Source of the DNA: Burkholderiales bacterium
GTDB taxonomy: Bacteria; Pseudomonadota; Gammaproteobacteria; Burkholderiales; JACQAP01
DNA: 64,000 nt
Assembly: GCA_035548375.1 (NCBI GenBank)
Contig: DASZTG010000022.1
Location: 14,232-78,231, forward strand
Direction: 5' to 3'
The translations under genes and the position numbers were made by a program. How positions within the stretch are numbered: the stretch's first letter is position 1; every line of letters starts with the position of its first letter. Shown here piece after piece: positions 1 through 64,000 of the stretch. The notes under the pieces are model-generated. The model had not been told where the DNA came from. It did no database searches and saw nothing but the letters and a program-made list of their open reading frames with translations.

Positions 1-130
1 GAGCCGGACACGGTTCACCCCCTTTTGTGTCGATTTTTGCGGCGTAGTCGTAGTGGTGTCGCCTTGCGCGGCAACGGTTGGCAATGCGGGCGATAAACGT
101 CGGGGATAGCAAGGCGGCGAGACAAAATAA

Positions 131-1252
131 ATGGCAAAACGCGACTACTACGAAGTGCTGGGGGTAAATCGCGATGCCTCGGAAGAGGACATCAAGAAGG
201 CCTACCGCAAGCTGGCGATGAAATTCCATCCGGACCGCAATCCGGACAATCCCAAAGCTGAAGAGCAGTTCAAGGAAGCCAAGGAAGCCTACGAAATCCT
301 CTGCGATTCGGCGAAGCGCGCGGCCTACGACCAGTACGGCCACGCCGGCGTGGACCCGCAGTCCCACATGGGCGCCGGTGCTGCCGGCTTCGGCGGCTTC
401 GCCGACGCCTTCGGCGACATCTTCGGCGATATCTTTGGCGGCGGCGGCCGCGGGCGCTCGAACGTCTATCGCGGCGCGGACCTGCGCTACAACCTGGAAA
501 TTTCGCTGGAAGAAGCCGCGCGCGGCACGGAGACGCGCATCCGCATCCCGACCATGGAGGAATGCGAGACCTGCAAGGGCTCGGGTGCCAAGCCCGGCAG
601 CCAGCCGGTCACCTGCCCGACTTGCAACGGCCAGGGCCAGGTGCGCATGACGCAGGGCTTTTTCTCGATCCAGCAAACCTGCCCGAAGTGCCATGGCAGC
701 GGCAAGGTGGTGCAAAACCCCTGCCCGACCTGCAGCGGCGCCGGGCGGCTGAAGAAGCAAAAGACGCTGTCCGTGAAAATCCCGCCGGGAGTCGACGAGG
801 GCGATCGCATCCGCCTGTCGGGCGAAGGCGAAGCCGGCGTCAACGGCGGCCCGCCCGGCGACCTGTACGTGGTCATGCACATCCGTGCGCACGACGTGTT
901 CTCGCGCGAGGGAAACGATCTGCATTGCGAGATGCCGGTCAGCTTCACCAAGGCCGCGCTCGGCGGCGAGATCGAGATTCCCACGCTGGACGGCTACGCC
1001 AAGATCAAGGTGCCGGCCGAAACGCAGTCCGGCAAGGTGTTCCGCCTGCGTGGCAAGGGCATCAAGGGCGTGCGCAGCCAGTCCTTCGGCGACCTGCTTT
1101 GCCACGTGGTGGTCGAGACGCCCGTCAATCTCACGTCGCGCCAGAAGGAATTGCTGCACGAGCTCGAGAAGATCAACGACAGCGACGGCGGCCGGCACAA
1201 TCCGCGCGCGAAGGGCTGGATGGACAAGGTGCGCGAGTTCTTCGAGCCCTGA
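131..1252 (+). CDS. dnaJ: Molecular chaperone DnaJ (Hsp40)
   Basis: 373-aa ORF. J domain with HPD motif (KFHPDRN), G/F-rich linker, four CxxCxGxG zinc-finger repeats ([32 protein letters not shown]), C-terminal client-binding domain. Confidence 0.97.
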
Positions 1253-1279
1253 ATCTCACGGGGAACATGGATACAAAAT

Positions 1280-1305
1280 AAATGGGCCGCAATTGCGGCC
1301 CATTT
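1280..1305. terminator. Bidirectional hairpin terminator between convergent dnaJ and cysS
   Basis: Perfect 11-bp stem aaatgggccgc / gcggcccattt with loop aatt, flanked by A/T runs on both sides. Lies in the 83-nt gap between two convergent genes. Confidence 0.7.
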
Positions 1306-1335
1306 ACTTACTTGTGACCTCCCGGAAGGCGACGC

Positions 1336-2751
1336 CTACTTGCGTCGCCACGTTGTACCGGCAGAGCCGTCTTCGAGGACGATGCCCGAAGCAAGTAACT
1401 CATCTCGAATGCGATCTGATTCTGCGAAATCTTTCGCATCTCTGGCTGCACGTCTTTTTTCTATCAGCCGTTCAATCGATTCTGCGGTATGGGATACGAC
1501 TCCCGATCCATTCGCTAACGCCTCACCCGCCTTGATGTTTCCCGACCCAACGATTCCCTGCAAAAATTGTCCTGGATCGCGCTGAAGCAAACCGAGCAAG
1601 CCGCCCATCGATCTCAACAATCCGGCAGTTTCTCCCGACTTGTCGCGGTTGACTTCATTGGCCAGGTCAAACAGCACTGCGATCGCTTCCGGCGTATTGA
1701 AGTCGTCGTTCATCGCGTCGCGGAAACGCGCTGCGTGGACGCTGTTCCAGTCGATGGCCACCTGCGCGGGAGGGACCGTTTTCAGCGCCGTATAAAGACG
1801 CGTCAATGAGCTTTTCGCATCGTCGAGATGCTGGTCCGAATAATTCAACGGGCTGCGATATTGCGCGCGCGCGATGAAAAAGCGCACAACCTCCGCGTCG
1901 TACTTCGCGAGGATTTCGCGCACGGTGAAGAAATTGCCGAGCGACTTCGACATCTTCTCGTCGTCCACGCGCACGAAGCCGTTGTGCATCCAGTAATTCA
2001 CGAACGTGTGCCCGTGCGCGCCTTCCGATTGCGCGATCTCGTTCTCGTGATGCGGGAATTGCAGGTCCTGGCCGCCGCCGTGCAGGTCGAAGTGATCGCC
2101 GAGCAGGCGTTCGCTCATGGCGGAACACTCTATATGCCAGCCGGGACGCCCCTTGCCCCAGGGCGAATCCCAGTACGGCTCGCCGGACTTCGCCGACTTC
2201 CACAGCACGAAGTCGAGCGGATCGCGCTTGTTCGGATCGACGTCGACGCGTTCGCCGGCCTGTAATTCATCGAGCGACTTGCCGGAAAGTTTTCCATAGC
2301 CGGGAAATTCGCGGACCGCATAGTAGACGTCGCCGTTTCGCGCCTGGTAGGCCTTCTTCTTCGCGACCAGTTGTCCGATCAGGTCGAGCATCCCGGGTAC
2401 GTTGTCCGTCGCGCGCGGCTCGTGATCGGGCTTGCGCACGCCGAGCGCCGCGGCATCCTCGTCCATGGCACGAATGAAGCGGCCGGTGAGCGCGTCTATC
2501 GGCTCGTTGTTTTCCGCGGCACGCCGGATGATCTTGTCGTCGATGTCGGTGATGTTGCGCACATAGGTGACGTCGTAGCCGGAGGCTTCCAGCCAGCGGT
2601 TCACGATGTCGAACACCACCATGACGCGAGCATGGCCGAGGTGGCAGTAGTCGTACACCGTCATGCCGCAGACGTACATGCCGGCCTTGCCCGGAACGAT
2701 CGGCACGAAAGATTCTTTTGTGCGGGACAGCGAGTTGTATATTTTCAGCAT
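1336..2751 (-). CDS. cysS: Cysteine--tRNA ligase
   Basis: 471-aa ORF. Class I HIGH-type motif (CHLGHARV), KMSKS motif, conserved CysS N-terminus [12 protein letters not shown] and C-terminal ...IVLEDG..GTTWRR. Confidence 0.97.
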
Positions 2752-2818
2752 TGGACGGGGAAACTGCGGTAAAGCGCCGTAGTCGGAAATGCGGGGTGCA
2801 AGAGGCCTTATTTCCGGA

Positions 2819-2847
2819 TTGTGGAGGTTCCGGCCTGCTGGTAGAAT
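2819..2847 (+). promoter_or_regulatory. Candidate sigma70 promoter (extended -10) for the TPR/L,D-transpeptidase genes
   Basis: TTGTGG-N17-TAGAAT with a TG immediately upstream of the -10 (TGgTAGAAT). Located about 50 nt upstream of the ATG at 2900 in the divergent cysS/TPR intergenic region. Sequence pattern only. Confidence 0.3.
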
Positions 2848-2899
2848 CTGCTATTAATTACAATAACCTACCGTTCCTTATTGAGGTAAAGTTTAGCAC

Positions 2900-3883
2900 A
2901 TGGGCCGAATCCTCCTGATCGCGATGGGTACCGTCCTGCTGCTGGCTTCGCAGCCACAGGCCGGCTTTGCCGCCAGCTACGACGATGCCAGCAAGGCGTT
3001 CAAGCAGGGCAACTACGCCGACGCGCTGGAAAAGGTGGAAACGGTCATCGCCGCCAACCCCCGGGACGCGCGCGCACGCTTCCTCAAGGGCCTGATCCTG
3101 ACCGAGCAGAACAAGCCGGCGGACGCCATCAAGGTATTCACCGCGCTCACCGAGGACTATCCCGAGTTGCCGGAGCCCTACAACAACCTGGCCGTGCTCT
3201 ACGCCTCGCAGGGGCAATACGAAAAAGCCCGCAAATCGCTGGAAATGGCCATCCGCACGCATCCGAGCTACGCGATCGCGCACGAGAACCTCGGGGACGT
3301 CTACGCGAAAATGGCGAGCGAAGCCTACGACAAGGCCTTGCAGCTCGATAGAAGCAACGCCGCCGCCCAGACCAAGCTCGCCATGATCAAGGACTTGTTC
3401 TCGGGCAGCGTCGTTCCCGGCAAGGGATCGCCCGAGACCGAAACCGCCGCGAATACGCCCGCGAACACGCCCGCGAGCACCCCGGACAAGCCGGCGGCGA
3501 CTTCGACGAAGCCCGCCGCGTCGGTATTCACGCCCGCGAAAGGCGACCCGGAAGCGGTGCTGGCGGCCGTCAACGGCTGGGCCAAGGCGTGGTCCGGCAA
3601 GAATCCGGATGCCTACCTGGCCTACTACGCGCCCAATTTCCAGGTTCCCGGCGGCGAGGCGCGCGCGAACTGGGAAACCACGCGGCGCGACCGCATCGTT
3701 CGGCCCAAGATGATCGAGGTCACCATCGGCTCTCCCAAGGTCACTTTCGATGCCAGCGGGCGCGCGATCGTGAAATTCCGCCAGGGCTACCGCTCCGATA
3801 CCCTCAACACCTCCGGTGCCAAGACCCTCCTGCTCGTCAAGAACAGCGACCGCTGGCAGATCCTCCAGGAAAGAATGAATTAG
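2900..3883 (+). CDS. Secreted TPR-repeat protein with C-terminal NTF2/SnoaL-like domain
   Basis: 327-aa ORF. Signal peptide (MGRILLIAMGTVLLLASQPQAGFA), several TPR repeats, Pro/Thr/Ala-rich linker, C-terminal domain (W..AW.....AYL.YY...F) that is paralogous to the C-terminus of the next gene. Confidence 0.85.
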   Translation: MGRILLIAMGTVLLLASQPQAGFAASYDDASKAFKQGNYADALEKVETVIAANPRDARARFLKGLILTEQNKPADAIKVFTALTEDYPELPEPYNNLAVLYASQGQYEKARKSLEMAIRTHPSYAIAHENLGDVYAKMASEAYDKALQLDRSNAAAQTKLAMIKDLFSGSVVPGKGSPETETAANTPANTPASTPDKPAATSTKPAASVFTPAKGDPEAVLAAVNGWAKAWSGKNPDAYLAYYAPNFQVPGGEARANWETTRRDRIVRPKMIEVTIGSPKVTFDASGRAIVKFRQGYRSDTLNTSGAKTLLLVKNSDRWQILQERMN

Positions 3884-5115
3884 TGAACGGTTCGTCGCGA
3901 CGCAGCCAGGCCGGATCCCGCCAGACATTTGCCCAGGCCCTGGTGGCCATCGTCGCCGCCAGCGCTTCCTTTGCCTGGGCGATGACCATTACGCCTGCGC
4001 CGATCGCGCGCCAGATCACCGCACCGGAGGCCATGCTGGTGCGGGCGCTGCTCGACATCAGCGACAGCAAGTTCTCGTCGGCCTTCGACCAGATCGACAG
4101 CCTGCTTTCGTCCAATCCGAATTTCCGGCTGGCACAATTGATCAAGGGCGACCTGCTGCTGGCGCGCGCGCGGCCGATCAATTCGATAGGCAACGCATCC
4201 GGCGCATCGGCCGAGCAGGTGGCGGGCCTGCGTGATGAGGCCAGGATCCGCCTGCTGCGCTCGCAGATCGAGCCGTCTTCCGAGGTGGCGCCGCGCTACC
4301 TGCTGCAGCTTCCGGAAAAGCAGAAGCTGGCGCTGGTGCTCGACTCGACCAAGTCGACGCTGTTCGTGTTCGAGAATTCGGGCAAGACGCCGCGCTACGT
4401 CGCGGACTATTACGTCACCATCGGCAAGAACGGCCTGGAGAAATTCCGCGAAGGCGACAAGCGCACGCCGGTCGGCGTCTACCACGTGGTCAGCCAGTTG
4501 CCGAAGGACAAGCTGACGGCCTTCTACGGCAGCGGCGCCTATCCGATCAGCTATCCGAACGAATGGGACCAGTTGCGCGGGCGCGACGGCCACGGCATCT
4601 GGCTGCACGGCACGCCGCGCGATACCTACAGCCGGCCGCCGCGCGCGAGCGACGGCTGCATCGTGCTGACCAACCAGGACCTCGAAACGCTGGCTGCAAA
4701 GCTCCAGATCGGCTCGACGCCCATCGTCATCGCCGACTCGATCGACTGGGCGAAACCGCGCGAGATCGAGTCCCTGCGTTCGGACTTGTCCAGCTCGATC
4801 GAAAGCTGGCGCCGTGACTGGGAAAGCCGCAGCACCGATGCCTATCTGGGACACTATGCGCACAAATTCATGTCCAACGGCATGAACCTGTCGGCATGGG
4901 CGGCGCAGAAGCGCCAGGTCAACGCCGGCAAGAACTGGATCAAGGTGCGGATTTCCGACCTGTCCATCCTGCTCTACCCGGGCAAGGAAGAAATCGCCGT
5001 GGCGACCTTCGAACAGTCCTACGACAGCAACAACCTCTCCAATCGCATGATGAAGCGCCAGTACTGGATACGCGAGAACAACAAGTGGCGCATCGTCTAC
5101 GAAGGCGCGGCCTAG
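3883..5115 (+). CDS. L,D-transpeptidase (YkuD family)
   Basis: YkuD catalytic signature HGIWLHGTP...SDGCIVL. I chose the GTG start at 3883 (TAGTG overlap with the upstream stop) because it precedes a signal-like segment ([16 protein letters not shown]). The track ORF from 3589 overlaps the previous gene out of frame. Confidence 0.85.
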
Positions 5116-5176
5116 GACCGGCGGCACCGCCGAATCGCAAGCAAGGTTCGATCAATCGCAGTCTCAAGGAACACCG

Positions 5177-5740
5177 ATGAATAGAATACTGGGGCTTTTC
5201 ATTGCCCTGTCGTTGAGCACCGGCGCGTTCGCCGCCGATCCGCAGGTGGAGATCAAGACCAACCTGGGCGCGATCGTCGTCGAGCTGAACCCCGCCAAGG
5301 CACCGAAAACCGTGGAGAATTTCCTGCGGTACGTACGCGACGGCTTCTACGACAACGCCGTGTTCCATCGCGTCATCCCGGGCTTCATGATCCAGGGCGG
5401 CGGCTTCACCAAGGCGATGACGCAGAAGCCGACGCGCGATCCGGTTGCGCTGGAATCCAGCAACGGCCTGCAAAACGACAAAGGCACGATCGCGATGGCG
5501 CGCACGTCGAATCCGAACTCCGCGACCGCGCAATTCTTCATCAACGTGGCGGACAACGCCTTCCTGAATTACCGCCCGGGAACGCCGGGCTACGCGGTAT
5601 TCGGCAAGGTGGTAAAGGGCATGGACGTCGTCGACAAGATCGCGGCATTGCCGACGGGTCCCGGCGGGCCGTTCCCGCAGGACGTGCCGCAACAGCAGGT
5701 CGTCATCGAAAGCGCGAAGGTCCTGGAGGAAGCGAAATGA
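5177..5740 (+). CDS. ppiA: Peptidyl-prolyl cis-trans isomerase A, periplasmic cyclophilin
   Basis: 187-aa ORF with signal peptide (…STGAFAADP) and cyclophilin motifs ([22 protein letters not shown]). Confidence 0.93.
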
Positions 5741-6234
5741 GCAAGGTCAAGATGCAGACGTCGATGGGCGACTTCGTCATAGAAGTCGACTCCGCGAAGG
5801 CGCCGGTCACGGCGGAGAACTTCCTGCAGTACGTACGCGACGGCTTCTACGACAACACCGTGTTCCACCGCGTCATCAACGGTTTCATGGTCCAGGGCGG
5901 CGGCTTCGAACCCGGCATGAAGCAGAAAACGACGCGGGAGCCGATCGAGAACGAGGCCGCAAACGGGCTGAAGAACGACGCCTACAGCGTTGCCATGGCG
6001 CGCACCTCGGATCCGCATTCCGCCACCGCGCAATTCTTCGTCAACGTCGTCAACAACAATTTCCTGAATTTCCGCTCGGCGAGCCCGGATGGATTCGGCT
6101 ATTGCGTATTCGGCACGGTGGTGGAAGGCCGCGATGTCGTGGACAAGATCAAGGCCGTGCAGACCGGCAGCCGCAATTTCCACCAGGACGTGCCGACGAC
6201 GGACGTCGTGATCAAGAAAGCCGAAGTCGTGTGA
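5737..6234 (+). CDS. ppiB: Peptidyl-prolyl cis-trans isomerase B, cytoplasmic cyclophilin
   Basis: 165-aa ORF, no signal peptide, cyclophilin motifs ([22 protein letters not shown]). ATGA overlap with ppiA. Confidence 0.93.
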
Positions 6235-6986
6235 GCCCGCCCGGCGGCACCGGCACCCGAGCTCCGCATACGCTGTTCATTTCGGACCTGCATCTCGCAG
6301 CCGATACGCCGGCCGCCAACGAAACGCTGCTGAGATTCCTGCGCAGCACGGCGCGCACCGCGGACGCTTTATACGTGCTGGGCGACCTGTTCGACTACTG
6401 GATCGGCGACGACACCCTGAAGCAGCCGTTTGAAGGCAAGATCGCGGGCGCCTTTCGCGAACTCGTCGATTCAGGCGTTCCGGTCTACTTCATGCACGGC
6501 AACCGCGACTTCCTGATCGGCAGGCGCTTCGCGCGCGCGTCGGGCATGAAGCTCCTGCGCGATCCCACGCTGATCGACCTGTATGGCTCTGCGACCCTGC
6601 TGATGCATGGCGATACCCTTTGCACCGGCGACGTCGACTACCTGAAGTTCCGCAAGTACGCGCGCAATCCGGTCGCACAGTGGCTGTTCCTGCGCAAATC
6701 CCTGGCGAAGCGGCTGCAGATCGCGCACGACCTGCGCGGAAAAAGCGAGCACGCGAAAAGCGGCAAGGACATGGCAATCATGGACGTGGCGCCGAAAGCC
6801 GTCGAGGACGAGTTACGCGCGCACAAGTATCCGCGCCTGATCCACGGCCACACGCATCGCCCCGCCCGGCACGAGCACACGGTCGACGGCCGCGTTTGCG
6901 AGCGCTGGGTGCTGGCGGACTGGTACGAGCACGGCTCCTACCTCGAATGCGATGCCAGGGGTTGCCGTCCCCAGCCCATGCCCTGA
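6231..6986 (+). CDS. lpxH: UDP-2,3-diacylglucosamine diphosphatase
   Basis: Calcineurin-like metallophosphoesterase motifs typical of LpxH ([38 protein letters not shown]). GTG start at 6231 overlaps the ppiB stop. The upstream part of the track ORF (from 6102) lies inside ppiB. Confidence 0.9.
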
Positions 6987-6998
6987 TCGGGGTTCCGC

Positions 6999-8180
6999 TC
7001 AGATTTTCGCCAGGCCGCGCGCGAGATCCGCACGAATGTCGGCGACCGCTTCCAGGCCCACCGCCACCCTCAGCAATCCTTCGCCGATGCCTGCCGCCTG
7101 GCGCACTTCGGGCGAGACACGCCCGTGTGTCGTGCTGGCCGGATGCGTGATCGTGGTCTTGGCGTCGCCGAGATTGGCGGTGATCGAAATCAGTTGCGTC
7201 GAATCGACGACTCGCCATGCCTCGTCGCGGCCGCCCTTGACGTCAAAGGACACGATGCCGCCGCCGCTTTTCTGCTGGCGCAAAGCGAGCGCGTGCTGCG
7301 GATGCGAAGGCAGTCCGGGATAGTAGACGCGCTCCACCTTGGGATGGCTTTCGAGCCACTCCGCCAGCTCAAGCGCGGATTGCGAATGCGCGCGCATGCG
7401 CAGGCTCAGCGTTTCGAGGCCCTTGAGGATGACCCAGGCGTTGAAAGCCGAAAGCGTCGGCCCCCCGCTGCGCAGGAAACCGTTCAGGCCCTCGAAGATG
7501 ACATCGCGGCGCCCCAGGACCGCGCCGCCCAGCACGCGCCCTTGCCCGTCGAGATATTTGGTCGCGGAATGGATGACGATGTCGGCGCCGAGTTCGAGCG
7601 GCTTCTGCAGGACCGGCGAGCAAAAACAGTTGTCGACGACGAGCAGAACGCCGCGGGCCCGCGCCACCTTGGCCAGCGCCGAAACATCGGAAATTTCCGT
7701 GAGCGGATTGGAAGGCGTCTCCAGGAACATCAGGCGCGTATTCGGACGAATCGCGCCTTCCCACGCTGCGACGTCGGTTGCGGAAACGAAAGTCGTCTCG
7801 ACGCCGAAGCGCTTGAGGATGTTGCCGAACAGCTGCACCGTTGCGCCGAAAATACTGCGCGAAGCGACGATGTGTTCCCCGGCTTTCATCAATCCCATGA
7901 CACAGGCGAGGATCGCGGACATGCCGGACGCGGTGGCGAGACAGCATTCCGCGCCTTCCATCGCCGCCAGGCGCTCCTGCAGGGCCGCGACCGTGGGATT
8001 CGTGTAGCGCGAGTACACCATGCCGGCGTCTTCGCCGGAAAAACGCGCGGCGGCCTCGGCTGCATCCTTGAACACGAAGCTCGAGGTGAGGTACATCGCC
8101 TCGGAATGCTCGTTGAACTGGCTGCGGCGTATGCCGGCGCGGACTGCCAGCGTGTCCGGCTCGAGTTCGTCCCAACGCAT
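6999..8180 (-). CDS. metZ: O-succinylhomoserine sulfhydrylase (Cys/Met-metabolism PLP enzyme)
   Basis: 393-aa ORF. N-terminus ...DTLAVRAG..RS.F.EHSEAMYLTSSFVF and PLP-lysine motif HSATKYLDGQG. Confidence 0.9.
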   Translation of the reverse strand: MRWDELEPDTLAVRAGIRRSQFNEHSEAMYLTSSFVFKDAAEAAARFSGEDAGMVYSRYTNPTVAALQERLAAMEGAECCLATASGMSAILACVMGLMKAGEHIVASRSIFGATVQLFGNILKRFGVETTFVSATDVAAWEGAIRPNTRLMFLETPSNPLTEISDVSALAKVARARGVLLVVDNCFCSPVLQKPLELGADIVIHSATKYLDGQGRVLGGAVLGRRDVIFEGLNGFLRSGGPTLSAFNAWVILKGLETLSLRMRAHSQSALELAEWLESHPKVERVYYPGLPSHPQHALALRQQKSGGGIVSFDVKGGRDEAWRVVDSTQLISITANLGDAKTTITHPASTTHGRVSPEVRQAAGIGEGLLRVAVGLEAVADIRADLARGLAKI

Positions 8181-8224
8181 GATCGATTCCCGTGATTCGC
8201 TTCCGGCGGGCGCGAAAGCGCAAT

Positions 8225-8255
8225 TAAAAAACCCGCATGGCTTGCCAAGCGGGTT
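8225..8255 (-). terminator. Intrinsic terminator/attenuator in the purF-metZ spacer
   Basis: On the minus strand: acccgcttggcaagccatgcggg followed by TTTTTT. Sits 45 nt upstream of the metZ ATG and downstream of a predicted promoter. Confidence 0.7.
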
Positions 8256-8266
8256 CGGGATTCCGA

Positions 8267-8319
8267 CACGCTTTAGCAGTATTTATTACGCGCCCGCAAG
8301 CTGTTCTCAAATCGGCGCG
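8267..8319 (-). promoter_or_regulatory. Candidate SAM-II-like riboswitch aptamer in the metZ leader
   Basis: Minus strand reads CGCGCC-GAUUUGAGAACAGCUUG-CGGGCGCG-UAAUAAAUACUGCU-AAAGCG. This gives a P1 stem (CGCGCC/GGCGCG) with loop elements GAUUU and GCUU, plus a downstream AAAGC able to pair with the loop GCUU (pseudoknot). The layout is as I recall it for the SAM-II (metA/metX) motif. Not verified by a covariance model. Confidence 0.4.
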
Positions 8320-8327
8320 ACGTGCGT

Positions 8328-8356
8328 AAATTAACTCCGGCTCATGCGGCTGTCAA
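8328..8356 (-). promoter_or_regulatory. Candidate sigma70 promoter for metZ
   Basis: Minus strand TTGACA-N17-TAATTT, 27 nt downstream of the purF stop and upstream of the leader and terminator. Confidence 0.5.
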
Positions 8357-8382
8357 CCGCGAGCCGGGTCGTCAGGCATGCA

Positions 8383-9903
8383 TCATTCCGTGGTGGCGAG
8401 GTTCAGGTCGAGCTGCGTGACACTGGTTTCGGGGCCGTTGAGCCTGCCATCGTTGCGCTCGGCCTCGACCCCGGCGAGATATTCCGGCGTGATGTCGCCG
8501 GTGACGTAGACGCCGTTGAAGCAGGACGTCTCGAAGCCGGGCACGGCGGGGTTCACCGACTTGACGTCCTTCACCAGGGCATCCAGATCCTGGTAGATCA
8601 GCCGGTCGGCACCGATCTCGCGGGCGATTTCGTCATCGCTGCGCCCCGTGGCGATCAACTCGCGTGAGGTCGGCATGTCTATCCCGTATACATTGGGGTA
8701 GCGCACCGGCGGCGCGGCGGACGCGAAATACACCTTGCGCGCGCCGGCATCCCGCGCCATCTGCACGATTTCGCGGCTCGTGGTCCCGCGCACGATGGAA
8801 TCGTCCACGAGCAGCACGTTCTTGTCCTTGAACTCCATGCCGATCGCGTTGAGCTTGTGGCGCACGGATTTCTTGCGCACTTCCTGGCCCGGCATGATGA
8901 AGGTGCGGCCGATGTAGCGATTCTTGATGAAGCCCTCGCGGTAGGGCTTCCCGAGTTTCTCCGCGAGCTCCATGGCGGAAGGCCGGCTCGAATCCGGAAT
9001 CGGGATCACGACGTCGATTTCCAGGTCGCTGTGATCGCGCCGGATTTTCTCGGCGAGGCTCGTGCCCATGCGCATGCGCGTCTCGTAGACGGAGATGCCG
9101 TCGATGACCGAATCCGGACGCGCCAGGTAGACGAATTCGAAAATACAGGGATTGAGCTGCGGGGCGGCCGCGCATTGGCGGCTGTAGAAGCTGCCCTCGA
9201 AATCGATGAAGATCGCCTCGCCCGGCGCGACATCGCGCACCCGCTCGAAGCCCAGCGTATCGAGCGCGACGCTTTCGGACGCGATCATGTATTCCGCGCT
9301 GTCGCCGCTCTTCGCCATGCCCACGACCAGCGGCCGGATGCCGAACGGATCGCGGAACGCGAGCAGGCCGTAGCCCGCGATCATCGCCACGACGGCGTAG
9401 GCGCCCCGGCACCTGCGATGCACGCCGGAGACGGCCTGGAAAATGGTCGGCGGATCGAGCTGGTAGCCCTTGGCCGCTTCCTGCAGCTCGTGCGCCAGGA
9501 CGTTCAGCAACACTTCGGAATCGGAATTGGTATTCACGTGGCGCAAGTCCTGACGGAACATCTCGCGCTTGAGTTGCTCGGAGTTGGTGAGGTTGCCGTT
9601 GTGGCCGAGCACGATGCCGAAGGGTGAATTGACGTAGAGCGGCTGCGCTTCGGCGAAGGAGGTGGCAGAACCTGCCGTGGGGTAGCGGCAATGGGCAATG
9701 CCCATGTTGCCGCCGAGCTGGCGCATGTCGCGCGTGCGGAACACGTCGCGAACCAGGCCCCCGCCCTTGTGCATGTGGAAGCGACTGCCGTCGGCGGTGA
9801 CGATGCCGGCGGCGTCCTGGCCCCTGTGCTGGAGCACCAGCAGCCCGTCGTACAGCAGCTGGTTGACCGGAGTTTTGGCGACGACGCCGAGGATTCCACA
9901 CAT
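8383..9903 (-). CDS. purF: Amidophosphoribosyltransferase
   Basis: 506-aa ORF. N-terminal nucleophile MCGI(L)GV, glutamine amidotransferase class II domain, PRTase motif ([13 protein letters not shown]). Confidence 0.97.
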
Positions 9904-9964
9904 GGCTAGTTCTCCATACCCGGTTGTGCCGGCCCGGCAGCCGGCTCACACGCAAAAGTATAAG

Positions 9965-10456
9965 TCATTCGAAGCTCACCCGCCGCGCCACGTCGTCCGG
10001 CAACCAGGACCTGGCGATCAACGCCAGCTTCTCCAGCGGCCTCGAGAACAGCGCGTTTCGCCAATAAACTTCGCGCGGCTCGGAAGTCATGCCGCCGACC
10101 AGCACGAGAATCACGACGATCAGCAATCCGCGCAGCAATCCGAATACGGCACCGAGCATGCGATCCGATGCGGTGAGCCCCGCCGCCTTGACCAGCCGGG
10201 CCGCCAGCATGGTTAACAGGCTCAGCACGAACACGCATACCAGCATGATGGCGATGAACGCTATCGCCGTTCGCAACCCCTGGTGGGTCAGCGATGCGGG
10301 CAGCCAACCTGCGACCACGCCCGAGAACGTCCTGGCGATCCAGAATGCCGCGATCCACGACAGCAGCGCCAAAACCTCACGCACCAGCCCGCGCCAGATG
10401 CTGAACCCCACCGAGACCACAACGACAATTACCACGATGAGGTCGAATGACGTCAT
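9965..10456 (-). CDS. cvpA: CvpA family membrane protein (colicin V production)
   Basis: 163-aa polytopic membrane ORF in the conserved position immediately upstream of purF. N-terminus M..FD.I....V.S...RG.VRE matches the family. Confidence 0.88.
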   Translation of the reverse strand: MTSFDLIVVIVVVVSVGFSIWRGLVREVLALLSWIAAFWIARTFSGVVAGWLPASLTHQGLRTAIAFIAIMLVCVFVLSLLTMLAARLVKAAGLTASDRMLGAVFGLLRGLLIVVILVLVGGMTSEPREVYWRNALFSRPLEKLALIARSWLPDDVARRVSFE

Positions 10457-10549
10457 CTGTCGCGATGCGTGCTGTCCGGCACCCGGTAGATCAGGCTCGA
10501 CGGCGACGAATTCAAGGACCGGTTCGACATCGGCGCGGGAATCCGGCCC

Positions 10550-11263
10550 CTAGTCGCGCCTGACGACCGCGGCATCGCCGATGATCAGCTTCATGGACTT
10601 CAGCCGGTCGCGCGCCTTTTCGGCTGCATCCCGCGTGGCGTAGGGACCGACGCGTACGCGCGTGCGGTCGCCAGTGGGATTTTTCACCAGTTCGGTATAC
10701 GCCTTGAACTTGTTGTCCTGCAGTTTTTTCTGCAGGGCTTTCGCGTTGGCCGCGCTCGAGAATGCGCCCAATTGCACGACGAAGGCGTCGTCGCCAGCGG
10801 GCTTCGCCGCGGCGGCGGCAGGCTTTGCTTCCCGCTTGGATGCCGGCTTCGCGGCCTGCCTGGATTCCGGCTTCGTCTTAACCGCGGCTTCCTGCCTGGC
10901 CGGCTCGACCGCGGGAACGGATCCATTGGCTTCGGCTGGCTTCGCTTCGACCGCAGGTGCCGGCGTTGCCGGTGCGCCATCCGGCATGCCGGCGATATGG
11001 GGCGTCGACGGTTGCGCATTGCTCGTCGAAGCCGGCGCAGTGGATTGCGTGTCGACCGGCGGAGCGGGGAGCTGCGAGGACGATTCCGTCTTCGGGATCG
11101 GCGGAATGGTGATGGAGACGTCCTGGTTGAGCGGCTTGGGTTCGCTGTCGAGGACCATCGGCAGGAAGACGACGATCAGCAGGACCAGGGCCAATGCCCC
11201 GACCAGCCGCCTGCGCGCGCGTTTCTTGAGCTGAAGCTCTTCGTCGCTAATTGCTTTCGACAT
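10550..11263 (-). CDS. dedD: SPOR-domain cell-division protein (DedD-like)
   Basis: 237-aa ORF. N-terminal TM anchor, Pro/Ala-rich linker, C-terminal SPOR domain (FVVQLGAFSSAANA...L...GF.AY). Conserved folC-dedD-cvpA-purF context. Confidence 0.8.
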   Translation of the reverse strand: MSKAISDEELQLKKRARRRLVGALALVLLIVVFLPMVLDSEPKPLNQDVSITIPPIPKTESSSQLPAPPVDTQSTAPASTSNAQPSTPHIAGMPDGAPATPAPAVEAKPAEANGSVPAVEPARQEAAVKTKPESRQAAKPASKREAKPAAAAAKPAGDDAFVVQLGAFSSAANAKALQKKLQDNKFKAYTELVKNPTGDRTRVRVGPYATRDAAEKARDRLKSMKLIIGDAAVVRRD

Positions 11264-11287
11264 GTAGTCCGCAGGAGGGCGCCGTGC

Positions 11288-12550
11288 TCATTGCCGGGCC
11301 AGCATGGCCGCTCCTACCGTGAAAAAGGAACCGAAGACCAAAATTTTATCATCTTGCCCCGCCGACTTGATCGCGCTTCGATAGGCGTCAGCAGGCGTAT
11401 CGAAATGCGCGACCGCGCCGCGTGCCCCAACGTTTGCCAGTGCGCGCCCGATGCGGGATGCATCCGCGCCGCGTGTTCCTGGCAGCGCGGCGACCATCCA
11501 TTCGTCGACCTCGTCCTTCAGGGCGCCGGCAACACCCTCGATGTCCTTGTCCTTGAGCATCGCGAATACCGCGATGACGCGCCCCCCTTTCGGCAACGCG
11601 CGCAGGCTGTCCGCGAGGCCGCGCGCCGCATGCGGGTTATGCCCCACGTCCAGGATGATCATGGGCCGCCCCGGCAGCACCTGGAAGCGGCCGGGCAGGT
11701 CGACCTCGACGAGGCCGCGCCGGATGGCTCCCATGTCGACAGGCAATTTGTCTCGGGACTGTTCCAGCGCGCATAGCACCGTCGCGGCATTCGCGAGCTG
11801 GTAGCTACCGCGCAACGCGGGATGGGGCAATCCGGCACGCCTGCCGAACGCGCTCCAGTACTGCCAGTCGTCGCGCGCGGCAACATATCCATAGTCGCGC
11901 GACCTCAGCAGGAGCGGAGCGGCGATTTCCGCCGCGCGTTTGACCAATGATTCGGGCGGATCGTCGTCGCCGCAAACGGCGGGTATGCCGGTTCGGAAAA
12001 TACCCGCCTTCTCCCGGCCGATGCTTTCGCGATCCGGTCCGAGATATTCCATGTGGTCGAAATCGATCGTGGTCACGACCGTGCAATCGGCGTCGAACAC
12101 GTTGACCGCGTCGAGGCGTCCGCCCAGGCCGACCTCGAGGACGGCGACTTCGACTTCCTGACGGATGAAGATTTCCATCGCCGCCAGCGTGCCGAACTCG
12201 AAATAGGTCAGCGAGTCCGGCGCACGCACCTCTTCCACGCGCGCGAAAGCATCGACCAACACGGCATCGTCGACCTCGCGTCGCGCGATGCGCACGCGCT
12301 CGTTATACCGCAGCAGATGCGGCGACGAATACGAGCCGACCCGATAGCCGGCGCAGGACAGGATGGCCTCCAGCATCGCGCATACCGAACCCTTGCCGTT
12401 GGTACCGCCGACCGTGATCACCGGAAAGGCGGGCGCGAGGCCGAGGCGATCGCGCACGCGCGAGACCCGCTCCAGCCCCATGTCGATGGCGGAGGGATGG
12501 ATGCGTTCGAGGTAGGCGAGCCAATCGGAAAGCGACTGCGGCAACGTCAA
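11288..12550 (-). CDS. folC: Bifunctional folylpolyglutamate synthase / dihydrofolate synthase
   Basis: 420-aa ORF. Mur-ligase P-loop (VGGTNGKGS), FolC-type motifs and context downstream of accD. Confidence 0.93.
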   Translation of the reverse strand: MTLPQSLSDWLAYLERIHPSAIDMGLERVSRVRDRLGLAPAFPVITVGGTNGKGSVCAMLEAILSCAGYRVGSYSSPHLLRYNERVRIARREVDDAVLVDAFARVEEVRAPDSLTYFEFGTLAAMEIFIRQEVEVAVLEVGLGGRLDAVNVFDADCTVVTTIDFDHMEYLGPDRESIGREKAGIFRTGIPAVCGDDDPPESLVKRAAEIAAPLLLRSRDYGYVAARDDWQYWSAFGRRAGLPHPALRGSYQLANAATVLCALEQSRDKLPVDMGAIRRGLVEVDLPGRFQVLPGRPMIILDVGHNPHAARGLADSLRALPKGGRVIAVFAMLKDKDIEGVAGALKDEVDEWMVAALPGTRGADASRIGRALANVGARGAVAHFDTPADAYRSAIKSAGQDDKILVFGSFFTVGAAMLARQ

Positions 12551-12594
12551 TGGTCCGGATCCCTTCGAAGCGCGGCGGCGCCGCGAAAATCAGG

Positions 12595-13458
12595 TCACGC
12601 CGCGGGGGCGCGCATCAAGAGCGTGATCAGGCCCACCAGCTTGTCGCGCATTTGCCGGCGGTCCACGATCATGTCGATCGCGCCATGCTCGAGCAGGAAC
12701 TCGGCGCGCTGGAATCCTTCCGGCAGGGTCTGGCGAACCGTCTGCTCGATCACCCGGGGACCGGCGAAACCAATCAGGGCGTTCGGCTCGGCGATGACGA
12801 CATCGCCCAGGAAGGCGAAGCTCGCCGACACGCCGCCCATGGTCGGATCCGTCAACACGGAGATGAACGGCAGTCGCGCGCGCGCGAGCTGCGTCAGCGC
12901 GGCGGTCGTTTTCGACATTTGCATCAGCGACATCAACCCTTCCTGCATGCGCGCGCCGCCGCTCGCGGTAAAGCAGACGAAAGGCAGGTTCTGCTCGCAG
13001 CAGCTCTGCACGCCGCGCACGAAACGCTCGCCGACCACGGAGCCCATCGACCCGCCCAGGAAGCGGAATTCGAACGCGGCGACGATCAGCGGAACGTTCT
13101 TGATAGAGCCCTGCATGACCACGAGCGCGTCGTCTTCCTCCGTCTCCGTCTTGGCCTGCTCGAGGCGCTCGGTGTAGCGCTTGCTGTCGACGAACTTCAG
13201 GAAATCGACCGGCTCGACTTCGGCGCCGATCTCGAACTGGCCTTCCGCGTCGAGCGTGAGATCGATGCGCTCGCGCGCGGTCAGCCGGTTGTGGTGCCCG
13301 CACTTCGGGCAGACGTTGAGGTTCTTGTCGAGGTCGGCGCGATAGAGCACCGTTTCGCAGACCTCGCATTTGCTCCAGAGGCCCTCGGGAACCGCCTTCT
13401 TGACCGCGCCGGCGCTGCGTTTGATCTTCGGCGGAAGCAGTTTCTGCAACCAGCTCAT
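12595..13458 (-). CDS. accD: Acetyl-CoA carboxylase carboxyltransferase subunit beta
   Basis: 287-aa ORF. N-terminal zinc ribbon (CEVC...CPKCGHH) and carboxyltransferase domain ([19 protein letters not shown]). Confidence 0.96.
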
Positions 13459-13515
13459 TCGCGTCCCCTCGTCATGCGCCGTGGCAGCGACGGAATTGCG
13501 GACCCGGTGCCAACG

Positions 13516-14316
13516 TCATGCACCGTCCATGGCCCGGCGGATGCCGCCGACCAGCGCCGACAAATTCCCGAGCAGTTTGTCCGAAGCGGAATTCTCGATC
13601 TCCTGCACCAGCCGGCTGCCGATCACGACCGCGTCGGACACCGAAGCGATCGCCTTCGCCGTCTCCGCGTCGCGGATGCCGAAGCCTACACCGATCGGCA
13701 GCTTGATGTGGGAGCGGATTTGCGGAATCTTGGCGGCGACGTCCTGCAGATCCAGGTTGGCGGCACCGGTCACGCCCTTGAGCGAAACGTAATAGATGTA
13801 ACCGGTCGCCATGCGGCCGACCCGTTCCATGCGGCTGTCCTGGCTGGTCGGCGAAAGCAGGAAAATCGAATCGATCCCGTGCGCCTTCAGCAGGTCGACG
13901 AGGTCGCTGCCCTCCTCCGGCGGATAATCCACGACCAGCACGCCGTCCACGCCGGCGGCCTGCGCGGCCTTCGCGAATGCGGCATGGCCCATGGCCTCGA
14001 TCGGATTGGCATAGCCCATCAGGACAACCGGCGTCTTCGTGTCCTGCGTCCTGAACTCCTTGACCATGTCCATCACGTGCCGGAGGCTGGTGCCGTGCTT
14101 GAGCGCGCGTTCGCTCGAACGCTGGATGGTCGGCCCGTCCGCCATCGGGTCCGAGAACGGCACGCCGAGCTCGATGATGTCCGCGCCCGCGCCTGCGAGC
14201 GCATGCATGATCGGCACCGTCGTGGACAGGTCGGGATCCCCCGCGGTGACGAACGGGATCAACGCCTTTTTCTTGCGCGCCTGGATTGCGGCGAACGTTT
14301 GCTGGATGCGGGACAT
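13516..14316 (-). CDS. trpA: Tryptophan synthase alpha chain
   Basis: Family-typical N-terminus MSRI...F......K.ALIPF.TAGDP. Start set at the internal Met (14316). The 12 extra codons of the track ORF run into an intergenic repeat. Confidence 0.94.
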
Positions 14317-14324
14317 GATTATGT

Positions 14325-14431
14325 GAGGCGCGAGGTGCAAGGCGCGAGGCACGAGAAATGAAATCGCAGGCTGGCAAAAACTTGCGCGCGAAGCGGGCGG
14401 TTCCCGCGCCTCGTGCCTGGTGCCTCTCGCC
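14325..14431. repeat. Imperfect inverted-repeat element in the trpB-trpA spacer
   Basis: The left arm contains a 13-nt direct repeat (aggcgcgagg tgc aaggcgcgagg cac). The right arm (cgcgcctcgtgcctggtgcctctcgcc) is its imperfect reverse complement, about 21 of 27 matches by hand alignment. A 49-nt core separates the arms. Confidence 0.55.
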
Positions 14432-14440
14432 CGGCCCTAG

Positions 14441-15658
14441 TCACAGCTTCAACCCCGAACGCTCGGCGACCGTGTTCATGTCCTTGTCGCCGCGTCCCGA
14501 AAGATTGACCAGCAGCACTTTGTCCTTGCCCATGGACGGCGCGATTTTCATCGCGTGCGCGACGGCGTGCGACGACTCCAGCGCCGGCATGATGCCCTCC
14601 ATGCGCGTAAGCGTGTGGAATGCCTGCAGCGCCTCGTCGTCCGTGATCGGCACGTACTCGGCGCGACCGCTGTCCTTGAGGTATGCGTGCTCGGGGCCGA
14701 CACCCGGATAGTCGAGTCCGGCGGAAATCGAGTGGGTCTCGATGATCTGGCCGTTCTCGTCCTGGATCAGGTAAGTGCGATTGCCGTGCAGAACGCCGGG
14801 CCTGCCCGCGCACAGGGTGGCGGCATGCTTGCCCGACGCGATGCCATGGCCGGCGGCCTCGACGCCGATCAGCCGCACCTGCCTGTCTTCGATGTAGGGA
14901 TAGAAAGCGCCCAGCGCGTTCGATCCGCCGCCCACGCAGGCGATGATCGCATCCGGCTGGCGGCCGATGGCCTCCGGCATCTGCGTGCGCAGTTCGCGGC
15001 CGACGACGGAATTGAAGTCGCGCACCATCATCGGGTACGGATGCGGCCCCGCCACCGTGCCGATGATGTAGAACGTATTCTCGACATTCGTCACCCAGTC
15101 GCGCATCGCTTCGTTGAGCGCGTCCTTCAGGGTCTTCGATCCGCTTTCCACCGGCACCACCGTCGCGCCAAGCAGCTTCATGCGGTACACGTTCATCGAC
15201 TGGCGCTTGACGTCCTCCGAACCCATGTACACGACGCATTCCATGCCGTAGCGCGCCGCCACCGTCGCCGAGGCCACGCCGTGCTGGCCGGCGCCCGTCT
15301 CCGCGATGATGCGTTTCTTGCCCATGCGCCGCGCCAGCAGCGCCTGGCCGATGGTGTTGTTGATCTTGTGGGCGCCGGTATGGTTCAGGTCTTCGCGCTT
15401 GAGCCAGATCTGCGCGCCGCCGCAATGCTGCGACAGCCGCTTCGCGTGATAGACCGGGCTGGGACGCCCGACGTAGTGCTTGAGCTCGGACTCGAATTCC
15501 GCGACGAACTCCGGATCGCGGCGCATGCTCTCGTACTGCGCGCGCAATTCATCGAGGGCGTGGATCAGCGTTTCGGCAACGAATACGCCGCCGTACGGGC
15601 CGAAGTGGCCTTTCTCATCGGGAAGGTTGTAGGCCGTCACGCCTTCATACATCTGCAT
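14441..15658 (-). CDS. trpB: Tryptophan synthase beta chain
   Basis: 405-aa ORF. PLP-lysine motif ([11 protein letters not shown]) and conserved GGGSNA motif. Confidence 0.97.
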
Positions 15659-16268
15659 CTCTCGCTCCTTGGATGAAGGCGGCGACCTTGGCCGCGTCCT
15701 TGATTCCCCTGGCCGCCTCCACGCCGCTGCTGACGTCCACGGCCCAGGGCCGCACGCTGCGTATCGCCTGGGTCACGTTCGCAGGCGTCAAGCCGCCCGC
15801 GAGGATCACCGGCAGCGGTAGTTGCCTGGGGACCAGGTTCCAGTCGAACGTGGATCCCGTGCCGCCGTGGCTGCCTTCGACGAATGCATCGAGGAGCAGG
15901 CCCTTCGCGCGGCGATAACGGGCGGCGTATTGTAGCAAATCCGTTCCCGACCCCACCCGCACCGCCTTGATGTAGGGCACGCCGAAGCCCTCGCAAAATT
16001 CCGGCGCTTCGTCGCCATGGAACTGAAGCAACTGCGGACGGACATTGGTGATTACCCGCTCGATCTCGACCACAGGCTGGTCGACGAACAAGGCCACGGA
16101 AGTCACGAACGGCGGCAATGAACCGACAATCGCGGCGCCGGCCTGCTCGCTGACGAGGCGCGGGCTTTTCGGATAAAAAATCATCCCGATCGCGTGAGCG
16201 CCGGCGCGCGCGGCGACCAGCGCATCCTCCACGCGGGTGATGCCGCAGATTTTTACCGCAGTAGCCAT
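15645..16268 (-). CDS. trpF: N-(5'-phosphoribosyl)anthranilate isomerase
   Basis: Start set at [12 protein letters not shown] (typical TrpF N-terminus). The upstream 116 codons of the track ORF overlap truA out of frame. 14-nt overlap with the trpB start. Confidence 0.93.
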
Positions 16269-16291
16269 GTGGAACGCACGATTGAGATCGC

Positions 16292-17092
16292 CTATCCGGC
16301 CGCGAGCAAGAGATCTTCGACGCGGCGCAGGTCTGGAATCGGCGGCAACGCCCAGACGGCATCGTACTCCACCCCCGCGAGGTAGAGACCTGCCGGCGAA
16401 AACGTAGGCGCGGCGAGCGTGCGATCCCGCCCCTCCAGCAACGTCCGCATCCACTCCACGGGCTGCCTGCCGCTGCCGACGTAGACCAGCGAGCCGACCA
16501 GGTTGCGTACCATGTGCTGGAGAAAGGCGTTCGCCACGAACTCGAACCGGATCAGATCTCCCCGCCTGGCGACGTCGATGCTGCGCACGGTCTTCACGGG
16601 CGACCTCGCCTGACACTCGGCTGCGCGAAACGAGCTGAAGTCATGCTCGCCGAGCAGGCATTGTGCGGCTTCGAGCATCGCTGCTTCGTCAAGCTTGCGG
16701 TGCGTCCAGCCCGCCCGACCGCCTAGCAGCCCGGGGCGCGTCGCGCGGTTGAGCAGCCAGTAAACATAGCGCCGGCCTGTCGCGCGGAAGCGGGCGTGAA
16801 ATTCCTGTTGTACTTCGCGCGACCACGTCACCGCCACGCTTTGGGGTAGCAATGCATTGGTGCCGCGCGTCCACGCGCTGAGCGGGCGATCCGCCGTCGT
16901 GTCGAAATGCACCACTTGCCCAAGCGCATGAACGCCGGTGTCCGTGCGGCCCGCGCACGCGGTTTCTATTTTTTCTCCGGCGACACCCGACAGCGCGATT
17001 TCCAGTGCGTCCTGCACGCCGCAGCCGCCCGGTTGCGTCTGCCAGCCGCAGAACGCGTTGCCGTCGTATTCCAGTCCGAGTGCGATTCTCAA
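16292..17092 (-). CDS. truA: tRNA pseudouridine(38-40) synthase
   Basis: TruA motifs (RIALGLEYDG..F.GWQ.Q, catalytic GRTDTGVHA). The start is uncertain. I favour the TTG at 17092, giving (M)RIALG..., the family-typical N-terminus. In-frame ATGs exist at 17155 and 17182. Confidence 0.88.
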   Translation of the reverse strand: MRIALGLEYDGNAFCGWQTQPGGCGVQDALEIALSGVAGEKIETACAGRTDTGVHALGQVVHFDTTADRPLSAWTRGTNALLPQSVAVTWSREVQQEFHARFRATGRRYVYWLLNRATRPGLLGGRAGWTHRKLDEAAMLEAAQCLLGEHDFSSFRAAECQARSPVKTVRSIDVARRGDLIRFEFVANAFLQHMVRNLVGSLVYVGSGRQPVEWMRTLLEGRDRTLAAPTFSPAGLYLAGVEYDAVWALPPIPDLRRVEDLLLAAG

Positions 17093-17190
17093 TGCCGGAC
17101 CCCCGAAAGAAATGCCGGGGCACGCATGCCCCGGCACCGGATGTAGGAGAGCCATGTTAGCGCCCGATATGGCGGGCGCCAATTGCGGAA

Positions 17191-19998
17191 TCAGGCGTCC
17201 AGGCTGGTCAACACGGTCTGGGCCGCGGCCTTTTGCTCGGTATCGCCTTCCTGCAGCACTTCCTTGAGGATCTCGCGCGCGCCGTCCTTGTCGCCCATCT
17301 CCTGGTACGCCTTTGCCAGGTCGAACTTGGTTTGCACGTCGTACCAGTGGTCGTCCTTGCCGGTCGGCGAAATAGCCGGCGACGTTTCCATGCCGAGGTC
17401 CAGGCTGATGCCGGACAGATCGATTTCCGGCGCTGCCGCCCTCGCTTCCACCTTCGGCTCGGCCGGCGTATCGAGCGACAAACCGCTCATGTCGAAGTCC
17501 AGTCCGCCCGCGGACGCTGAGGGTTCGGCGGCGGCAACGGACGATTCCGGAGCGGAAGCGGCCAGCGAGTTGAGGTCGATGTCGAAATCCAGTCCGGACG
17601 CACTATCCGCCTTTGCCGCCTGCGGTTCCGACGCGGTCCCCCCGACGGCCGGCAGATCGACGTTGAAATCCATCGCGGCCGGTGCGGGTGGCGCTTCCAG
17701 CGACACGGTCGAGTCGTGATCGGGCTCGGCTGCAGGATCGATGATGCCTGTGCGGTCGAACGGGCTGCCGCCATCGCCCAGGTCGATATCGGTCGTCGTG
17801 GCGGTGGAATCCTCGGAGCCGATGTTGAAGTCGACATTTTCCGCCGCTGCCGCAGCCGTGGCGGCGGCCGCGATCCCCGCAGCGGCTGCTCCCTTGCCGG
17901 CTGCGTAACGTGAATTCTCCGGATCGACCTGGTATCCCAGTACGACCGCCTGGTCCCAGATCTCGCCCTTGCCGCCGGTTCCCTGCTGCAGGTCGCGCGC
18001 AACCTTCTCGAAGGACTTCGCATCCTTGCGGCTGGCATAGATCTGCAGCAGCTTGAGCTGGATTTCGGCGCGCTTCGGCGAGGTCTCGAGCGCTTCCTTG
18101 AGCAGTTCCTCCGCCTGGGCATCGCGACCGTAGGCGAGGAAGATTTCCGCCTCGGCTATCGGGTCGACTTCGTCGGAAGCCCCTTCGCTCGCAGTGGAAG
18201 CGATCGCCGCGGCGGGGCTTGCCACGGCGAGAACGTTGTTGTCACCCGCTGCCCTCGCAGGGGCAGATTCTTCGGCGTCGGATTTGGACTCGCGACGGCG
18301 CTTGACCGCGCGTACGGCAAGCGCCCCGATGATGACGAGGACACCGATGGCCGCTCCCAGATAGGCCGGCTGATCGAGCACCTGGTCCATCAGGCTCGGC
18401 TCGGGTGCGGGCGGCGCCGGCGGCGCCGCCTTCGGCGCCACGGGCTTCGGCGTCGTCGGGGCAGGCTGGTTCGGGGCGGGCGCGGTATCGCTCTTCGGTG
18501 CAACCGGCGCCGGCGTAGCCGGTGTCGGCGTGGCGGGCTTGGCTTCCGGCGCGGGTACGACCGGCGCCGGGGTCTTGGGTGCGGCCGGGGTCGCGGGAGG
18601 TTCGGGCTTCGGCGCTGTCTGCGTAGCGGGTGCTGGCGTGGTCACAGCCGGCGGCGGGGCGGCGGGTTTCGGCGCCTCCGCCATGGTATTGCTCTGCAGC
18701 TTGCGCAACTCGTTCAATTTCTCGATCTGCTTCTGCAGCATGGCCACGCGATCGTTGGCCTCCTTGATCGCCTTGTCGCGGGCAACGACCTCTTCTTCGA
18801 GCGCGCGCACACGCGCGGCGGATTGCGCGTTGCCTGCACCGGCTGCCGCGGCGGGCTCGTTCTTCGACAGCTTGAGAACTTCCTTCGGTTGCTCAGTCGC
18901 CGCCTTGTCCTGCGCGGGTGCGCCGACCTTGCCCGACGCCGCCTGTTGCGCCGGCTGCTCGGCAGGCGCTGCCTGGCCAGCAGCAGCCGCAAGCTGCTCG
19001 CGGTAGGCGCGCCAGTCACGAGCCTGGATCTTCACTTCCTTCCTGGCATCGGCTTCGCTGACGGAGGACAGTTGCTCGGAAGTCGGCAGCTGGAGGATCT
19101 TGCCCGTCTTCAGACGGTTCATGTTCTTGCCGGAGAACGCCTCGGGATTGTTCCTTACCAGCAGCACGAGCATCTGCTCGAGGCTCACGTCCGCCGGCTT
19201 GGTCGCGGTAGCAATCTTGTTCAGCGTATCGCCGCTCTTGACCGGACCATAGGCATCCGCCTTTGCGCTGGAGTCCTGGCCGCCTTCGAGCAGGGTGGGC
19301 TGGGCGCCGCCGATCGTCTCAGTGGGCTTCGCGGCCTCTTCCGGCCTGGCTTCGGCCGCCGGTGCTGCTTCCGGTTTGGGCTCTTCGGGTTTCGCTTCTT
19401 CGGGACGGGTTTCCGTGGACGCTTGCGGCGCGGGCTCGCTGGGCGCAGCGGCCGGTGCTTCCGCCTTGGGCGCCTGCTCGGGCTGGATCGCTTCCGGAGC
19501 AGGGACAGGCTCCGCTACCGGCGCAGTCGCCGGGGGCTGGGCAGGCTTGACTTCGGCGGCAGCGGCCTTCTGCTTCGACCGCTCGGCCAGTACGTCGGGG
19601 GGATCGAGCAGTGCGGTGAATTCGCGACTGATGCGGCCGGAAGACCAGGTCAGCTCGATGAGCAGGTCCACGAACGGTTCGGTTGCAGGCTGGGCGGACG
19701 TAATCTTGACGTACGGCTCTCCGCTCGCCCGTTTCTCGATGCTCACCTTCACGCCTGTGAGCAGGTTCGAATAGGCCAACCCGGAGCGTTCGAACGCGTC
19801 TGGACTGGCAAGGCGTACCGATAGCGAGTTGCTCTCGTTCTTTTCCGCCACGAGTTCGACTTCCGCCTTGAGCGGCTCGCCGAGAGCGGACATGACGGTT
19901 AGCTTGCCCAGGCCCGCCGCATGAGAAACGGCGCATATGGAAAGCAATGACGCGGCGACGATCCACGCGCGAATAGACGTGATGCCCAAAGCGCCCAC
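17191..19998 (-). CDS. fimV: FimV/HubP-family polar peptidoglycan-binding protein
   Basis: 935-aa ORF (GTG start). Signal/anchor, LysM domain (YGPVKSGDTLNKIA), Pro/Ala/Glu-rich low-complexity region, TM segment, TPR-like region, acidic LDFD/IDL repeats, conserved C-terminal motif (…DLAKAY.EMGD..GAREIL.EV). Conserved truA-fimV-asd context. Confidence 0.87.
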   Translation of the reverse strand: MGALGITSIRAWIVAASLLSICAVSHAAGLGKLTVMSALGEPLKAEVELVAEKNESNSLSVRLASPDAFERSGLAYSNLLTGVKVSIEKRASGEPYVKITSAQPATEPFVDLLIELTWSSGRISREFTALLDPPDVLAERSKQKAAAAEVKPAQPPATAPVAEPVPAPEAIQPEQAPKAEAPAAAPSEPAPQASTETRPEEAKPEEPKPEAAPAAEARPEEAAKPTETIGGAQPTLLEGGQDSSAKADAYGPVKSGDTLNKIATATKPADVSLEQMLVLLVRNNPEAFSGKNMNRLKTGKILQLPTSEQLSSVSEADARKEVKIQARDWRAYREQLAAAAGQAAPAEQPAQQAASGKVGAPAQDKAATEQPKEVLKLSKNEPAAAAGAGNAQSAARVRALEEEVVARDKAIKEANDRVAMLQKQIEKLNELRKLQSNTMAEAPKPAAPPPAVTTPAPATQTAPKPEPPATPAAPKTPAPVVPAPEAKPATPTPATPAPVAPKSDTAPAPNQPAPTTPKPVAPKAAPPAPPAPEPSLMDQVLDQPAYLGAAIGVLVIIGALAVRAVKRRRESKSDAEESAPARAAGDNNVLAVASPAAAIASTASEGASDEVDPIAEAEIFLAYGRDAQAEELLKEALETSPKRAEIQLKLLQIYASRKDAKSFEKVARDLQQGTGGKGEIWDQAVVLGYQVDPENSRYAAGKGAAAAGIAAAATAAAAAENVDFNIGSEDSTATTTDIDLGDGGSPFDRTGIIDPAAEPDHDSTVSLEAPPAPAAMDFNVDLPAVGGTASEPQAAKADSASGLDFDIDLNSLAASAPESSVAAAEPSASAGGLDFDMSGLSLDTPAEPKVEARAAAPEIDLSGISLDLGMETSPAISPTGKDDHWYDVQTKFDLAKAYQEMGDKDGAREILKEVLQEGDTEQKAAAQTVLTSLDA

Positions 19999-20025
19999 CC
20001 TGATCGGTTTTTGTTTGAAGTAATT

Positions 20026-20054
20026 AAAATAACATCATGGATTTAGAGATGCAA
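20026..20054 (-). promoter_or_regulatory. Candidate sigma70 promoter for fimV
   Basis: Minus strand TTGCAT-N17-TATTTT within the only AT-rich stretch of the asd-fimV spacer. Pattern only. Confidence 0.3.
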
Positions 20055-20124
20055 GCTCATATTTAGCCTCACATTCCGTGCCGAATCGCGGCTTTTAAAC
20101 CACCGGGGCAGGCTACGGGCGGCG

Positions 20125-21240
20125 TCAGCTCTCGATCAATATCCTGAGCATGCGCCGCAACGGTTCCGCCGCACCCCATAGCAGCTGGTCTCCGACGGTG
20201 AAGGCCGTAAGGTATTCGCCGCCCATGGGCAACTTGCGTAAACGGCCTATCGGCACGGTCAGCGTGCCGGTGACGTACGCCGGCGTCAGCTCGCGGATGG
20301 AATCCTCGCGACGGTTCGGGACGACTTTCGCCCATTGATTCGCGCTCGCGAGCATGCCTTCGATTTCCGCGATCGGCACATCCTTCGTGAGCTTGATCGT
20401 GAGCGCCTGGCTATGGCATCGCATCGCGCCGATGCGCACGCACACGCCGTCGATGGGGATCGGCTTTTCCTCACGGCCGAGGATCTTGTTGCCTTCCGCC
20501 TGTGCCTTCCATTCTTCCTTGCTCTGGCCGTTGCCGAGATCCTTGTCGATCCACGGGATAAGGCTGCCCGCGAGCGGCACGCCGAAGTGCTCGGTCGGAT
20601 TTTCAGGCGAGCGCAATGCCTCGGCGACCTTGCGATCGATATCCAGAATGGACGACGCCGGATCCTGCAACGGCGTCTTCGCAGCCGCATGCGCATGGCC
20701 CATCTGCGCGAGCAGCTCGCGCATGTTCTGCGCGCCCGCGCCGGAGGCTGCCTGGTAAGTCATCGCCGTGATCCACTCGACGAGGCCGGCCTTGAACAGC
20801 CCATGCATGCCCATCAGCATCAGGCTGACGGTGCAATTGCCGCCGATGTAGTTCTTACCGCCCTGCTTCAACGCAGAGCGGATCACGTCCATGTTCACCG
20901 GATCGAGAATAATGACGGCATCCTTCTGCATGCGCAGCGCCGATGCCGCGTCGATCCAATATCCGCCCCATCCCGCCGCGCGCAGCTTCGGGAAGATTTC
21001 GTTCGTATAGTCGCCGCCCTGGCAGGAGATTATGACTTCCATTTCCTTGAGCGCCGCGACATCCCCGGCATCCTTGAGCGGCGGTACATCCTTGCCGATC
21101 GACGGTCCCTTGCCGCCATGCTGCGACGTGCTGAAGAACACCGGGTCGATGAGGTCGAAGTCCTTCTCCTGCAGCATGCGCTGCATCAGCACCGAACCCA
21201 CCATCCCGCGCCAGCCCACCAATCCGACTCGTCTCATCAT
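20125..21240 (-). CDS. asd: Aspartate-semialdehyde dehydrogenase
   Basis: 371-aa ORF. N-terminal Rossmann motif ([14 protein letters not shown]), active-site region GGNCTVSL. Confidence 0.96.
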
Positions 21241-21267
21241 CGCACCCTCAAGCTGTTCATCTTTGCC

Positions 21268-22338
21268 TCACGCATGCAGCGCGGCAACCACCGCGTCACC
21301 CATCTCTTCCGTGCCGACCTTTTTCGTGCCGGCCTCGAAGATATCGCCCGTGCGCAAACCCTGTTTGAGCACGCGCTTGACGGCGGCGTCGATGCGCGCG
21401 GCAGCCGTCTCTTCGCCGAAGGTGTAGCGCATCATCATCGACAGCGACAGGATCGTCGCAAGCGGATTGGCCACGCCCTTGCCGGCAATGTCCGGCGCGG
21501 ATCCGTGGATCGGCTCGTAGAGCCCCTTGTTCTTCGCGTCGAGCGACGCCGACGGCAGCATGCCGATCGAGCCCGTCAGCATCGAGGCCTCGTCGGACAG
21601 GATGTCGCCGAACATGTTGCCGGTGAGGATCACGTCGAACTGCTTCGGTGCGCGCACGAGCTGCATCGCGGCGTTGTCGACGTACATGTGCGACACCTCG
21701 ACGTCGGCGTATTCTTTCGCGACCTCGTTGACGACCTCGCGCCACAGGATGCTGGTGTCGAGCACGTTGGCCTTGTCGACCGAGCACAGCTTGCGCCCGC
21801 GCTTGCGCGCGATGCCGAAGCCAACATGCGCGATGCGGCGGATTTCGGATTCGCTGTACTTCATGGTGTCGAAGCCTTCGCGTTCCCCAGCATCCGTGTT
21901 GCGCTGCCCGCGCGGCTGACCGAAGTAGATGTCGCCGGTGAGTTCCCGCAGGATCATGATGTCGAGGCCCGCCACGTATTCGTTCTTCAAGGTCGAGGCG
22001 TTCGCAAGCTCCTCGTAGACCAGCGCCGGTCGCAGGTTCGCGAACAAGCCGAGCTCCTTGCGGATGCGCAAAAGGCCTTGTTCGGGACGCATCGCGCGCG
22101 GCAAGGTATCGTACGTCGGGCCGCCGACGGCCCCGAGCAGCACCGCGTCGGCCTGCTTCGCCAGCGCGAGCGTCGCAGCCGGCAGCGGATCCTGCGCGGC
22201 GTCGTAGCCGGCCCCGCCGATCGGCGCCTGCTCGGTCTCGATCTTCAGGCCGTCTCGCGACAGCGCCTTCAATACCTTGACGGCCTGTTGCACGACTTCC
22301 GGCCCGATGCCGTCTCCCGGCAATACCGCAATCTTCAT
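21268..22338 (-). CDS. leuB: 3-isopropylmalate dehydrogenase
   Basis: Start set at [15 protein letters not shown] (family N-terminus). Conserved [26 protein letters not shown] motif. Confidence 0.96.
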
Positions 22339-22349
22339 TTTCGATCCCT

Positions 22350-22383
22350 CAAAAAAACAACCGGGGCATCTGCTTTGCCCCGG
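22350..22383 (-). terminator. Hairpin plus U-run between leuD and leuB
   Basis: Minus strand ccggggcaaagcagatgccccgg followed by ttgttttttt. 8-bp GC stem in the 69-nt leuD-leuB spacer. Could act as a partial terminator or mRNA stabiliser. Confidence 0.55.
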
Positions 22384-22407
22384 CTGGTGTTGGTTCATTT
22401 GCTTGCG

Positions 22408-23049
22408 TCAACTGAACAGCCAGGGTTGCTCGAGGCGGCGTTTGGCTTCGAACGTTTTTATTTCGTCGACGTGGCGCAGCGTCAGGCCGATGTCGTCGAG
22501 GCCGTTCAGCAGGCAATCCTTGCGAAAGGCATCAATCTCGAACTTGAAAGCCTGGCTGCCGTCCGGATATGACACGCTTTGCGCGCCGAGATCGATGACG
22601 AGCCGGAAACCCGGGAATGCGGCGACGTCATGGAAAATCCGGTCGACCTGGATCTCCGGCAGCACGATCGGCAGCAGGCCGTTCTTGAAGCAGTTGTTGT
22701 AGAAAATGTCGGCGTAGCTCGGCGCGATCAGCGCGCGAAAGCCGAAATCGTCCAAAGCCCATGGCGCATGCTCGCGCGAGGATCCGCAGCCGAAATTCCT
22801 GCGCGCGACCAGCACAGTCGCACCCTTGAAGCGCGGCTGGTTCAGCACGAAGTCGGGATTGGGCTTGCGCAAGGCCGGGTCCATGCCCGGCTCGCCATGG
22901 TCGAGATAGCGCCAGGCATCGAACAGGTTCACGCCGAAGCCGGAGCGCTTGATCGATTTCAGGAACTGCTTCGGGATGATGGCATCGGTATCGACGTTGG
23001 CGCGATCCATCGGTGCAACCAGTCCCTCTATGCGAGTGAATTTCTGCAT
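22408..23049 (-). CDS. leuD: 3-isopropylmalate dehydratase small subunit
   Basis: Start set at [31 protein letters not shown] (LeuD N-terminus). The upstream part of the track ORF overlaps leuC. Confidence 0.96.
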
Positions 23050-23051
23050 GG

Positions 23052-24461
23052 CTACACGTCCGCGCGCACGTCGACGAAGCGACCGGCGATGGCCGCGCCT
23101 GCCGCCATGGCTGGGCTCACGAGGTGGGTGCGGCCGCGATCGCCCTGCCGGCCTTCGAAATTGCGGTTCGAGGTCGATGCACAGCGCTCGCCCGGCTCCA
23201 GCCGGTCGTCGTTCATGGCGAGGCACATCGAGCAGCCTGGCTGGCGCCATTCGAAGCCAGCCGCCGTGAAAATCTTGTCGAGGCCTTCCTTTTCCGCCTG
23301 CTCCTTGACCAGCCCCGACCCCGGCACCACCATAGCCAGGCGCACGTTCGACGCCACGCGGCGCCCGCGCACGACATGGGCCGCCGCGCGCAGATCCTCG
23401 ATGCGCGAGTTGGTACAGGAACCGATGAACACCTTGTCGATGCGGATGTCGGTGATCTGCGTGTTCGGCTGAAGGCCCATGTAGGTCAGCGCGCGCGCCA
23501 TGCCTTCGCGCTTGTTGTCGTCCTTTTCCTTCTCCGGATCCGGCACGCGGCCGTCCACCGGCACAACCATTTCCGGCGACGTGCCCCAGGTCACCTGCGG
23601 CTTGATCTCGCGGGCATCCAGGCGCACGACGAAATCGAAGCGCGCGTTCTCGTCGCTCTTCAGCGTGCGCCAGTAGTCAGCAGCCCTGTTCCACATTTCG
23701 CCCTTGGGCGAAAACGTCCGGCCACGCAAATATTCTATGGTGGTCTCGTCCACGGCCACCATGCCCGCCCTCGCGCCTGCTTCGATGGCCATGTTGCACA
23801 GGGTCATCCTGCCTTCCATGGAAAGCGAGCGGATGGCGCTGCCGCCGAACTCGACCGCGTAACCCGTCCCGCCGGCCGTGCCGATGCGGCCGATGATCGC
23901 CAGCGCAACGTCCTTGGCCGTGACGCCGCGACCGAGCGCGCCATTGACCTCGATCAGCATGCTTTTCATTTTCTTCTGCACCAGGCACTGGGTCGCGAGC
24001 ACATGCTCGACTTCCGAGGTGCCGATGCCGTGCGCCAGGCAACCGAAAGCGCCGTGCGTGCTCGTATGCGAATCGCCGCAGACGACCGTCATGCCGGGCA
24101 AGGTCGCGCCTTGTTCCGGCCCGATCACGTGCACGATGCCCTGGCGCTTGTCGAGGAAGGGGAAATACACCTTCGCGCCGAACTCCTTGATGTTCGCGTC
24201 CAGGGTCTCGACCTGCAGGCGCGAGATCGGATCCTTGATGCCCTGCTCCCAATGCTGGGTCGGCGTGTTGTGGTCCGCGGTGGCCACGACGGAATCGATG
24301 CGCCACGGCTTGCGTCCGGCGAGCTTCAGCCCTTCGAACGCCTGCGGGCTGGTGACTTCATGCACCAGGTGGCGATCGATGTAAATCAGGGCCGTGCCAT
24401 CGGGTTCCTGGCGGACCAGATGGCTGGACCAAAGCTTGTCGTAAAGCGTCTGCGGGCTCAT
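23052..24461 (-). CDS. leuC: 3-isopropylmalate dehydratase large subunit
   Basis: Start set at [16 protein letters not shown] (LeuC N-terminus). Aconitase-family Fe-S cysteines ([15 protein letters not shown]). Confidence 0.96.
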
Positions 24462-24544
24462 GGCACTGGACGAATCGGCGCGCTGCTCGAAAATGGGACG
24501 GAAATTATGCCACACGCCCCATGGCGGACGGCAGTGCCCGCGCG

Positions 24545-25705
24545 TCAGGAATCGCCGGAAGCCAGCGTCCGCAGGGGTTTTGCCGCAACTATGACCAGCG
24601 CGAAGAAGGCAGCGACAGCGGCAAACGTGAATGTCCACTGCGAACCGAGGGCTTCCCAGGAATAGCCCGCCAACAGCGTGCCCAGCGTTCCGCCCATCCC
24701 GTATCCGAGGCTGGTATAGATGGCCTGCCCGCGGGCCTGGTTACGGCCCTTGAATATCCGGTGCATCATCGCCACGCCCGCCGAATGAAACGCGCCGAAG
24801 GTGATGGCGTGCAGCAACTGCGCGACGAGCAGGATGACCAGCGATCCCACGCCCCAGCCGATCATCAGCAGGCGCACAAAGGCGCAGCCGAAGCTGAACA
24901 TCAGGATCTGGTTCAGGCTGTAGGCTCGCATGAGCCGCGGCAGGACGATGAACAAACCGATCTCGGCCACCACGCCCAGCGACCAGAGCCAGCCCACCGC
25001 CTTTTTCGAATAGCCGGCTTCCACGAGATGGATGGAATAGAAGGCGTTGTACGGTCCGTGCGCGACCTGCATCAGGAAAAACCCGGCCATGAGGGCAATC
25101 ACTTCCGGCCGCGTCACGATGCTGAGGATCGAGGCGTGCTCTGCGTGTCCGGAGGGCTGACGGTCCCGCGGCAGGTAAAACGTGCTGCACGCCATGAACA
25201 GCAGCAGGGTGAGCACCATTGGCGCAAGCGCGCGCACGCCGAGAATATCCAGCGAATAACCGCCGGCGATCACCACCACCACGAACCCGACCGATCCCCA
25301 CAACCGCACGCGCCCGTACACACCGACGCGCGAACCCACGAGGTTCAGTGTCGCGGATTCGGCCAGCGGCAAGACGCCGCTCCAGAACACGTTTAGCAGC
25401 AGCAGCGCCGCGAACATCCACGCGAATCCGTGGTTGAAGAACACGGCCACGAACACGATCGCGGTGCCCACGGCGGTCACCCGGATGAGTTTTGCGCGCG
25501 CGTGGTAGTGGTCGGACAGCCAACCCCAAAGCGTCGGGCCGAATATCCGCGCGACGGGATTGACGGCGAGCAGCATGCCGATTTCCGCCGCTGTATAGCC
25601 GAGCGCTTTCAGGTAGAGCGCGAAATACGGCGCGAACGCGCCGATGAAGGCGAAATAGCAGAAATAGAACCCGGACAGCCGCTGGTAAAGCGAGCCTCGC
25701 ATCAT
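24545..25705 (-). CDS. MFS transporter (HcaT/PPP-like subfamily)
   Basis: 386-aa ORF with about 12 hydrophobic segments. N-terminus (F..YF...G...PYF.LYL...G) resembles the MFS_1_like / 3-phenylpropionate permease family. Confidence 0.82.
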
Positions 25706-25717
25706 CGTGCAGCCGCC

Positions 25718-26263
25718 CTATTCCAGTTCGCGGTCGCGCATCCAGCGCCGTACCAGCCAGGCCCAGGTCGCGATGATTCCGGCCCAGGCGACGAGCGAGA
25801 CAAAGCTTGCGATCGACGTGTCTCGCTGCAGTACGTTCCAGCGCGAGAAGATTTCGGTCCAGTCATGCTCGCCGCCGCCGACCAGCGGGAGCACCTGCTC
25901 GCGGGCGTCCGCCATGTATCGCGAAATATTCCAGAAATTCTCGAACAGCCATGCCAGGCACAAGGCGAAGGATAGGGTTTCGCGGCGCCACCAGAACGAA
26001 GCCGTTGCCACGATGGGAAAGACGAGTTGCCCCATCGTGCCGCCATAGACCATCACCCGATTGCCCAGCAGCAGGCCGAACAGGGGATGGCCGGCTTCGT
26101 GGAAAGCCAGGTTCGCGCTGTCGAGCACGTAGACCCAATGCTCGCCGCTGTTGGCGAAATAACAGACTACCGCGACGAGCACCGATGAGGCAGCCAGCGC
26201 GGGCGCCGATACCGGCCGCCATTCCTGTTCGCTGACCTCGAGAAGACGCTCCTTCCAGGACAC
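25718..26263 (-). CDS. Small polytopic membrane protein with HExxH motif (putative membrane metalloprotease)
   Basis: 181 codons from the GTG at 26263, just after the aroC stop. About 5 hydrophobic segments. HEAGH motif ([11 protein letters not shown]) at the edge of a TM segment. GC3-rich codon usage. The start codon is uncertain (a CTG lies 4 codons upstream). Confidence 0.55.
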
Positions 26264-26271
26264 GGGAGCGT

Positions 26272-27429
26272 TCAGGCCTCGTCTGGTTCGGGATCGTCTG
26301 CCGAGGTCGCGCCGTTTCCGCGCACGTCGGCCGGCGCCTGCGCGGCGATCCGGGGCGTGGAAGTGCGCACATCGGCGTTCTGCGCGCGATGGCGCAGCGC
26401 GTGGTCCATCAGCACCAGCGCCAGCATGGCTTCCGCGATCGGCGTCGCGCGAATGCCCACGCAGGGATCGTGGCGCCCGGTGGTTTCGACGACGGTGGGC
26501 TTGCCGTCCTTGTCGATCGAGCGGCGCGGCAAGCGGATGCTCGAAGTCGGCTTGACGGCGATGTTGACGACGATGTCCTGCCCCGTCGAAATGCCGCCGA
26601 GGATGCCGCCGGCGTTGTTGGACAAAAATCCCTGCGGCGTCATTTCGTCGCCGTGCTCCGTGCCTTTCTGGCCGACGGACGCGAAGCCGGCGCCGATCTC
26701 GACGCCCTTGACCGCGTTGATGCCCATCATGGCATAGGCGATATCGGCATCGAGCTTGTCGTAGACCGGTTCGCCCCATCCCACCGGTACGCCTGTGGCA
26801 ACCGCGGTAATGCGCGCACCGCAGGAATCGCCGGACTTGCGCAACTTGTCCATGAACTCTTCGAGCTGCGGCACGATGGCGGGATCGGGCGAGAAAAACG
26901 GATTCTGGTCCACCGAGTCCCAGGCCTTGAAGGTGATCGGCATCGGGCCGAGTTGCGACATGTAGCCGCGAATCTCGACGCCATGGCGTTCGCGCAGCCA
27001 TTTGCGCGCGATCGCTGCCGCGGCCACGCGCACCGCCGTTTCCCTCGCGGACTGGCGCCCTCCTCCCCGGTAATCGCGCACGCCGTATTTCTGCCAGTAC
27101 GTGTAGTCGGCGTGGCCGGGCCGGAAAGTTTCGGCGATCTTGCCGTAGTCTTTGCTGCGCTGGTCCTCGTTGCGAATCAGCAGCGCGATCGGCGTGCCCG
27201 TCGTGACGCCTTCGAACACGCCCGAGAGAATTTCCACGGTATCGGATTCGCGCCGCTGCGTTACGTGACGGGAGGTGCCCGGCTTGCGGCGGTCCAGATC
27301 CTTCTGGATGTCGGCTTGCGAAAGCGCCATCCCGGGCGGGCAGCCGTCGACGACGCAGCCGATGGCGGGTCCATGGCTCTCGCCGAAGGACGTGACGCAG
27401 AACAGCTTGCCGAGGGTGTTGCCGGACAT
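26272..27429 (-). CDS. aroC: Chorismate synthase
   Basis: Start set at [31 protein letters not shown] (AroC N-terminus). Conserved [10 protein letters not shown] and GRHDPCVG motifs. Roughly 25-aa Ala/Asp-rich C-terminal tail. The track ORF extends a further 233 codons upstream, antisense to thyA. Confidence 0.96.
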
Positions 27430-27492
27430 GATCGTCGAGCCGGGAAAGTAGGCGAGTTTATCATCCGGCGCCGCTGCATTAAACTTGGCGCC

Positions 27493-28287
27493 ATGCAACA
27501 GTACCTCGACCTCATGCGGCACATCCTCGAGAAGGGGGCCCGCAAGGGTGACCGCACCGGCACCGGCACCCTGAGCGTCTTCGGGCCGCAATTGCGCTTC
27601 GACCTGCAGGCCGGCTTCCCGCTGCTCACCACCAAGAAGGTCCACCTCAAGTCCATCATCCACGAGCTGCTGTGGTTCCTGAAGGGCGAGACCAACGTCC
27701 GCTACCTCAAGGAAAACGGCGTCTCGATCTGGGACGAGTGGGCGGACGAAAACGGCGAGCTCGGTCCCGTCTACGGCTACCAGTGGCGCTCCTGGCCCGC
27801 GCCGGACGGCCGGCACATCGACCAGGTCACGCGCGTCATCGACGACATCCGCAAGACGCCGAACTCGCGGCGACTCATCGTCTCCGCCTGGAATGTGGCC
27901 GACCTCGACAAGATGGCGCTGATGCCCTGCCACGCGTTCTTCCAGTTCTACGTGGCCGATGGAAAGCTTTCCTGCCAGCTCTACCAGCGCAGCGCCGACC
28001 TGTTCCTCGGCGTGCCGTTCAACATCGCTTCGTATGCGCTGCTCACCATGATGGTGGCCCAGGTCTGCGGCCTGAAGCCTGGCGAATTCATCCACGCGCT
28101 GGGCGACACGCATCTCTACCTCAACCACCTCGACCAGGCGCGCGAGCAGCTTGCGCGGCAGCCGCGCGCGCTACCGGTGATGGAAATCAATCCCGCCGTG
28201 AAGGACATCTTCGGATTCAGGTACGAGGACTTCACGCTCGAGGCCTACGACCCGCATCCCGCGATCAAGGCGCCCGTAGCGGTATGA
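27493..28287 (+). CDS. thyA: Thymidylate synthase
   Basis: 264 aa from [22 protein letters not shown]. Catalytic motif ([13 protein letters not shown]). The track ORF is extended far upstream, antisense to aroC. Confidence 0.97.
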
Positions 28288-28778
28288 CGCCGCGGGTGTC
28301 GATCATCGTCGCGATGGCGAGCAACCGCGTCATCGGCGCGAACAACGCCCTGCCCTGGCACCTGCCGGCCGACTTGAATCGCTTCAAGTCGCTGACGATG
28401 GGTCACCACATCATCATGGGCCGCAAGACCTTCGAATCCATCGGCCGCGTGCTGCCGGGGAGGGCGAGCGTGGTCGTCACCCGGAATCCTGCATGGAAAG
28501 TCGATGGCGCCATCACTGCAAGCAGCTTGCGCGATGCCATCGCAAAGGCGAAGGGGGACGATGAAATCTTCGTGATCGGCGGCGAGCAGATTTTCCGCGA
28601 GGCGCTGCCGCTTGCGGACCGGATCTATCTCACGCAAATCGAGCGGGACTTTGCCGGCGACGTTCATTTTCCGCCGCTCGCGCAGGAGACCTGGTCGCAG
28701 AAATCGAGCGAAAGCGGAAGCGATGAAGCAAGCGGCCTGCGCTACAGCTACAAAACGCTGGAGCGCGTCCGCCAGTAA
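28284..28778 (+). CDS. folA: Dihydrofolate reductase
   Basis: 164 aa from [52 protein letters not shown] overlap with the thyA stop. Confidence 0.93.
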
Positions 28779-28788
28779 ACAGGAATCT

Positions 28789-30990
28789 TCAGTGCCACCG
28801 GTTTCTCCACGCGGCGATCCGATGGGTAGCCACGTCGAACGATTCCGGCGCCAGCCCCGATAGATGGCGTCGCCAGATTTCCTCATAAGCCGCTTCGATT
28901 TCCCGTACGCGTCCTTCCGTGTCGAAGAGCGCGGACGCGAGCGGATCCGTGAGTTTTGCGCGGCGAATACGCTGGAGCGCTTCCGGATTGCGCCCCCATT
29001 CGATCGCCCGCCTGGCATAGGCATCGAGCGAATCCACGATGCCTTCCGGAAAATCGGCGGCCGCGAGTAGGCTGGCCGCCACACGCGATGCGAAACTGCT
29101 TCCCGGCACGGTCAGCAGCGGCAACCCCGCGGATAGTGCATCACAAGCCGTGGTCATCGCGTTGAAGATCGGGGTATCCAGGAACAAATCGGCCAGGCGG
29201 AAGCGTGCGCGATAGCGCTCGCGAGGCTCGAGGGGTGCGAAAATCAGGCGCTCTTCGGCAATGCCACGCTGCGACGCCTCCCTGCGCAAATTGTCCACCG
29301 CCTGCGCATTGCGACCTGCGAGCCAGAGCACGCTGGAGGGTACGGCTCTCAGGATATCCATCCATGCCCCGAAAATTCGCGGTTCGATCTTGTAGTAGTT
29401 GTTGAATGAACAGTAGACGAACGCATTTTCGGGAAGCGCGTAGTCCTCGCGCGAAACCCGGACCGCCGCGAGCGGCTCGAATTTGTCGTAGATGAAAAAC
29501 GTCCGCGGCAGGTAGACGAGTGCCTCCGACCAGGCGGCGCGCTGCTCCGGCGGGCTCGCGGTTCGATCCACGATGCGCCAGGGAACGGCGTCCATTCCCT
29601 GCGATCCCGGGAACGCCAGATAGCCGACCTGGACCGGTGCCGGCCGGCGCGCCGACACGCCAGGGCGCGCGTAAGTCGTATAACCCCCGGCATCGACGAG
29701 GATGTCGATGTCGTCGTTGCGCAGCAGCGAGGCGATGCCGTCGTCGTCCAGCGAGAAGGCCTCCACAAACCTGTCGGCGGCGGCTTCGACGCGCTTGCGG
29801 ATCGCGCTGGCGTCCGCCGGTCCGGTGGAATAGCAGAACACCTCGAATCTCGAGCGGTCGTGCAGCGCGATCAGCGGTCGCAGCAGGTAGGCATTCAGGT
29901 GCTCGCGAAAATCCGGCGACAGGTAGCCGATCCGCAATTTCTTTCGGCTTGTCGATCGCGACGACCTCGCTTCTTGCGCAGCGGCCGCCGTGATTTCCAG
30001 GCGTTGTGCGATCCCGCGCGCGATGGCAAGGCGCAGCCCGTCTTGCAGCGGCAGGGTGAGGGCGTTGTAGGCGACGGCGGGATCCGCGATTCCCTTGTTC
30101 GACGACAACCGTTGCAGCACGATCTCACTGAATCTCGCGATCAAAGCGTCCCGCTGCGACCAGTCGCAATCGTGCAAGCGTTCGTAAGAGGATGACAGGA
30201 AAATCAGTTCCGGATCGAAACGCTCCGGATCATCCGACTTGCGCGGATCGAACGCGTTGGAAAAATCCAGTATCGCCTGCGGATTGCGCGCGCGCACCTC
30301 GTCGAATTCCGCGCGCGCCTCGTCCAGGCGCTCCAGGCTGGCCAGCGCGAGCCCGCGGGCGATTTTCGCGCTGGCATGCATTGGAGCAAGGAGCAAGGTT
30401 GCGTCGCATTCCGCCAGTGATTCGGCCGGGCGCCGCATGGCCAGCAACACCTCCGCAACGTTGAAGCGCGCGTCCGCGTTCTGCGGCTGTTGCGCGGCGA
30501 AAATGCGATTGTTTTCCAGGGCATCTTGCAGGCGCCCGAGCCGGGTCAGGACGTAACCGCGGTTCATGCGCGCCGATGCCGGCGCGTTCCCAAGCGCCAG
30601 CGCCTCGTCGTAGGCATCGAGCGCGCCTGGGTAGTCGCTTGCTTGCTCGCGTATCGCGCCGAGATTGGACCAAAGTTGCGCATTGGCCGGGAGTCGATCC
30701 AGGGCGGCGACCAGCAGCGATTGGCCCTCTGGAACTCGATTGTTGCGGGCGAGAACCGCTACCGTTGCACTGACGGCTTGCACGTTGCAGGGATCGAGCT
30801 CCAACGCACGCTGGAGGACCACGAGCGACGCCTCGTCACGGCCAAGGCGCTCCAGCAGCGCGCCGAGCAGGAAGTGCACACGAGCGTTGTCCGGGTTTTC
30901 CTCGCAAAGTTTCCGGAGCATCGATTCACCCTCCGGACTGCCGCGGACGACCACTTGTGCCGCATCCGCGAGCAGCTTCTCGGAGATCAC
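28789..30990 (-). CDS. TPR-repeat glycosyltransferase, GT41 (SPINDLY/O-GlcNAc-transferase-like) family
   Basis: 733-aa ORF (GTG start overlapping the upstream stop as GTGA). The N-terminal ~250 aa are TPR repeats. The C-terminal half resembles GT41 catalytic lobes (…CSFNNYYKI.P..F..WM.IL..VP.SVLWL…, …LADLFLDT..FNAMTTA.DAL.AGLPLLT..G..FASRVAASLL). Confidence 0.82.
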   Translation of the reverse strand: MISEKLLADAAQVVVRGSPEGESMLRKLCEENPDNARVHFLLGALLERLGRDEASLVVLQRALELDPCNVQAVSATVAVLARNNRVPEGQSLLVAALDRLPANAQLWSNLGAIREQASDYPGALDAYDEALALGNAPASARMNRGYVLTRLGRLQDALENNRIFAAQQPQNADARFNVAEVLLAMRRPAESLAECDATLLLAPMHASAKIARGLALASLERLDEARAEFDEVRARNPQAILDFSNAFDPRKSDDPERFDPELIFLSSSYERLHDCDWSQRDALIARFSEIVLQRLSSNKGIADPAVAYNALTLPLQDGLRLAIARGIAQRLEITAAAAQEARSSRSTSRKKLRIGYLSPDFREHLNAYLLRPLIALHDRSRFEVFCYSTGPADASAIRKRVEAAADRFVEAFSLDDDGIASLLRNDDIDILVDAGGYTTYARPGVSARRPAPVQVGYLAFPGSQGMDAVPWRIVDRTASPPEQRAAWSEALVYLPRTFFIYDKFEPLAAVRVSREDYALPENAFVYCSFNNYYKIEPRIFGAWMDILRAVPSSVLWLAGRNAQAVDNLRREASQRGIAEERLIFAPLEPRERYRARFRLADLFLDTPIFNAMTTACDALSAGLPLLTVPGSSFASRVAASLLAAADFPEGIVDSLDAYARRAIEWGRNPEALQRIRRAKLTDPLASALFDTEGRVREIEAAYEEIWRRHLSGLAPESFDVATHRIAAWRNRWH

Positions 30991-32342
30991 GCGACCTCGG
31001 AGACGAAATCTTCGAACTTGTCCCCGGGTTCGGCCGGAAATTCATCGAGGAAGACGAAGCGAATCTCGAATCCGGGCCCGAAGTGACGGCCGAAGTGCCG
31101 CCGCAGCGCGGAGGTCTCGCCGTCGGAAAATGCCCGCGCCGCAACCATCCTCACCTCGATCTCCCGCAGCGATTTCTGGATGACTTTGAACCGGCGCACC
31201 GGCGCGGCGTTCATCATGACTTCGGTTCCCAGCGTGGGCCAGCGCATCGACCCGTCGGGAAGCCGCAACATGTTGCGGCGGCGCCCGAGTATGCGTCGCA
31301 GCACGGGCAGGCCACGTCCGCAGCGGCAAGCCGGCCCAACCTCGGCGTAGTCGCCGATGTCGTAGCGAATCAGCGGCATCGCGAAATTGTGCAGCGGGGT
31401 CACCAGCACGCGCCCGATTTCGCCGGCACCGCAGGGCGCGCCGTCTTCGCCGACGACTTCGAGCAGCACGCTCTCGGACTGCACGTGATATTCGCCGCTT
31501 TCCGGGCATTGCAATGCCACGTAGCCGGTTTCGCGCGCGGTGTAGACGTCCGACAGCGGGATTTGCCATTGCGTGCGAATGTAGTCGCGCATGTGCGCCG
31601 GGACGGCTTCGCCAAAGCTGCGCGCCTCCCGCAGCCAGGGCATGGTCACCCCTCGGCGCTGTGCCGCCTGCAATACGCCCAGCAGATTCGTCGCGTACCC
31701 GAGCAGGTAGGCGGGTCGCTCTTCCAGGATGCAATCCAGTTGCCGATCGAAGGTCCACTTCACCGGCAGCACTACGCACGGACCGGTTCGCAGCAATCCT
31801 TTGCCCGCATCGCCGAGCCAGTGTTCCTGTACCGCGCGGGAGTCGCCCCCTACGCGCATGGCGACCATCTTTTCGGAGAATTCCCGGCGATGCCACAGAT
31901 GCTCTCGCAGCATGAACGCGTGCCAATAGAACTGCGAGACCGGCGTCGCAAGGAAACGCACGGGCTCGCCGGTGGACCCCGAGGTCGCATTCTCCGAAGG
32001 GCTGCCGTGGCCCTCAGGCAGCCTCGTGGTAGTGAGCGTGGAGAAATGGTCCTGCAATTGCGCGCGCGAAAGCGTTGGCAACTCTGCGAAATCCGACAGA
32101 GAGAACGATGCGTCGTCGTCGGTAAATTTTCGGGGGAACCGTCCGCGGTAGAACGGCACATGCGCAGCCGCGTGCCGGAGAAGCCCCGCGAGTTGGCGGC
32201 GCTGGAGCGTCCACAATTCGGCAGGGGACAGCCACTGGCTGCGCTCCAGCTGGAACAGCACCGACAGCATCGCGCCGCCGGCCTGGTCCGGTACGGCGGG
32301 CCAGGTCAGCCCGTCGACGGAGGATCGCAGCGCTTCGAGCAC
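30987..32342 (-). CDS. Adenylate-forming enzyme, PaaK / coenzyme-F390-synthetase-like family
   Basis: 451-aa ORF (GTG start, 4 nt after the upstream stop). Phosphate-binding loop ATSGSTGEPVRF, Y.TRETG motif, C-terminal lobe ending with a conserved Lys region (EPGDKFEDFVSE). Size and motifs fit the PaaK/CapK/F390-synthetase clade rather than long acyl-CoA ligases. Confidence 0.78.
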   Translation of the reverse strand: MLEALRSSVDGLTWPAVPDQAGGAMLSVLFQLERSQWLSPAELWTLQRRQLAGLLRHAAAHVPFYRGRFPRKFTDDDASFSLSDFAELPTLSRAQLQDHFSTLTTTRLPEGHGSPSENATSGSTGEPVRFLATPVSQFYWHAFMLREHLWHRREFSEKMVAMRVGGDSRAVQEHWLGDAGKGLLRTGPCVVLPVKWTFDRQLDCILEERPAYLLGYATNLLGVLQAAQRRGVTMPWLREARSFGEAVPAHMRDYIRTQWQIPLSDVYTARETGYVALQCPESGEYHVQSESVLLEVVGEDGAPCGAGEIGRVLVTPLHNFAMPLIRYDIGDYAEVGPACRCGRGLPVLRRILGRRRNMLRLPDGSMRWPTLGTEVMMNAAPVRRFKVIQKSLREIEVRMVAARAFSDGETSALRRHFGRHFGPGFEIRFVFLDEFPAEPGDKFEDFVSEVA

Positions 32343-32346
32343 GCCG

Positions 32347-34353
32347 CTAGTGCGCCTGCGTCGGCACCAGGCTGGTTTGCTTCAGTGCCGCGGCACCGAC
32401 AAAAGTATCCGACGACACTGCCAGGTCGTTGACGTTGTATACGACCCCGGCCCTTGCGGCATTGGTGCCCGCAAAGTAGCCCTGCAGGTTCACGAAACCG
32501 CTGGTCGTGTTGCCGGTTGCAAAGAACGTCCCGCCGCACATGCCGCCACTAAACGTGGCGGAGACCGATTGGCTTGCCAGCGTCCAGTTCGCCGATCCAT
32601 TGATATTGGCGTTTTGCGCGCCAAGGAAGTTCACGCTCATGGCCATGGAATTCAACGTACCCGCCACTGCGCCGGTACTGGTGCTCGTCGGCTGCGTGGC
32701 GCCCAGCAGCGTATAGGTGCCGGTCGTTCCACCCAGCGCAGTCATGTTCGCATCGGAAGTCGGAATTCCTGCGACATAGTGCAACGTTCCTCCCGAGCAG
32801 CATTCGCCGCCGGTAGCGCTCGACGCCCTTCCCCACGCGATGATGCCGTCGTTGCCGGAGGTCGCCACCGGTCCGGATACGCTGACGGCTCCGACGCCAT
32901 CACTGAATTGCGTAAGCAGGCCGGAGCTGAAGGAAGTTCCCGTAAACGTGACGACCTGACTGGTTATTTCGGCGTTCGCGATGCCTACGTTCCAGAGCGG
33001 CGCAACGGAAGACTGCGTAAGCGCCGCCGCGCCGGCGAAACTATCCTGCGAAGCGATCGAAGAATCGAATACGTTGTAGACGACACCCGCCCGCGCGGCG
33101 TTGGCGCCAGCAAAAAATCCGGTCAGGCTGACCGAGCCGGAAAAGCTCGTCGGTCCGCTCGCAAAGAAGGCGGCGCCGTCCGTACCGCCCGAGAACGTCG
33201 CGGACAACGCCTGATTGAGCAGGGTCCAGCTCATCGTTCCCTTGACGTTCGCGTTGCTGCCGCCTAGAAAATCCGCGATCATCGTCATGCTGTTAAGCGT
33301 GCCGGCGACCGCGCCAGTGTTGACGCTCGTCGGATTGGTCGCGCCAAGCAGGGTGTAAGTCGCCTGCATGCCGCCAAGGGCCGTGAAATCCGTCGTCGGA
33401 ATGCCCGCCACGTAGTGGAGGACCTGATCGGCGTTGAAGATGCAGCATTCGCCGCCGGTTGCGCCGGACGCCGTGCCCCACGCAATGACGCCGTCGTTGC
33501 CCACACTCACGGGATTTCGCAGCGTGACCGCGCCGACGTTGTCATCGAAATCGGTCATGCGTCCCAGTGCGTCGAGATTCGCGCGCGTGGAGTCATATAC
33601 GTTGGCCCCACTGGCACCGGCAATACCGACGTGTGCCGGCTTCACCGTTCCGGTGAGTATGGACCCGCAGCCGACGATGTCGCAGTTGTAGCCGCTGGAA
33701 TTCACCGCCTCGCCCTGCTTGAACTGGGGCGGTGGCGATTCCGGCGGCGGCGGCGGCAAGTCGGTGCGCTTGTTCGTGATCACCGGCTTCACTTCCTGAC
33801 CCTGCACGTAGTAGGACTCGCCGTTCATGACGCTCAGGCAGCCGCCGCCGTTGCAGACGTTGATCTCGCCCTCGCCGACGGTCCCGGTCACGGAATGGCC
33901 GTACTCGATCGTGTATTCCGTGCCGCGAATGCCGATGGTAGCCACGGAAGTGGTGACCTGATAGTTGCCCTTGTTCGTCCGCCCCACCAATCCGGTGATC
34001 GTGCGCAGCCCGCCCTTCAGCAGGCTGAAGAACCCCTTTTCGCTGCCGTCCTGCTTGCCTTCGTAACGGTATTGGTCGATGCGGAACTGCGACTCGGGCT
34101 GCAGCGACACATACGCGCCGTCGGTGAAGCGCAATTGCGCGCGGCCGCCGTTCGTGTTGATCGTGTCGCCCTGCTCGATCGGCGCGCCCTTGCCGATCGG
34201 CCGGCTTTGGCCGCCCGCGCCAGTGGCGGTGACGTTTCCGATCGCGAAATCGACGCGCGCGGCTGGCGCGGAGTATCCGACGACCGGATAGGCTGCTGCA
34301 ATCGCCGCGAGCAGCGCCGCGCGACAGTTCAGACTGAAATGTTCCTGGGGCAT
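32347..34353 (-). CDS. Secreted FecR-domain protein with two tandem ~180-aa C-terminal modules
   Basis: 668-aa ORF. Sec-type signal (no lipobox Cys after the h-region). FecR-like domain (aa ~35-150: …G.PI..GDTI.T..G.RAQLRF.DGA.V.L.P.S.F.I…). Poly-Pro linker (DLPPPPPESPPPQ). Two homologous modules (aa ~270-450 and ~484-661), each with a GGECC motif and ending in G(F/Y)FAG.NAARAGVVYNV. Confidence 0.8.
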   Translation of the reverse strand: MPQEHFSLNCRAALLAAIAAAYPVVGYSAPAARVDFAIGNVTATGAGGQSRPIGKGAPIEQGDTINTNGGRAQLRFTDGAYVSLQPESQFRIDQYRYEGKQDGSEKGFFSLLKGGLRTITGLVGRTNKGNYQVTTSVATIGIRGTEYTIEYGHSVTGTVGEGEINVCNGGGCLSVMNGESYYVQGQEVKPVITNKRTDLPPPPPESPPPQFKQGEAVNSSGYNCDIVGCGSILTGTVKPAHVGIAGASGANVYDSTRANLDALGRMTDFDDNVGAVTLRNPVSVGNDGVIAWGTASGATGGECCIFNADQVLHYVAGIPTTDFTALGGMQATYTLLGATNPTSVNTGAVAGTLNSMTMIADFLGGSNANVKGTMSWTLLNQALSATFSGGTDGAAFFASGPTSFSGSVSLTGFFAGANAARAGVVYNVFDSSIASQDSFAGAAALTQSSVAPLWNVGIANAEITSQVVTFTGTSFSSGLLTQFSDGVGAVSVSGPVATSGNDGIIAWGRASSATGGECCSGGTLHYVAGIPTSDANMTALGGTTGTYTLLGATQPTSTSTGAVAGTLNSMAMSVNFLGAQNANINGSANWTLASQSVSATFSGGMCGGTFFATGNTTSGFVNLQGYFAGTNAARAGVVYNVNDLAVSSDTFVGAAALKQTSLVPTQAH

Positions 34354-34460
34354 TCGACCTCTCCCTTGCGGTTCGGCTCGTCGTCGGCGTTCCTGGTGCC
34401 GGTCACCAGATCGCCGATCGAGGCAGCATTAACTGGATACGCCAAAAGCGAAACACATGC

Positions 34461-34484
34461 CAAAAGATCGTCGCACGCGACGAC
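34461..34484 (-). terminator. Weak hairpin plus U-run after the outer-membrane protein gene
   Basis: Minus strand tcgtcgc-gt-gcgacga followed by tCTTTTg, starting 4 nt after the stop at 34488. Short stem with a very small loop, so at best a partial terminator. Confidence 0.35.
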
Positions 34485-34487
34485 CGC

Positions 34488-35834
34488 TCAGATATCGTAG
34501 TGCAGCAATATCTGGTAGATGACCCTGTCGTATTCGTAGATCGATATGTTCGACGGATTGTTGGTCCAGTTGACCTGGGGCGTGATCCTCAGGTTCTTTT
34601 TCGGGACGAAGATCATGCCGGCCGCGGCATTGTATTGCGTGTCCTCGCGATCCTCGGCGAAGAGCGGGTCCGGGCCGCCGTACTTGCGCTTCTCGACGCT
34701 GCCGTTGGCGAAAAGCGCGTATTTCTCGACCACGTTCCATTGTGCACCCAGGCGCGCCCCATAGAAGTTATTGCCGAATTGCGGCACTCCGGCGTGGGTT
34801 TCGACTTCCGAGCCGCCGTATGCCCCAACGTAGGTGACCAGCGTGCCTCGTCCGAATGCGTGCGCATAGCCCGCGCCACCCACGTAGCGGTTGGCATTGC
34901 GGATTTCCTGTCCCGGGTATTCCAGAAAGCTGTACTGCCCGAAGATGCTCACCTGGTTGCGCGAATCGAAATCATGCTGCCATTGTGCGGTCACGCCGGA
35001 CGCATTCCGGTAGGCATCGGGGTAAAGCGCTGTGTTGTCGACGAAGAAGGAATTGAATTGCCCGCCGAAGGTCCACGTATCGCGATCCCTCCGATAGGCC
35101 AATCCCAGGTTGACGTCATAGTAATAGGTCGAGAAATCGGATTGTTCGTAGTTGGTCTTGTTCTGGTACGCCAGGCCGCCGAACAGGCTCAAGCTCTTGG
35201 AGAATGGATGCGTAAAGCTGACACCGCCGCCGAACATGACGAACGCGTCTTTTTGCTGTTGCGACGCGGGAGCGAGCGCGAAGGGAAGTCCGCCGAAGGC
35301 CGGCACCGCGATCTGCGAATCCGACGTAGCGCTGTTCACGTTGGTGTCGTAGCCGATGCCTATTTCTACGAAGCCGTGAATGGTCGTTCGCGAAGCTTCG
35401 TCTATGCGGTTGATGGCATCCAGGAAACGGTCGATGGTTACCGAAACCTCGGGCGGGACCTCCGATTTCTTGACGTTCTCGAATTCCCGTTTCGACGTTT
35501 CGATTTCCTTGAGGTTGAAGTAAGCGCGCGCGATTTTTTCGCGCGCCGGCGCGGCATTAGGCTTCACGGCGAGCACGCGTTCGAGAGCGAACACGGCTTC
35601 CGTGTACTTGCCAAGGTCGAGGGCCGCGGATCCCAGCAGGAAATCGAAATCGGGATCGCCCGCGCGAGTCGATTGCAGCGGAATGAGCAGGTTGTAGGCG
35701 GCTTGCGCGTTGCCGCTATCGAGAAGCTGCTTGGCTTGCAGGACGATGTCATCGGCCGCAGACGCGGCCAACGGGAAAACCAGCGCACAAATTAGCGATG
35801 CTGCGATCCGGCGCAGAAGCCGCATGAGATTCAT
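34488..35834 (-). CDS. Outer-membrane protein: N-terminal TPR domain plus C-terminal beta-barrel (Slam/DUF560-like)
   Basis: 448-aa ORF. Signal peptide (…FPLAASAADD). About 130 aa of TPR-like helices. The remaining ~290 aa show alternating aromatic/hydrophobic beta-strand patterning rich in G/Y/N/F (GIGYDTNVNSA, LAYRRDRDTW, YVGGAGYAHAF…). This architecture matches surface-lipoprotein assembly modulator (DUF560) proteins as I recall them. Family assignment not verified. Confidence 0.72.
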   Translation of the reverse strand: MNLMRLLRRIAASLICALVFPLAASAADDIVLQAKQLLDSGNAQAAYNLLIPLQSTRAGDPDFDFLLGSAALDLGKYTEAVFALERVLAVKPNAAPAREKIARAYFNLKEIETSKREFENVKKSEVPPEVSVTIDRFLDAINRIDEASRTTIHGFVEIGIGYDTNVNSATSDSQIAVPAFGGLPFALAPASQQQKDAFVMFGGGVSFTHPFSKSLSLFGGLAYQNKTNYEQSDFSTYYYDVNLGLAYRRDRDTWTFGGQFNSFFVDNTALYPDAYRNASGVTAQWQHDFDSRNQVSIFGQYSFLEYPGQEIRNANRYVGGAGYAHAFGRGTLVTYVGAYGGSEVETHAGVPQFGNNFYGARLGAQWNVVEKYALFANGSVEKRKYGGPDPLFAEDREDTQYNAAAGMIFVPKKNLRITPQVNWTNNPSNISIYEYDRVIYQILLHYDI

Positions 35835-35891
35835 CCTCTTGTTTGAATATCCAGCCTAAATCGCGAGATTGAAAGACTTTTTACCGCGGGC

Positions 35892-35921
35892 ACATTACCG
35901 GAATCGAGCGCCCAGCGTCAA
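35892..35921 (-). promoter_or_regulatory. Candidate sigma70 promoter for the accessory operon
   Basis: Minus strand TTGACG-N18-TAATGT, about 55 nt upstream of the ATG at 35834, which has an AAGAGG Shine-Dalgarno sequence. A 6-1-6 palindrome ACGCTT-T-AAGCGT abuts the -35 hexamer. Confidence 0.4.
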
Positions 35922-36096
35922 ACGCTTTAAGCGTGAAAAGGGGCGTAACGGCCAAATCTGCCGCATGGAGACCGAATTTCGCTCGCAATTGAGCGTGCGG
36001 GGGCGGACCAGGGCCTCCGGATGGGATGAATCCGGGAATACATTCCCTTCGAAAGTCCGTGCGCCGGTCAGGAATTCGTAAGCCGGCTTGGTCTGG

Positions 36097-38352
36097 CTAG
36101 CCTTGGCGCACGCAATCCACGTAGTAGCGCAACTCACCTCCGGACGCTTCCTCGACGAGACCGTGGATGTCGGTATCGAAACCGGGGAATGTCTTGTTGA
36201 ATTCGCGTGCGAACTGCAGGTAGCGCACGATCGTCTGGTTGAAGCGCTCCCCGGGAACGAGCAACGGTATGCCGGGCGGATAGGGCGTCAACAGAACGCT
36301 GGTGACGCGACCTTCCAGCTTGTCGATATCGACGCGGTCGATTTCACGGTGCGCCATGGCGGCAAACGCGTCCGAGGGCTTCATCGACGGCTGCATGTCC
36401 GACAGGTACATCTCGGTGGTCAGGCGCGCGATGTCGTTGGCCTTGTACATGCCGTGGATCTGGTTGCACAGGTCGCGCAAGCCCATGCGCTCATAGCGCG
36501 GATGCGCCTGGCAGAACTCAGGCAGGATGCGCCACATCGGCTGGTTCTTGTCGTAATCGTCCTTGAACTGCTGTAGCGCCGTCAGCAGAGTGTTCCAGCG
36601 GCCCTTGGTGATGCCGATCGTGAACATGATGAAGAACGAATACAGGCCGGTCTTCTCGACAATGACGCCGTGCTCGGCCAGGTATTTGGTCACGATCGAC
36701 GCCGGAATGCCGGTCTTGGCGAACTTGCCCGACACATCCAGTCCCGGCGTGATCACCGTTGACTTGATCGGATCCAGCATGTTGAAGCCGGGCGCGAGGT
36801 TGCCGAAGCCGTGCCATTTCTCGTTGGCCTTGAGCACCCATTCGTCGCGCGAGCCGATGCCTTCGGCCGCGATCTTCTCCGGCCCCCAGACCTTGAACCA
36901 CCAGTCCTTGCCGAACTCGTCGTCGACCTTGCGCATGGCACGACGGAAGTCCAGCGCCTCCGCGATGGATTCCTCCACCAGCGCCGTGCCGCCCGGCGGC
37001 TCCATCATCGCCGCCGCCACGTCGCAGGACGCGATGATCGCGTACTGCGGCGAGGTCGAGGTGTGCATGAGGTAGGCCTCGTTGAACACGTGGCGGTCGA
37101 GCTTGCGCGTCTGCGACTCCTGCACCAGGATCTGCGAGGCCTGCGAAATACCCGCCAGCAGCTTGTGCGTCGAGTGCGTCGCGTAAATGATCGCGTCCTT
37201 CGGCCGCGGCCTGTCCTTGCCGATCGCATGCATGTCCTTGTAGAACTCGTGGAACGTGGCATGCGGCAGCCACGCCTCGTCGAAATGCAGCGTCTCGATC
37301 GATGAGTTGAGCGTTTCCTTCAACGTCTCGACGTTGTAAACCACGCCGTCGTAGGTGCTCTGCGTGATCGTCAGGATGCGCGGCTTCTTGCGCTTGGCGT
37401 TGCGCGCGAACGGATTCGCCTCGATCTTCTTCTGGATGTTCTCCGGCTTGAATTCCTCCAGGGGAATCGGGCCGATGATGCCCAGGTGGTTGCGCGTCGG
37501 CGTCAGGAAGACGGGGATGGCGCCGGTCATCGTGATCGCGTGCAGGATGGACTTGTGGCAGTTGCGATCGACGACGACGATGTCGTCGGGCGCGACGTTG
37601 GCATGCCAGACCATCTTGTTCGAAGTCGACGTGCCGTTCGTGACGAAGAAACAGTGGTCGGCATTGAAGATTCGCGCCGCATTACGCTCCGACGCCGCGA
37701 CCGGGCCGGTGTGGTCCAGCAACTGGCCGAGCTCGTCCACCGCGTTGCAAACGTCGGCGCGCAGCATGTTTTCGCCGAAGAACTGGTGGAACATCTGGCC
37801 GACCGGGCTTTTCAGGAAGGCCACGCCGCCGGAATGCCCCGGACAGTGCCAGGAGTACGAACCATCCTGCGCATAGTGCGTCAGCGCGCGGAAGAACGGC
37901 GGCGCCAGGCTGTCGAGGTAGGAGCGCGCCTCGCGGATGATGTGCCGGGCGACGAATTCCGGCGTGTCCTCGAACATGTGGATGAACCCGTGCAGCTCGC
38001 GCAGGATATCGTTCGGGATGTGGCGTGAGGTGCGCGTCTCGCCGTACAGGTAGATGGGGATGTCGGCGTTGCGGAAACGCAGCTCCTTCACGAAGGCGCG
38101 TACCTTTTCCAGCGCCTTGTTGGTCTCCTCCTCCGATCCGGCGCCGAATTCCTCGTCGTCGATCGACAGGATGAATGCCGACGCCCGGCTTTGCTGCTGC
38201 GCGAACGACGTCAGGTCGCCGTAGCTGGTGACGCCGACCACTTCCATGCCTTCGTCCTCCAGCGCCTTGGCAAGCGCGCGGATGCCCAGGCCGCTGGTGT
38301 TCTCCGAGCGGTAGTCCTCGTCGATGATGACGACGGGAAAGCGGAATTTCAT
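36097..38352 (-). CDS. Orn/Lys/Arg decarboxylase, large fold-type I PLP family (AdiA/LdcC/SpeC-like)
   Basis: 751-aa ORF. N-terminal wing/response-regulator-like domain (MKFRFPVVIIDED…), PLP-lysine motif (ATHSTHKLL), conserved C-terminal domain. Substrate not assignable from sequence alone. Confidence 0.92.
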   Translation of the reverse strand: MKFRFPVVIIDEDYRSENTSGLGIRALAKALEDEGMEVVGVTSYGDLTSFAQQQSRASAFILSIDDEEFGAGSEEETNKALEKVRAFVKELRFRNADIPIYLYGETRTSRHIPNDILRELHGFIHMFEDTPEFVARHIIREARSYLDSLAPPFFRALTHYAQDGSYSWHCPGHSGGVAFLKSPVGQMFHQFFGENMLRADVCNAVDELGQLLDHTGPVAASERNAARIFNADHCFFVTNGTSTSNKMVWHANVAPDDIVVVDRNCHKSILHAITMTGAIPVFLTPTRNHLGIIGPIPLEEFKPENIQKKIEANPFARNAKRKKPRILTITQSTYDGVVYNVETLKETLNSSIETLHFDEAWLPHATFHEFYKDMHAIGKDRPRPKDAIIYATHSTHKLLAGISQASQILVQESQTRKLDRHVFNEAYLMHTSTSPQYAIIASCDVAAAMMEPPGGTALVEESIAEALDFRRAMRKVDDEFGKDWWFKVWGPEKIAAEGIGSRDEWVLKANEKWHGFGNLAPGFNMLDPIKSTVITPGLDVSGKFAKTGIPASIVTKYLAEHGVIVEKTGLYSFFIMFTIGITKGRWNTLLTALQQFKDDYDKNQPMWRILPEFCQAHPRYERMGLRDLCNQIHGMYKANDIARLTTEMYLSDMQPSMKPSDAFAAMAHREIDRVDIDKLEGRVTSVLLTPYPPGIPLLVPGERFNQTIVRYLQFAREFNKTFPGFDTDIHGLVEEASGGELRYYVDCVRQG

Positions 38353-38425
38353 ACGGTCCTCCAGGAACGGACTGCCGCCGGCGGACGCCGGCGAGGTGGG
38401 CTGCTTGCGGGGGGTGGCTTGGCCA

Positions 38426-38998
38426 CTAGATCTTGGGAAGCGTGACGCCCTGCTGACCCTGGTACTTGCCGCCGCGATCGCGGTAGGAGGTCTCGCAGAC
38501 GTCGTCGGAGTCGGACTCGAAGAAAATCACCTGCGCGACGCCTTCGTTCGCGTAGATTTTCGCGGGCAGCGGCGTCGTGTTGGAAAACTCCAGCGTCACG
38601 TAGCCTTCCCATTCCGGCTCGAACGGCGTGACGTTGACGATGATGCCGCAGCGAGCATAGGTCGATTTGCCGAGGCAGACCGTCAACACGTTGCGCGGAA
38701 TGCGAAAGTATTCGACCGTGCGTGCCAGCGCAAAGGAATTCGGCGGGATGATGCATACGTCGCCGTTGAAATCGACGAAGGACTTTTCGTCGAAGTTCTT
38801 CGGATCCACCATCGTCGAATTGATGTTCGTGAAGATCTTGAAGTCCTTGGAGCAGCGGATGTCGTAGCCATAGCTCGATGTCCCGTAGGACACGATCTTG
38901 TGGCCGTTGACGCTTCTGACCTGACCGGGCTCGAACGGTTCGATCATCCTGTGCTCGGCCGCCATGCGGCGGATCCACTTGTCGGATTTGATGCTCAT
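38426..38998 (-). CDS. dcd: dCTP deaminase
   Basis: 190 aa from [13 protein letters not shown]…MIEPF (Dcd N-terminus). The upstream 93 codons of the track ORF run through an intergenic tandem repeat and terminator. Confidence 0.95.
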
Positions 38999-39006
38999 GC
39001 TTTCGC

Positions 39007-39036
39007 GTGAAGAGTGAAGGGTGAAGGGTGAAGGGT
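39007..39036. repeat. Heptamer tandem repeat (GTGAAGG-like, 4 copies) immediately upstream of dcd
   Basis: gtgaaga gtgaagg gtgaagg gtgaagg gt on the plus strand (CCTTCAC x4 in the dcd sense), ending 9 nt before the dcd ATG. A second short tandem (cctcccg x2) lies at 39091-39104. Confidence 0.8.
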
Positions 39037-39063
39037 AAAAACCGGCAGGCACGGGCGTGCCGG
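39037..39063 (-). terminator. Intrinsic terminator after apbC
   Basis: Minus strand CCGGCACGCCCGTGCCTGCCGG followed by TTTTTA. GC-rich stem(s) (CCGGCA/TGCCGG, GGCAC/GTGCC). Confidence 0.55.
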
Positions 39064-39122
39064 GGCGCTTTGCGTGGTGAACGCCTCGAGCCTCCCGCCT
39101 CCCGCCTGACCCATCGCTCGCC

Positions 39123-40211
39123 TCACGTGTTCTGAACCACGATCTTCGGGAAAGCCGTGCTGTGGTCGCGGGCCAGGTCGGCAATGCGTGCGGCCACCTT
39201 GCGCGCGATCTCCCGATAAATCTGCGCGGACCGGCTTTCGGGTTCCGCGACGACGGTCGGCTTCCCGGAATCCGCACTCTCGCGGATCTTGATGTCCAGC
39301 GGCAGGCTGCCGAGCACCTCGACCTTGTAGTCCGCGCTCATGCGCGAAGCGCCGCCTTCGCCAAAGATGTGCTCCTCGTGCCCGCAGTTCGAACAGACGT
39401 GCACGCTCATGTTTTCGACGATGCCGAGGATGGGCACGCCGACCTTCTCGAACATCTTGAGGCCCTTGCGCGCGTCGATCAGCGCGATGTCCTGGGGCGT
39501 GGTGACGATAACGGCGCCGGTGAGCGGAACCTTTTGCGAGAGCGTCAGCTGGATGTCGCCGGTGCCGGGCGGCAGGTCGACGACCAGATAATCGAGGTCA
39601 TTCCATTTCGTATCGCGCAACAGCTGCTCCAGAGCCTGGGTGACCATCGGCCCGCGCCAGACCATGGGCGTATCGACGTCGATCAGCACGCCAATCGACA
39701 TGGCCTGCACGCCGTGGTTGACCATCGGCTCGATGGCCTTGCCGTCCGGCGACATCGGCTTGCCGGTCAAGCCCATCATCACCTGCTGCGAAGGGCCGTA
39801 GATGTCGGCATCCAGGATGCCGACCTTGGCCCCTTCGGCGGCGAGCGCCAGCGCCAGGTTCACCGCGGTGGTCGATTTGCCGACGCCGCCCTTGCCGGAG
39901 GCCACGGCGATGACGTTTCGCACGCCGCCCAGCAGCTTGAGCCCGCGCTGGACGGCGTGGGCGACGATCTTGAACTCGACATTCACATCGACCTTGCCGA
40001 CGCCCGGGATGCGGCCGATGCGCTCCGCCAGCTCGTGGCGAATGCCTTCGAGCACGCTTTTCGCGGGGTAGCCGAGCACTATGTCGAGCGCGACGTCATT
40101 GCCGTCGATGCGGATGTTCCGGGCTTCCTTGCCGGCGACATAGTCCTTTCCGGTGACCGGATCGGTGAACGTCTGGAGGGCTGCCTTGACCTGCTCTTCG
40201 CTGATCGCCAT
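39123..40211 (-). CDS. apbC: Fe-S cluster carrier ATPase ApbC/Mrp (NBP35 family)
   Basis: 362-aa ORF. N-terminal DUF59-like domain, deviant Walker A ([10 protein letters not shown]), CxxC motif (VCSNCGHE). Confidence 0.95.
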
Positions 40212-40307
40212 GCCTGCTGCCGTGGGAAATCCGTGTGTGCCTTCGAAAGCGAGGGCCGAATTTTATGCCGATTCTCCGGGGAGTAAAGGGCTTTTGCGGG
40301 GGGCCTT

Positions 40308-40316
40308 TGCTAGAAT
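40308..40316 (+). promoter_or_regulatory. Candidate extended -10 promoter element for metG
   Basis: TGcTAGAAT, 33 nt upstream of the metG ATG in the divergent apbC/metG spacer. No convincing -35. Same TGnTAGAAT form as at 2839-2847. Confidence 0.3.
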
Positions 40317-40348
40317 TCCCGCTTTGCCGCCATGCCGCTTCGCCCGCA

Positions 40349-42436
40349 ATGACCCGCAGGATCCTCGTCACCTCCGCGCTGCCGTACGCCAACGGCAGCA
40401 TCCACCTCGGCCACCTCGTGGAGTACATCCAGACCGATATCTGGGTGCGCTTCCAGAAGATGCAAGGCCACGAGGTGCATTACGTCTGCGCGGACGACAC
40501 GCACGGCACGCCGATCATGCTGCGCGCGGACAAGGAAGGCATTTCGCCCGAGCAGCTCGTCGGCCGCGTCTACGGCGAGCACACCCGCGACTTCGCCGGC
40601 TTCCACGTCGGCTTCGACAACTACTACACGACCAATTCGCCGGAAAACCAGGCGTTCTGCGAGGACATCTATCGGCAGCTCGACGGCAAGGACCTCATTG
40701 CCCGGCGCTCGGTCGAGCAGTTCTACGACCCGGTCAAGCAGATGTTCCTGCCCGACCGCTACATCAAGGGCGAGTGCCCGAACTGCCATTCGAAGGACCA
40801 GTACGGGGACTCTTGCGAGGTCTGCGGCAAGACCTACAGCCCGACGGACCTGATCGAGCCCTACTCGGTCGTTTCCGGTGCCAAGCCGGAACGCAAGGCC
40901 TCCGAGCACCATTTCTTCAAGCTGTCGGACGCGCGTTGCGAGGCCTTCCTGCGCGAGTTCACGCAGGCCGGCGATCGCCTGCAGCCGGAAGCCGCCAACA
41001 AGATGAAGGAGTGGCTGGGTGAGCCCGGCGAGAACAAGCTCGCCGACTGGGACATCTCGCGCGACGCGCCCTACTTCGGCTTCCCTATCCCGGGCACGAA
41101 CAACCAGAAGTTCTTTTACGTCTGGCTGGATGCACCGGTGGGCTATTTCGGCAGCTTCCGCAATTACTTCGAGAAGACCGGGAAGTCACAAAAGGAAATC
41201 GACGAGTTCCTGCGGCCGGGAAGCAACACCGAGATGATGCACTTCATCGGCAAGGACATCCTCTACTTCCACGCCCTGTTCTGGCCGGCAATGCTGCAGT
41301 TCGCCGGCTACCGCGTGCCGACGAAGGTTTTTGCCCACGGCTTCCTGACCGTGGACGGCCAGAAGATGTCCAAGTCGCGCGGCACCTTCATCACCGCCGA
41401 GAGCTACCTGCAGCAGGGGCTTAACCCCGAATGGTTGCGCTACTACTACGCCGCCAAGCTGAACTCGACAATGGAAGACATCGACCTCAACCTCGACGAC
41501 TTCGTGGCGCGGGTCAACAGCGACCTGATCGGCAAGTACGTGAACATAGTTAGCCGATACGCAGCTATCCTCGAGAAGAACTTTGCCGGAGAGATTCTTT
41601 CGGAAGATCGTGATCAGCTAGTCAAGACTCGGGGCTATTCGATTCAAGCATATGACGCCGAGGAAGCGATTACCGAGGCTTACGAGGCAAGGGAATTTGG
41701 GCGCGCTGTGAAAGAAATCATGCGTGTCGCGGATGGAATCAATCAGCTGGTAGATCGACATAAGCCATGGAGCATGGCGAAAGATCCGACACAGCACGCC
41801 GAATTGCATCGAATATGCTCTGACGCGGTAAACGCGTTTCGAATCCTGACCTACTACCTGGCGCCCATTCTTCCTACAACGGCGGAACGTGTGGCTAACC
41901 TTCTTGGTCTCTCGCTTCCGTTGAAGTGGGAAGACTTAGGTAGATCAGCTCCCTCAATAAAGCCCTATAAGCACCTAATGACACGAGTCGACTCGAAGCA
42001 GATTGCCGCGCTGGTCGAAGCTAACAAGGAAACGCTGCAGCCGTCCGCTCCCGCGCAAGCGCCAGCGAAGAAGGAACCGGAGAAAAAAGTGGAAGCCACC
42101 GCCGCCCCGAGCACCATCAGCATCGACGAGTTCATGAAGGTCGACCTGCGCGTCGCGAAAATCGTCAGCGCCGAGCACGTCGAGGGGGCCGAGAAGCTGC
42201 TCAAGCTCCAGCTCGACATCGGCAGCGAAACGCGCCAGGTGTTCGCCGGGATCAAGTCGGCCTACGACCCGGCAACGCTGGTCGGGCGCTACACGGTGAT
42301 GGTCGCCAACCTCGCGCCGCGCAAGATGCGCTTCGGCGAATCCCAGGGCATGGTGCTGGCGGCAAGCGGTGAAGGTCCGGGAATCTTCCTGCTCTCGCCG
42401 GACGAAGGCGCGCTGCCCGGTATGAAGGTGAAATAA
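40349..42436 (+). CDS. metG: Methionine--tRNA ligase
   Basis: 695 aa from [26 protein letters not shown] (HIGH motif). Zinc knuckles (CPNCHS…CEVCG), KMSKS motif, C-terminal EMAP/Trbp111-like tRNA-binding domain (…GMVLAAS…PG.KV). Confidence 0.96.
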
Positions 42437-42448
42437 GGACACTGCGGC

Positions 42449-42730
42449 GTGATCATCACGCGCGGCCTTCGCATTTCCGGCCGCGTGCAGGGCGTCTGGT
42501 TCCGCGAATCCATGCGTCAGCAAGCGGCAATGCTGAAGGTCACCGGCTGGGTACGCAACCGTAGCGACGGCACGGTCGAAGCGGTCGTGCAGGGCGACGA
42601 ACCTGCGGTGGAGGCGTTGATCGCATGGGCACGCCGCGGGCCGGAAAACGCCCGGGTCGGGAAAGTCGAAGTCACCGCGCAGGACGAGTCGGTGCGCTAC
42701 GAATTCTTCGAGAAGTATCCTACCCTCTAG
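42449..42730 (+). CDS. acyP: Acylphosphatase
   Basis: 93-aa ORF (GTG start). Acylphosphatase signatures (V.GRVQGV.FR, GWVRN..DGTVE). Confidence 0.85.
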   Translation: MIITRGLRISGRVQGVWFRESMRQQAAMLKVTGWVRNRSDGTVEAVVQGDEPAVEALIAWARRGPENARVGKVEVTAQDESVRYEFFEKYPTL

Positions 42731-42736
42731 GACCTT

Positions 42737-42833
42737 CCCCTCTCCCCGACCCTCTCCCGCAAGGGGCGAGGGCGATTCAGTCTGAAGCGAAGTAAGACCC
42801 TCTCTCCCCTGGCGGGAGAGAGATGGAGAGGGG
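42737..42833. repeat. REP-like nested palindromes between convergent acyP and lhr
   Basis: Outer inverted repeat cccctctcc (42737-45) / ggagagggg (42825-33). Inner hairpins ccctc.ccc…ggg.gaggg (42750-72) and ctctctccc-ctggc-gggagagag (42800-22, perfect 9-bp stem). Probably acts as a bidirectional terminator. Confidence 0.6.
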
Positions 42834-42836
42834 GAA

Positions 42837-47159
<4,323 letters not shown>

Positions 47160-47192
47160 GGTCTGTCGAATGTAAGGAGTAAACGCGGCGTT

Positions 47193-47684
47193 TCAATCCG
47201 ACAGCTCGACGCGAAAAAGTTCAGCCAGCCCGGCCAGGTAGGTGACCGCCGCTGGATCACCCTCGGCCGGCGCCCAGGGCGCTTTCTCCGCCGGGCCGAG
47301 CGGATGGTAAGGCCCCGCCTTCGCCTCGAAAATGACTGAGCCCGGTTCGAGCGAGACGAACGTGTGCCACGTGCCGTGCGGAAGATTTACGCCGAGATTG
47401 TCGCCGCCCGCGCGCAACACCGCTTGCCTCAAAATTTTCCCGCTGTCGTCGAAAATGACCAGGCCCATGGCGCCGCGAAGGACGAACAGGGTTTCGTCTT
47501 TTTCCGGGTCGACATGGCGATGCGGCTGGACATAGGAATCCGGCTCCATCGCGTTCAGCAGGCGGTTGGCCGGCGCGGATTCCCGCTCATGGAAATTGAA
47601 GTTCTTGCGCCGGCGCGGGCTGGCCGCCGCCTGCGCAGATACCGACTCGATCAATTGCGCATCGATGAGCTCGACCGGCTTCAC
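47193..47684 (-). CDS. Cupin-fold metalloprotein, WbuC-like
   Basis: Cupin His motif (…SYVQPHRHVDPEKDETLFVLRG…GTWH). Start set at the GTG at 47684, which overlaps the dnaE stop as GTGA. The track ORF starts 12 codons further upstream, inside dnaE. Confidence 0.7.
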   Translation of the reverse strand: MKPVELIDAQLIESVSAQAAASPRRRKNFNFHERESAPANRLLNAMEPDSYVQPHRHVDPEKDETLFVLRGAMGLVIFDDSGKILRQAVLRAGGDNLGVNLPHGTWHTFVSLEPGSVIFEAKAGPYHPLGPAEKAPWAPAEGDPAAVTYLAGLAELFRVELSD

Positions 47685-50600
47685 TGGTAGACGACCTGCA
47701 CGTTCCGGGGTTCCAGCCATTTGCCCAGTTCGGCGATGAGCGCATCGTCGGGGCGCACCTTCCAGTCTTCGCCGAGGTCGAATTCCGCTGCCGCATTGCC
47801 GTTGGTATAGGCGACGGATACGCGCAGGTTGCCGTTGCGATAAGGCTCCAGCATTTTCTTCAGCCGCTTCGCATCCGCCTGCCCGTTCATCGAGATCTTG
47901 AGATTGCGCCCGAAGCGCGCGCGTATGCCGGCGAGATCGTGGATTTTCTCCGCCGCGATGCGCATGACCACGTTGTCGGCGCCTTCTTCGCCGCCGCGCC
48001 GGAATGACCGGACCTTGGCCTCGACGAGCACGATCGCATCTTCGCGAACGAGGTTGCGGTGGCGGTCCAGCACCTCGTCGTAAACGACCACTTCAACGCG
48101 CGCGGTGCCGTCCGACAGCAGCATGACCATCATGCGTCCGCTGGCGGTTTTCTGCATGCGCACGGATTCCACCACACCCGCGATGTTCTGCTGGCGCGCG
48201 CCCTCTTCCGGCGCGGGCGGCAATAGCTTGGAGAGCCGCGAGCGCACGACGGAAGAAAACTCTTCCTCGTAGAACTTGAACGGATGGGCGCTGTAGTAAA
48301 AACCCAGCGCCAGCTTCTCGTTCTGCAGCTTCTCAGCCTCGTCCCAGCGCGGCACATCGAGCAGCGCAGGCCCCTGCGCCGCAACCGATGCCTCGCCGAA
48401 CAGGCTGACCTGCGACGCGGAACGGCTGGCCTGCTCCGCGGCCTCCATCGCAATGCCGACTGAAGCCAGCAGGCTGGCGCGATGGTCGTAGAGGGAATCG
48501 AATGCACCCGCGCGCACCAGGGATTCGATCACGCGGCGATTGACGATGCGACGATCTACACGATTGCAGAAGTCGAACAAATCCTTGAACGGACCGGACG
48601 CGCGCGCCTCGATGATGTGCTCGATCGCCGATTGGCCGGTGCCCTTGATGCCGCCCAGGCCATAACGCACGCTCTTCTCGTCCACTGGCACGAAACGGTA
48701 TTCGCTTGCATGGATGTCGGGCGGCAGCACTGTGATGCCGTTCGCCAGCGTGTCCTCATGGAACTGCTGGACCTTGTCGGTATCGTCCATGATCGCCGAC
48801 ATGTTCGCGGCCATGAATGCGGCGGGATGGTGCGCCTTGAAGTAGGCCGTCTGGTAGGCGACCAGCGCATAGGCGGCGGCGTGCGATTTGTTGAAGCCGT
48901 AGCCGGCGAACTTCTCCATCAGGTCGAAGATTTCTTCGGCCTTGGCGGGTGTCAACCCATTCTTGCCGGCGCCTTCGCGGAAGATGCCGCGATGCTGCGC
49001 CATTTCCTCCGCCTTCTTCTTGCCCATCGCGCGCCGCAGCAGGTCCGCTCCTCCGAGGCTGTAGCCGCCGATGATCTGGGCCATCTGCATGACCTGCTCC
49101 TGGTAGACCATGATGCCGTAGGTCTCGGCAAGCACGGTCTCCACGCGCGGGTCGGGGTACTCGGCCTTCTTGCCGTGCTTGCGCTGGCAGAACTCCGGGA
49201 TCAGCTCCATCGGCCCGGGGCGGTACAGCGCGACCAGCGCGATGATGTCCTCGAAGCGGTCGGGTCGCGCCTGCTTCAGCAAGTCGCGCATGCCGCGCGA
49301 TTCGAACTGGAACACGGCCGTCGTATTGGCGCTCGCGAAGATCTTGTAGGCCGGCACATCGTCCAGCGGCAACTGCTCGAGCACGATCTTCGAGGCCGGA
49401 TCGAGGCGCTTGATGAAGCGCAGCGTCCAGTCCAGGATGGTCAGCGTGGTCAGGCCGAGGAAGTCGAACTTCACCAGCCCGATCGCCTCGACGTCGTCCT
49501 TGTCAAGCTGGGACACCGCGCTTTCGGAATTCGAGGCGGTGTAGAGCGGGCAGAAATCGCTCAGCTTGCCGGGTGCAATCAGCACGCCGCCCGCGTGCAT
49601 GCCGACGTTGCGGCTGAGTCCCTCGAGCTGGCCAGCCAGTGCCAGCAGCTCGCGCGTCTCTTCCTCGGTCTCCTCGCGTTCGCGCAGGCGCGGCTCCATC
49701 TTGCGCGCCTCTTCCAGCGTAATCAGCTTGCCGGGCTGGAACGGAATCAGCTTCGCCAGCTCGTCCGTGCGGCTGTAGTTCCACTCCATGACGCGGCCGA
49801 CGTCACGCACGACGGCCTTCGCCGCCATGGTGCCGAAGGTCGCGATCTGCGAGACGGACTCGTCGCCGTATTTCCGCCGCACGTAGTCGATGACCTTGTC
49901 GCGGCCGTCCTGGCAGAAGTCCACGTCGAAGTCCGGCATCGACACGCGCTCGGGATTCAGGAAGCGCTCGAACAGCAGGTTGTAGCGCAACGGATCGAGA
50001 TCCGTGATGCCAAGCGAGTAGGCCACCAGCGATCCCGCGCCGGAACCGCGGCCCGGGCCGACCGGAACGTTGTTGGTCTTTGCCCAGTTGATGAAGTCCG
50101 CCACGATCAGAAAATAGCCGGGAAATCCCATCTTCAGGATGGTCGCGATTTCGAACTCGAGCCGTTCACGGTAACGCGCCACGTGGGTTTCGCGCACCGC
50201 CGCATCCGGGTAAAGCGCAACCATGCGCTCCTCCAGGCCCGCAAGCGTACGGCTGCGGAGGTACGCTTCCAGCGACATGCCGTCCGGCGTCGGGAATTCG
50301 GGCAGCCTGGATTTCCCGAGTTCGAGCGAAAAATTGCAGCGTCGCGCGATTTCCACCGCGTTTTCGAGCGCCTGCGGCAGGTCGGCAAACAATTCCGCCA
50401 TTTCCGCCTGGCTCTTGAGGTATTGCTCTTCGGTGAATACGCGCGGCCGGCGCTGGTCGGAAAGCACGTAGCCTTCGGAAATGCAGACACGCGCCTCGTG
50501 CGCGACGAAGTCGCTGCGCTTCACGAATTGCACCGGGTGCGTCGCGACGACCGGCAGCTTCAGTGACGATGCCAGGCGCACCGCGCGCTTGACGTAGTGC

Positions 50601-51136
50601 TCGGCCCCGGGTTGGCCGAAACGCTGCAGCTCGATATAGAAGCGTTGCGGGAAGGCTTCGGCCCAGAATTCTGCGTGCTTCTTCGCCTGGGCCGCGTTGT
50701 CGGCCAGCAAGGCATGACCAATGTCGCCAAGATGCGCGCCCGACAACGCGATCAATCCATTCATGCCGGACTCCTGCAGCCAGGCCTTGAGGATTTCCGC
50801 CCGGCCCCGGTGCTGGTTCAGCCGGTAGCCGCGCGTGAGCCAGTCGCACAGTCGCAGGTAACCTGCGCGCGAGGTGCACAGCAGCAGCGCGCGGAACGGC
50901 TTGTCGCGATCGGCTTCGTTGGTGATCCAGACGTCGCAGCCGATCAAGGGCTTCAGGCCCTTGCCGCGCGCGGCCTGGTAGAACTTGACCATGCCGAACA
51001 GGTTGGAAAGGTCGGTCAGCGCCAGCGCCGGCATGTCGTCCGCCGCCGCCGCGGCGACCGCGTCGTCGATGCGGACGATGCCGTCGACGATCGAGTATTC
51101 GCTGTGCAGGCGCAGGTGGACGAACTTCGGTTGCAT
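47681..51136 (-). CDS. dnaE: DNA polymerase III subunit alpha
   Basis: 1151-aa ORF. N-terminal PHP domain (FVHLRLHSEYS), polymerase core (…PDFDVDFC…), HhH and OB-fold regions. Confidence 0.97.
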   Translation of the reverse strand: MQPKFVHLRLHSEYSIVDGIVRIDDAVAAAAADDMPALALTDLSNLFGMVKFYQAARGKGLKPLIGCDVWITNEADRDKPFRALLLCTSRAGYLRLCDWLTRGYRLNQHRGRAEILKAWLQESGMNGLIALSGAHLGDIGHALLADNAAQAKKHAEFWAEAFPQRFYIELQRFGQPGAEHYVKRAVRLASSLKLPVVATHPVQFVKRSDFVAHEARVCISEGYVLSDQRRPRVFTEEQYLKSQAEMAELFADLPQALENAVEIARRCNFSLELGKSRLPEFPTPDGMSLEAYLRSRTLAGLEERMVALYPDAAVRETHVARYRERLEFEIATILKMGFPGYFLIVADFINWAKTNNVPVGPGRGSGAGSLVAYSLGITDLDPLRYNLLFERFLNPERVSMPDFDVDFCQDGRDKVIDYVRRKYGDESVSQIATFGTMAAKAVVRDVGRVMEWNYSRTDELAKLIPFQPGKLITLEEARKMEPRLREREETEEETRELLALAGQLEGLSRNVGMHAGGVLIAPGKLSDFCPLYTASNSESAVSQLDKDDVEAIGLVKFDFLGLTTLTILDWTLRFIKRLDPASKIVLEQLPLDDVPAYKIFASANTTAVFQFESRGMRDLLKQARPDRFEDIIALVALYRPGPMELIPEFCQRKHGKKAEYPDPRVETVLAETYGIMVYQEQVMQMAQIIGGYSLGGADLLRRAMGKKKAEEMAQHRGIFREGAGKNGLTPAKAEEIFDLMEKFAGYGFNKSHAAAYALVAYQTAYFKAHHPAAFMAANMSAIMDDTDKVQQFHEDTLANGITVLPPDIHASEYRFVPVDEKSVRYGLGGIKGTGQSAIEHIIEARASGPFKDLFDFCNRVDRRIVNRRVIESLVRAGAFDSLYDHRASLLASVGIAMEAAEQASRSASQVSLFGEASVAAQGPALLDVPRWDEAEKLQNEKLALGFYYSAHPFKFYEEEFSSVVRSRLSKLLPPAPEEGARQQNIAGVVESVRMQKTASGRMMVMLLSDGTARVEVVVYDEVLDRHRNLVREDAIVLVEAKVRSFRRGGEEGADNVVMRIAAEKIHDLAGIRARFGRNLKISMNGQADAKRLKKMLEPYRNGNLRVSVAYTNGNAAAEFDLGEDWKVRPDDALIAELGKWLEPRNVQVVYQ

Positions 51137-51281
51137 CGAAACATTTTACGCCGCCGGTCCGGAGCGCCAAGTCCTGATTGGGCTTTCTTCGATGGCTTTC
51201 TGCAGATTCAATATTCGACAATGGCTTGCGATGGGTCGGCCTTGTTAAAATGCCTGTCTCCCCAAGGCAACAACGCACTCC

Positions 51282-52010
51282 ATGCGCACCATCAACCTCG
51301 CCGGCTACAAGTTCGTATCGCTGGACCGTCTAGACGACCTCAAGAAACGCCTGGAACGAAAATGCGAAAGCCTCGGACTCAAGGGCACGATCCTGTTGAG
51401 TTTCGAGGGCATCAACATCGTGCTGGCCGGCGCGGAAGATGCGACACGGAAATTCGAGGCCTTCCTGGGCGAAGACAACCGCTTCGCCGGATTGCGTTTC
51501 AAGCGCAGCATCTCGGCCTTCCAGCCTTTCGAACGCATGCTGGTGAAGATCAAGCGGGAGATCATCACACTGCGCGTGCCTGGGCTGGATCCGGCGAAAG
51601 AGCGGGCGCCCACCATCGCGCCGGTGGAACTCAGGCGCTGGCTGGACGAAGGCCGTGATGTCGTCCTGCTCGATACGCGCAATGCTTTCGAGGTCGATGC
51701 CGGCACGTTCAACAATGCGCTGGACTTGAGGCTGAGCGCCTTCGGGCAGTTCGCGGATGCCGTCGAAGCGCTCGACCCGGCACTGAAGGACAAGACCCTC
51801 GTGACCTTCTGCACCGGCGGCATCCGCTGCGAAAAAGCGGCGCCGGTACTCATCAACAAGGGCTTCAGGAACGTCTTCCAGCTCGACGGCGGCATCCTGC
51901 AGTATTTCGAAGACTGCGGCGACGCCCATTTCCGCGGCAACTGTTTCGTTTTCGACCAGCGCGTGGCGCTGGACGGCAAACTCGAGCCGCAGATCGCGAG
52001 CCGTCCGTGA
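51282..52010 (+). CDS. trhO: Rhodanese-domain protein, UPF0176/TrhO (tRNA U34 hydroxylase) family
   Basis: 242-aa ORF. N-terminal YKF…L…GINI… region and rhodanese active-site loop CTGGIRCEKA. Confidence 0.82.
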   Translation: MRTINLAGYKFVSLDRLDDLKKRLERKCESLGLKGTILLSFEGINIVLAGAEDATRKFEAFLGEDNRFAGLRFKRSISAFQPFERMLVKIKREIITLRVPGLDPAKERAPTIAPVELRRWLDEGRDVVLLDTRNAFEVDAGTFNNALDLRLSAFGQFADAVEALDPALKDKTLVTFCTGGIRCEKAAPVLINKGFRNVFQLDGGILQYFEDCGDAHFRGNCFVFDQRVALDGKLEPQIASRP

Positions 52011-52918
52011 GCAGCCCGCGCGAGACCCGCCGCGCGGTGATCGTCCTCGTCCTGCTCGTCATCCTGTGGGGTTATAGCTGGATCACGTCGAAGATCGGCC
52101 TCGGATACGCGAGCCCGATCGACGTCGTCGCCCTGCGCCTGGAACTCGGCATTCTTACGTTGCTGGCGGGGCTGATCTGGACACGCAGGTCGCTGCGGCC
52201 CGAGCATTGGAAGGCCTTGTTGCTGATCGGCCTGGTGCAGACCGGCGCCTTCCTGCTGCTGAACACGTGGGCGCTGTCGGAAGGAGGTCCGGGCAAAACG
52301 TCGATCCTCGTGTTCACCATGCCGTTCTGGGTGCTCGTGTTCGCGTGGCCGATGCTGCATGAGCGCATCCACGGCCTGCAATGGGTTTCCGTAGCACTTG
52401 CGATCGCCGGCCTCGTGTTCGTACTCGAGCCGTGGCAAATGCACACGTCGCTATTCAGCAAGACGCTCGCCGTCATCGCCGGCATGTGCTGGGCAATCGG
52501 CGTGATCTACGCGAAACAACTGCACAACCGCGCGAAAGTGGAGCCGCTCGCCTTCACGTTCTGGCAGATGATCGTCGGCCTGCTGCCGGTGCTCGTGTGC
52601 CAGGCCGTGATCGAGCGGCCGTCCGTGGTCTGGTCGGGCACGTTCATCGGCGTCACGCTGTTCAACGGCATCATGGCGACCGGCGTGGGCTGGCTGGCGT
52701 GGCTCTACGTGCTGCATCGCCTGCCCGCCGGCACGACCAGCCTGTCGTCGCTGGGCATTCCGGTGATCGCAATTTTTTCCTCCTGGATCCAGCTCGGCGA
52801 ACGCCCGGGCAGCTCCGAGTTGACGGGCATGTTGCTGATCGGCCTGGCGCTCGCATTGCTCTCCTACCTGAGCATCCGCCGCCATGAAGAACCGGAACCG
52901 ATGACGGGTCAAGAATAA
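52007..52918 (+). CDS. EamA/DMT-family transporter
   Basis: 303-aa ORF, 10 hydrophobic segments in two EamA-like halves. ATGA-type overlap with the upstream gene. Confidence 0.85.
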   Translation: MSSPRETRRAVIVLVLLVILWGYSWITSKIGLGYASPIDVVALRLELGILTLLAGLIWTRRSLRPEHWKALLLIGLVQTGAFLLLNTWALSEGGPGKTSILVFTMPFWVLVFAWPMLHERIHGLQWVSVALAIAGLVFVLEPWQMHTSLFSKTLAVIAGMCWAIGVIYAKQLHNRAKVEPLAFTFWQMIVGLLPVLVCQAVIERPSVVWSGTFIGVTLFNGIMATGVGWLAWLYVLHRLPAGTTSLSSLGIPVIAIFSSWIQLGERPGSSELTGMLLIGLALALLSYLSIRRHEEPEPMTGQE

Positions 52919-52936
52919 GGCTGGTAAATTCAATTC

Positions 52937-53420
52937 TGAACCACGGAGAACACGGAGAGCACGGAGAAATGCAGAATGAACGACGATGAACTGGGGACGC
53001 TCCTAATAGGTTGCGCGATCCAGGTACACCGGACGCTCGGTCCCGGTCTACTGGAAAGCGTGTACGAGACCTGCTTGCTCCACGAACTAGGAGAAACTGG
53101 GGTCGAAGTCAAAAAGCAGGTGGTCGTTCCTTTTGTCTACGACGAAATCAAGTTCGACAAAGGATTCAGAATCGATGTCCTGTTTGGTCATCGAGTTATT
53201 GTGGAAATAAAAGCGGCCGAAAAGCTGCTACTCATACATTCTGCTCAAGTTCTCACCTATCTAAAGCTTTCTAATCTGCGAATTGGATATCTCCTGAACT
53301 TTAATGTGATCCAACTACGCCAAGGCGGCATCAAGCGCCTAGTGAACGGATGATCTCCTCGATCAATCAGTTGCACCAAAGCCATTTTTTCTCCGTGCCC
53401 TCCGTGTTCTCCGTGGTTCA
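52937..53420. mobile_element. Low-GC gene cassette bounded by 33-bp inverted repeats made of 9-bp tandem units
   Basis: Left arm 52937-52969 is tgaaccacggagaacacggagagcacggagaaa. The right arm 53388-53420 is its reverse complement with 1 mismatch in 33. Each arm is three 9-nt units (NCACGGAGA). The arms enclose one 125-aa ORF whose G+C is visibly lower (about 43% in a hand-counted 60-nt line) than the flanking genes. Confidence 0.75.
52976..53353 (+). CDS. GxxExxY protein (PD-(D/E)XK nuclease-like, PDDEXK_3 family)
   Basis: 125-aa ORF. GLLESVY matches the GxxExxY signature near the N-terminus. RIDVLF…VIVEIKA matches a D…ExK nuclease-type core. The size is typical of this family. Confidence 0.8.
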   Translation: MNDDELGTLLIGCAIQVHRTLGPGLLESVYETCLLHELGETGVEVKKQVVVPFVYDEIKFDKGFRIDVLFGHRVIVEIKAAEKLLLIHSAQVLTYLKLSNLRIGYLLNFNVIQLRQGGIKRLVNG

Positions 53421-53427
53421 TTTTTAA

Positions 53428-54291
53428 ATGAAGTCCAGTAATTCAGTCTTTCTTTCCGTTCGCGGCGTGCGCTACCACGTGCGCACCTGGGGCGACGAGC
53501 GCGCGCCGAAGCTCTTCCTGCTGCATGGCTGGATGGACGTGTCGGCATCGTTCCAGTTCGCGGTCGACGAGTTGCGCCACAACTGGCACGTCATCGCGCC
53601 GGACTGGCGCGGATTCGGGCTGTCGGAATGGACGAACCAGGGTTACTGGTTTCCCGACTACATCGCGGATCTCGACGCGCTGCTCGATCACTTCCAGCCC
53701 GAGGCGCCGGCCTACATCGTCGGCCACAGCATGGGCGGCAACGTGGCGAATCTTTACGCGGGCATACGCCCGGATCGCGTCGGCAAGCTGGTACTCGCGG
53801 AAGGCTTCGGCCTGCCACCGGGTAAAGCCGAGAAGGCGCCCGAGCGCTACGCAAAATGGCTGGACGAATATCGCGACCCGCCGTCGCTGCGCCCATATGC
53901 CAACTTCGAGGAAGTCGCGCAACGCCTGAAGCAGAACAATCCGCGCATGAGCGACGAGCACGCACGTTATCTCGCGCCGCACTGGGCCGAACAGCTCGCG
54001 GACGGCAGTATCCGGCTGCGCGCCGATCCGCTGCACAAGATGGTCAACCCCGTGCTCTACCGCGTGGAAGAAGCGATGGCCTGCTGGAAACGCATCGCAG
54101 CACCGGTACTCTGGTTGTGGGGCGACGGCGAGTGGATGATGAAGTGGATGCGCGGTGACAAGGCGCTGATTGACAGTTACCGCGCCTGCTACCGATCGCT
54201 CACCGAGGAAACCATCGCGGACGCGGGGCACATGATGCATCACGACCAGCCCGCGGAGTTCGCGCGGGCGGTCGAATCGTTCATGTACTGA
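53428..54291 (+). CDS. Alpha/beta-fold hydrolase
   Basis: 287-aa ORF. Oxyanion-hole HG (LLHGWMD), nucleophile elbow GHSMGG, C-terminal His (DAGHMMHHDQP). Confidence 0.85.
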   Translation: MKSSNSVFLSVRGVRYHVRTWGDERAPKLFLLHGWMDVSASFQFAVDELRHNWHVIAPDWRGFGLSEWTNQGYWFPDYIADLDALLDHFQPEAPAYIVGHSMGGNVANLYAGIRPDRVGKLVLAEGFGLPPGKAEKAPERYAKWLDEYRDPPSLRPYANFEEVAQRLKQNNPRMSDEHARYLAPHWAEQLADGSIRLRADPLHKMVNPVLYRVEEAMACWKRIAAPVLWLWGDGEWMMKWMRGDKALIDSYRACYRSLTEETIADAGHMMHHDQPAEFARAVESFMY

Positions 54292-55465
54292 TCGCGGCCT
54301 TCCTGAAAAAGTACGACCCCCGCCACAACGTGAACACGCCGATGGCGACGAAGGCCGCGGCATAGCTGCCGGCAAAGTGGACGATCGCCCAGAATACCGT
54401 CGGCAGGACCACCACGCCGGCATAGGTCATTGCCAACGAAGCGCCGGTGGCGGAACCGGCCGTGCCGGCCGGCGCATTGCGCACGACTTCCGCGAGGAAG
54501 ACGCCGTTCCAGCCGATCGCGCTGGCGCCGAAAATGGCGCTCACCACGAGCAGCAACGCGTACGGCCACGCCGCCGTCATCCCGGCGGTAGCGAAGGCGG
54601 CGACCGCCATGCCCGCACCGAGCATGCCCAGCACCGTACGAGGCGACGCCCATCTGTCCGCGATGATGCCCCACAGGACGCGTCCCACCGTTCCCGCAAG
54701 CATTCCGACGGATAACGCGGCGCCGGCCGTGGCCACCGTCAACCCGACGCGTTCGGTCAGAAACACCACCAGGAAGGATCCCATGCACATTTGCATGCCG
54801 GAATACGAGAACGACGCGAATGCCAGTTCACGCAAGCGGGCGTGAGACATGACGAGCCGGAACGGCTCGAGCAAATGCACGGGCGCCGCGGGCCGTGGCG
54901 CGTGCGGCGCGAGGTCAACCTCCGCGCGATAAGGCTGCACCGCCACCGCAAGCAGGAAACAAGCGGCGCCGGCGATCAGCGCCGCCTCCTTCCACCCCAG
55001 CACGCCTATCAACGCCGGAATCGCCGCTCCCGCCAGCGCGCCGCCGATCGGCACGCCGGTCTGCTTCAGCGAGAAAATGAACGCGCGCATGTTCTGCGGC
55101 GTGCGGTCGGCGAGAATAGCCGAGCTCGACGGCGTGACGACGCCATAGCCGGTGCCCACGACCAGCGCGCCGAGGGCCACGAGCAGTGGATGTGCGCAGG
55201 CGATCAGCGCGATGCCGCTTGCCGCGAGCAGCAGCGACAGCTGGCTCGCCCGCATCGGGCCGAAGCGATTGATATGGTTTCCCGCAGACAGCGCGGTGAA
55301 GGTCGCGGCGAAATAGATCAGCGACGTGACCACGCCGACCGCACTCGCCGGCACGCCGACATCCCCTTGCGCCACCGGCGCCAGCACGGGCGGCGTGTAG
55401 ACCACCAGCGAGACCAGCGCCTGGATGGCCATCGTGACGGTCAATGGCCAGACGACCCCTTTCAT
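54281..55465 (-). CDS. MFS transporter
   Basis: 394-aa ORF, about 12 hydrophobic segments, MFS loop motif (GIIADRWASPR). 11-nt convergent overlap with the hydrolase gene. Confidence 0.85.
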   Translation of the reverse strand: MKGVVWPLTVTMAIQALVSLVVYTPPVLAPVAQGDVGVPASAVGVVTSLIYFAATFTALSAGNHINRFGPMRASQLSLLLAASGIALIACAHPLLVALGALVVGTGYGVVTPSSSAILADRTPQNMRAFIFSLKQTGVPIGGALAGAAIPALIGVLGWKEAALIAGAACFLLAVAVQPYRAEVDLAPHAPRPAAPVHLLEPFRLVMSHARLRELAFASFSYSGMQMCMGSFLVVFLTERVGLTVATAGAALSVGMLAGTVGRVLWGIIADRWASPRTVLGMLGAGMAVAAFATAGMTAAWPYALLLVVSAIFGASAIGWNGVFLAEVVRNAPAGTAGSATGASLAMTYAGVVVLPTVFWAIVHFAGSYAAAFVAIGVFTLWRGSYFFRKAAIST

Positions 55466-55473
55466 CTCAGCCT

Positions 55474-55684
55474 TGAACCACGGAGGACACGGAGAACACG
55501 GAGGAATTCAGGGCACAGAAAATTGAGCGGAGCAAGTAAGCTGGACAATCGTGACCCTTGGTGCCGTGAGCAGCGTGGCCCTGATTTGCATCGGCGAGAT
55601 CACGGCTTGGGCTGAAACCAAAAGGTCATTCTTACTGGCGCCCTCTCGTCTTTTCTCCGTGCACTCCGTGCCCTCCGTGGTTCA
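55474..55684. repeat. Gene-less sibling of the CACGGAG-armed element (MITE-like)
   Basis: Left arm 55474-55506 is tgaaccacggaggacacggagaacacggaggaa. The right arm 55651-55684 is the reverse complement of tgaaccacggagggcacggagtgcacggagaaaa. Same terminal tgaacc and 9-nt CACGGAG units as at 52937/53420, but with only ~144 bp of non-coding core. It fills the metY-MFS spacer almost exactly. Confidence 0.75.
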
Positions 55685-55688
55685 TACC

Positions 55689-56975
55689 TTAGGTTTGAGA
55701 CTGCGACAGCGCCTGGTCGAGATCCCACAGGATATCGTTGACGTCCTCGATGCCGATCGAGAGCCGGATCATGTCGGGGCCGACGCCGGCCTTGATCTGG
55801 TCCTCCTCCGACAACTGGCGATGCGTGGTCGAAGCCGGATGGATGACCAGCGTCTTGGCATCGCCGACGTTGGCAAGGTGGGAGAAGAACTGCAGCGCCT
55901 CGATGAATTTCACACCCGCATCCAGGCCGCCCTTGATGCCGAAGGTCATGATCGAACCGCAGCCCTTGGGCAGATACTTCTTGCCGAGCGCGTGATACTT
56001 GTTGCCGGGCAGGCCGGGATAGTTGACCCAGGACACGCGCGGATGGCCTTCGAGGAATTTCGCGACCGCCATGGCATTCTGGACGTGGCGCTCGACGCGC
56101 ACGTGCAGCGTTTCGAGCCCTTGCAACAGCATCCATGCACTGAGCGGTGACAGCACGGGCCCCAGCGTGCGCATGGTCTCCATGCGGCACTTCATCGTGT
56201 AGCCGAAATCGCCGAAGGTCTCGTGGAAAATCACGCCGTGATAGCCGCGCGAAGGCTCGGTCATCATCGGATACTTGCCGTTGTCCCAGGGAAACTTGCC
56301 GGACTCGACGACGACGCCGCCCATGGTCGTGCCATGGCCGCCGATGAACTTGGTCGCGGAATGCACGACGATGTCCGCGCCGAACTTGATCGGCTGGCAC
56401 AGGTAGGGCGACGCAAACGTGTTGTCGATGACCAGCGGCACGCCGGCTTCCTTTGCAATCTTGGCCACCGCCTGGATGTCGAGCACGTTGATCTGCGGAT
56501 TGCCCATCGTCTCCGCGTAAATCGCTCGGGTCTTCGGCGTGATCGCCTTGCGGAAATTCTCCGGGTCGTCCGAATTCACGAACACCGTGTTGATGCCGAA
56601 CTGCCGGAACGTCACGTCGAACTGCGAATAGGTGCCGCCATAAAGCGTGCTGGACGATACGATCTCGTCGCCGGCACGAAGGATCGTGAGCAGCGCGCAC
56701 ATCTGCGCGGCCTGTCCGGACGAAGCCGCCAGCGACGCGCGCCCGCCTTCCAGCGCGGCCATGCGCTCCTCGAACACGGCGACCGTCGGATTCGAGATCC
56801 TGGAATAGACGTTGCCGAAAGTCTGCAGGTTGAACAGGCTCGCCGCATGCTCGGCCGAGTCGAACACAAAAGATGTGGTCTGGTAGATCGGCACCGCGCG
56901 TGCGCCGGTTGCCGCGTCGGGAATCTGCCCTGCGTGCAGGCACAAGGTGCCGAAGCCGTATTCTCTGTCTGCCAT
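55689..56975 (-). CDS. metY: O-acetylhomoserine aminocarboxypropyltransferase (sulfhydrylase)
   Basis: 428-aa ORF. Cys/Met-metabolism PLP family, PLP-lysine motif HSATKFIGGHGT. Length and N-terminus (…FGTLCLHAGQ.PD..TGARAVPIYQTTSFVF) are typical of MetY/MetY-like enzymes. Confidence 0.93.
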   Translation of the reverse strand: MADREYGFGTLCLHAGQIPDAATGARAVPIYQTTSFVFDSAEHAASLFNLQTFGNVYSRISNPTVAVFEERMAALEGGRASLAASSGQAAQMCALLTILRAGDEIVSSSTLYGGTYSQFDVTFRQFGINTVFVNSDDPENFRKAITPKTRAIYAETMGNPQINVLDIQAVAKIAKEAGVPLVIDNTFASPYLCQPIKFGADIVVHSATKFIGGHGTTMGGVVVESGKFPWDNGKYPMMTEPSRGYHGVIFHETFGDFGYTMKCRMETMRTLGPVLSPLSAWMLLQGLETLHVRVERHVQNAMAVAKFLEGHPRVSWVNYPGLPGNKYHALGKKYLPKGCGSIMTFGIKGGLDAGVKFIEALQFFSHLANVGDAKTLVIHPASTTHRQLSEEDQIKAGVGPDMIRLSIGIEDVNDILWDLDQALSQSQT

Positions 56976-56983
56976 TGGGAATC

Positions 56984-57103
56984 CGTAACTGTCGTGACTA
57001 TCGTGACTGTCGTGACTATCGTAAATATCGTTACTATTTGACTGTGGTCAAGGACGTGAATGTCGTAAATATCGCATTGGTTACGGCAGTCACGACAGTC
57101 ACG
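56984..57103. repeat. 9-bp tandem array (CGTGACTNT-like) with inverted partner arm upstream of metY
   Basis: Six to seven phased 9-mers from 56984 (cgtaactgt cgtgactat cgtgactgt cgtgactat cgtaaatat cgttactat…). 57083-57103 (acggcagtcacgacagtcacg) is the reverse complement of 57002-57022 with 2 mismatches. Internal direct repeat cgtaaatatcg at 57020 and 57064. Central palindrome TTGAC-tgtg-GTCAA at 57038-57051. Confidence 0.75.
57024..57051 (-). promoter_or_regulatory. Candidate sigma70 promoter for metY inside the repeat element
   Basis: Minus strand TTGACC-N16-GATATT. This would place the 9-mer array in the metY 5' UTR. Pattern only. Confidence 0.3.
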
Positions 57104-57118
57104 TCTTTTCCGTCACGC

Positions 57119-57147
57119 ATATTGAGGTCGCCTCGCGACCTCAATAT
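57119..57147 (-). terminator. Perfect 13-bp hairpin spanning the stop codon of the CoA-binding protein gene
   Basis: atattgaggtcgc-ctc-gcgacctcaatat. The stop codon (57141-57143) lies inside the 3' arm on the plus strand. No U-run follows, so the terminator function is uncertain. Confidence 0.4.
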
Positions 57148-57620
57148 GGCAACCACGTCGGGCGTTTCGCGGAAATGACCTTGGTGTTGACGCCAACCCA
57201 GTTGAGCCCGCCGAACAACCGCCCATGCTCGATTTTCACGCAGCGATCCTGCACCACTTCGAGGCCTGCCTTGCGCGCCTTGTCCGCGGCCTTTTCGTTC
57301 ATGACGCCGAGCTGCATCCATAGCACTTTCGCGCCGATGGCAATGGCGTCGTCGGCGATCGGCTCGATCTCGCTGCTCTTGCGGAAGCAATCGACGATGT
57401 CGACTTTCTCCGGAATGTCCTTCAGCGACTTGTAGCATTTCTCGCCGAGGATTTCCGGATAGGACGGGTTCACCGGAATGACGCGGTAGCCGTGCTCCTG
57501 CATGTACTTTGCGGCGAAGAAGCTCGGCCGGAACCAGTTCGCGGACAACCCGACCACCGCGATGGTCTTGTACTGGCGGAGCATGCGGCGCAGGGCGTTG
57601 ATATCGGTGGAATCGCTCAT
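57141..57620 (-). CDS. CoA-binding domain protein (YccU-like)
   Basis: 159 aa from MSDSTDINALRRMLRQYKTIAVVGLS…RPS…YM…GY.VIPVNP (CoA_binding_2 pattern). The upstream 20 codons of the track ORF were not needed. Confidence 0.85.
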   Translation of the reverse strand: MSDSTDINALRRMLRQYKTIAVVGLSANWFRPSFFAAKYMQEHGYRVIPVNPSYPEILGEKCYKSLKDIPEKVDIVDCFRKSSEIEPIADDAIAIGAKVLWMQLGVMNEKAADKARKAGLEVVQDRCVKIEHGRLFGGLNWVGVNTKVISAKRPTWLPY

Positions 57621-57704
57621 GACGGATTGCCGGAAAAGATGCGATGCAAGGGATCGAAGTTTATCACCGGCGCATGGCACGCCGGAAGCGGCGCTTGCCG
57701 TGCT

Positions 57705-58727
57705 TCAGCCGGCCTTGAGTATTGCGTGCCGCTTTTCTTCAGGGAGCTTGCCGAGCTTTTTCACGGCTTCATAGAAGCGGTGGAAGTCGCCACCGTTTTC
57801 CGCGAGCAGATGCCGGAATCCGGGAACCAGCTCCGAATAAGTCGCCACCGGCACAAGGTGAGCGTTATTCAAGTCATCCGAGAAGAAACGGTCGTAGCCC
57901 GAATAGCCGCCCCATGAGGCCTTGATCGTTTGGTATTCGGCTTTCAGCGCGGCGAACGTCTCGACTTTCTTGCGCCGTTTTTCTTCATCCGGAATGGGCA
58001 ACGCATAAACCCTTCCCAGCTCCGCGCGGTACTTCATGACGAGTTCGATGAAGCCGTTCTTGCGGTCCTCGTAGGCATCGTAGGCGGCGCGCTGCGTGGC
58101 GTTACCGTTCTGGCCGAGCCAGCGATCGACGCCCTCCTGCTCCACGGCCGTCGCGAACGATTCGTTGAACATCGTATCGCCGCCGACGTAGCAGACCTGG
58201 TGCGCAAGCTCGTGAAAGATCGTGCGCGCGATTTCCGCATCCGGGTAGCGCACCATGGTGTTGAGCACGGGATCGTCGAACCACCCCAGTGTCGAATAGG
58301 CCGGAATGCCCGCGACGAACACGTCAAGTCCCTTGCGCCGCAACCCTTCGGCGAATTGCTCCGCGCCGGCCTGGTTGAAATAGCCGCGATAGCCGACGCA
58401 ACCCGCGAACGGGAAGCACCACTCCTGCGGCGCGATCGAGAATTCGCTGGCCGCGAACACGTTCCAGACCACGTATGGGCGCTGCAGGTCGGCGTACTTG
58501 CGATAGCTGCCGTTGTCCGGCAAATCCAGCTGCGTCGACGCGAAATCGCGCACGCGCACGACTAGTTCCAGGCGTTCCTTTACCGCGAGTGGCGTGGTCG
58601 CATCGTCGATGACCTGCTTGATCGGGCGACTGCGATTCCAGATCTGCATCTGGCCCTCGGCTGCCTGGTAGTAATAGCAACCGCCCAGCACAGGCAGCAA
58701 CATGCCGACGGCCAGCCAGCGCTTCAT
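57705..58727 (-). CDS. Putative aminopeptidase lipoprotein (DUF2265/Aminopep family), HExxH zinc motif
   Basis: Start set at MKRWLAVGMLLPVLGGC (lipobox LGGC). HELAH motif (IFHELAHQ). ATGA overlap with the upstream gene. Confidence 0.8.
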   Translation of the reverse strand: MKRWLAVGMLLPVLGGCYYYQAAEGQMQIWNRSRPIKQVIDDATTPLAVKERLELVVRVRDFASTQLDLPDNGSYRKYADLQRPYVVWNVFAASEFSIAPQEWCFPFAGCVGYRGYFNQAGAEQFAEGLRRKGLDVFVAGIPAYSTLGWFDDPVLNTMVRYPDAEIARTIFHELAHQVCYVGGDTMFNESFATAVEQEGVDRWLGQNGNATQRAAYDAYEDRKNGFIELVMKYRAELGRVYALPIPDEEKRRKKVETFAALKAEYQTIKASWGGYSGYDRFFSDDLNNAHLVPVATYSELVPGFRHLLAENGGDFHRFYEAVKKLGKLPEEKRHAILKAG

Positions 58728-59341
58728 TGAAAACTCCCCTTGCGCAGGAAGGCACACACGGCGCGACCCACTTCCGGCGACACGAGCATGCCGCTGTGGC
58801 TCACGTGCACCACGATCGAATCGCTGGCGCCCGGCACCTTCGTCTCGTCGAGCATGACCACGCCGTCGTTCGGCGGTGGCAACGCGACGAGGAATCGACC
58901 CAGCCCGAACGAGATATCGCCCGCGACGACCCCAAGCTCCACACCTTGGGGCACGCCAGGGCGCGCGCCCCCCATCCAGTCGGCGATGGACAATCCCATC
59001 ATGCCGCCTGCACCGGCAAAACGCGCGAAGCCGCGTGCCGAGGCGATATCGGCATACGGGCTTCCAAGCAGCACCACACGTTTTGCTTTTATGTCTGCAT
59101 GCTGGTTCAGCATGGACAGGATGACGAGGCCGCCCAGGCTGTGGCCGACGAGGTTTATCTCCGCGCCGACATGCCTGCAGCGCTCCGCGAGTGCCCTGGC
59201 GTTTTCGCTGAGGCCGCGCTTGACCGACCGATAACCGAAGCGCGTGACGTCGAACCCGGCGCGCTGGATCCGGTTGGCCAGCGGCAGCATGGCCAGCGCG
59301 TTCATCCAGAGCCCATGGACCAGGACGACCGGCTCAGCCAT
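58724..59341 (-). CDS. Alpha/beta hydrolase, lipase/esterase-like
   Basis: 205-aa ORF. VVLVHGLW oxyanion region, nucleophile elbow GHSLGG, C-terminal His (HVSHSGM). Confidence 0.75.
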   Translation of the reverse strand: MAEPVVLVHGLWMNALAMLPLANRIQRAGFDVTRFGYRSVKRGLSENARALAERCRHVGAEINLVGHSLGGLVILSMLNQHADIKAKRVVLLGSPYADIASARGFARFAGAGGMMGLSIADWMGGARPGVPQGVELGVVAGDISFGLGRFLVALPPPNDGVVMLDETKVPGASDSIVVHVSHSGMLVSPEVGRAVCAFLRKGSFQ

Positions 59342-60278
59342 CGCGCGGCGAATCCGCCTTGAGCGCAGCGAGCGCAGTGCCGAGCATGCGTGCGTAGCGT
59401 GCCCTCTCGGCTGCGATGCGCTCCGCCGGCCATGGCCAGAATCCCTGGCCGGTTTTCATGCCCAACTCGTTGCGCTTCACTTTTTCGGCCAGGACCGGCG
59501 GCGGCCTGTCGTCGTTGCAAAGATCCGGAAACACGGAACTCGATGCCGCGAAATTGACGTCAAGCCCGGAATGTTCCTTCTGCAGCACCGGACCGGCTGC
59601 GAGATAGCGCATGCCGAAGCCGAAACGTACGGCCTTGTCCACATCGTCCGGCGAGGCGATGCCGCGATCGATCAGCGACCAGGCCTCGCGCATCAGCGCA
59701 TGCTGCAGGCGATTCGCGAGGAAACCGGGGATGTCGCGTTTCACCATCACGTGCATGCAGTCCAGCGTTTCCATGAATTGCCCGATCCGCGCGGCCAAGG
59801 CAACGTCCGTTTTCTCGGAGCACACCACTTCCACCAGCGGCACGAGATGGGCGGGCATGAAGAAGTGTAGGCCGAGCATGCGGGACTGCGTTTTCAGCCC
59901 TTCGCCGATGCGGCTGATCGGGAAACTGGAGGAATTGCTCGTCAGCGGCGTGGAGGACGACGCGTGCCTCTCCAGGTCGGCAAATATCTTCTGCTTGAGC
60001 GCCAAATCCTCGTTGACCGATTCGATCACGAGGCCGACGCCCTGCCACGGCAACGACGCCAGGTCCGATGAAACATGGATCGCGCCGCGGGGACCCTTCG
60101 TTCCCGCGATCTGTTCGCACGAGCGGAGGATTCTCTCGCGCACGGTCTCGAGGTTCTTGCCAGGACGGCTGACGACATGCACGTCGACTCCGCGGGCGAC
60201 GAAGATGGCTGCGATGTCGGTGCTCATGGTCCCGGCGCCGATCAGCGCAACAGTGCTTATGGGGTCGGTGGAAGGCAT
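59334..60278 (-). CDS. 3-hydroxyacyl-CoA dehydrogenase family protein
   Basis: Rossmann motif VALIGAGTMS shortly after the Met at 60278. HCDH NAD-binding and C-terminal domains (…HFFMPAHLVPLVEV…). In-frame ATGs at 60338 and 60371 are alternatives. 60278 leaves a more plausible divergent spacer. Confidence 0.78.
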   Translation of the reverse strand: MPSTDPISTVALIGAGTMSTDIAAIFVARGVDVHVVSRPGKNLETVRERILRSCEQIAGTKGPRGAIHVSSDLASLPWQGVGLVIESVNEDLALKQKIFADLERHASSSTPLTSNSSSFPISRIGEGLKTQSRMLGLHFFMPAHLVPLVEVVCSEKTDVALAARIGQFMETLDCMHVMVKRDIPGFLANRLQHALMREAWSLIDRGIASPDDVDKAVRFGFGMRYLAAGPVLQKEHSGLDVNFAASSSVFPDLCNDDRPPPVLAEKVKRNELGMKTGQGFWPWPAERIAAERARYARMLGTALAALKADSPRDG

Positions 60279-60388
60279 GGCGTCTATAAACCTCGTGGCT
60301 ATGCGTACGGCGGCGGCGCGTGCAGAAGGATTGGACATTATAGGAGAGCAGCGCAGTGTTAAACTCGGCACGCATCCACAGGAACGTC

Positions 60389-61126
60389 ATGCCCTTCCCC
60401 CTCGAAACCCTGATCGCCGTGCCGCTGATCGGGTTGCTCGCCTACATCATTCTCGGCATCTCCGGTTTCGGCTCCGCGCTGGTCACGATTCCGCTGCTCG
60501 TGCATTTCCTGCCGCTGCAGTCGGTGGTGCCGCTGGTCGTGACCGTGGATTTCCTGGCGACGGTTTCGAATGGATTGAGATTCCGCGAACACGTGGAAGT
60601 TTCGGAGCTCAAGCTCGTCATACCGTCGGTCATCGTTGGAATCCTCTCCGGTGTGACGCTACTGGCCACGCTACCCAAGCACGCGGCGCTCATCCTGCTG
60701 GGTGTATTCGTGACCGGCTATGGAATCTATCGGCTCGCGACCCGGCCTTCGACGAAGCCGGTGTCGCGCTGGTGGGGCATACCCACGGGCCTGATCGGCG
60801 GATTGATCGGCGGCCTGTTCGGCGTCGGCGGCCCGATCTACGCTACATATATGTCGGCACGCATACACGATCCCGCCAGGATGCGCGCGACGCTGTCTGC
60901 GGTCTTTTCCTTCAGCACCGGGCTGCGCCTGGTCGTGTATCTGCTTTCCGGTTTGCTGTTGCAGCCGGAAATCTGGTGGGCCTTCCTGCTGCTGGTTCCG
61001 GCCATGCCGATCGGCCTCGCGATAGGCCACCGGCTGCACACGAAGCTCACGCGCGACCAGGTCGGACGCTTCATCAGCGTCCTGCTGGTCGTCAGCGGCG
61101 TGTCGCTGCTATGGAAGGCACTCTGA
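60389..61126 (+). CDS. TauE/SafE-family sulfite/anion exporter
   Basis: 245 aa from MPFPLETLI…. About 7-8 hydrophobic segments with G-rich motifs (GISGFGSALV, GGLFGVGGPIY) typical of TauE/SafE. Confidence 0.83.
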   Translation: MPFPLETLIAVPLIGLLAYIILGISGFGSALVTIPLLVHFLPLQSVVPLVVTVDFLATVSNGLRFREHVEVSELKLVIPSVIVGILSGVTLLATLPKHAALILLGVFVTGYGIYRLATRPSTKPVSRWWGIPTGLIGGLIGGLFGVGGPIYATYMSARIHDPARMRATLSAVFSFSTGLRLVVYLLSGLLLQPEIWWAFLLLVPAMPIGLAIGHRLHTKLTRDQVGRFISVLLVVSGVSLLWKAL

Positions 61127-61199
61127 AGCGCGCAACGCGCGCACAAATGTGGGCTGAGGCCTTAAGCCCCACGCCTCACTCCCTCCGCCTCACCGTCTT

Positions 61200-62435
61200 T
61201 TACGGCCTCTCCATCTTGCAGGTCGTCGGCAGGATGTTGTCCTTCGCCTCGATGCGAGTATCGACGCGCCAGCCATAACCGGTCTCGTCGGCTTCGTACT
61301 TCACGCCCTTGCCTACCTTCGCGAAAGTCGCCACGAACATCGGCTCGGTGATCTGGTGGTCGTCGGCGCGCATCCACGCTTCGCCGACGCCGGCGTCGTA
61401 GCGCATGCCTTCCAGCGCCCTGGCGACCTTGATCGGATCGGCTGATCCTGCCTTGTCGATCGCCTTCGCCCACATGTCGATTGCGTACTTGATCGGCAGG
61501 AAGCCCCAATCCTCCTTATAGCGCGCCTTGTATTCCAGGTAGCTCTTTTCAAGCGGCGCGCCGGGCAGGTTGGGAAACCAGCTTGCGACGGTCTTCACGC
61601 GATCGGCGCCGGCGGCGCCGAAAGCCTTGGGCGTGCCGATCAGGTAGGCATAGTTCGTATAAAAGGTTGCGTTCAGTCCCGCTTCCTCGGCCGACTTGAT
61701 CAGCAGGGCGAGGTCGCTGCCCCAATTGCCCGAGAGCACCGTGTCGGCGCCGCTCGATTTGATCTTCGCAACGTAGGGGGAGAAATCCTTTACCTTGCCG
61801 GTCGGATGCAGCTCGTCGCCGACGATCTGGATGTCCGGTCGCTTTTTCGCGAGCATTTCCTTAGCCAGGCGCGTCACGGATTGGCCATACGCATAGTCCT
61901 GGTTGATCAGGTAGACCTTGCTCGCTCCCTTTTCCTTCGCGATCGCGGAAGTCAGGGCGTCGACCTTCATGTCGACGTTTCCGTCGAAGCGGAAATGCCA
62001 GAAGTTGCATTTCTCATTGGTCAGCGCCGAATCGATGGCGGCATGGTTGAGGTACAGCACCTCGTTGCCTGGATTGCGCTGGTTGTACTTGAGCACGCCA
62101 TCCGTCAGCGCATGGCCGACGTGGGACCCGTTGCCCTGCGTGACGAAATGCACGCCCAGGTCGATCGCCTTTTGCAGCGCGACCAAGCTCTCCTGCGGGC
62201 TCGATTTGTTGTCGAGCTCGATCATCTCGAGCTTGACGCCGCCGAGCACGCCGCCGCGCGCGTTGATCTCGTCGATCGCCGCCTGGATGTGGCGACTGCC
62301 GGATTCACCTTGCAGGGCAAACGGGCCACTGAGCGGATCGATGTGGGCGATCTTGATGGTGTCCGCCGCAAATAAATTCGCGGCGGATGCAAAGGCGCCG
62401 GCCGCAAGCAGCCGGACCAGAGTAGTTCGAAGCAT
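61200..62435 (-). CDS. ABC transporter substrate-binding protein, branched-chain amino acid (LivK/Peripla_BP_6) type
   Basis: Start set at MLRTTLVRLLAAGAFASAANLFA (signal peptide) with GGAGGAG Shine-Dalgarno sequence. Mature N-terminus DTIKIAHIDPLSGPFA is typical of the family. Confidence 0.88.
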   Translation of the reverse strand: MLRTTLVRLLAAGAFASAANLFAADTIKIAHIDPLSGPFALQGESGSRHIQAAIDEINARGGVLGGVKLEMIELDNKSSPQESLVALQKAIDLGVHFVTQGNGSHVGHALTDGVLKYNQRNPGNEVLYLNHAAIDSALTNEKCNFWHFRFDGNVDMKVDALTSAIAKEKGASKVYLINQDYAYGQSVTRLAKEMLAKKRPDIQIVGDELHPTGKVKDFSPYVAKIKSSGADTVLSGNWGSDLALLIKSAEEAGLNATFYTNYAYLIGTPKAFGAAGADRVKTVASWFPNLPGAPLEKSYLEYKARYKEDWGFLPIKYAIDMWAKAIDKAGSADPIKVARALEGMRYDAGVGEAWMRADDHQITEPMFVATFAKVGKGVKYEADETGYGWRVDTRIEAKDNILPTTCKMERP

Positions 62436-62564
62436 TGCCTTCTCCTCCTCGTCCAGGTTTTGAAACCCCGATCTACGCCGGGGTTTTGCGGTGCCGCATC
62501 CGCCGGCTGACATATCAGTCGGCGAAGGCAGCATACACCCGCAGAAGACAGCCAGGCGAAGGCG

Positions 62565-63725
62565 TCAACGCAGCGGCCGGAAGAACTCCCTGATCTCGCT
62601 GGCCAGCAATTCCGGCTGCTCGAGCGCCGCGAAGTGGCCGCCCTTTGGCATCTTCGACCAGCGGCGGATGTCGGAATACATCGATTGCGCCAGCGAGCGT
62701 GGCGGACGCAGGATCTCCCTCGGGAATTCCGCATATCCCATCGGCACCTTGATCGTCGCACCGTCGGGAATGGGCCACGGACCGTGCATGCGCGCGTAAT
62801 ACGGCCAGAATGAGGAGCCGATCGCACCCGTCACCCAGTAGAGCATGATGTCGGTGAGTATTTCATCCCGGCCAAGATAGGCATCGAGATCGCCGCCGTG
62901 ATCGCTCCAGGTGTGGAATTTCTCGACGATCCACGCGGCCAGTCCAACCGGGGAATCGGTCAGCGCAAAAGCCAAGGTCTGCGGCTTCGTGCCCTGGATC
63001 CAGGTATAGCCGACTTCTTCCTTCATCCAGTGCGCGCGCTCGTCGAAGTATTTCTTCTCCTCGGGCGTCGGCGCGGCCGGCATCGGCGTGTCGCGCCGCA
63101 GGCTCAACAGGTTAACGTGGATCCCCGCGAGCTTTTCGGGATGGGCGTAGCCGAGTCGTGAAGTCACGAACCCGCCCCAGTCGCCACCCTGCGCCGCGAA
63201 TCGCTCGTAGCCCAGCACGTTGCTCATGAGTTCGGCGAAGGTGTCCGCTATCTGCTCCACCGAGAAGCGCGGCTGGTTCGGCGCGAACGAAAACACGTAG
63301 CCCGGCAGCGAGGGCGCGATGACGGTGAACGCATCCGCGGGATCGCCGCCGAATCTTGCCGGATCGGTCAGCATCGGCAGGATCTTGTGGAACTCATGCA
63401 CCGAGCCCGGCCATCCGTGCGAGATCAGCAACGGCATGGGCTTCGGACCCTTGCCCTCCTCGTGGATGTAGTGGACATCGATGCCCGAGAGCTTCACCGT
63501 GAATTGGCGAAAGCCGTTAAGCTTGGCTTCATGCCGGCGCCAGTCGTATTCATCCTTCCAATACGAGACCAGCGACTTGAGGTAAGGCAGGTCGGTGCCG
63601 TATTTCCAGTTGTTACCCGGAACCTCGTCGGGCCAGCGCACCGCGGCAAGCCTGGCCTTGAGGTCGGCCAGGACCGCATCGCTCACATGCAGGGAAAACG
63701 GCGTCGGTTTCGCGTGCATTTGCAT
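62565..63725 (-). CDS. Epoxide hydrolase (EHN N-terminal domain plus alpha/beta hydrolase)
   Basis: Start set at MQMHAKPTPFSLHVSDAVLADLKARL…RWPDE (EHN domain). HGWPGS oxyanion motif, GGDWGG nucleophile motif, C-terminal GGHFAALEQPE. Confidence 0.85.
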   Translation of the reverse strand: MQMHAKPTPFSLHVSDAVLADLKARLAAVRWPDEVPGNNWKYGTDLPYLKSLVSYWKDEYDWRRHEAKLNGFRQFTVKLSGIDVHYIHEEGKGPKPMPLLISHGWPGSVHEFHKILPMLTDPARFGGDPADAFTVIAPSLPGYVFSFAPNQPRFSVEQIADTFAELMSNVLGYERFAAQGGDWGGFVTSRLGYAHPEKLAGIHVNLLSLRRDTPMPAAPTPEEKKYFDERAHWMKEEVGYTWIQGTKPQTLAFALTDSPVGLAAWIVEKFHTWSDHGGDLDAYLGRDEILTDIMLYWVTGAIGSSFWPYYARMHGPWPIPDGATIKVPMGYAEFPREILRPPRSLAQSMYSDIRRWSKMPKGGHFAALEQPELLASEIREFFRPLR

Positions 63726-63820
63726 CCTCCATTCGGGAGCGTCAATGCTCGCCGCGCCGACGCATGACGTCCAATATCTTGTGTACGCCGGATTGATAGC
63801 GGTGGCGAATGATCGCGCGG

Positions 63821-64000
63821 CTATTTTTTCTCGGAGGCGGCTTTCGTCGCGGGCGGCTCGTCGTCGCAGGTCGACTGGTGCGCGGAATAACCGACGCGCG
63901 TCGGGCTGCCGGTCATGCCGAGGAAAACCTTCTGGATCGCATAGGCTTCCTGCTCGCGGTAGTACCAGCGCATGCAAGGCCGCATGTCGCCGTGCTCGTC
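63821..64000 (-). CDS. 3' end of an unidentified protein-coding gene (partial, runs off the window)
   Basis: Open frame on the minus strand from the window edge to the TAG at 63821-63823 (…MRWYYREQEAYAIQKVFLGMTGSPTRVGYSAHQSTCDDEPPATKAASEKK*). GC3-rich like neighbouring genes. No family recognised. Confidence 0.35.
   Translation of the reverse strand, partial: DEHGDMRPCMRWYYREQEAYAIQKVFLGMTGSPTRVGYSAHQSTCDDEPPATKAASEKK

Follow-up and report, generated by a model that had tools for sequence, protein, structure and literature searches.

The window analysed here, a stretch of 64,000 nucleotides from a Burkholderiales bacterium, carries a four-gene locus that is predicted to encode a type XI (Slam-like) secretion pair together with accessory cytoplasmic modifying enzymes, a reading to which a probability of about 0.55 is assigned. 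The genes encode, in order, a DUF560/SlipAM outer-membrane protein (OMP, 448 aa), an exported cargo protein (668 aa), a CapK/PaaK-like ligase (451 aa) and a TPR-GT41 glycosyltransferase (733 aa) (Table 1). Read in this way, the locus would represent type XI secretion in a variant form, with cargo of a new class and, by inference, a dedicated glycosylation step. The first-pass annotation had proposed the combination as a candidate undescribed system, and the literature on type XI secretion yielded no account of an OMP with a FecR/TbpB-like cargo, a GT41 enzyme and a ligase. That T11SS cargo may be glycosylated has been raised as no more than a possibility (PMC12282271), and no link between a glycosyltransferase and type XI secretion has been reported before.

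Table 1. Features of the locus, with positions in the window.
Feature	Position	Strand	Basis
Type XI (Slam-like, DUF560/SlipAM) OMP: signal peptide, TPR, 14-strand barrel	34488..35834	-	PF04575, TPR_19, AF2, Foldseek
Promoter-like element: TTGACG (35921-35916), 18-nt spacer, TAATGT (35897-35892)	35892..35921	-	sequence reading, alignment of 13 loci
ATAAAAAG(Y)CTTT(Y)AA-like box, downstream of the hexamers	~35884-35869	-	conserved in all 13 aligned loci
Terminator-like site: short GC hairpin, then T-run, directly 3' of the OMP stop in the OMP-cargo spacer	34470..34484	-	terminator-like scan
Cargo: Sec signal peptide, FecR-like N-domain, proline-rich linker, two TbpB-like handle-plus-barrel lobes	32347..34353	-	PF04773, AF2, Foldseek
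FecR-like N-domain, aa ~33-197	33763..34257	-	conservation, alignment to E. coli FecR
Proline-rich linker, aa 198-215, DLPPPPPESPPPQFKQGE	33709..33762	-	alignments A1 and A2
Lobe 1, aa 230-452: beta-sheet handle and 8-strand barrel	32998..33666	-	self-comparison, AF2, Foldseek
Lobe 2, aa 478-668: duplicate of lobe 1, 63% identity	32350..32922	-	self-comparison, AF2
CapK/PaaK-like adenylate-forming enzyme, cytoplasmic	30987..32342	-	NCBIfam, PDB, homologue domains
OGT/SPINDLY-type TPR-GT41, cytoplasmic	28789..30990	-	PF13844, PDB matches, motifs

The ORF coordinates and the flanking genes, thyA and folA on one side and an OKR-type decarboxylase gene and dcd on the other, bore out the earlier description of four same-strand ORFs between housekeeping blocks, and G+C was even over the whole locus. 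The three junctions listed in that description were also present: a 10-nt gap between the end of folA (28778) and the GT41 stop codon, a 4-nt spacer between the cargo TAG and the ligase GTG, and a GTGA overlap joining the ligase to GT41. Between the OMP stop codon and the cargo start codon lie 134 nt, and this pair is not tightly coupled. Terminator-like sites in the region were not above shuffled expectation, and the hairpin within this spacer is weak evidence. Translation of the OMP probably begins at the second ATG (35825, 445 aa), a start shared with its homologues. Of the promoter and adjoining palindrome proposed upstream, the two hexamers were kept in all 13 aligned loci (the window and 12 relatives), though the remaining spacer could not be aligned; the -10 hexamer has only 3 of the 6 consensus bases, a consensus promoter scanner called no promoter at this position, and the palindrome was not conserved in the aligned loci.

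For the OMP, Pfam matches were obtained to SlipAM (PF04575, 37.9 bits against a cut-off of 22) and TPR_19, with the TPR at aa ~30-146 and the beta-barrel at aa ~150-448. This profile check places the protein in DUF560/SlipAM, in agreement with its annotation as a Slam-like TPR-plus-barrel protein, and with a score of only 37.9 bits it is, judged by sequence, a divergent member. PF04575 was present in 120/120 OMP homologues among the matches listed, several of which carry the NCBI name 'surface lipoprotein assembly modifier'. The AF2 model (pLDDT 83) has 7 helices and 14 strands, and OmpG (14 strands) was among its Foldseek matches at TM 0.70.

The cargo was confirmed as a Sec-exported non-lipoprotein with a FecR domain: the signal peptide is cleavable, PF04773 matched aa 63-163 above threshold, and no lipobox was assigned, since Cys at position 10 is not conserved among homologues. 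The two tandem modules annotated previously are real (aa 264-450 and 478-662, 63% identity), but they are not FecR repeats. On the AF2 model (pLDDT ~97 for lobe 1 and ~90 for lobe 2) they are TbpB-like handle-barrel folds that had not been recognised previously. The top 18 Foldseek matches were full-length TbpB (E 2e-9 to 3e-6), followed by the TbpB C-lobe, NHBA, fHbp, HphA and hemophilin, so that known Slam cargo (TbpB, NHBA, fHbp, HphA/hemophilin) dominates the fold matches. The lobes were assigned from predicted structure because they gave no Pfam match even at E<=10, including TbpBBD (PF01298), and a cargo-family profile found no Slam cargo among PDB sequences; the proposed relation of the modules to Slam substrates thus holds by predicted structure and not by profile.

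Most cargo homologues have one lobe, and relatives with 1 to 5 lobes exist. Mean pairwise identity among the cargo proteins was 84% for the N-domain vs 34-41% for the lobes, and this conserved N-domain with a variable C-terminal barrel is the reverse of the pattern described for cluster 1 cargo, which counts against the type XI reading. The N-domain contains an invariant IGIRG144-T145EYT motif and a C167...C172 pair, and G144-T145 aligns with the self-cleavage sites of E. coli FecR (G181-T182) and FoxR (G191-T192) (PMC9249621). A DLPPPxPxxPP motif is conserved in the linker, where AF2 confidence was low, consistent with disorder.

In the fourth gene product, TPRs (aa ~22-260) are followed by a GT41 catalytic domain (aa ~340-720; PF13844, E=2e-91) with no domain between them, and no signal peptide or transmembrane segment was found. 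The PDB matches were human OGT (1e-96), XcOGT (1e-58) and SPINDLY (3e-58), and SPDFREH, FNNYYKIEP, DTPIFNAMTTA and ASRVAAS align with OGT catalytic motifs. The TPR-GT41 assignment therefore stands, while an HMW1C/NGT type was rejected in favour of an OGT/SPINDLY type; since no HMW1C structure was matched at 1e-5, HMW1C serves as an analogy only. The ligase had no Pfam match and no hydrophobic segment. NCBIfam matches, all below cut-offs (DVU_1553-family AMP ligase at 6e-35, FlxY, PaaK), and PDB matches to PaaK-like ligases (6siw, AjiA1, PaaK) support its description as a PaaK-like adenylate-forming enzyme. Its homologues contain PF27533 CapK_C and PF00501, and in L001 and L032 its N-terminal sequence is conserved from the GTG start onwards.

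In 64/72 related loci the cargo gene is immediately preceded by the OMP gene. All loci come from Betaproteobacteria apart from two short MAG contigs, which were binned as Hyphomicrobiaceae and Gammaproteobacteria, and in three loci (L028, L055, L069) 2-4 cargo paralogues follow one OMP. Of the 51 cargo loci whose downstream sequence extends for 5 kb or more, GT41 was present in 35 (69%) and missing from 16 (about 31%), and the ligase was present in 12 (24%) and missing from 76%; 7/16 non-syntenic cargo loci had GT41. The four genes co-occur across Betaproteobacteria, but the conserved unit is the two-gene OMP-cargo pair, with GT41 as a frequent and the ligase as an occasional accessory. The tie of the ligase to the cargo is weaker than that of GT41, because it occurs in only 12 of these loci and because ligase pairs fill the same decarboxylase-folA slot in L162, L163 and L165 without OMP, cargo or GT41. 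The order decarboxylase-OMP-cargo-(enzymes)-folA-thyA is conserved across Burkholderiales and Rhodocyclaceae, so the reading as a recently acquired accessory island was rejected.

The two enzymes might instead be unrelated residents of a variable decarboxylase-folA region beside a genuine type XI pair, the OGT-like enzyme acting on cytoplasmic proteins and the ligase on a small metabolite; this is considered unlikely, but it accounts for several observations. The slot is variable, its ligase pairs in the three loci without cargo being accompanied by ornithine cyclodeaminase, TauD or Sel1 genes, and nearly a third of the cargo loci have no GT41. Soil bacteria commonly have TPR-GT41 paralogues at other places, which frequently form tandem arrays with no cargo gene. 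GT41-associated cargo has no distinguishing sequence signature, with neither Ser/Thr content nor N-X-S/T sequon count differing between GT41-positive and GT41-negative loci, and cytoplasmic proteins are the substrates of known bacterial OGT-like enzymes, such as Yersinia HmwC. Against this, GT41 still adjoins cargo in non-syntenic contexts or shuffled orders (L055, L167, L070, L072). GT41 genes alternate with cargo paralogues in L055 (omp-cargo-GT41-cargo-GT41-cargo-lig-lig-cargo), and L167, in an unrelated genomic context, has a tight OMP-cargo-ligase-methyltransferase-GT41 operon. In the reverse test from GT41, the 10 closest relatives among 79 metagenome loci all adjoined cargo-family genes (nine cargo, one short FecR paralogue), and most relatives at 33-40% identity did not. 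A GT-B glycosyltransferase, a CapK-like ligase and a methyltransferase also recur with FecR-N-domain proteins in an unrelated locus type (L161, L164, L166).

The fold matches of the OMP raise glycoconjugate or polysaccharide export, in which the barrel would be a BcsC/PgaA/PelB-like glycan porin, the FecR-domain protein a periplasmic or outer-membrane accessory, and the transferases and tailoring enzymes would build the glycan. The best Foldseek match of the OMP model was BcsC (TPR plus barrel), a point against the type XI reading, with no solved Slam structure available as comparator. PelBC and PgaA-type secretins were also matched, as were EpsL and BcsC weakly in NCBIfam; some PgaA homologues are caught by PF04575 as well (PMC8406197), and the GT4, methyltransferase, GNAT and sulfotransferase genes that fill the same slot in other loci are typical of glycan tailoring. 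However, the 14 strands of the model agree with the number predicted for T11SS barrels, compared with 16 in PgaA/BcsC (PMC8406197). No inner-membrane synthase, flippase, polymerase or copolymerase gene was found in the window or in 79 cargo-anchored loci, the GT41 family glycosylates proteins, and a TbpB-like protein is usually encoded directly after the barrel; glycan export is therefore improbable. That the FecR-domain protein is a cell-surface signalling component sensing through the OMP is very improbable: PF04773, the conserved Gly-Thr motif and strong purifying selection on the N-domain favour it, but the protein begins with a cleavable signal peptide and lacks a DUF4880 anti-sigma domain, a transmembrane anchor and FecR_C, neither the window region nor the related loci contained a gene for an ECF sigma factor or a TonB-dependent transducer, and it is paired with a DUF560 barrel instead of a TonB-dependent receptor.

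For the type XI pair with modifying enzymes, the following course is proposed. After its synthesis in the cytoplasm, the cargo would leave by the Sec route with a signal peptidase I-type signal and without a lipid anchor. Its C-terminal lobes would be recognised by the TPR and 14-strand barrel encoded just upstream and carried to the medium or the cell surface, in the way that Slam transports TbpB, fHbp and HphA, so that the variable lobes would be the exposed part. The near-invariant N-domain, joined through the proline linker, would have a conserved function, possibly periplasmic (docking, retention or Gly144-Thr145 self-cleavage). As drawn solely from gene context, the cytoplasmic GT41 probably glycosylates the cargo, most likely by O-glycosylation of Ser/Thr on the still-unfolded pre-protein before export. 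For the ligase, a role in tailoring the sugar or the sugar donor is probable; in other genomes the slot is filled by a methyltransferase, GT4, GNAT or sulfotransferase.

Among known systems, the LapA/MpIBP retention module shows a conceptual likeness, a folded N-terminal plug followed by a linker, but the matches of cargo aa 34-95 were not significant (NF033682, E=4.6e-5, below cut-off; PDB 5ix9, E=0.25), those adhesins use type I secretion, and a retention role for the N-domain here is purely hypothetical. The FecR domain is shared with FecR and FoxR, and differs in its fusion to TbpB-like lobes. OGT, SPINDLY, XcOGT and Thermobaculum OGT share the TPR and GT41 architecture with conserved UDP-binding and catalytic motifs, and XcOGT also has no intervening domain; unlike OGT and SPINDLY with their many cytoplasmic targets, the gene context suggests one dedicated family of exported substrates.

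Slam1/Slam2 of Neisseria (TbpB, LbpB, fHbp, HpuA) likewise combine a TPR and 14-strand DUF560 protein with an adjacent gene for a Sec-exported protein of handle and 8-strand barrel lobes, and the two lobes here mirror bilobed TbpB. They differ in that the present cargo is not a lipoprotein, escapes the Pfam TbpBBD profile and has a conserved FecR-like N-domain and proline linker, and that the hosts are free-living Betaproteobacteria with no adjacent TonB-dependent receptor gene. In the DUF560 similarity network, Betaproteobacteria with the same Pfam architecture fall in clusters 2 and 1B (PMC8406197). Soluble T11SS cargo is known from the HrpB/HrpC and Slam/HphA hemophore systems (PMC8406197, PMC8560813), which share a non-lipidated Sec-dependent cargo with a C-terminal barrel and a cognate DUF560 protein as secretor; here, a haem-binding clamp is missing, haem and TonB genes do not lie nearby, and further differences are a FecR-like domain, a lobe number that ranges from one to five in the family, and associated glycosyltransferases.

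Aah and TibC glycosylate the Sec-exported, outer-membrane-secreted adhesins AIDA-I and TibA in the cytoplasm. The cytoplasmic GT41 enzyme HMW1C of Haemophilus is encoded beside the Sec-exported adhesin HMW1 and its dedicated transporter HMW1B (PMC3012730). HMW1C is an N-glycosyltransferase, whereas the OGT/SPINDLY-type enzyme with TPRs predicts O-linkage, and the exporters there are type V, whereas here the exporter is predicted to be type XI and the cargo modification is putative. All share a cytoplasmic glycosyltransferase gene beside a Sec-exported surface protein with a dedicated outer-membrane transporter, a precedent that makes glycosylation before export feasible.

All four open reading frames proposed in the first-pass annotation were found on the minus strand (see the table below), and the junctions are as it described them: 10 nt separate the end of folA from the stop codon of the gene for the OGT/SPINDLY-type TPR-GT41 glycosyltransferase (GT41), the TAG of the cargo gene is followed after 4 nt by the GTG of the CapK/PaaK-like ligase gene, and ligase and GT41 overlap in GTGA. 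The spacer between the genes for the DUF560 outer-membrane protein (OMP) and the cargo is 134 nt, so the OMP gene is not tightly coupled to the other three. Of the two flanking housekeeping blocks, the one next to GT41 holds chorismate synthase, thyA and folA, and the one beyond the OMP gene holds dcd and an OKR-type basic-amino-acid decarboxylase; G+C content is flat across the locus. The OMP start is most likely the second ATG (35825), giving 445 aa as in homologues, since it lines up with the homologue starts and stands at a better distance from the AAGAGG Shine-Dalgarno sequence. The first ATG of the ORF (35834, the mechanical call) lies directly against the Shine-Dalgarno sequence, and the public gene call for the contig uses a TTG start, giving a 427-aa OMP with a truncated signal peptide.

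Coordinates of the features of the OMP-cargo locus and of related loci (L numbers, loci in other genomes or metagenome contigs, with positions within the locus after the colon)
Feature	Position	Strand	Size	Remark
OMP ORF	34488-35834	minus	448 aa	
Cargo ORF	32347-34353	minus	668 aa	
Ligase ORF	30987-32342	minus	451 aa	
GT41 ORF	28789-30990	minus	733 aa	
thyA and folA	window 27493-28778			flank of the locus
dcd	window ~38426-39000			other flank of the locus
Gly144-Thr145 of the cargo	window 33919-33924	minus		invariant IGIRGTEYT motif
Box gtAAAAAGtCTTTcAA	window 35869-35884	minus	~16 nt	just 3' of the -10-like hexamer; kept in 13/13 aligned loci
Element GGCATGTGTTTCGCTTTTGGCGT	window ~34440-34465	minus		within the OMP-cargo spacer
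Short N-domain paralogues	L035:13553-14290, L069:12203-12943, L042:7779-8570, L063:4300-5091		245-263 aa	
Other locus type	L161:1-11206, L164:1-6679, L166:3-8403			FecR-N-domain protein, GT-B, CapK-like ligase and methyltransferase
Ligase-pair slots	L162:6694-13745, L163:7638-16170, L165:4649-13687			two CapK-like ligases between decarboxylase and folA

The first gene was proposed to encode a Slam-like TPR plus barrel protein, and this was confirmed. For PF04575 (SlipAM/DUF560) the OMP scored 37.9 bits, above the gathering score of 22, with aa 158-437 aligned to positions 7-277 of the 288-position profile. Pfam also matched TPRs at the N-terminus, and PF04575 was present in all 120 OMP homologues listed, several of which carry the NCBI name 'surface lipoprotein assembly modifier'. 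Because of the low PF04575 score, the OMP is judged a divergent member of DUF560. In the AlphaFold2 model (pLDDT 83), helices at aa 3-146 precede a barrel region of exactly 14 strands (aa 151-447), and an N-terminal hydrophobic segment ends in ASA-AD; the OMP therefore carries the signal peptide, TPR domain and 14-strand barrel of a type XI secretion (T11SS) OMP. Foldseek matches of the model included BcsC (TPR plus barrel), OmpG (14 strands, TM 0.70) and FadL. No Slam chain was found among the PDB matches, the PDB copy searched holding no Slam structure, so the fold search adds nothing to the Pfam assignment.

The cargo consists of a signal peptide, a highly conserved N-domain, a DLPPPxPxxPP linker and two tandem modules, or lobes. 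As first annotated, it appears to be a Sec-exported non-lipoprotein: a hydrophobic helix (aa 8-21) is followed by an APA-A site, and there is no conserved lipobox Cys, position 10 being C, G, A, V or S among homologues, so that the predicted signal peptide is a cleavable one of the SPase I type, as in soluble cargo. The description as a FecR-domain protein with two tandem modules holds for the modules, which are 63% identical to each other, but the only Pfam match, FecR PF04773 (E=2.7e-11, 44.2 bits against a cut-off of 24), covers the N-domain alone (aa 63-163). The isolated lobes gave no Pfam match at E<=10, TbpBBD PF01298 included, and phmmer and family-profile searches against PDB sequences matched no Slam cargo, the only match being a marginal one of the N-domain to MpIBP region I. 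Mean identity within the family is 84% for the N-domain and 34-41% for the lobes.

The relationship of the lobes to Slam cargo was seen in the AF2 model, where both (pLDDT about 97 and 90) are built of a beta-sheet handle and a barrel. In a Foldseek search against the PDB, the top 18 matches of the cargo model were full-length TbpB chains (E 2e-9 to 3e-6, ~490-640 aligned columns), followed by the TbpB C-lobe, the NHBA C-domain (TM 0.72-0.75), fHbp, HphA hemophores and hemophilin. With the exception of NHBA, each of these proteins has been shown by experiment to be Slam/T11SS cargo. The C-terminus of the cargo is thus predicted to have the handle and 8-strand beta-barrel fold of T11SS cargo, which agrees with the Slam-type cargo first proposed; a fold unrelated to Slam substrates was not what the model search returned.

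The FecR name of the cargo is misleading, since the anti-sigma domain, the transmembrane anchor and the FecR_C part are absent; E. coli FecR in the same scan showed DUF4880 and FecR_C, neither of which was found in the cargo or in the 233-aa paralogue of locus L161. No ECF sigma factor or TonB-dependent transducer gene was found in this region of the window or in the related loci, and a reading of the cargo as a FecR cell-surface signalling protein was rejected, the anti-sigma, transmembrane and FecR_C parts and the partner genes being absent. The invariant IGIRGTEYT motif of the N-domain aligns with ALG181-T182EFT of E. coli FecR; FecR and FoxR cleave themselves non-enzymatically at the Gly-Thr bond by an N-O acyl shift (PMC9249621). 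Model confidence is poor around Gly144-Thr145 (aa 110-220). The N-domain is also weakly similar to the LapA/MpIBP retention module. Short paralogues, in which a signal peptide and this conserved N-domain are followed by a Pro/Gly/Ser-rich tail and no TbpB-like lobes, adjoin folA in three of four Rhodocyclaceae/Azospira loci and lie between the decarboxylase and OMP genes in the fourth (L042). From these features we infer that the N-domain may act in the periplasm, in retention or self-cleavage, and the lobe-less short paralogues fit such a periplasmic role.

The cargo family comprises more than 1,400 proteins in 90%-identity clusters, and the lobe profile matched 277 clusters at 50% identity. 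Most members are ~450 aa long with one lobe, the extremes reaching five lobes and 1,302 aa, and the same N-domain opens each of the four multi-lobe forms inspected. Matches of ~250 aa that seemed to form a separate, module-only class of small cargo were N-terminally truncated fragments starting in the proline linker.

A cargo-anchored scan with one genome per species gave 79 loci, essentially all from Betaproteobacteria (Burkholderiales MAGs, Rhodocyclaceae, Azospira oryzae DSM 21223, Azonexus hydrophilus and Ca. Desulfobacillus denitrificans), the two exceptions being short MAG contigs binned as Hyphomicrobiaceae and Gammaproteobacteria. Conservation of the gene neighbourhood across Betaproteobacteria, suggested as a check in the first-pass annotation, was observed: of the 72 loci with enough upstream sequence, 64 have the OMP gene immediately before the cargo gene, and of the 51 with 5 kb or more downstream, 35 contain GT41 and 12 the ligase. 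The commonest gene order, found in most loci, is decarboxylase-OMP-cargo-[enzymes]-folA-thyA. The position is old and vertically inherited, and the locus is not a recently acquired accessory islet, which answers the question of how it was acquired. The closest relative, GCA_936414735.1, has a one-lobe cargo (73% identical) and a Transposase_mut gene between decarboxylase and OMP (L159:6897-7841, L160:1773-2717); the window is without such an insertion.

A promoter with an adjacent palindrome had been proposed upstream of the OMP gene. The sequence TTGACG-N18-TAATGT was located at 35921-35892 on the minus strand; in its TAATGT -10 only 3 of 6 bases agree with the consensus, and a consensus promoter scanner called no promoter for this region. 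In phylogenetic footprinting of 13 aligned loci (the window and 12 relatives), both hexamers and a ATAAAAAG-CTTT box just downstream were kept in 13/13, the rest of the spacers being unalignable. Because of this conservation amid otherwise unalignable spacers, the hexamers were accepted as a real conserved promoter-like element, while the palindrome is not conserved. The box could be a transcript start region or a regulator site; Rfam at E<=1 over 28000-36500 gave two chance-level matches only and no family for it. Just past the OMP stop, at 34484-34470, lies a weak hairpin with a T-run, and the spacer element GGCATGTGTTTCGCTTTTGGCGT is common to the long OMP-cargo spacers of loci L006 and L083 and absent where spacers are short.

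The fourth gene encodes a TPR-GT41 enzyme as annotated (PF13844 at 307 bits, with N-terminal TPRs). Its PDB matches were human OGT (E=1e-96, over TPR and catalytic parts), XcOGT (1e-58) and SPINDLY (3e-58), and motifs aligned with the OGT catalytic and UDP-binding residues are His (SPDFREH), Lys (YYKIEP) and Thr-Thr (AMTTA); the metazoan intervening domain is absent. The HMW1C type once considered for it did not stand: TPRs are present, and no HMW1C-like chain was found among the 50 PDB matches listed at E<=1e-5. By these matches GT41 is assigned to the OGT/SPINDLY type. The ligase, annotated as a PaaK/F390-synthetase-like enzyme, matched PaaK-like ligases in the PDB at 1e-17, but its NCBIfam matches all fell below the curated cut-offs (best, the DVU_1553 family, 121 bits against 300), and the window protein had no Pfam match. 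Homologues at 45-70% identity carry PF27533 CapK_C and PF00501. The PaaK-like matches and the CapK_C of the homologues together point to an enzyme that activates carboxylates, as in capsule loci.

Whether the two enzymes belong with the OMP and cargo, as proposed, was judged from gene neighbourhoods, and the case is good, if indirect, for GT41. Besides its frequency in the cargo loci, GT41 adjoins cargo in 7 of 16 loci without the decarboxylase/folA landmarks; locus L055 reads omp-cargo-GT41-cargo-GT41-cargo-ligase-ligase-cargo on one strand, and L167 holds a tight OMP-cargo-ligase-methyltransferase-GT41 operon in an unrelated context. A reverse metagenome scan seeded with a six-sequence GT41 alignment gave 79 relatives, of which the 10 closest all adjoin cargo-family genes (nine cargo, one short FecR paralogue); most relatives at 33-40% identity are not beside cargo-family genes and often form tandem GT41 arrays. 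Seven soil metagenome contigs (L090, L092, L094, L095, L108, L114 and L117) carry tandem arrays of 3-5 full-length TPR-GT41 paralogues, and no cargo gene was found near these arrays. GT41-positive and GT41-negative cargo were alike in Ser/Thr fraction, N-X-S/T count, length and Cys count.

The ligase gives a mixed picture: several arrangements place it together with cargo. In other genomes, GT4, methyltransferase, GNAT and sulfotransferase genes also occupy the slot between decarboxylase and folA. The ligase-pair slots contain ornithine cyclodeaminase, TauD or Sel1 genes beside the two ligases but lack OMP, cargo and GT41, indicating that the slot is a variable region; these ligase pairs may serve small-molecule synthesis. 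The other locus type in the table, with a giant repetitive protein (25% Gly), a 233-aa FecR-N-domain protein and a 395-aa GT-B glycosyltransferase, repeats the theme of a FecR-N-domain with glycosyltransferase, ligase and methyltransferase.

No signal peptide or transmembrane segment was found in GT41 or the ligase, so any action of either on the cargo must precede Sec export. GT41 would most likely O-glycosylate Ser/Thr of the unfolded pre-protein, with the ligase and other slot enzymes tailoring the sugar. Sec would then export the cargo, and the DUF560 barrel would recognise the C-terminal handle-barrel lobe(s) and take the lobes across the outer membrane, the variable lobes being the exposed part. 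The N-domain would perform a conserved task, perhaps periplasmic, for which the Gly144-Thr145 self-cleavage alignment and the LapA/MpIBP-like retention are the two leads. Cytoplasmic glycosylation before export has precedents in HMW1C, which acts on HMW1 (PMC3012730), and in Aah/TibC, which act on AIDA-I/TibA. The analogy lies in this modification before export, whereas GT41 itself is of the OGT/SPINDLY type. For the complete scheme, in which a T11SS cargo without a lipid anchor would receive O-linked sugar from a dedicated cytoplasmic OGT-type enzyme ahead of Sec export, be kept at the cell surface by a conserved FecR-like plug domain in the periplasm and shed its variable TbpB-like lobes when that domain cleaves itself at Gly-Thr, we put the probability at roughly 15%. 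If true, the scheme would give the T11SS its first dedicated glycosyltransferase, provide a bacterial OGT homologue with a natural substrate that is exported, and add a new way of anchoring and releasing cargo. To our knowledge, bacterial substrates of OGT-like glycosyltransferases are largely unknown, and the locus offers a testable link from a secretion system to such an enzyme, with Azospira oryzae DSM 21223 (OMP-cargo-GT41) and Azonexus hydrophilus (without GT41) as cultured carriers.

The seven T11SS secretins verified by experiment all fall in the animal-associated cluster 1, and what the environmental clusters export is described as unknown (PMC8406197, PMC12282271); in the DUF560 sequence-similarity network, none of the nine clusters other than cluster 1 has a characterised member (PMC8406197). 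A candidate cargo is now available for a large environmental family in Betaproteobacteria. T11SS OMP genes of clusters 1 and 3 show a significant, unexplained co-occurrence with DHFR, thymidylate synthase and one-carbon genes (PMC12282271), of which the window locus is a further, betaproteobacterial instance and a third lineage; here the T11SS genes lie between thymidylate synthase/DHFR and dCTP deaminase, a position shared by most related loci. FecR appears in the published cluster 1 neighbourhood table beside sigma-70 domains and fails the FDR cut-off, so that it reflects FecIR systems there and not cargo of the window type (PMC12282271). The main text of that paper mentions no FecR cargo, glycosyltransferase or ligase, its authors saying of other cargo only that it 'may also be glycosylated' (PMC12282271). 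In later T11SS literature no description of the OMP, FecR-headed cargo and GT41 combination was found, in agreement with the suggestion that it is undescribed. In its predicted 14-strand topology the OMP resembles T11SS secretins, unlike PgaA with 16 strands (PMC8406197). No published cargo architecture is FecR-headed, the types described being hemophilin-like, TbpB-like, LbpB-like, fHbp-like, Pls-like, disordered-N-terminus, Sphingomonas and Psychrobacter (PMC12282271), whereas the window cargo represents a new architecture of a FecR-like head with 1-5 lobes that sequence searches for TbpBBD miss. The T11SS itself is known; the novelty lies in this class of cargo, in its cryptic lobes and in the OGT-type enzyme that accompanies it.

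Follow-up and report, generated by a model that had tools for sequence, protein, structure and literature searches.

A FecR-headed, two-lobed protein of a soil betaproteobacterium as the likely soluble cargo of an adjacent Slam-type translocon

The stretch of DNA analyzed here (the window; 64,000 nucleotides) places the gene of a 668-aa protein with a tandem repeat beside that of a Slam-type outer-membrane protein, which raises the question of whether the former is exported by the latter. To our knowledge, only a handful of cargo, all from animal-associated bacteria, have been verified for type 11 (Slam) secretion, and the cargo of many environmental DUF560 proteins is still largely unknown. 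The host of the present gene is a soil betaproteobacterium, and we consider it likely that the 668-aa protein is a soluble, nonlipidated cargo of the adjacent Slam-type (T11SS, DUF560) translocon; the locus offers a candidate cargo-translocon pair outside pathogens. The gene and the main parts of its product are the following:

32347..34353, minus strand: candidate cargo gene; 668-aa product with a predicted signal peptide, a FecR domain, and a Pro-rich linker, followed by lobes 1 and 2 with a linker between them
34270..34353, minus strand: predicted Sec signal peptide, residues 1 to ~28 (read from the sequence; AF2 helix at 9-21)
33865..34167, minus strand: FecR-type beta domain (PF04773), Pfam residues 63-163, putative N-terminal effector
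33664..33771, minus strand: Pro-rich linker, predicted to be disordered, residues ~195-230 (from the sequence, with pLDDT <50 over 195-228)
32998..33651, minus strand: lobe 1, residues 235-452, predicted handle sheet plus eight-stranded barrel (AF2 pLDDT ~95; Foldseek)
33070..33120, minus strand: GFFAGANAARAGVVYNV, predicted penultimate strands of the lobe 1 barrel, counterpart of TbpB GGFYGPKAEELGG (profile alignment)
32911..32991, minus strand: interlobe linker, residues 455-481 (low model confidence)
32353..32934, minus strand: C-terminal lobe 2, structural lobe 482-664 (AF2 of the module alone, Foldseek, HMM envelope)
32377..32481, minus strand: GYFAGTNAARAGVVYNV ... FVGAAALKQ, predicted final two strands of the lobe 2 barrel, nine residues before the C-terminus

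The original prediction for this locus was that the protein contains two colinear modules of ~180 aa, and the repeat is indeed pronounced: the segments encoded by 33004-33546 and 32371-32904 align by BLASTP over 182 columns with 64% identity and 76% positives (E = 2e-71). Since the DNA of the two segments is only ~68% identical (over 442 nt), the duplication is old and does not represent a recent repeat. While the segments themselves are real, their true boundaries proved to be somewhat wider than first drawn, with module HMM envelopes at residues 260-455 and 474-667 and structural limits at 235-452 and 482-664. Both modules carry the quoted motifs where these had been placed, namely GGECC at residues 300-304 and 515-519 and the G[FY]FAG.NAARAGVVYNV stretch as GFFAGANAARAGVVYNV at residues 412-428 and GYFAGTNAARAGVVYNV at residues 625-641. 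Further colinear landmarks are a GNDG[VI]IAWG strand motif (residues 285-293 and 500-508) and the closing stretches FAGAAALTQ (residues 439-447) and FVGAAALKQ (residues 651-659).

Do these modules resemble the barrels of Slam-dependent lipoproteins, as had been proposed? An AlphaFold model of module 2 alone (pLDDT 92.2, pTM 0.87) retrieved from the PDB by Foldseek, down to rank 38, only NHBA, the TbpB C-lobe, fHbp, HpuA, and the hemophilin HphA, the best match being the NHBA C-domain 6cuj (E = 5.4e-6, TM 0.76, rmsd 4.0 Å). No beta-helix or Ig fold was found among these matches, and beta-helix and Ig-repeat readings of the modules were rejected on this basis. For the full-length model, the best 15 matches were full-length, two-lobed TbpB structures (E down to 3.7e-9, >500 aligned columns), and lobe 1 matched both TbpB lobes; the model does not reproduce the orientation of the TbpB lobes to each other (TM ~0.2). 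Remote homology was also detected on the sequence level with a profile of 37 diverse modules (profile A4), which, searched against PDB sequences, matched TbpB (E = 2.4e-4, both lobes), LbpB (E = 6.6e-3), and the TbpB C-lobe (E = 0.012). The alignment is in register, with GFFAGxNAxRAG on GGFYGPKAEELGG and the last strand (GAAAL) on VFGA. Curated models and smaller searches gave null results: Pfam hmmscan of six modules at E≤10 returned no TbpB_B_D, fHbp C-domain, or other barrel family, NCBIfam returned no barrel family on the full-length protein and only weak N-terminal matches under cut-off, phmmer with the whole protein as a single query to the PDB returned only a weak match in the FecR region (1pg6, E = 0.045), and a 6-sequence module profile found no barrel in the PDB. 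The homology of the modules therefore rests on one borderline profile match together with the predicted structure, and these two lines support the view that each module is a TbpB-type handle-plus-barrel lobe.

Eight strands would also suit a membrane-embedded barrel of the OmpX/PagP type that serves as the outer-membrane anchor of the FecR domain, and earlier domain annotation of Slam-adjacent proteins has often yielded a “PagP-like barrel” (PMC5449769). We find such an anchor hardly credible, because Foldseek leads to the soluble barrels of TbpB, fHbp, NHBA, and hemophilin, not to OmpX/PagP, and on these grounds the integral outer-membrane reading was rejected. Moreover, the tails are of the GAAAFKKQ type, with no terminal aromatic residue, and integral outer-membrane proteins do not typically consist of tandem copies with short linkers between them. 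Within the TbpB-type lobes that we prefer, the G[FY]FAG.NAARAG motif is as well conserved in the internal module as in the C-terminal one, so that it is primarily a signature of the fold, and its position alone cannot make it a C-terminal signal. Thus, the resemblance to the closing strands of TbpB stands, whereas the idea of a C-terminal signal given by position alone does not; that the motif might act as an “export handle” is something we infer.

The N-terminus of the protein, MPQEHFSLNCRAALLAAIAAAYPVVGYSAPAA, has by inspection the look of a Sec type I signal peptide, with a typical n-h-c region that is conserved family-wide. No cysteine follows the hydrophobic core, in line with the proposed absence of a lipobox. 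The FecR-type domain, which had also been foreseen, begins ~35 residues past the predicted signal peptide, scores well above the Pfam cut-off (E = 2.7e-11, 44.2 bits versus 24), and lies in a region modeled with a pLDDT of ~90 (residues 30-110); the Pro-rich linker downstream contains PPPPPESPPP and an NCDIVGC Cys pair. Anti-sigma FecR domains work in the periplasm, where they bind receptor signaling domains, and a genuine Pfam FecR domain could therefore mark the 668-aa protein as a periplasmic regulator that is not secreted at all and has a TonB-dependent transducer or the TPR domain of its Slam-like neighbor as binding partner. FecR has, in addition, been listed among the families co-occurring with cluster 1 T11SS genes, there beside sigma-70 domains and not as cargo (PMC12282271, supplement). 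We nevertheless regard a regulatory role as quite unlikely. The protein shares the PF04773 beta domain with FecR/PupR anti-sigma regulators, but a putative cleavable signal peptide stands in place of their cytoplasmic anti-sigma domain and transmembrane helix, and it lacks a partner ECF sigma factor or transducer. No sigma-70 r2/r4 genes were called among the neighboring genes of the annotated loci, nor was a TonB-dependent receptor called in loci L002, L004, L007, and L009, and the linkage of the TbpB-like lobes to Slam extends to family members that have no FecR domain.

This linkage is a further line of evidence for secretion as T11SS cargo. The neighboring gene is the following:

34488..35834, minus strand: Slam-type (T11SS) outer-membrane protein, 448 aa (Pfam SlipAM, TPR_19, and others)

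The protein has a signal peptide, TPRs at residues ~12-123, and a SlipAM/DUF560 barrel at 158-437, so that both elements of the Slam layout, an N-terminal TPR domain and a C-terminal DUF560 barrel, are present by Pfam. The SlipAM match (E = 1.9e-9, 37.9 bits, cut-off 22) agrees with its initial designation as Slam-like. The candidate cargo gene starts 134 bp downstream of it. Homologues of the modules are nearly always linked to Slam in the same way: in 54 of 58 evaluable species-representative loci, the next gene upstream, in the same orientation, encodes a Slam homologue, with a median gap of ~100 bp. Neither of the two outcomes that would have spoken against the original prediction, an unrelated fold and homologous modules that are never found with Slam-like genes, was thus observed. 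Most of these loci share one neighborhood, flanked by metG-apbC-dcd-decarboxylase and, at the opposite end, by folA-thyA-aroC (Neisseria Slam1, which we take to be NMB0313, also lies near folA). Much of the linkage is thus inherited synteny within the Burkholderiales, and the 54 loci do not represent 54 independent events. If inheritance of gene order were the whole explanation, the modules could be generic soluble beta-barrel repeats that serve some unrelated purpose. This is very improbable, however, since the pair persists at module identities as low as ~30%, is kept in 13 of the 15 loci without folA/thyA synteny, and involves the very fold that characterizes known Slam cargo. Furthermore, the arrangement recurs with two-lobed, FecR-less lipoproteins of the family, whose genes follow TPR+SlipAM genes after 9-16 bp in two unrelated contexts, one beside Tra genes (a conjugative-element-like segment) and the other beside folE.

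How widespread the modules are became apparent only with profile and exhaustive searches, as a word-indexed search with one module found 4 proteins. At E≤1e-3, the family comprises at least 701 representative clusters (50% identity), escapes current Pfam and NCBIfam models, and is found mainly in uncultured Burkholderiales from soil, groundwater, and wastewater, with Rhodocyclaceae, Gallionella, Sulfuricella, and Accumulibacter among the hosts. Its proteins carry one to four modules, and the lobes are combined with a FecR-type head in the soluble forms and with a lipobox in the classical surface lipoproteins. In 251 of 251 proteins, no more than 17 residues follow the last module. This C-terminal module also outscores every internal module in 28 of 39 multimodule proteins, a test that is biased because the HMM was built mainly from C-terminal modules. 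Such natural barrel copies in internal and C-terminal positions should be useful for dissecting the undefined recognition signal of Slam. Two apparent short members without FecR, P0052 and P0089, were rejected as frameshift fragments of ordinary FecR-module genes. P0094 is a module-only lipoprotein and lies on a short contig.

Slam/T11SS cargo is defined by a C-terminal eight-stranded barrel with a handle and includes soluble as well as duplicated-barrel proteins (PMC5449769, PMC12282271, PMC8560813). Given the TbpB-type fold and the frequent linkage to Slam, also without FecR, the 668-aa protein is most likely a soluble T11SS cargo and a member of a large, so far undescribed cargo family. In the export route that we propose, Sec would carry the protein over the inner membrane and signal peptidase I would remove the signal peptide. 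Each module would fold as a lobe of the TbpB type, in which a soluble eight-stranded beta-barrel comes after a small handle sheet and G[FY]FAG.NAARAG...GAAAL[KT]Q supplies the strands that close the barrel, corresponding to GGFYGPKAEELGG...VFGAK of TbpB, and the two modules together would make up a TbpB-like two-lobed body. By analogy with TbpB, fHbp, HpuA, and hemophilin, Slam would recognize the C-terminal lobe, which makes lobe 2 the putative Slam-targeting domain. The chain would then cross the outer membrane and place the inner lobe and the FecR-type domain outside as the working end, where the FecR head would bind a ligand, and the exported protein would be either released or surface-associated.

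TbpB and LbpB, two-lobed Slam1-dependent surface lipoproteins of Neisseriaceae and Pasteurellaceae, are the closest parallel in layout. They share with the 668-aa protein two tandem lobes, each with a handle sheet and an eight-stranded barrel, the closing motif in register, and a gene beside, or functionally tied to, a TPR+DUF560 translocon. In contrast, the 668-aa protein has no lipobox (lipoboxes do occur in some relatives), carries an extra N-terminal FecR domain, and comes from a soil host; its identity to them is only 11-15%, there is no match to the Pfam TbpB_B_D model, and its operon consists of Slam, a PaaK-like ligase, and a GT41 enzyme, with no adjacent TonB-dependent receptor (TbpA/LbpA). 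Like hemophilin/HphA, it is nonlipidated, with a (here predicted) Sec signal peptide, a C-terminal eight-stranded barrel, and a Slam-adjacent gene (PMC8560813), and HphA/hemophilin structures match the module 2 model with Foldseek probabilities of 0.97-0.99. HphA, however, combines one barrel with an N-terminal heme clamp, as opposed to two lobes and a FecR domain, and genes for heme or iron uptake were absent from the calls in the annotated neighboring loci. The NHBA C-domain is the best single-domain structural match, and fHbp matches with handle and barrel, but both are human-pathogen lipoproteins that bind heparin or factor H, with identities of ~13-17%. Predicted T11SS cargo with multiple TbpBBDs from Sphingomonas and Psychrobacter likewise have two to three pairs of handle and barrel behind an “effector” N-terminus that varies, yet their N-termini are Pro-Thr repeats and they do match the TbpBBD model (PMC12282271). 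A FecR head is present in none of roughly ten published T11SS cargo architectures, and FecR together with DUF560 was not found in the literature searched.

Two enzyme genes follow the candidate cargo gene:

30987..32342, minus strand: PaaK-like adenylate-forming enzyme, 451 aa, start 4 bp past the cargo stop codon
28789..30990, minus strand: TPR-bearing GT41 OGT-like glycosyltransferase, 733 aa, overlapping the PaaK-like gene by 4 bp

The first has NCBIfam matches to the DVU_1553-family, FlxY, and PaaK, all under cut-off, and matches the PaaK-like ligase 6siw in the PDB (E = 1e-17). The second, which has no signal peptide, matches Pfam Glyco_transf_41 (E = 2.3e-91), human OGT (E = 9e-97), and XcOGT (E = 1e-58). 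GT41 OGT-like genes occur in 35 of 45 loci and PaaK-like genes in 22 of 45, and it is tempting to speculate that the two enzymes may modify the cargo. A more specific scenario, which we put forward tentatively and hold to be rather doubtful, is that the GT41 enzyme, sometimes with the help of the PaaK-like ligase, glycosylates the Ser/Thr-rich FecR-lobe cargo before Sec, so that Slam would bring a glycoprotein to the surface. If so, this would be the first dedicated coupling of glycosylation and secretion in type 11 secretion, the cargo would be a natural substrate of a bacterial OGT, and the recurrent OGT-like partner could open the long-standing question of bacterial OGT substrates to direct test. 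HMW1C is a cytoplasmic GT41 enzyme that glycosylates the secreted adhesin HMW1 prior to export, and both systems place a GT41 enzyme devoid of a signal peptide in an operon with a secreted (here presumably secreted) protein and its outer-membrane translocator. They differ in that the present enzyme resembles TPR-bearing OGTs and not HMW1C, the translocator belongs to a T11SS instead of a two-partner secretion system, and glycosylation of the cargo is only a proposal. As for regulation, the best Fur-box matches in two intergenic regions had 8 and 11 mismatches out of 19, which is background level and thus gives no sign of iron regulation. A scan for sigma-70 promoters found none, terminator-like matches were at background level only, and an Rfam scan of the window reported no RNA family.

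Finally, each module contains an adjacent Cys-Cys pair, which had been suggested to be a redox, metal, or modification site:

33442..33456, minus strand: GGECC of lobe 1, Cys303-Cys304, handle loop between the GNDGxIAWG and LHYVAG strands
32797..32811, minus strand: GGECC of lobe 2, Cys518-Cys519 (local pLDDT ~77)

At first glance, a function central to the activity of the protein would agree with the retention of GGECC in both paralogous modules, despite an overall identity of 64%, and with its presence in five related proteins (P0005, P0006, P0008, P0009, and P0025). Under closer inspection, however, GGECC occurs in only 7 of the 255 modules of the family, while both modules of the two-lobed relative P0121 are free of cysteine, as are those of several close relatives, and about half of the family (120 of 217 modules) instead has a C-x(2-9)-C hairpin pair at another site. 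Being confined to one small clade and absent from an orthologue, the pair is not core to the family, and the suggested functional site is left unsupported. It also lies in a variable loop of lower model confidence, and its extracytoplasmic location favors a structural disulfide. A functional site is therefore unlikely, and the pair most likely forms a local vicinal disulfide in the variable handle loop after export.

In the 668-aa cargo protein, the two segments that the original prediction had described as a tandemly duplicated module (33004-33546, module 1, and 32371-32904, module 2) align colinearly with 64% identity and 76% positives (pairwise protein alignment, E 2e-71), and the motifs it had quoted all lie where it had placed them. 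The DNA identity between the two segments is ~68%, so that the duplication is old and maintained; the repeat is neither a chance resemblance nor an assembly artefact. Pfam likewise recovers the FecR-type N-terminal domain and identifies the adjacent upstream barrel-protein gene as Slam-type, Slam being the outer-membrane translocon of type 11 secretion (T11SS), while the cargo N-terminus, by inspection only, has a signal-peptide-like n-h-c region and lacks a lipobox, as had been predicted.

32347..34353, minus strand, cargo ORF (668 aa)
34488-35834, Slam gene, TPR + SlipAM/DUF560 (Pfam, over curated cut-off)
cargo residues 63-163, FecR domain (Pfam)
cargo residues 300-304 and 515-519, GGECC
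cargo residues 412-428 and 625-641, G[FY]FAG.NAARAGVVYNV
cargo residues 439-447 and 651-659, F[AV]GAAAL[TK]Q

Single-sequence and small-profile searches returned nothing for the module in Pfam, NCBIfam or the PDB; the question of its nature was settled, in terms of models, by structure prediction. The model of module 2 (residues 470-668, built from a 122-row alignment; pLDDT 92.2, pTM 0.87) consists of an N-terminal five-stranded sheet followed by eight strands, and its Foldseek matches in the PDB, from rank 1 to 38, fall into a single structural class, the TbpB/fHbp-class barrels, with the NHBA C-domain (E 5.4e-6, TM 0.76), the TbpB C-lobe, fHbp, full TbpB, HpuA and the hemophilins HphA and Hpl. 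Most of these structures are verified Slam/T11SS cargo. The full-length cargo model (mean pLDDT 78.9) contains two lobes and two disordered linkers:

cargo residues 195-230 and 455-481, disordered linkers
cargo residues 235-452, lobe 1, pLDDT ~95
cargo residues 482-664, lobe 2, pLDDT ~85

The best 15 matches of this model are full-length two-lobed TbpB structures (E down to 3.7e-9, >500 aligned columns), the relative lobe orientation of TbpB not being reproduced (TM ~0.2). At the sequence level, a profile from 37 diverse modules (A4) reached TbpB (E 2.4e-4, both lobes), LbpB (E 6.6e-3) and a TbpB C-lobe (E 0.012) in the PDB, aligning the family's GfFaGanAeraG with GGFYGPKAEELGG / GGFYGKNAIEMGG and its final ..GA strand with VFGA. 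Given this alignment and the fold matches, the likeness to TbpB/fHbp-type terminal strands noted in the original prediction reflects real remote homology. Each cargo module is thus modelled as a TbpB-type lobe of handle and barrel, and the protein is most likely T11SS cargo with such lobes. As for the proposal that the modules act as export handles, the barrel fold stood, whereas a role of the closing motif as export signal is so far only putative: since internal lobes conserve it equally, it is primarily a fold signature.

The module HMM, run exhaustively against 1.84 billion representatives, yielded at least 701 clusters at E<=1e-3. Among 262 sequences, 210 have one module, 37 two, 12 three and 3 four; tandem multiplication is recurrent in the family and not peculiar to the cargo gene. 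The commonest architecture (~420-470 aa) joins a signal peptide, FecR, a linker and a single module. The last module ends <=17 residues from the C-terminus in 251/251 cases, and the C-terminal copy outscores every internal copy in 28 of the 39 multi-module proteins, a comparison biased by an HMM built mostly from C-terminal copies. In a neighbour-joining tree, cargo module 1 clusters with module 1 of the two-lobed family proteins P0005 (75% identity) and P0121, and the duplication is therefore older than those lineages.

Scanning GTDB species representatives gave 78 loci, nearly all of them in MAGs from Burkholderiales sensu lato, among them Rhodocyclaceae, Accumulibacter, Propionivibrio, Gallionella, Sulfuricella and Ca. 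Desulfobacillus denitrificans. The predicted linkage to Slam-like genes was borne out: by tblastn, a Slam homologue lies directly upstream on the same strand in 54 of the 58 loci with enough upstream sequence (median gap to the cargo gene in related loci ~100 bp), and the pair is retained in 13/15 loci without folA/thyA synteny. Three of the four exceptions have a Slam homologue farther upstream and several FecR-domain matches, which suggests tandem cargo paralogues served by one Slam gene. Several separate FecR-domain tblastn matches also surround a single Slam homologue in loci L037, L047, L055, L068 and L073, some of which show separate module matches as well; these may be tandem paralogues behind one translocon. 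The strongest independent test of the linkage is a FecR-less subfamily (~575-600 aa, clear lipoboxes, two modules), by sequence classical TbpB-like surface lipoproteins, whose genes follow TPR+SlipAM genes after a gap of 9-16 bp and do so in unrelated surroundings, in one case beside TraK/TraE/TraL genes and in another beside folE:

L092, 8657-11821, lipoprotein-subfamily locus
L093, 8695-11728, lipoprotein-subfamily locus

Since pairing persists here without FecR, the link is that of Slam with the module, irrespective of the N-terminus. The conjugative-transfer neighbours of one of these lipoprotein genes (TraK/TraE/TraL, TraG-like) hint that Slam and its cargo may move horizontally as a pair.

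The chromosomal position of the Slam operon is conserved: it is flanked by decarboxylase-dcd-apbC-metG and, at its other end, by folA-thyA-aroC:

~26272-28778 and 36097-40211, flanking blocks in the window, also in loci L002, L004, L007 and L009

This folA/thyA synteny fits a published finding (PMC12282271) that T11SS co-occurs with dihydrofolate reductase and with one-carbon metabolism, and the conserved position may be what underlies both associations. In L006, L089 and L090, Slam, cargo, GT41, folA or thyA are broken into several short called genes, likely through assembly frameshifts rather than as pseudogenes. The Slam-cargo region (32347-35834) is represented by 99% and 81% of sampled 31-mers in two soil-metagenome runs of one study; the exact cargo protein was not found in a 5.8-billion-protein collection, and the window's species is absent from GTDB representatives.

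Two genes are packed tightly 3' of the cargo gene:

30987-32342, minus strand, PaaK-like adenylating enzyme (ligase), starting 4 bp after the cargo stop
28789-30990, minus strand, TPR+GT41 without signal peptide, 4-bp overlap with the PaaK-like gene

The GT41 protein is strongly OGT-like (E 9e-97 against human OGT). Of 45 related loci, 35 carry GT41 and 22 the ligase, and both relative orders are seen, which suggests a functional association. Tight packing and recurrence suggest a cargo-modification module, and it is tempting to speculate that both enzymes may modify the cargo before export, by analogy with HMW1C-HMW1, the precedent for an enzyme modifying a secreted protein before its export. 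L007 and the lipoprotein subfamily (no GT41 near L092 or L093) pair Slam with the module without GT41 and ligase, both of which are therefore dispensable for this pairing.

In the mechanism we propose, the cargo would be exported by Sec and its signal peptide cleaved; the Slam translocon would recognise its C-terminal lobe, and the cargo would cross the outer membrane and fold outside the cell, lobe 1 and the FecR-type head forming the functional end. In Neisseria, Skp holds the unfolded Slam substrate, and the cargo is proposed to carry a 'specificity motif' at its C-terminus (PMC9090332); hemophilin is the precedent for a soluble, non-lipidated Slam cargo (PMC8560813). Among the genes called in the annotated neighbouring loci, none is for iron or heme, and no Fur box was found at the window locus. 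The secretion logic is already known: Slam substrates were defined as a handle and an eight-stranded barrel in one or two copies, in a survey of predicted surface lipoproteins (Hooda et al. 2017, PMC5449769), and ~ten cluster 1 cargo architectures, some multi-barrel, have been described (Grossman et al. 2025, PMC12282271). Unlike the cargo here, none of the latter has a FecR head; in that supplement FecR is a co-occurring family beside sigma-70 domains only, and the literature searched contained no paper in which FecR and DUF560 both appear. The novelty lies in how the cargo is built, in a subfamily of barrels that current models miss, in a host range in soil and in the candidate partners for modification.

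While the original interpretation is supported overall, the weight it put on the Cys-Cys pair is not. GGECC occurs in only 7/255 modules, all of them closely related (the two in the window, and P0005, P0006, P0008, P0009 and P0025), and the modules of the two-lobed P0121 and several other relatives lack any cysteine; about half of the family (120/217 modules) instead has, in the hairpin preceding the GFFAG strand, a C-x(2-9)-C pair. In the module 2 model, the pair lies in a handle loop of lower confidence. The simplest interpretation is that the pair staples this loop in one clade only, probably as a vicinal disulfide that forms once the protein has left the cytoplasm; a more specialised role for the site is conceivable. 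Two more short-range Cys pairs lie outside the modules, at 33838-33858 and 33667-33687: VCNGGGC ends the FecR region, where the family consensus keeps VCNGxGC, and NCDIVGC sits within the Pro-rich linker.

What the first reader, a model, noticed from the sequence alone, without database searches (positions are those of the whole stretch)
52937..53420. GxxExxY (PD-(D/E)XK-like) gene carried on a low-GC cassette flanked by near-perfect 33-bp inverted repeats built from 9-nt CACGGAG units
Seen: tgaaccacggagaacacggagagcacggagaaa (52937-52969) and its reverse complement (53388-53420, 32 of 33 identical) bracket a single 125-aa ORF. The cassette sits between two same-strand genes (EamA transporter and an alpha/beta hydrolase), 18 nt after the first gene's stop codon and 7 nt before the second gene's start codon. 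G+C inside is clearly lower (hand count about 43% in one 60-nt line) than in the flanks. Established: small GxxExxY/PDDEXK_3 proteins and the unrelated four-helix-bundle proteins are known as occupants of stem-bounded intervening sequences, for example in 23S rRNA genes. Inference: this looks like an insertion of a self-contained, possibly mobile cassette. In a read-through transcript the arms would form a ~33-bp dsRNA stem, a plausible RNase III site, that could excise the cassette mRNA and uncouple the flanking cistrons. The downstream hydrolase gene has no obvious Shine-Dalgarno sequence between the arm and its ATG.
Basis: partly seen in the sequence, partly recalled or inferred. Interest (0 to 1): 0.7.

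Follow-up and report, generated by a model that had tools for sequence, protein, structure and literature searches.

The report
Hairpin-bounded mobile small-nuclease cassette
A 484-base, low-GC cassette encodes a small Cas4-like nuclease between inverted arms of three 9-base units; it is one copy of a very widespread, apparently undescribed family of hairpin-forming repeat elements built like the intervening sequences of ribosomal RNA genes, and here it sits between two ordinary genes.

Summary
Arms 52937-52969 and 53388-53420 match at 32 of 33 bases. They bracket a 125-aa GxxExxY/PDDEXK_3 ORF whose G+C is 0.48, against 0.64 in the flanks.

It is not a one-off:
- An identical cassette lies in a different flank in a related sample, and identity starts exactly at TGAACC.
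- A second, ORF-less element with the same arms lies 2 kb away at 55474-55684.
- A third hairpin with a different 9-nt unit lies at 56984-57103.
- Arms of this exact type form short hairpins in at least 9 bacterial phyla.
- In a sample of 77 GxxExxY genes, 57 have inverted flanks, against 0 of 231 shuffles. Nearly all arms are tandem 8-10-nt units of type CRCNRAG.
- Four-helix-bundle and GIY-YIG genes sit in similar arms.
- The Coxiella 23S intervening sequence, which RNase III cuts, also has tandem heptamers in its stem.

Relatives carry either the same cassette at this spacer (80% identity, purifying selection) or a different ORF-less hairpin. No truly empty site was found.

Best reading: a resident copy of a dispersed, stem-bounded selfish element. 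It resembles an intervening sequence in form and a REPIN-RAYT system in organisation. RNase III processing and a role for the nuclease in mobility are inferred, not shown.

The parts
52937..52969 (+). Left arm: TGAACC + three CACGGAG units with 2-nt spacers + AAA. The third unit supplies GGAG (52963-52966) 9 nt before the cargo ATG.
   Evidence: Identity with the second copy L121 begins exactly at TGAACC, and contig L344 ends 30 nt into the arm.
52976..53353 (+). Cargo gene: a 125-aa GxxExxY protein, a small PD-(D/E)XK nuclease with a Cas4-like core. Motif G24-E27-Y30; D67, E77 and K79 are invariant.
   Evidence: AlphaFold model has pLDDT 95. Best structural neighbours are Cas4 SSO0001 and Pcal_0546.
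53388..53420 (+). Right arm: reverse complement of the left arm, 32 of 33 bases. It ends 7 nt before the hydrolase start codon.
   Evidence: Contig L123 begins inside it.
55474..55684 (.). Second element of the same family, without an ORF: arms 55474-55506 and 55652-55684 (33 nt, 88%) around 145 nt with no GxxExxY remnant. It lies between the metY-like gene's stop codon and the MFS gene's start codon, both on the - strand.
   Evidence: An element lies at the orthologous position in L204. Contig L346 begins inside its arm.
56984..57103 (.). Third tandem-unit hairpin, with a different 9-nt unit (CGTGACTNT, about 6 copies on one arm). It ends 8 nt before the metY-like start codon on the - strand.
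52007..52918 (+). Upstream host gene: EamA-family transporter.
   Evidence: Synteny is kept in L204-L206 and L212.
53428..54291 (+). Downstream host gene: alpha/beta hydrolase. There is no Shine-Dalgarno motif between the arm and its ATG.
   Evidence: Orthologues are 79-86% identical.

Best explanation
The cassette is a resident copy of a dispersed, stem-bounded selfish element. Its ends are inverted arms of design T-K-M-A-C + (CACGGAG + 2 nt) x 3. Its cargo is a small PD-(D/E)XK nuclease of the GxxExxY family.

Shown:
- Arms plus gene behave as one unit that exists in at least two genomic contexts.
- ORF-less hairpins with the same arms are much more numerous. They are dispersed, sometimes nested, and occur in many phyla.
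- Arms of the same design (tandem 8-10-nt CRCNRAG units) flank about three quarters of sampled GxxExxY genes.
- The unit variant is shared between a cassette and other arrays in the same locus.
- Catalytic residues are invariant and the gene is under purifying selection.

Inferred:
- The cassette has no promoter of its own and is transcribed by read-through from eamA.
- The innermost GGAG unit serves as the ribosome-binding site of the nuclease gene.
- In the transcript the arms pair into a 33-bp duplex that RNase III can cut, as in 23S intervening sequences. This makes the insertion harmless and separates the flanking cistrons.
- The nuclease acts on the arm or hairpin DNA to copy or maintain the family, as a RAYT transposase does for REPINs.
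For: Anatomy and significance.

Second, identical copy: it lies in another flank, with the boundary at TGAACC. Logan contigs break at k-1 = 30 nt into the arms.

Same arms elsewhere:
They give 60 convergent arm pairs with inner lengths of 20-1674 nt (58 are under 700 nt), in at least 9 phyla.
- Three dispersed copies of one ORF-less element lie in unrelated flanks in one MAG.
- Nested elements occur.
- GxxExxY cargo sits in CACGGAG arms in a Gemmatimonadales MAG and a planctomycete MAG.

Family-wide association:
- 57 of 77 GxxExxY loci have an inverted-flank score of 14 or more, against 0 of 231 shuffles and 1 of 44 displaced controls.
- 51 of 60 arms are CRCNRAG tandem units.
- The unit type in a cassette's arms matches other arrays in the same locus: 0.32 against 0.10, exceeded in 0 of 2000 permutations.
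- The gene has lower G+C than its flanks in 52 of 56 loci.

Protein:
- E27, D67, E77 and K79 are invariant.
- The model is confident and has a Cas4-like fold.
- dN is 0.10-0.13 with synonymous sites saturated.

Precedent: the Coxiella IVS has tandem heptamers in a 28-bp stem cut by RNase III. Four-helix-bundle and GIY-YIG cargos lie in analogous arms.
Against: - No consistent target-site duplication was seen.
- No empty orthologous site was found.
- At this locus the cassette looks old and mainly vertically inherited.
- Only 3 of 43 CACGGAG elements with an inner region of 60 nt or more hold the gene, and the others hold no remnant of it. A derivation of ORF-less copies from gene-bearing ones is therefore not shown.
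- Arm type tracks protein similarity only weakly (p about 0.06).
- Spacer dinucleotides pair little better than chance (51% against 39.5%).
- Arm mismatches show no G-U bias on the sense strand (66 against 49, p = 0.14). Selection for an RNA stem is therefore not demonstrated.
- No experiment links the nuclease to the arms.
Confidence: 0.55

Rival explanations
1. It is a host-owned intercistronic hairpin, like REP/BIME elements. The tandem-unit hairpins are operon punctuation that stabilises or processes mRNA or tunes translation of the next cistron. The GxxExxY gene is an ordinary resident gene that happens to lie in one.
For: - All three clear hairpins in the window lie between same-strand genes, and the pyrimidine-rich arm ends 7-8 nt before the next start codon. 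A fourth, degenerate candidate (39004-39125) has the same layout.
- Orthologous spacers in L204-L206 always hold some hairpin, again ending 7-9 nt before the hydrolase ATG, which has no Shine-Dalgarno motif.
- The cassette is syntenic in several lineages and under purifying selection.
Against: - An identical cassette lies in an unrelated flank.
- Dispersed copies have unrelated flanks, and elements are nested.
- Low G+C is persistent across loci.
- The unit type is replaced between close relatives.
- The cargo genes are small nucleases, not regulators.
Confidence: 0.2
2. The nuclease gene alone is a homing-type selfish gene that colonises pre-existing hairpins. The arms belong to the host hairpin, not to the mobile unit.
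For: - ORF-less hairpins greatly outnumber gene-bearing ones and hold no gene remnants.
- The same spacer holds hairpins with or without the gene.
- Three unrelated small cargo families occupy such hairpins.
Against: - The two identical copies share the full arms, including the variable spacers, and identity stops at the arm ends.
- Orthologous cassettes at 80% protein identity keep CACGGAG arms.
Confidence: 0.12
3. It is a chance repeat or an assembly artefact.
For: The window comes from a metagenome-assembled genome.
Against: - The pattern is far above chance.
- The same structure is found in independent assemblies and samples.
Confidence: 0.01

Closest known systems
Intervening sequences (IVS) of 23S rRNA genes (Coxiella, Leptospira, Salmonella)
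   Same: - A cassette of about 0.4-0.5 kb bounded by complementary termini that form a stem of about 30 bp.
- A single small ORF directly after the 5' arm.
- In Coxiella the arm contains tandem short units (GACAGAT x 3), and RNase III cuts in the stem.
- Long suspected to be selfish or mobile (PMC4990558).
   Different: - This one lies between protein-coding genes, not in helix 25 or 45 of 23S rRNA.
- Its cargo is a PD-(D/E)XK nuclease, not the four-helix-bundle S23p.
- It has many ORF-less relatives.
- Processing has not been tested.
REPIN-RAYT systems (own knowledge: Nunvar 2010; Bertels and Rainey 2011, 2023)
   Same: - A small nuclease-type gene flanked by inverted copies of a repeat.
- The same repeat is dispersed through the genome as intergenic, ORF-less hairpin doublets.
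- The enzyme gene is kept at a syntenic site over long times.
- Repeat variants are genome-specific.
   Different: - The enzyme is a PD-(D/E)XK (Cas4-like) nuclease, not an HUH/Y1 transposase.
- The arms are tandem 7-10-nt units, not a REP palindrome.
- The gene has lower G+C than the host, and the family shows mixed-phylum distribution.
Bacterial MITEs processed at the RNA level, such as Neisseria Correia/NEMIS elements (own knowledge), and foldback elements whose inverted ends are built of tandem units
   Same: - Terminal inverted repeats, intergenic and multicopy, co-transcribed with neighbouring genes.
- The hairpin is a candidate RNase III site.
- The arms are made of short tandem units.
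   Different: - No DDE transposase partner and no clear target-site duplication.
- The unit design CRCNRAG is conserved across phyla.
Cyanobacterial STRR heptamer arrays (own knowledge: Mazel 1990; Vioque 1997)
   Same: Tandem 7-nt units that occur as inverted arrays and lengthen helices of stable RNAs, such as RNase P RNA helix P12.
   Different: Different units and taxa, and no associated nuclease cargo has been described.
Cas4 (CRISPR adaptation nuclease)
   Same: The PD-(D/E)XK core fold and catalytic D...ExK. Cas4 entries are the best structural matches, with a faint HMM match.
   Different: - 125 aa only, with no Fe-S cluster module.
- No cas neighbours.
- Foldseek E-values are only about 3e-3.

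Membership tests
TIGR04256 GxxExxY / Pfam PF13366 PDDEXK_3 | Profile match above the curated cut-off | tested here: met
   132.8 bits against a cut-off of 35, and 132.1 bits against 22.
TIGR04256 GxxExxY / Pfam PF13366 PDDEXK_3 | GxxExxY motif and PD-(D/E)XK catalytic residues | tested here: met
   G24-L-L-E27-S-V-Y30. D67, E77 and K79 are invariant in 13- and 51-sequence alignments.
TIGR04256 GxxExxY / Pfam PF13366 PDDEXK_3 | Restriction-endonuclease-like alpha/beta fold | tested here: met
   The model has pLDDT 95 with helix-helix-strand-strand-strand-helix-strand-strand order. Top PDB neighbours are Cas4, lambda-exonuclease-like proteins and restriction enzymes, at weak E-values of about 3e-3.
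23S rRNA intervening sequence | Located inside a 23S rRNA gene (helix 25 or 45) | tested here: not met
   The window has no rRNA. The cassette lies between the eamA and hydrolase genes. None of 40 sampled GxxExxY loci is in rRNA.
23S rRNA intervening sequence | Complementary termini forming a long stem around the insert | tested here: met
   32 of 33 bases are complementary, and the arms form the outer stem in the predicted fold.
23S rRNA intervening sequence | Excision from the transcript by RNase III | not testable with these tools
   This needs RNA-end mapping or an in vitro assay. Coxiella is the only precedent read here.
23S rRNA intervening sequence | ORF of the S23p / four-helix-bundle family | tested here: not met
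   The cargo is GxxExxY. A four-helix-bundle gene in analogous arms was seen elsewhere, at L146.
REPIN-RAYT | Enzyme gene flanked by inverted copies of a repeat that is also dispersed as ORF-less hairpins | tested here: met
REPIN-RAYT | Enzyme is an IS200/IS605-type HUH Y1 transposase | tested here: not met
   Only PDDEXK_3 is hit.
MITE / TIR transposon | Terminal inverted repeats and multiple dispersed copies | tested here: met
MITE / TIR transposon | Target-site duplication of fixed length | tested here: inconclusive
   None at the window elements, L207 or L212. One UBA2271 copy has a 6-nt direct repeat (TTCATC), and the other two match at 4 of 6.
Integron gene cassette | A single attC site 3' of the ORF, in an array next to an integrase | tested here: not met
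   The arms lie on both sides of the ORF, and the neighbours are housekeeping genes with no integrase.

The most novel reading that the evidence does not exclude
GxxExxY proteins, together with small GIY-YIG and four-helix-bundle proteins, are the enzymes or partners of a pan-bacterial class of REPIN-like replicators. The ends of these replicators are tandem CRCNRAG-type units. The classical 23S rRNA intervening sequences are only the rRNA-resident subset of this class. The purine-rich arms double as portable ribosome-binding leaders, which would explain the single arms directly upstream of genes in phage genomes.
Probability: 0.3. Interest if true: 0.85.

Novelty: new variant of a known kind. 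Interest (0 to 1): 0.62.

Why it matters
PDDEXK_3/GxxExxY is a very large family. It has 33,739 cluster representatives at E <= 0.001, and the only survey found lists its function as unknown. The origin and mobility of rRNA intervening sequences have been open questions since about 1990.

This work shows three things:
- These genes are almost always embedded in inverted arms of a conserved tandem-unit design.
- The same arms exist as far more numerous ORF-less hairpins in many phyla and in viral contigs.
- Genomes have their own unit variants.

This gives a concrete, testable model: a small nuclease acting with its hairpin family. It also gives a simple sequence signature for annotating these elements. 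The elements break short-read assemblies and sit directly in front of start codons.

Tried and rejected
- **Rfam:** no family matches any of the hairpins, at gathering or E-value thresholds.
- **Protein libraries:** PADLOC gives only faint Cas4 matches, PHROGs nothing, and a PDB sequence search nothing. A known defence system or phage protein was therefore rejected.
- **Promoter and terminator scan:** no promoter lies in the cassette, and only the arm itself looks terminator-like.
- **Literature:** no paper holds the arm sequence, and only incidental mentions of GxxExxY or PF13366 were found. The STRR search was unproductive.
- **RNA-level selection:** a test for G-U bias in arm mismatches was not significant.
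- **Coevolution of arm type with protein:** the signal is weak.
- **Gene remnants in ORF-less elements:** none found.
- **Empty orthologous site:** none found, because every relative has some hairpin in the spacer.
- **Distance from arms to neighbouring starts and stops across 60 elements:** spurious ORFs in high-GC DNA confound the analysis, so it is not used.
- **Target-site duplications:** not consistent.
- **False positives:** some pattern hits, such as Streptomyces and Chthoniobacter flavus L059, are coding HGD/HGE repeats and not elements.

Full report
**1. The observation**

- TGAACC(CACGGAGNN)x3 at 52937-52969 and its reverse complement at 53388-53420 differ at one base. The repeat finder extends the pair to 42 nt at 88%.
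- CACGGAGNNCACGGAG occurs 8 times in the window against 0.04 expected.
- The enclosed ORF (52976..53353, 125 aa) is a full-length GxxExxY/PDDEXK_3 protein.
- The left arm begins 18 nt after the EamA stop codon. The right arm ends 7 nt (TTTTTAA) before the hydrolase ATG, with no Shine-Dalgarno motif between.
- G+C is 0.43-0.53 inside and 0.62-0.67 outside.
- As RNA or as single-stranded DNA, the arms form the outer stem of the predicted fold (z = -6.8 and -5.9).

**2. It is not unique in the window**

- The same search found a second inverted pair at 55474-55506 and 55652-55684. It encloses 145 nt with no ORF and lies between the metY-like and MFS genes.
- A third hairpin at 56984-57103 is built of a different 9-nt unit, CGTGACT.
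- A degenerate 7-nt-unit pair lies at 39004-39125.
- The three clear hairpins lie between same-strand genes, and the pyrimidine-rich arm ends 7-8 nt before the next start codon. The degenerate pair at 39004-39125 has a similar layout.

**3. The cassette is a unit found in more than one place**

- The window comes from a MAG, GCA_964534645.1.
- A 1,174-bp contig from a related run (L121) holds the identical cassette, including the variable spacers of both arms, next to an unrelated gene. Identity starts exactly at TGAACC.
- Single-sample contigs from another run stop 30 nt (k-1) into the left arm, start inside the right arm, and start inside the arm of element 2. This is what a de Bruijn assembler does at a repeat.

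**4. The arms elsewhere**

- Sixty pairs are convergent, with plus arm then minus arm. Their inner lengths are 20-1674 nt, and 58 of the 60 are under 700 nt.
- The pairs come from Pseudomonadota, Acidobacteriota, Verrucomicrobiota, Planctomycetota, Gemmatimonadota, Spirochaetota, Myxococcota, Bacteroidota and Actinomycetota.
- The consensus is T-K-M-A-C, then three invariant 7-mers with purine-rich 2-nt spacers, then an A-rich tail.
- The spacers of the two arms agree only a little more than chance (51% against 39.5%). The 7-mers are therefore conserved as sequence, not merely as pairing partners.
- Elements are often nested within one another, with other units such as CACGGGG, CACGAAG, CGCAAAG and ACAGGATGA.
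- One MAG holds three copies of a 165-nt ORF-less element in unrelated flanks.
- Only 3 of 43 elements with an inner region of 60 nt or more hold a GxxExxY gene: the window, a Gemmatimonadales MAG and a planctomycete MAG. The rest hold no remnant.

**5. The gene family and its arms**

- In 80 metagenomic GxxExxY loci, 57 of 77 testable genes have significant inverted flanks. The controls give 0 of 231 shuffles and 1 of 44 displaced positions.
- In 51 of 60 elements the arms are tandem 8-10-nt units of the form C-R-C-N-R-A-G, such as CACGAAG, CACAGAG, CGCAGAG, CGCAAAG, CACCAAG and CGCCGAG.
- The arm strand that reads inward is purine-rich and resembles a Shine-Dalgarno sequence. In the window, the last GGAG lies 9 nt before the cargo ATG.
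- The unit variant of a cassette matches other tandem arrays in the same locus far more often than expected (0.32 against 0.10; 0 of 2000 permutations).
- The gene has lower G+C than its flanks in 52 of 56 loci.
- Arm class tracks protein similarity only weakly.
- Arm mismatches show no sense-strand G-U bias.
- None of 40 sampled loci is in an rRNA gene.
- Other small genes sit in analogous arms: a four-helix-bundle protein (TIGR02436) in L146 and a GIY-YIG protein (PF01541) in L068.

**6. The protein**

- E27, D67, E77 and K79 are invariant.
- The AlphaFold model is confident, with pLDDT 95.
- Its nearest solved folds are Cas4 proteins and lambda-exonuclease-like nucleases, at weak E-values.
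- No solved structure, defence-system model or phage family matches by sequence.
- The family has 33,739 representatives at 50% clustering, and the one survey found lists its function as unknown.

**7. History at this locus**

- Syntenic loci in three relatives (hydrolase 79-83% identical) have no GxxExxY gene. Their eamA-hydrolase spacers of 110-235 nt are filled by ORF-less hairpins with other units (CGTGAAT, CGTGAC). These also end 7-9 nt before a start codon with no Shine-Dalgarno motif.
- Two other lineages carry a GxxExxY gene 80-81% identical, in CACGGAG arms, at the same place. In one of them it has extra nested hairpins.
- Presence and absence are interleaved on the hydrolase similarities. 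L211, which has the gene, is 91% identical in the hydrolase to L204, which lacks it, but only 84% identical to the window.
- The cassette gene's dN (0.10-0.13) equals that of the hydrolase, and its synonymous sites are saturated.
- The cassette is therefore an old, selectively maintained resident of a spacer where hairpin elements turn over. It is not a fresh insertion, and no empty site exists.

**8. Comparison with what is known**

- The Coxiella 23S IVS is a 428-nt element with a 28-bp stem. It has three tandem heptamers directly upstream of its ORF, and RNase III cleaves inside the stem (PMC4990558). The architecture is the same, but the location and cargo differ, so this is not an rRNA IVS.
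- The organisation is that of REPIN-RAYT systems: an enzyme gene flanked by inverted copies of a repeat that is dispersed as ORF-less hairpins, a syntenic enzyme gene, and genome-specific variants. The enzyme, however, is not a Y1 transposase.
- I found no paper describing these arms.

**9. Mechanism**

Shown: unit structure, multicopy status, family-wide association, an intact nuclease under selection, and a stem in the predicted fold.

Inferred:
- Read-through transcription. No promoter was found in the cassette.
- The innermost unit acts as the ribosome-binding site.
- RNase III cleaves the 33-bp duplex.
- The nuclease acts on arm or hairpin DNA to spread or maintain the family.

The main rival is that these are host-owned intercistronic hairpins. 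The conserved position just before start codons supports it. The identical copy elsewhere, the dispersed and nested copies, and the foreign composition count against it.

**10. Side observation**

- In IMG/VR contigs the same arm is common, with at least 120 stretches, but it is usually single. Only 7 of 120 loci have a partner arm.
- In one phage contig with a lambda-type portal gene, the arm forms the last codons of the portal ORF and lies 8 nt before the next ATG. It also lies in frame inside a 1,570-aa ORF.
- This fits a role for the purine-rich arm as a portable ribosome-binding leader.

Noticed in passing
window 55474-55684: A second element has the same TGAACC(CACGGAGNN)x3 arms and no ORF. 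It lies between the metY-like stop codon and the MFS start codon on the - strand. An element sits at the orthologous position in relative L204.
   Followed up: yes
window 56984-57103: A hairpin is built of a different 9-nt unit (CGTGACTNT, about 6 copies on one arm). It ends 8 nt before the metY-like start codon. A separate terminator-like hairpin lies just upstream at about 57120-57150.
   Followed up: partly
window 39004-39125: A degenerate pair of 7-nt tandem arrays (GTGAAGG x 4 and CGCCTCC x 3.7) surrounds a GC hairpin with a T-run. It lies between two - strand genes, and the pyrimidine-rich array ends 7 nt before the next start codon.
   Followed up: no
window 53421-53427, 55466-55473, 56976-56983; L204-L206 near position 3490: In the window and in three relatives, the 3' arm of each intercistronic hairpin ends 7-11 nt before the next gene's start codon. 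That gene has a weak Shine-Dalgarno motif or none, whatever the unit type of the hairpin.
   Followed up: partly
L243 3393-3417, 5744-5768, 8690-8714 (IMG/VR UViG_3300009185_000039); L221-L340: Single, unpaired GTTTAAC(CACGGAGNN)x3 arms are frequent in viral contigs. In one phage the arm encodes the C-terminal tail of the portal protein, 8 nt before the next ATG. It also lies in frame (FNHGGHGEHGGG) inside a 1,570-aa ORF.
   Followed up: partly
L146 1282-1945; L068 1965-2612: A four-helix-bundle (TIGR02436) gene and a GIY-YIG (PF01541) gene are each enclosed by inverted arms made of 7-nt tandem units. L068 also has a second, inner 50-nt inverted repeat.
   Followed up: partly
L006 3746-3969, L094 5376-5551, L046 3122-3305, L065 about 4100-4260: Hairpin elements are nested inside the loops of other hairpin elements with different units. 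L065 is from the cultured strain Dokdonella fugitiva A3.
   Followed up: partly
L119 about 6980-7260 (Nibricoccus sp. IMCC34717): A tRNA 3' end (…GGTTCGAATCCCTCCCTCTCCGCCA) is duplicated about 210 nt apart, and each copy is followed directly by a CACGGAG-type arm. This looks like an integration junction.
   Followed up: no
proteins P0241-P0252: The top family representatives are 266-295 aa long with two GxxExxY domains. They are possibly adjacent cassettes read through as one ORF, because the arms lack stop codons in two frames.
   Followed up: no
L205 4426-7864: In one relative the MFS/metY neighbourhood downstream of the hydrolase is replaced by genes for a PIN protein, an HTH protein, an N6/N4 methylase and a ResIII helicase. 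This looks like a defence island.
   Followed up: no
L154 3019-3216: A CRISPR array (Rfam CRISPR-DR49, three repeats) lies about 650 nt downstream of a GxxExxY gene in one metagenomic locus.
   Followed up: no
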